From contig JBCCQQ010000109.1 of NCBI GenBank assembly GCA_039024555.1, positions 1 to 10,317 of the forward strand: a stretch of DNA of 10,317 nucleotides, in the 5' to 3' direction. The notes under the pieces are model-generated. The model saw only the letters and a list, made by a program, of their open reading frames with translations. It was not told the DNA's origin and made no database searches. Below, piece by piece: positions 1 through 10,317 of the stretch (position 1 is the first letter of the stretch; each line of letters starts with the position of its first letter). The translations under genes were made by a program, and so were the position numbers. Source of the stretch: Cyanobacteria bacterium P01_D01_bin.156 (GTDB taxonomy: Bacteria; Cyanobacteriota; Cyanobacteriia; Phormidesmidales; Phormidesmidaceae).

Positions 1-2
1 CA

Positions 3-3000
3 GGCGATGATCGCCCCGATCCGGTCCTCTGTAGTTTGGGTACAGTGCCCCTGACGGTGGCGGATAAACTCTGGCACTACTTTGTGGAAGGCGGTGCGGA
101 AAACCTGGCTTACGGGCTGCAATATCTGGCTCAAACCTGTCTGGATTATTCCTATAAGGTGCCTGAGCCGCAGGCTGTGCCGCAGTGGGGGGAGTATGAA
201 TGGGAAAGGGCTACGGTGTACACACAAGTTCCGGAAACTAGCGTTCAGGGTTGCCTAACCCCCTCTAACTCCCCCTTGGTATGGGGGAGGACCAAAGTTT
301 CCCCCCTTACCAAGGGGGGATTAAGGGGGGTAATGCAGGATTTCGATCTCTCTTCCGAGATGTGTGTACACGCTAGAGGAGAGGGAGAGAGGGGACAGCA
401 ACCCACCGTGGCGATTTTCTTCTATCGGGCTCACTATCTATCTGGCAATACCCGCGTCATTGATTCCCTTTGCGAAGCACTAAAGTCTCGTGGGCTCTCT
501 CCACTTCCTCTGTTTTTGCCATCGCTGCGCAATCCAGAGATTCAGGCTCAGTTATTAACCGAACTGACCAAAAATCAGAGTATTGATCTCATCCTTAATA
601 CCACTGGATTCTCTCTCGCTAAGCTAAATACCGAATCTCCCCAGGTAGATTTTTGGCAATGGCTGGATGTGCCAGTAATTCAGGTAATGCTCAGCGGTGG
701 AAGTGAAGAGCAGTGGCAACAACAATGGCGAGGATTGTCTCCCCGAGATATTGCTATGAATGTAGCGTTGCCGGAGGTGGATGGTCGTATTATTGGTCGG
801 GCAGTATCGTTTAAAGTGGTGCAGACTGACCACCCTCAGCTAGAAACGACGGTGATGGCCTATGAGCCAAAGCCTGACCGGATTAATTTTGTTGCTGACC
901 TGGCGGTTAATTGGGTGACGCTGCGACGTACGACAGCTGAGCAGCGCAAAGTGGCGTTAATTCTGGCCAACTATCCCAACAAAGATGGTCGTTTGGCCAA
1001 TGGAGTGGGCTTAGATACTCCGGCTAGCTGTCTGGAAATTTTGCGATCGCTCCACTCAGCAGGTTACACCCTCGGCTCTATGCCCCCAGAAGAGATTCTG
1101 TCCGCTACCAGTGCGGATCTAATCAACTGGCTCACCCAGGGCATCACGAATGATCCAGAGGGGCGAGACATGCGCCCTGTCCGTCAAACCCTTTCCGCTA
1201 GGGATTACCAGGCATATTTCCAAACATTGCCTGCATCCGTACAACAGGGTGTCATCGAGCGATGGGGAGAGGTAGACCCCAATGCCGATATTCCCATTGC
1301 CGGGATGCAGCTGGGCCACATTTTTGTGGGCATTCAACCCTCCCGTGGCTATGACGATGATCCCTCGTTGAACTACCATGCCCCAGATTTAGAGCCCACC
1401 CATCGGTATCTGGCGTTTTATGCCTGGCTGCGTTTTCAGTGGGGTGCCCAGGCTGTTGTCCATGTGGGCAAACATGGCAATTTGGAATGGCTGCCGGGCA
1501 AGAGTTTGGCGCTCTCTGAAAATTGTTATCCAGAGGTAGCACTGGGGCCAATGCCTCACTTATATCCGTTTATTGTTAACGATCCGGGAGAAGGCACCCA
1601 GGCCAAACGTCGGGCCCAGGCGGTAATTTTAGATCACCTGACGCCACCCTTAACCCGTGCTGAACTGTACGGTTCGCTCCATCGATTGGAAGCGCTGATT
1701 GACGAGTATTACGATGCAGAGTCGTTGGATCCGAAGAGACTTCCTGTGATTCGCGATCGCATCTGCTCCCTAGTCATCCAAGAAAATCTACAACGGGATC
1801 TCAGTCTGTTGCCAGGTTTAGCTCCCGTTCTGCCGCAGCTGCAACTATCCCAAGATCGGCCCGGATTGCGACGAAATGATCAATCCTTAGATTCCAACAT
1901 TTTCAGCGAATTTATTACCCAAACAGATGGCTACCTGTGCGATCTCAAAGAAGCCCAAATTCGGGATGGGTTGCACATTCTAGGACAGTGTCCCGATGGC
2001 AGACAGCTGCGGGATTTGATGGTGGCCATTGCGCGGCAGCCGGGGCCTGGTCGCCAGGGACTGACGTGTGCGATCGCAGAAGATTGGGGTTGGGATCTAC
2101 ACTTTGATCCGCTCACAGCGGATTTAGGTACCGTCATTAAAAATCTGAAAATACCAGAGACTTTGTTACAAGCTGATAAGCTATCTCCCCAAACCTTGCA
2201 CACCACCGGGGACGCTGTCGCTGTACTAGAACACCAGGCAGCTTGCTGGGTAGAACAGTTACTAGCTAAGGAGCTAGGTGGAGAGAATGCTGTGAGCGAT
2301 TTCAGCCCTATTTCTGGCCCAAAAACAACCACAGAACTTAGCTGGATAAGCCAGTGGTTACGGCCTAGACTGGCGCAAACCTTCGAAGAAATCACCCATC
2401 TGTTACATGGCTTAGACGGCGGCTATGTGCCCAGCGGTTCCTCCGGCGCCCCCACTCGGGGACGGGCAGATGTGCTGCCCACTGGGCGGAATTTCTACAG
2501 TGTTGATATTCGCGGATTGCCCACGGAAAGTGCCTGGGATGTGGGCCGTCGAGCGGCGGAAAATCTGGTGGAGCGCTACACCCAGGAGCAGGGAGACTAT
2601 CCTAAAACCCTAGGACTCTCGATGTGGGGCACCGCCACCATGCGCACAGGTGGAGACGATATGGCTGAAGCCCTAGCGCTCCTTGGAGTGAGGCCCGTAT
2701 GGGATGGTGTGGGCCGCCGGGTAGTAGACTTTGAAATCCTGCCCCTGTCGGTGCTGCAGCGCCCTCGCGTTGATGTCACATTGCGCATTTCAGGCTTCTT
2801 TCGCGATGCCTTTCCCAACTTGATCGATCTGTTTAACTCAGCGGTGGCAGCGGTTGCCGCCCTGGATGAACCCGCCGATATGAATCCCCTGGCGGCCCAA
2901 GTAAAGCAAGAATCAGACCATTGGCAGTCCCTTGGATTTACCCCTGAGGATGCAGACATTCGTGCCCAATATCGGGTGTTTGGCTCTAAGCCAGGGGCCT

Positions 3001-3725
3001 ATGGAGCAGGTCTGCAAGGACTGATTGAGGCCCAAAACTGGACTAGCGATCGCGACCTGGTCCAGGCTTATATCAACTGGAGCTGCTATGCCTATGGGCG
3101 ACCCGGCACACCTTCAAAACAGCCACAGTCGGACAAACTGCGCTCTGCCTCAGTTCCTGATGTTTTTCAACAACGGTTAGGACAGCTGCAAATTGTGTTG
3201 CATAACCAAGATAATCGAGAACACGATCTACTAGACTCTGACGACTACTATCAGTTTCAGGGAGGCTTAGTCGCTGCTGTACGTGCTACTCAGGGCAAAA
3301 ATCCCACAGCCTATTTCGGCGATCACTCCCGCCCTCAACAGCCCCGCATTCGTTCCTTACCCGAGGAGATCAGCCGAGTTTATCGATCCCGTGTCGTCAA
3401 TCCTAAATGGATTGCTGGTGTCATGCGCCATGGTTATAAAGGAGCTTTTGAGCTGGCTGCAACGATGGATTACCTCTTTGCCTATGATGCAACCACCCAC
3501 GCGGTGTCTGATTTTATGTATGCTGGCGTTGCCGAGGCGTATATTCTAGACGACAACGTTCAACGCTTTATCCAGACCCACAATCCCTGGGCGTTACGGG
3601 ATATGTCAGAACGGTTGTTAGAAGCCCATCAGCGAGGATTATGGCAGCAGGTTTCGCCCGAAATGCTAGAACAGCTGAGGGCAACTGTGTTAGACGCAGA
3701 AGCTCACATTGAGGAAACACTATGA
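3..3725 (+). CDS. cobN: Cobaltochelatase subunit CobN (5'-truncated at the window edge; contains an in-frame 54-aa insertion)
   Basis: The frame is open from base 3 (GDDRPDPVLCSLGTVPL...), so the TTG at 36 is not the true start. CobN motifs are present: LANYPNKDGRLANGVGLDTP, HVGKHGNLEWLPGK, YPFIVNDPGEGTQAKRR, LPTGRNFYSVD, WGTATMRTGGDD, RVDVTLRISGFFRDAFP, HNQDNREHDLLDSDDYYQFQGG, NPKWIAGVMRHGYKGA. The adjacent cobO supports CobN rather than ChlH. Confidence 0.96.
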   Translation, partial: GDDRPDPVLCSLGTVPLTVADKLWHYFVEGGAENLAYGLQYLAQTCLDYSYKVPEPQAVPQWGEYEWERATVYTQVPETSVQGCLTPSNSPLVWGRTKVSPLTKGGLRGVMQDFDLSSEMCVHARGEGERGQQPTVAIFFYRAHYLSGNTRVIDSLCEALKSRGLSPLPLFLPSLRNPEIQAQLLTELTKNQSIDLILNTTGFSLAKLNTESPQVDFWQWLDVPVIQVMLSGGSEEQWQQQWRGLSPRDIAMNVALPEVDGRIIGRAVSFKVVQTDHPQLETTVMAYEPKPDRINFVADLAVNWVTLRRTTAEQRKVALILANYPNKDGRLANGVGLDTPASCLEILRSLHSAGYTLGSMPPEEILSATSADLINWLTQGITNDPEGRDMRPVRQTLSARDYQAYFQTLPASVQQGVIERWGEVDPNADIPIAGMQLGHIFVGIQPSRGYDDDPSLNYHAPDLEPTHRYLAFYAWLRFQWGAQAVVHVGKHGNLEWLPGKSLALSENCYPEVALGPMPHLYPFIVNDPGEGTQAKRRAQAVILDHLTPPLTRAELYGSLHRLEALIDEYYDAESLDPKRLPVIRDRICSLVIQENLQRDLSLLPGLAPVLPQLQLSQDRPGLRRNDQSLDSNIFSEFITQTDGYLCDLKEAQIRDGLHILGQCPDGRQLRDLMVAIARQPGPGRQGLTCAIAEDWGWDLHFDPLTADLGTVIKNLKIPETLLQADKLSPQTLHTTGDAVAVLEHQAACWVEQLLAKELGGENAVSDFSPISGPKTTTELSWISQWLRPRLAQTFEEITHLLHGLDGGYVPSGSSGAPTRGRADVLPTGRNFYSVDIRGLPTESAWDVGRRAAENLVERYTQEQGDYPKTLGLSMWGTATMRTGGDDMAEALALLGVRPVWDGVGRRVVDFEILPLSVLQRPRVDVTLRISGFFRDAFPNLIDLFNSAVAAVAALDEPADMNPLAAQVKQESDHWQSLGFTPEDADIRAQYRVFGSKPGAYGAGLQGLIEAQNWTSDRDLVQAYINWSCYAYGRPGTPSKQPQSDKLRSASVPDVFQQRLGQLQIVLHNQDNREHDLLDSDDYYQFQGGLVAAVRATQGKNPTAYFGDHSRPQQPRIRSLPEEISRVYRSRVVNPKWIAGVMRHGYKGAFELAATMDYLFAYDATTHAVSDFMYAGVAEAYILDDNVQRFIQTHNPWALRDMSERLLEAHQRGLWQQVSPEMLEQLRATVLDAEAHIEETL
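211..376. mobile_element. MITE-like element inserted in frame within cobN
   Basis: Terminal inverted repeats CTAcgGTGTACACACA (211-226) and TGTGTGTACACgcTAG (361-376), with a perfect 11-bp core at 216-226/361-371. TA (212-213, 374-375), or GCTA (210-213, 372-375), is duplicated on both sides. Removing 214-375 (162 bp) restores a CTAG site and keeps the frame. Internal G/C-run hairpins lie at 269-289 and 300-320. Confidence 0.75.
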
Positions 3726-3958
3726 CCAACCCCACCCCAGAAGAACAGGCCCGACTTCAGAAAATAAAGGCTGCTAAAGATCAGTCCCGCGCTGACCGCG
3801 AAGGCAATGAGAAGGGCCTATACCTTTTATTTACTGGCTTAGGTAAAGGTAAAACCAGTAGCGCCATGAATCTGGTATATCGACATCTAGCTCACGATAT
3901 GAGCGTGGCTGTGGTGCAGTTTATTAAAAATGACAGTGCGTTTCCCGATGGCGATCGC
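1043..3958. repeat. HIP1 octamers (GCGATCGC), five dispersed copies
   Basis: Exact copies at 1043-1050, 1753-1760, 2070-2077, 3046-3053 and 3951-3958. None was seen after 3958. Confidence 0.9.
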
Positions 3959-4342
3959 ATCATGTTAGAAAAACTCAAGGAACGAGGATTTCCAGTGAGT
4001 GTTGCTACCCTTGGTGGAGGTTTTACTTGGGAAACTCAGAACCCAGATCAAGACCAACAGTTGGCAGAACAAGCCTGGCAAACGGCCACCAAGCTGATTG
4101 CAGATCCCGACATTTCTCTAGTTGTTCTAGATGAATTGCACATTGCCCTTAAAAAGGCTCGTCTAGATCTAGCTTCTGTGCTTACCGGTATTCAGTCCCG
4201 CCCCATTAATTGCCATGTGGCCAGTACTGGACGCTATGCTCCCCAGGAATTAATTGATATCGCTGATCTAGTAACAGAAATGACCCGTATCAAGCATCCC
4301 ATCAGTGCAGGTATTCCAGCTCAAATGGGGATTGAATATTAA
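3722..4342 (+). CDS. cobO: Cob(I)yrinic acid a,c-diamide adenosyltransferase (CobO/BtuR family)
   Basis: P-loop-like TGLGKGKTSSA, VVQFIK, GGGFTWETQN, LVVLDEL, TGRYAP..LIDIADLVTEM..IKHP and C-terminal GIEY. Its ATG overlaps the cobN stop (ATGA, 3722-3725). Confidence 0.93.
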   Translation: MTNPTPEEQARLQKIKAAKDQSRADREGNEKGLYLLFTGLGKGKTSSAMNLVYRHLAHDMSVAVVQFIKNDSAFPDGDRIMLEKLKERGFPVSVATLGGGFTWETQNPDQDQQLAEQAWQTATKLIADPDISLVVLDELHIALKKARLDLASVLTGIQSRPINCHVASTGRYAPQELIDIADLVTEMTRIKHPISAGIPAQMGIEY

Positions 4343-4445
4343 TGCATTCACAGATGTCATAGATTTCTCATTAATTAATAACAGAGTTATTGATCAGCTG
4401 TAAGACGGACAAGGTAGATTTAGGAGTAATTGAAATGATTTCTAT

Positions 4446-4544
4446 ATGTCGTCATCTCAATCTGGTCAGGTTAATTTCAAGCAGCTGCGGGAACAGGTTG
4501 GCCTTTCTCAGGAAGCGCTAGCACGCATTGTTAAAGCCATATAG
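4446..4544 (+). pseudogene. Truncated XRE/Cro-C1 family helix-turn-helix regulator
   Basis: Translates as MSSSQSGQVNFKQLREQVGLSQEALARIVKAI*. FKQLREQVGLSQEALARIV matches the first two helices of HTH_3 domains, but the frame stops before the recognition helix, next to IS debris. Confidence 0.65.
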
Positions 4545-4611
4545 TGCGATTTTTGTACTAATTTTTCGAGCCATGTTTTGCAAATCCGCTTTAACGGTTC
4601 CCCGAACCTTT

Positions 4612-4866
4612 AGATGCGCCCTTATCAACGGTGATTACTCTAGGGTCAACCTATTGGGGACACCAAGTACCTCCCTGAGAAAGCGTTTGGCAGTTTTGAC
4701 ATCTCATTTAGCACCGAGCATAAAGTCGAGAGTATTCCCTTCGGGATCAATGGCTTGATAGAAGTACTTGCAAACGACTTTGATTTTGATGCTAGTCTGG
4801 CTGACTTCCTAGAAATCAATCATTGGCAGATTTCAGAGACGGGCGACAGCGCTGATCAATCTCTGG
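4612..4866 (-). mobile_element. Degenerate IS6-family (IS240/IS26-like) DDE transposase fragment
   Basis: Minus-strand translation across frameshifts: PEIDQRCRPSLKSAND / F*EVSQTSIKIKVVCKYFYQAIDPEGNTLDFMLGAK*DVKTAKRFLREVLG / PRVITVDK. This parallels the IS6 pattern PE.DKR.RP.LK.TNDSWRVDETYIK.KG.W.YLYRAVD..GNTLDF.LSAKRD..AAKRF...PRVITVDK. It has in-frame stops (TGA at 4706-4704), a TGAT duplication and loss of the first catalytic Asp. Confidence 0.88.
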
Positions 4867-4940
4867 CCATTCTCGATGTTTGGTAAAGTTGGCGATTTTT
4901 TAAGCCAATTAGTCGCCTAGGGGGAAGACTGTACACCTGA

Positions 4941-5579
4941 TTAAACTATATTTCCAGAAAAATCATTAATCAAAAAAAAGATACCTTCTGACATTAACTG
5001 AATTGAAATAGCTAGGATGAGAAAGCCGAGAACCTGGGTAAATGCCCTCAATCCCCTTTGACCGAGTAACTTAACTAGAGGGCCTCCTAATGTTAGGAAA
5101 AGGTACAAAAGCAAACCTAGTCCTAAAATTCCCAGCAGTGCGCCTGCATACCCGGCCGGGTGTGTGCTCTTAGCTGCGAGCCCAATCACCATGCCAATTG
5201 CTCCTGGCCCGCTGATTAAGGGAATTGCTAAAGGAATTAGCGTGATGTCATCCTGCAGACTCTCAGATACTCTTTGTGACTGTTTGGATGTTTCAGATGC
5301 GGAGATCATCATCCAAGCTGTTCGGGCTAATAACAAACCTCCTGCTATTTGTAATACTCCTAGAGAAATGCCAAAGAAGTCCAACACAAAGCGTCCCAGC
5401 ACTAGGGCAATTGCCAGAACAACAATAACGTTGATAGAGACTCGACGAGCCAGACGGCCGCGACGGTGGGGTGCAATGTCAACTGTCAGGCTATGAAAAA
5501 TGGGAACTGCACCTATTGGATCAGTGATAGGGAATAGTGCCAAAAAAGTGCCAGTTGCAGCAGGTATTAGGTGTTCCAT
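4941..5579 (-). CDS. MarC family inner membrane protein
   Basis: 212 aa with about six hydrophobic segments. Family motifs: LFPITDPIGAVPIF, FFGISLGVLQIAGGLLL, IPLAIPLISGPGAI, LGFLILAISIQ. Confidence 0.92.
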   Translation of the reverse strand: MEHLIPAATGTFLALFPITDPIGAVPIFHSLTVDIAPHRRGRLARRVSINVIVVLAIALVLGRFVLDFFGISLGVLQIAGGLLLARTAWMMISASETSKQSQRVSESLQDDITLIPLAIPLISGPGAIGMVIGLAAKSTHPAGYAGALLGILGLGLLLYLFLTLGGPLVKLLGQRGLRAFTQVLGFLILAISIQLMSEGIFFLINDFSGNIV

Positions 5580-5627
5580 AGCAGAAACGAAATTGTGTTG
5601 ACATAGCCGCCTAAAAGCTCACTGGGC

Positions 5628-5645
5628 TATGTAGATAAATGTAAA
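5628..5645 (-). promoter_or_regulatory. HLR1-like (RpaB-type) site upstream of marC
   Basis: The minus strand reads TTTACATT-ta-TCTACATA against the consensus (G/T)TTACA(T/A)(T/A)-N2-(G/T)TTACA(T/A)(T/A), with one mismatch. It lies 48 nt upstream of the marC ATG. Confidence 0.5.
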
Positions 5646-5896
5646 TAATTTTCAGGGTTGTATAAGGTGAGTGAGCCGTAATTCATGTGGTCGGTTTTCC
5701 GAATCACACTTTCTAAGTAATTAAAAAGATTGGCATATCAAGCCTTCTAAGGCTCTCAAGCACTAGCGGAAATTTACATTATTTAGGCGTCATACTATCT
5801 TTTCAAGGCGTATAGTGCTGGGAATGGATCCGGTCTATGGGTATTGGTGATCATCCGTGGAGACGAAATCATCCGGAGTATCAGCAACGCCGAATA

Positions 5897-5965
5897 AAAA
5901 TTTGCTCTCGTTTTATCGATTCTGACATTTAAATGTCTTTGATCGAAAAGGCAAGAGCAAATTTT
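5897..5965. repeat. 69-nt imperfect inverted repeat downstream of the MATE gene (possible terminator or RNA processing/stability hairpin)
   Basis: AAAATTTGCTCT (5897-5908) pairs with AGAGCAAATTTT (5954-5965). TTTTaTCGAT pairs with ATCGAAAA. The centre is the perfect palindrome GACATTTAAATGTC (5924-5937). Confidence 0.7.
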
Positions 5966-6004
5966 GCTTGGTAGTTCTTTTGTATTGTTGGCTTGAACAA
6001 TTTG

Positions 6005-7387
6005 TTACTGAGTAGCAGCCTCTGGTAAAGCTAAAAATTTTTCAGATTCTGTTGTGCCAGTGAGAGCATTTATTCGGCGAGATTGCCACAGCCAAGCTCC
6101 TAGACCAACTATGCTATTAGATACGCAAGCAGCACCGAAAATACCAACAATTCCAAATAATTGGCTACCTAAATAGGCTAAGGGAACATAAAGCAGTAGC
6201 AGTCGGCATAACGACATCACCATGGCAGGAAGCGGTTTTCCCAAAGCGTTAGATGCTGAACCAGCAGTCAAAACAATACTCAGAGCACCATAGCTAATGG
6301 GCACCAGTGTTAGATAAATACTTGCGCTAGAAATAACGCCAGGATTGCTATCAAACCAGGTAATAATCTGAAATGATGATACTCCCAGTAAGATACCGAC
6401 AATAGCTCCCCAGCCCAGGCAAAAACCGACGCTCAACCGCATTGCTTGTTTTACCCTGTCATATTTTTGAGCGCCCCAGTTTTGCCCAATAAAGGGACCG
6501 ATGCTAGCTGAAATCGCTATAGGGACTATTAGAGCTATAGCTTCTATTCTTGAGGCTAGTCCAAAACCAGCAACGGCCTCAGCACCATAACGAGCCATCA
6601 AACCCGTGATCAGGCCAACAGACAGTGGTGAAATTAAATTAGTTGCGGCTGCAGGTACACCAATAAATAGTAGGCGATGCCAATTTTTGACCAGTGTTGC
6701 CAAACTTGGCACGGTAAATGTCAGTAAGCGCTCTCGGAAGTGGAGAAAGGCAAGCGATGCAATCAGGGTACCTGCACGTGAACATACTGTTGCTAAGGCA
6801 GCCCCTTTAATACCCAGGGCTGGTAATGGACCCCAACCAAAGATAAGTAGTGGATCGGCCACAATGTTAACAAGTGCGGCAAAGGTCATAATTAGACTAG
6901 GAACAACTGTGTTACCAGAAGCGCGAATGGCACTGTTCCCAACTAAAGGAACAACCAGGAAGGCCATTCCTAAATACCAAATGCCCATATAGTCACGAAT
7001 CATTGGAAGTAGGTCAGGTCTAGCTCCCAAAGCCGTAAATAACGGTCTGATGGTCATCAGACCAAGAACGGCAAGAATCCCAACAATCAGGAAAGATAGC
7101 AGCAGACTATCTGTAGTCAGGCGCTGCACATTCCGACGGTTCCCTTTACCGATTTCTCTAGCAATAACAGAGGCTGCGCCTGTACCTAAGCCCATGGCTA
7201 CGCTTGCCAAGATGGACACTACCGGAAATGTAAAACTGATAGCTGCTAGCTCATTCGTGCCCAACTGAGCAATAAAGTACGTGTCAGCTAGACTAAACGC
7301 CAATACTGCCAAGATACCCCAAACCATGGGAAGTGATAGCTTAAGGAGCTGAAGGGAAACTCGACCTGTTGTGAGAGAAGACTGCAT
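6005..7387 (-). CDS. MATE family efflux transporter (DinF-like)
   Basis: Two-repeat, ~12-TM architecture. Motifs: LLKLSLP..., ADTYFIAQLG..ELAA, IRASGNT..P, VNIVADPLLIFG.G..PALGIKGAALAT, GQNWGA. The ATG at 7387 (MQSSLTTG) is preferred over the TTG at 7444, but the start is uncertain. Confidence 0.93.
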   Translation of the reverse strand: MQSSLTTGRVSLQLLKLSLPMVWGILAVLAFSLADTYFIAQLGTNELAAISFTFPVVSILASVAMGLGTGAASVIAREIGKGNRRNVQRLTTDSLLLSFLIVGILAVLGLMTIRPLFTALGARPDLLPMIRDYMGIWYLGMAFLVVPLVGNSAIRASGNTVVPSLIMTFAALVNIVADPLLIFGWGPLPALGIKGAALATVCSRAGTLIASLAFLHFRERLLTFTVPSLATLVKNWHRLLFIGVPAAATNLISPLSVGLITGLMARYGAEAVAGFGLASRIEAIALIVPIAISASIGPFIGQNWGAQKYDRVKQAMRLSVGFCLGWGAIVGILLGVSSFQIITWFDSNPGVISSASIYLTLVPISYGALSIVLTAGSASNALGKPLPAMVMSLCRLLLLYVPLAYLGSQLFGIVGIFGAACVSNSIVGLGAWLWQSRRINALTGTTESEKFLALPEAATQ

Positions 7388-7660
7388 TGTTAAGCTGGAG
7401 TGTTTGGCGGGACGTGAGCCATCAAATTGAAGTGACAAACTCAACAGATACTATGGGTGATGAGAAATTATTGCGATCTTGGAGAAGAAACTCGCTGTAG
7501 TCAGCTAAATCGTCTAAGCCTAAGCAAGTCAATGCTATTTCTGCACTTAACCAGAAAAACATTTTCAACAGTAGCTTTTGCCAATGAATTTGCATGATCC
7601 TGCATTGCTAATGAGCACTGACTTTCTTAGATAGAACTAAAAGGTTGCTAAAACAGCTTG

Positions 7661-8158
7661 CTAGGCCGTTAGTGGGTTAATACCCATCTTGCCAACGATG
7701 AGACGTAGGACAGCGATCTGCTGATTAAAACCAAGGGCTATGAGCTTATTCAGAACTGCCGTTGCTGGTGCAGAGAACTGATAGTCCTGTGGTACCGGAA
7801 TGACATCTCCGGAGCGCATCCACTCGGCCAACTGATACCAAAATGCCAATTTGTTGTTGCTAGTCAGACATCCGTAATCGCGAGTCATCGGATTGTTAGT
7901 TCCTACGACCAAATCGCGCATGAACTGTAATTGCTCTTCATGGGATAGATTAGCCACTTGATAGATTAAAGTTCCGGCTAGCTTAATCCGATCTGTTGCA
8001 CCAGATGGCGCAGGCGTCACTAAACCTCCCATGTTTTCATACAGAAACCATAAGAGACCTAATTGGTCATCAACAGATAGCCTTTGGATGGAGTTCACTG
8101 CATTGGGGACAGCGGCAAAGATATTAGAGTAAATGGGTTTGTCAGCAGCAATATTCAT
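7661..8158 (-). CDS. Helical carotenoid protein (HCP; orange carotenoid protein N-terminal domain only)
   Basis: 165 aa from ATG 8158. Carot_N-like motifs: RLSVDDQLGLLWFLY..MG..VTPAP.GA, EQLQFMRDL, YG.L..NNKLAFWYQLAE.M, V.PVP.DY, L.FNQQI.VLR..V..MG..PL. It has no NTF2-like C-terminal domain. The ORF-track extension to 8236 runs through promoter-like AT-rich DNA. Confidence 0.93.
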   Translation of the reverse strand: MNIAADKPIYSNIFAAVPNAVNSIQRLSVDDQLGLLWFLYENMGGLVTPAPSGATDRIKLAGTLIYQVANLSHEEQLQFMRDLVVGTNNPMTRDYGCLTSNNKLAFWYQLAEWMRSGDVIPVPQDYQFSAPATAVLNKLIALGFNQQIAVLRLIVGKMGINPLTA

Positions 8159-8195
8159 AAAGTGAGTTTCTAGAATCTGAAGCGTTATATTTGGT

Positions 8196-8225
8196 AATGT
8201 AACGTAATATAAATTTATATTGCAA
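8196..8225 (-). promoter_or_regulatory. Putative HCP promoter overlapped by an HLR1-like site
   Basis: The minus strand reads TTTATATT-ac-GTTACATT (8213-8196; one mismatch to HLR1). Candidate -35 TTGCAA (8225-8220) and -10 TACATT (8201-8196) are 18 nt apart. A perfect palindrome AATATAAATTTATATT lies at 8206-8221. Confidence 0.55.
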
Positions 8226-8249
8226 CTACTTGACACTGATCTTGAGTCT

Positions 8250-9179
8250 TCAAACTACGGATTGAGGATAAATAAACTGATATCCAGTGGCTTTAAGCTT
8301 GTAGTTGCTAACGCGGACGCTTTTGCCTGGCAGGCTGAGTCTAGACTGGTCCCAATGTACAGAGGGCAACCCGTATCGAGAGCAGATTTGCTCTAGCTGG
8401 TCTTTGATCGTCAGCTGGCTATCATCCACCAGATTGTAGATACCCTGCAGCTGATTGAGCCGAGCGAATTCAATCACGCCAACGATGTCATCCCGATGGA
8501 TCCAATTGATAACGCGCTCGCCCCTACCCGGTAACGTCATGCCTGCCATTCCCCCAAGCATGCCAACCAACTCTCGACCTGGACCATAAATTCCCCCTAG
8601 TCGAAGGATGCAGATTCTTTGGTCCTCACTGTTTGCCTGAGATATGATTTGCTCTGCCTCATAGAGCATTTGGCTGCGAGGTTCGGACGGGAAAATAGCA
8701 GCATTTTCATCTACCCACTCTCCCTGACGGTCTCCATAGACAGAGCAACTGCTGAGATAAATAACCTGTTTCACACTCGGTGTTTGTTTCAACGCTTGAA
8801 GGAGATTTTTAGCCGTAGTGAGATAGGTTTGTTCGTAGGTTGCCTCATCCGCTACTTGGAATCCCGTTGGCGCGACGCTGACAACCACAGTGTCTTGAGC
8901 TTGGACCAGAGATTGAATAGCATTGGCATCATCTCCTGTTATGACAGCCACTTTGGAGAGAAGAGACTGGAGTGATGCAACCCGTTCTTGTCTGGTCGTT
9001 GTCCCTGTGACAAAGTGGCCTTGCTCTTGCCAACAGGCAGCTAATGCACTGCCAACATAGCCGCACCCTAGAATAGCGATATTCTCATAGAGCTGACGGC
9101 GCTGAGCCCGTTGGCGTAGCAACTGCTGCAGATAAGCCATATCCAGCTCAGAGCTGTTGCTATTAACAGAGTTATTCAT
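8250..9179 (-). CDS. NAD(P)-dependent epimerase/dehydratase-like atypical SDR (YeeZ-like)
   Basis: Rossmann motif IAILGCGYVG, V.GTTT, YLSSCSVYGD..G.WVDE, EAE, LRLGGIYGPGR, NWIHRDD, YNLVDD and C-terminal VSN.KLK..GY.F.YP. Confidence 0.9.
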   Translation of the reverse strand: MNNSVNSNSSELDMAYLQQLLRQRAQRRQLYENIAILGCGYVGSALAACWQEQGHFVTGTTTRQERVASLQSLLSKVAVITGDDANAIQSLVQAQDTVVVSVAPTGFQVADEATYEQTYLTTAKNLLQALKQTPSVKQVIYLSSCSVYGDRQGEWVDENAAIFPSEPRSQMLYEAEQIISQANSEDQRICILRLGGIYGPGRELVGMLGGMAGMTLPGRGERVINWIHRDDIVGVIEFARLNQLQGIYNLVDDSQLTIKDQLEQICSRYGLPSVHWDQSRLSLPGKSVRVSNYKLKATGYQFIYPQSVV

Positions 9180-9271
9180 GGTGATAATAAGGTGGATTAA
9201 AAACTGGATTGGGTAAATCTTGTTAGCTAGTCTCTCTAGCTTTACTCTTCAAAAACACAATGCTGTATGCC

Positions 9272-9850
9272 TCAGCTAATAAGACTTCCTGCCGAAGTAG
9301 CTAGAGGGGCCACTTGACTGTCTTGACTGACTCTGACCCAGCGACGATAATCTTGAACAAGTTGATTTTCTAACCGAGACTTTATGGTCAACAAGATACC
9401 ATTGAGGAATGCTTTGCCAGTTGTCTGCAAAACTTGTTCAGGAACCAGTTTGAGAGCTGGCGGTGTTTCTACTTGCACTATTAAATCTGCTTTTCCGAGT
9501 AATTCGGTGGTTGTTTCCTGGCGATGGGGTACCAGTATGCCAGATAACTCTAAATTGAAAGACCGATTCAGGCGCTCTGCACCTCGAATCTCACAATTTA
9601 GAGATCGCAACCGAAGTGTTCCATCAGGGTTTATCCAGACTTGTAACTCAGCAATAGGCTCAAACCGCAGCATCATAAATTGCAAGGAACGAAGCCGTAA
9701 ACGAAAATGAGACGAACTCAACTGCTCAATTCGACTGGAATCAGTGATCGCTTGAACCAGCCGTTGAGGCTGGTTCAGGTAGTGCTCAATCGAAATTGCT
9801 TCGTTGGACACATTCATCTTGAGCGTTTTAGTTACATGGAAATGTTGCAT
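9272..9850 (-). CDS. DUF1997 family protein
   Basis: 192 aa with the cyanobacterial DUF1997 pattern IEHYL.QPQRLV.AI...RIEQL....FRL..R.L.F....FEP...L.VW, L.G.ADL.VQVE.PP.L...P..VL..TG...LNGIL.TIK.RL..QL..DYR.W. GGAG lies 7 nt before the ATG. Confidence 0.85.
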   Translation of the reverse strand: MQHFHVTKTLKMNVSNEAISIEHYLNQPQRLVQAITDSSRIEQLSSSHFRLRLRSLQFMMLRFEPIAELQVWINPDGTLRLRSLNCEIRGAERLNRSFNLELSGILVPHRQETTTELLGKADLIVQVETPPALKLVPEQVLQTTGKAFLNGILLTIKSRLENQLVQDYRRWVRVSQDSQVAPLATSAGSLIS

Positions 9851-9964
9851 GACAAGACTCCAAATCTATTAACATGCTGTTTGAGAACTCATCCAAGCAC
9901 TTTAGATTGGGGTAAATCTTTTCTGATATGAAACGTGTTTACTCGCACTTTTCCTCACATGTAG

Positions 9965-10066
9965 TTATGAGGCTTTTTCGGTAAATTCTTGCTTGGAAAA
10001 TTGATTCAGCGCAATTCCAGTTGACCAAAGGAATAGCAGAAAAGTTACAAAGGTCATCAAAGGCAT
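9965..10066 (-). CDS. Putative 33-aa single-transmembrane microprotein (not in the ORF track)
   Basis: MPLMTFVTFLLFLWSTGIALNQFSKQEFTEKAS*. GGAGG (10079-10075) lies 8 nt upstream of ATG 10066. An alternative in-frame ATG at 10081 gives 38 aa. It is co-oriented with the downstream genes. Confidence 0.55.
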   Translation of the reverse strand: MPLMTFVTFLLFLWSTGIALNQFSKQEFTEKAS

Positions 10067-10247
10067 CGCAGCGGCCTCCATTTATTGATTTTTGTGAACA
10101 ACTACGCCAGTCATTCTAATTAACCATCCTTTGGAAGATAGAGGGGGGAAACCCGTACAAAGGCATATTTCTGATGGGTATACAGATACTTCGGTTATCC
10201 GGCTTCTACGATTACGGCTCTCCACGTAGGCCAGAGTCCGAGAAATG

Positions 10248-10265
10248 TTTACATTAGTTAACAAA
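10248..10265 (+). promoter_or_regulatory. HLR1-like (RpaB-type) site in a probable divergent promoter region
   Basis: TTTACATT-ag-TTAACAAA, one mismatch to HLR1. It overlaps a + strand -35 TTAACA (10258-10263), 17 nt before -10 TAACCT (10281-10286), and a minus-strand -10-like TAATGT (10256-10251). Confidence 0.6.
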
Positions 10266-10302
10266 TGCCGCTTAGATCTATAACCTGATCTCTGAAACGA
10301 TT

Positions 10303-10317
10303 ATGGACATCCAACAA
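10303..10317 (+). CDS. Possible start of a divergently transcribed gene (MDIQQ..., runs off the window)
   Basis: ATG just downstream of the candidate + strand promoter. Only five codons are visible. Confidence 0.25.

Follow-up and report, generated by a model that had tools for sequence, protein, structure and literature searches.

Gene content of the block

The window, i.e., the whole stretch of 10,317 nucleotides analysed here, harbors a block of seven genes on the minus strand and the start of a divergent one (Table 1). Six co-oriented genes had been predicted originally, all of which lie on the minus strand at the expected place, and a seventh co-oriented gene encoding a 57-aa microprotein had been missed. 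All seven frames are intact, and the window's HEAT gene, head microprotein, DUF1997, SDR, HCP, 57-aa microprotein and MATE are kept under selection, with dN/dS values of 0.07–0.56 in all 18 measurable pairs of block genes (HCP, 0.07–0.40; MATE, 0.12–0.13; SDR, 0.13–0.30; DUF1997, 0.20–0.33; 57-aa microprotein, 0.19–0.53; head microprotein, 0.14–0.56 in three pairs). The divergent HEAT gene is present as a whole (219 aa) at the same place in the homologous loci L030 and L031, and HEAT/HEAT_PBS repeats were found in its paralogue in L021, which reached 87 bits and missed the cut-off of the NblB equivalog NF045915 (300 bits), as did a HEAT protein adjoining the SDR gene in L285 (142 bits). The IS6-family remnant contains in-frame stops, and its DDE_Tnp_IS240 score lies under the gathering threshold.

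Table 1. Genes, promoters and motif matches in the window.
Feature	Position	Strand	Characteristics
IS6-family transposase remnant, block edge	4707-4808	-	DDE_Tnp_IS240 E 1.8e-4
MarC/NAAT membrane protein	4941-5579	-	TIGR00427 157 bits (cut-off 99)
HLR1-like site, marC promoter	5628-5645	-	1 mismatch; overlaps TACATT (5638-5643)
marC promoter (predicted)	5628-5680	-	TACGG box at 5680, TACATT 37 bases on (5638-5643)
MATE transporter	6005-7387	-	TIGR00797 200 bits (cut-off 147)
57-aa microprotein gene, between HCP and MATE	7422-7595	-	29 homologues
HCP, stand-alone Carot_N, HCP5-type subclade	7661-8158	-	PF09150 178 bits, 165 aa, stop at 7661
HLR1-like site, HCP promoter	8196-8213	-	1 mismatch; over the -10
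HCP promoter (predicted)	8196-8225	-	TTGCAA (8220-8225), 18 bases, TACATT (8196-8201)
SDR	8250-9179	-	PF01370 65 bits
DUF1997 protein	9272-9850	-	PF09366 161 bits
Head microprotein, membrane, 33 aa	9965-10066	-	one hydrophobic segment
Bidirectional promoter core, head (predicted)	10113-10223	both	inverted TACGGnTnTnCC-type boxes
HLR1-like site, HEAT gene promoter	10248-10265	+	1 mismatch; over predicted -10 (10250-10255)
Divergent HEAT-repeat gene (NblB-like, bilin-lyase-type), first five codons	10303-10317	+	rest beyond contig end

The HCP consists of a Carot_N domain alone, without the NTF2-like C-terminal domain. It features the residues marking the phycobilisome-quenching clades (Arg and Phe at OCP positions 60 and 147, and Arg155); R57 and F144, aligned to R65 and F152 of HCP4, were invariant in 14/14 HCPs, and R152 was found in 13/14. 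In vitro quenching of phycobilisomes has been shown for HCP4 and HCP5 (PMC12059629, Discussion), and by its residues the window HCP belongs to this HCP4/HCP5 type and not to one known to quench singlet oxygen; it may be regarded as a putative phycobilisome quencher. With the HCP4/HCP5-CTDH pair, as far as described (Anabaena HCP4, PDB 8QX5/9H41; HCP5, PMC12059629), it shares the stand-alone Carot_N domain and the clade-marking Arg and Phe, whereas it differs in belonging to a separate subclade, in one extra residue in the loop preceding the Arg, and in being flanked by SDR, nblD or the 57-aa gene, and MATE instead of CTDH. This subclade of 24 HCPs forms one side of a 100/100 branch, shows 68–98% identity inside and at most 57% to other HCPs, and is rare (6/401 genomes). 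For two named strains, Table S1 of PMC12059629 lists HCP5 as the sole HCP type (5 and 2 copies), and these totals match the 4+1 and 1+1 HCP copies that we found in them. OCP and FRP gave no match in the window's genome; CTDH does not adjoin HCP in the window and is encoded once elsewhere in the genome.

The SDR is atypical and carries an N-terminal extension of 30–40 residues and a GxGxxG motif that was invariant in 47/47 sequences, while neither residue of the catalytic YxxxK of classical and extended SDRs occurs in the 27 aligned rows listed. Its nearest solved structures, 3GPI (E 2e-28) and 3IUS (E 7e-19), are both uncharacterised and YeeZ-like; they resemble the block SDR in the Rossmann motif, overall sequence and the lack of a catalytic YxxxK, and differ from it in that the block SDR has the conserved extension. 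No biliverdin reductase, of which the B type offers an analogy, was among the five solved structures matching the SDR at E 1e-5. In HCP-free genomes, genes for phycobiliproteins (phycoerythrin) or bilin synthesis or nblA adjoin the long-N SDR in 6/8 loci, which collapse to about four independent arrangements, compared to 0/8 loci for the short SDR paralogue. Moreover, pebB was found in 10 of the 13 genomes with a long-N SDR versus 123/401 overall; it gave no match in two of the 13 and none in the window's genome, where cpeB is present, cut by a contig end. The DUF1997 protein is a cassette paralogue with 31% identity to the housekeeping copy of the genome. It probably adopts an SRPBCC/START-type ligand-binding fold, a helix grip around a hydrophobic cavity; it gave no PDB match, and look-alikes from a language model (DUF3809 and CoxG, 0.82–0.87) offer no more than a lead. 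The 13 listed literature mentions of DUF1997 stem from plant or algal omics papers.

Assignment to the MATE family was based on a TIGR00797 score over cut-off, two MatE repeats and about 12 helices, and the window protein shows two MatE stretches and 11 hydrophobic peaks; it stays under the cut-off of every named MATE equivalog. Its identity is 64–75% to distant cassette copies and 53–61% to housekeeping copies, and the cassette MATEs form a clade (support 1.00) whose subgroups mirror those of the HCPs. A strong match exists in 22/401 genomes, and the six matches at ≥66% comprise five beside a subclade HCP and one at a contig edge. In several loci, crtW or a UbiA-like gene comes directly after the MATE gene, in one case beside a rhodopsin gene and without a visible HCP, an arrangement compatible with carotenoid or prenyl chemistry. 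The marC gene is separated from MATE by 425 bases. Its product is 78–80% identical to MarC proteins beside sigma-clpC-HCP-CTDH loci and 51–55% to the operon MarC, and both fall into separate clades (support 1.00). The view of MarC as a member of the unit is not upheld: the window's marC was acquired from a sister island, belongs to another clade and has its own promoter.

No family could be assigned to the head microprotein, which yielded two matches (33 and 31 aa) among 1.84 billion representatives; an upstream ATG at 10081 would extend it to 38 aa, and look-alikes of 27–39 aa occur at the operon head in 9/13 loci examined. By analogy it may resemble SliP4/HliR1, a single-helix membrane protein of about 35 aa heading an RpaB-controlled read-through transcript, HliR1 being reported only from Synechocystis (PMC5126843, PMC12850537). 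The 57-aa microprotein, which matched no Pfam family, comprises a hydrophobic helix followed by an invariant acidic motif; its gene occupies the slot where distant copies carry nblD, and its family is found in 71/301 genomes, mostly stand-alone.

Conservation and mobility of the neighbourhood

The expected conservation of the gene neighbourhood was confirmed across cyanobacterial families, solely with the rare HCP5-type subclade. The order DUF1997-SDR-HCP-MATE is present in records titled Pleurocapsa and Calothrix, and SDR-HCP or HCP-MATE pairs in Xenococcus, Richelia and Synechococcus records. Counting dereplicated loci with enough sequence on the side under test, most of the distant ones drawn from a few related metagenome series, we found MATE after HCP in 21/32 subclade loci versus 0/53 other HCP/OCP loci, a whole SDR before HCP in 16/31 versus 0/53, DUF1997 in 9/26 versus 0/47, nblD in 18/34 versus 0/58 and the 57-aa gene in 7/39 versus 0/64. 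CTDH or its usual partner gene showed the reverse (2/34 versus 50/58). Among loci of at least 6 kb, one or more of clpC, nblA, nblD and HEAT occurred in 24/27 subclade and 6/50 other loci. As for nblA and marC, they were seen in 0/8 subclade loci in the strict count and in 6/14 once short contigs with a match were admitted. MATE is missing from 11/32 subclade loci and a whole SDR from 15/31.

The fullest form of the operon reads microprotein-clpC-DUF1997-SDR-HCP-nblD-MATE-UbiA-like-ndhD-(DUF3598)-nblA-marC-NblB-like HEAT-rhodanese, and fuller copies additionally hold clpC, nblD, nblA, an NblB-like HEAT gene, ndhD and crtW. A Cys-rich ORF scored over the NblD cut-off (90.6 versus 80); NblA, ClpC-type proteins, NdhD, CrtW, FRP, HliP and photolyases were confirmed among the neighbours, and a set of nblA, nblD, clpC and bilin-lyase-like nblB is present in fuller operons such as L087, L201 and L233, and also elsewhere in the window's genome. 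In the window, nblA, nblD and clpC are all missing, and the HEAT gene is represented by its start only.

Each relative shows different flanks around the cassette, with transposases inside or beside copies. One genome carries four copies, and the cassette was also found in a cultured strain. Within the genus, the SDR gene is eroded in 3/7 full-layout copies and in one copy a transposase interrupts DUF1997; both genes are therefore dispensable. In a second copy in the window's genome, a repeat cuts the 57-aa gene and MATE is broken. In one family, three genomes carry the SDR arm and the HCP arm on separate contigs.

HLR1-like sites and promoters

The three HLR1-like sites predicted at the head, before HCP and before marC are real, with the correction that the head site is assigned to the divergent HEAT gene; the predicted start of the block's own transcript is about 150 bases away from this site. 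Three matches with up to two mismatches were reached by 1/200 dinucleotide shuffles of the window, and two matches by 0/1000 base shuffles of the 1072 intergenic bases. Genome-wide, 36 sites with up to one mismatch carry the 2-base spacer, compared to 5–11 for five other spacers. All three sites overlap −10 hexamers predicted from the sequence. An HLR1 before HCP is retained at −46 to −58 in distant lineages, and a site with up to one mismatch within 120 bases of the HCP start was found in 34/48 subclade versus 10/68 other HCP/OCP loci.

The head promoter was read from an alignment of 20 homologous promoters. Its inverted TACGGnTnTnCC-type boxes start at 10213 (+) and 10157 (−), each 37–39 bases ahead of a TAnnnT hexamer, which places the predicted −10 of the block at 10113–10118 (−). 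The block-side HLR1 has decayed in the window's lineage, and distant copies retain one. The layout of the marC promoter matches the left arm of the head promoter. To the Rre1/OrrA consensus GTnCGG[t/g], which is short and occurs 3476 times in the genome, the block-side box fits, and the HEAT-side box, the marC box and most distant copies deviate at the first base. A structured RNA at the head was also considered and rejected, with no Rfam match, a covariation term of −0.14, 2/17 pairs with a double change, and each inverted arm found alone.

PMC6525291 connects an HLR1 near the start site with low-light repression, and nblA is described as a case of HLR1-linked, horizontally acquired control in PMC11633204. 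In RpaB-repressed promoters, the centre of the site falls in the range of −38 to +23 relative to a mapped start. Since the neighbourhood is conserved and the HLR1 before HCP is kept across lineages, high-light co-regulation of the block, of the RpaB type as judged from motif position, appears likely; the idea of one co-regulated unit holds to this extent, and fails in that three promoters are present. In line with the RpaB/HLR1 regulon as outlined in these sources (PMC6525291, PMC11633204), two octamers 2 bases apart cover the predicted −10/start region and members are of the same kind (hli, nblA, ndhD). In contrast to this regulon, the cassette genes are physically clustered and mobile, and a second box lies about 38 bases before the −10, with a partial fit to Rre1 GTnCGG[t/g] (PMC13232611).

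Probable role in quenching and dismantling of the antenna

Because of the subclade-specific neighbourhood, the Nbl genes in fuller copies and the SDR beside bilin genes, we consider the block to be probably a mobile, shortened version of an operon that is repressed by RpaB, quenches (via HCP5) and dismantles phycobilisomes and is common to unrelated, mostly marine cyanobacteria. As described in PMC7865187, NblD acts by opening phycocyanin and NblA by tagging it for ClpC, and NblB removes bilins; fuller operons likewise encode NblD and NblA along with a paralogue of ClpC and a HEAT protein resembling NblB. In the model strain of that work, nblD is a separate gene under NtcA-dependent induction by nitrogen starvation, whereas the fuller operons unite the genes with a quencher and HLR1 promoters in a single mobile cluster.

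As for regulation, quenching and substrates, we infer the following course. In low light, RpaB would sit on the HLR1 sites over the promoters and keep the operon off; in high light, its release would switch the operon on, as motif position suggests. The single-domain HCP5-type protein, lacking a light switch of its own, would then be produced, be loaded with ketocarotenoid by a CTDH encoded elsewhere, bind the phycobilisome core and drain excitation, while co-expressed NblD, NblA, ClpC and HEAT proteins would open, tag, strip and degrade the antenna. The window's genome could supply nblA, nblD, clpC, CTDH and a crtW-like gene, all located elsewhere in it, and marC is an addition from the sister island under its own promoter. 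MATE would belong to the HCP arm as exporter of some small molecule. SDR and probably also DUF1997 would act in the dismantling arm, where reducing or holding freed bilin might be their likeliest job. A complete, horizontally spread quench-dismantle-detoxify system, in which the long-N SDR reduces or sequesters released phycobilins, DUF1997 holds pigment, MATE exports the product and the 33- and 57-aa microproteins regulate, is a doubtful extension of this reading.

An alternative option, which we regard as possible and rather unlikely, is a regulon island, i.e., genes that have RpaB-type promoters in common and travel as a useful, pre-wired high-light package, each working alone. SDR, DUF1997, MATE and MarC would then have no common substrate, and quenching, proteolysis, cyclic electron flow, DNA repair and efflux would be separate. 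The three separate promoters, the marC swapped in from another island, the separation of SDR and HCP arms in one family and the free shuffling of members, including photolyases, hli, psb34, sigma factors, site-2 protease and rhodanese, are consistent with this, as are the 9/36 HLR1 sites of the genome falling within three such high-light loci. However, the cassette SDR, MATE and DUF1997 are dedicated paralogues and not housekeeping genes, gene order is retained across families, and in unrelated contexts the SDR is again found near bilin and nbl genes. Should this option be true, the block would amount to little more than a neat case of a mobile high-light regulon.

A line of carotenoid or apocarotenoid handling, close to the original prediction, appears still less probable. 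Here, DUF1997 would be a carrier replacing CTDH, which HCPs need for loading according to PMC6123778, SDR would reduce oxidation products, and MATE and MarC would export them. The loss of the adjacent CTDH by the subclade HCPs, the resemblance of DUF1997 to SRPBCC lipid-binding folds (a lead) and MATE as the most faithful partner of HCP, often beside crtW or a UbiA-like gene, speak for such a line. Against it, DUF1997 occurs in only 9/26 loci, CTDH is available elsewhere in the genome, marC was no original member of the window's copy, and most companions of HCP in fuller copies serve phycobilisome degradation (clpC, nblD, nblA, NblB-like), which speaks against one carotenoid pipeline. Likewise, a carotenoid binding-redox-export line is not supported by the SDR subfamily, which tracks bilin/phycoerythrin and not carotenoid genes where HCP is absent, and by the separable SDR and HCP arms. 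Finally, a decaying relic that no longer functions in the window's genome, as the loss of clpC, nblD, nblA and ndhD from the block, the damaged second copy and the IS remnant at the edge could indicate, is highly improbable in view of the seven whole frames, their dN/dS values and the intact HCP promoter.

In its Discussion, PMC12059629 speaks of the function of HCPs as an enigma. The conserved HLR1 over the predicted −10, together with the co-location of NblD, NblA and ClpC in the probable quench-and-dismantle operons, provides a testable answer to how HCP5, a quencher without a light switch, may be controlled in the cell. To our knowledge, the fate of bilins stripped from phycobiliproteins is poorly resolved, and guilt by association points to one particular, readily expressed SDR as a candidate enzyme that handles freed bilins. 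In this context, the operon would also offer a first functional setting for DUF1997 and for two unannotated microprotein families.

Gene order and conservation of the cluster

The window is one complete 10.3-kb contig of an assembly of 6.6 Mb in 149 contigs, which evidently misses some genes. Beyond cobN and cobO, the minus strand carries a series of seven genes encoding a 33/38-aa microprotein, a DUF1997 protein, an SDR, a stand-alone Carot_N protein (the HCP), a 57-aa microprotein, a MATE protein and MarC, separated by 114, 92, 91, 65, 34 and 425 bases. The six co-oriented genes of the original prediction, including the stand-alone HCP, are real, but the 57-aa gene between HCP and MATE had been overlooked and the cluster is wider than that prediction could know. 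A divergent HEAT-repeat gene, of which the window holds only the start (last 15 bases), is complete in two close relatives. Every measurable gene of the block is under purifying selection (dN/dS 0.07–0.56, 18 pairs; both MarC pairs were saturated).

Features of the window, by position
Position	Strand	Feature	Remarks
1-4342		cobN-cobO	duplicated at G000:C89:2171-6372 (same genome), 88% DNA identity; CobO 93% protein identity
252-337	+	in-frame palindromic element in cobN	36-base arms; several genomic copies, missing from paralogous cobN; explains weak Rfam microRNA matches
4446-4544	+	truncated helix-turn-helix frame	between cobO and marC
4707-4808	-	IS6-family transposase remnant	between cobO and marC
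5628-5645		HLR1-like site	1 mismatch from consensus
5858-5976		35-base inverted repeat and short element	between MATE and the marC promoter; element has >20 genomic look-alikes
8196-8213		HLR1-like site	1 mismatch from consensus
10082-10264		60-aa ORF	dropped; neither start nor frame preserved among aligned relatives
10100-10245		structured RNA candidate	ruled out; apparent helix is two inverted promoter boxes
10248-10265		HLR1-like site	1 mismatch from consensus

An HCP-centred scan limited to a single genome of each species yielded 79 loci, from the best 80 of 179 matches, and a metagenome scan gave 67. The window HCP belongs to a subclade with 68–98% identity inside and at most 57% to outside HCPs. 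A 100/100 branch separates this subclade from the rest of a tree built on five other loci and 88 genome-scan rows, and 6 of the 401 genomes sampled from the class carry it. The dereplicated set held 54 subclade and 70 other HCP/OCP loci, of which only those with full room were counted. MATE stood beside HCP in 21/32 subclade loci vs 0/53 others and a whole SDR in 16/31 vs 0/53; nearby were DUF1997 (9/26 vs 0/47), NblD (18/34 vs 0/58), the 57-aa gene (7/39 vs 0/64), a UbiA-like gene (6/15 vs 0/44) and clpC (6/21 vs 4/41), counts that overstate independence, since many distant loci come from few related sample series. CTDH or its partner gene was near HCP in 2/34 subclade loci against 50/58 others. 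Both marC and nblA stood at 0/8 subclade loci vs 0/35 others, and at 6/14 each once short contigs with a hit were admitted. By these co-occurrence counts, the predicted conservation of the neighbourhood stands for DUF1997-SDR-HCP-MATE, confined to one HCP subclade. A cultured carrier, in a record titled Leptolyngbya sp. Heron Island J, has SDR, HCP, 57-aa gene and MATE all whole (L082). Other HCP loci (L022:5686-6183, most of L104-L159) carry an opposite-strand gene of 150-165 aa after HCP-CTDH, with no Pfam or NCBIfam match.

The cassette MATE, SDR and DUF1997 are distinct from their housekeeping paralogues (54%, 42% and 31%), and DUF1997 resembles SRPBCC-type proteins, which we offer as a lead. 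A strong MATE match occurred in 22 genomes; of the six at ≥66%, five adjoin a subclade HCP and the sixth lies at the edge of its contig. HCP subgroups are mirrored by MATE subgroups, and MATE keeps company with HCP, often also with a UbiA-like gene or crtW; the neighbours of housekeeping MATEs (14 loci) gave no clue to the substrate. The window MarC shares 78–80% identity with MarC of the sister island, a separate cluster of sigma factor, marC, clpC, HCP-CTDH, crtW-like, HEAT and site-2 protease genes, vs 51–55% with operon MarC, the two forming separate clades; among close relatives, marC adjoins MATE only in the 99%-identical one. Many loci have a weakly UbiA-like 300-aa membrane protein after the cassette MATE (e.g., L094:11952-12866), which matched no NCBIfam family. 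One locus of another genome (L296, G078:C247), with its upstream part cut off, combines a cassette-type MATE, UbiA-like gene, crtW, hli, rhodopsin gene and marC.

Look-alikes of the head microprotein (27–39 aa) were found in 9 of 13 loci examined; it recalls SliP4/HliR1, itself reported only from Synechocystis (PMC5126843, PMC12850537). The 57-aa family (L042-L070) lacks a Pfam model and occurs in 71 of 301 cyanobacterial genomes, usually stand-alone and often in several copies. It is no general partner of HCP or MATE, neither of which lay within 1.5 kb in any of 29 other loci (one had marC and clpC); HLR1 sites (≤2 mismatches) preceded it in 3/29 vs 1/29 control stretches.

Probable role in phycobilisome dismantling, the HCP and the SDR

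The fullest gene set comprises microprotein, clpC, DUF1997, SDR, HCP, an 86-aa Cys-rich ORF, MATE, UbiA-like, ndhD, DUF3598, nblA, marC, HEAT and rhodanese genes, and all or much of it is present in seven loci (L087, L183, L201, L233, L198, L179, L180). At 90.6 bits (cut-off 80), the Cys-rich ORF qualifies as NblD; in the window, the 57-aa gene occupies its slot. Also confirmed were NblA, ClpC-type ATPase, NdhD, CrtW, FRP, HliP and photolyases; the HEAT protein is NblB-like, yet far under the NblB cut-off. According to PMC7865187, NblD opens phycocyanin, NblA brings it to ClpC and NblB takes off the bilins. Among loci of ≥6 kb, at least one of four dismantling genes (clpC, nblA, nblD, HEAT) occurred in 24/27 of the subclade vs 6/50 others. 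The window's genome holds nblA, nblD, clpC, CTDH and a crtW-like gene outside the block; its evidently incomplete 149-contig assembly gave no match for OCP, FRP or a UbiA-like protein. A rhodanese gene lies directly 5' or 3' of HCP in L176, L177, L184, L188, L190 and L235.

The structures closest to the window HCP are 8QX5 and 9H41, whose numbering agrees with Anabaena HCP4. Two residues given in PMC12059629 as marks of HCP4/5, an Arg and a Phe, are invariant in 14/14 subclade rows. For two strains, Table S1 of that paper lists HCP5 as the only kind of HCP, five in one and two in the other, exactly the copy numbers found here. HCP4 and HCP5 need no photoactivation to quench phycobilisomes, as reported there. 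A quencher of that kind has to be controlled when it is made, which HLR1 over the −10 of the HCP gene would provide. HCP loading requires CTDH (PMC6123778); in the window subclade, unlike in HCP-CTDH pairs, the CTDH gene no longer accompanies the HCP gene.

In the SDR, GxGxxG is present, YxxxK is absent and an N-terminal extension is conserved; its solved relatives are uncharacterised proteins. A strict search found the subfamily in 13 of 401 genomes, eight of them without the HCP subclade. There the SDR neighbours hemH-pcyA-NblB-like and a phycobiliprotein-fold gene (L285, L286) or nblA (L288, L290; in L290 also cpeA, cpeY and haem oxygenase), lies between cpeBAY-HEAT and cpeT-cpeS (L291) or adjoins HEAT-cpeS-pebA-pebB-cpcB (L292), six loci that amount to about four independent arrangements; L287 and L289 had no phycobiliprotein, bilin or nblA neighbour. 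One family has three genomes in which the SDR accompanies clpC (plus DUF1997, marC or a sigma factor) and HCP is on a different contig, with MATE adjoining in two of the three. These arrangements connect the SDR with the turnover of antenna and bilins and not with carotenoids, and with companions pointing to phycobilisome quenching and dismantling, the original reading as a unit for carotenoid binding, chemistry and export is less likely. A strict link to phycoerythrin was dropped, as pebB occurs in only 10/13 SDR-bearing genomes (123/401 overall). A short SDR paralogue, present in 7/15 pebB-bearing genomes probed and in the window's genome, had no antenna, bilin or nblA neighbour in 8/8 loci. 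The SDR could reduce or bind a bilin; no sequence kinship to biliverdin reductase was detected, and that the cluster exposes a bilin-disposal route appears unlikely. NblA-like character was rejected for both the SDR extension and the 57-aa protein (profile comparison probability <1% each).

Promoters and HLR1 sites

The three HLR1-like sites were matched in 1/200 window shuffles, and two such sites in 0/1000 shuffles of intergenic DNA. Genome-wide, the 2-base spacer yields 36 sites and other spacers 5–11; the window block and two related loci account for 9 of the 36. In records titled Pleurocapsa, Xenococcus, Calothrix and Richelia, the HCP site is preserved, 46–58 bases 5' of the start codon; HLR1 lies ≤120 bases from the HCP start in 34/48 subclade vs 10/68 other HCP/OCP loci, the latter with extrapolated starts.

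The head promoter is two-way, with a TACGGnTnTnCC-type box 37–39 bases 5' of a TAnnnT hexamer once per direction (20 aligned promoters), and its left arm recurs in the marC promoter layout. On the block side, HLR1 lies just 3' of the −10 in distant copies and is decayed in the window; the intact head site overlies the −10 of the divergent HEAT gene. Repressing HLR1 sites fall in the range from −38 to +23 relative to the start and are released in high light, according to PMC6525291. An extra promoter box agrees in some copies only with the consensus for Rre1 given in PMC13232611, and might, as a lead, be of Rre1 type. A sigma-70 and terminator scan gave no enrichment beyond shuffles.

Mobility and novelty of the cluster

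The cassette is mobile, as shown by flanks that differ between copies, transposases within or next to them, one genome that has four, the interrupted second copy in the window's genome and the IS6 remnant. Identity is higher across families (70–77%) than between paralogues of one genome (48–55%), which suggests, at the level of sequence, that it may have spread horizontally. A plasmid-record search for the SDR gave no match at E 1e-40. The second copy, HEAT-promoter-HCP-57aa-MATE (G000:C35 end, G000:C2:1-10000; L021, L022), is interrupted within the 57-aa gene by a repeat; its remainder leads to nblA, rhodanese, acyltransferase, HCP-CTDH, crtW-like, HEAT and site-2 protease genes, and five HLR1 sites fall within 8 kb there.

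In the openly readable papers searched, outside which the founding HCP classification lies, the cluster is not described among the matches listed, and no paper was found joining HCP with DUF1997, DUF1997 with cyanobacteria, or, among the matches listed, HCP with HLR1 and RpaB; a search on bilin fate likewise found none. One paper came up for OCP gene clusters with nblA and clpC, and MATE is absent from it; PMC9804601 contains none of the motif terms looked for. Our verdict is that the cluster probably has its centre of gravity in phycobilisome quenching and dismantling under RpaB. Its parts were already known, and within the literature searched, their assembly into one cluster is new.
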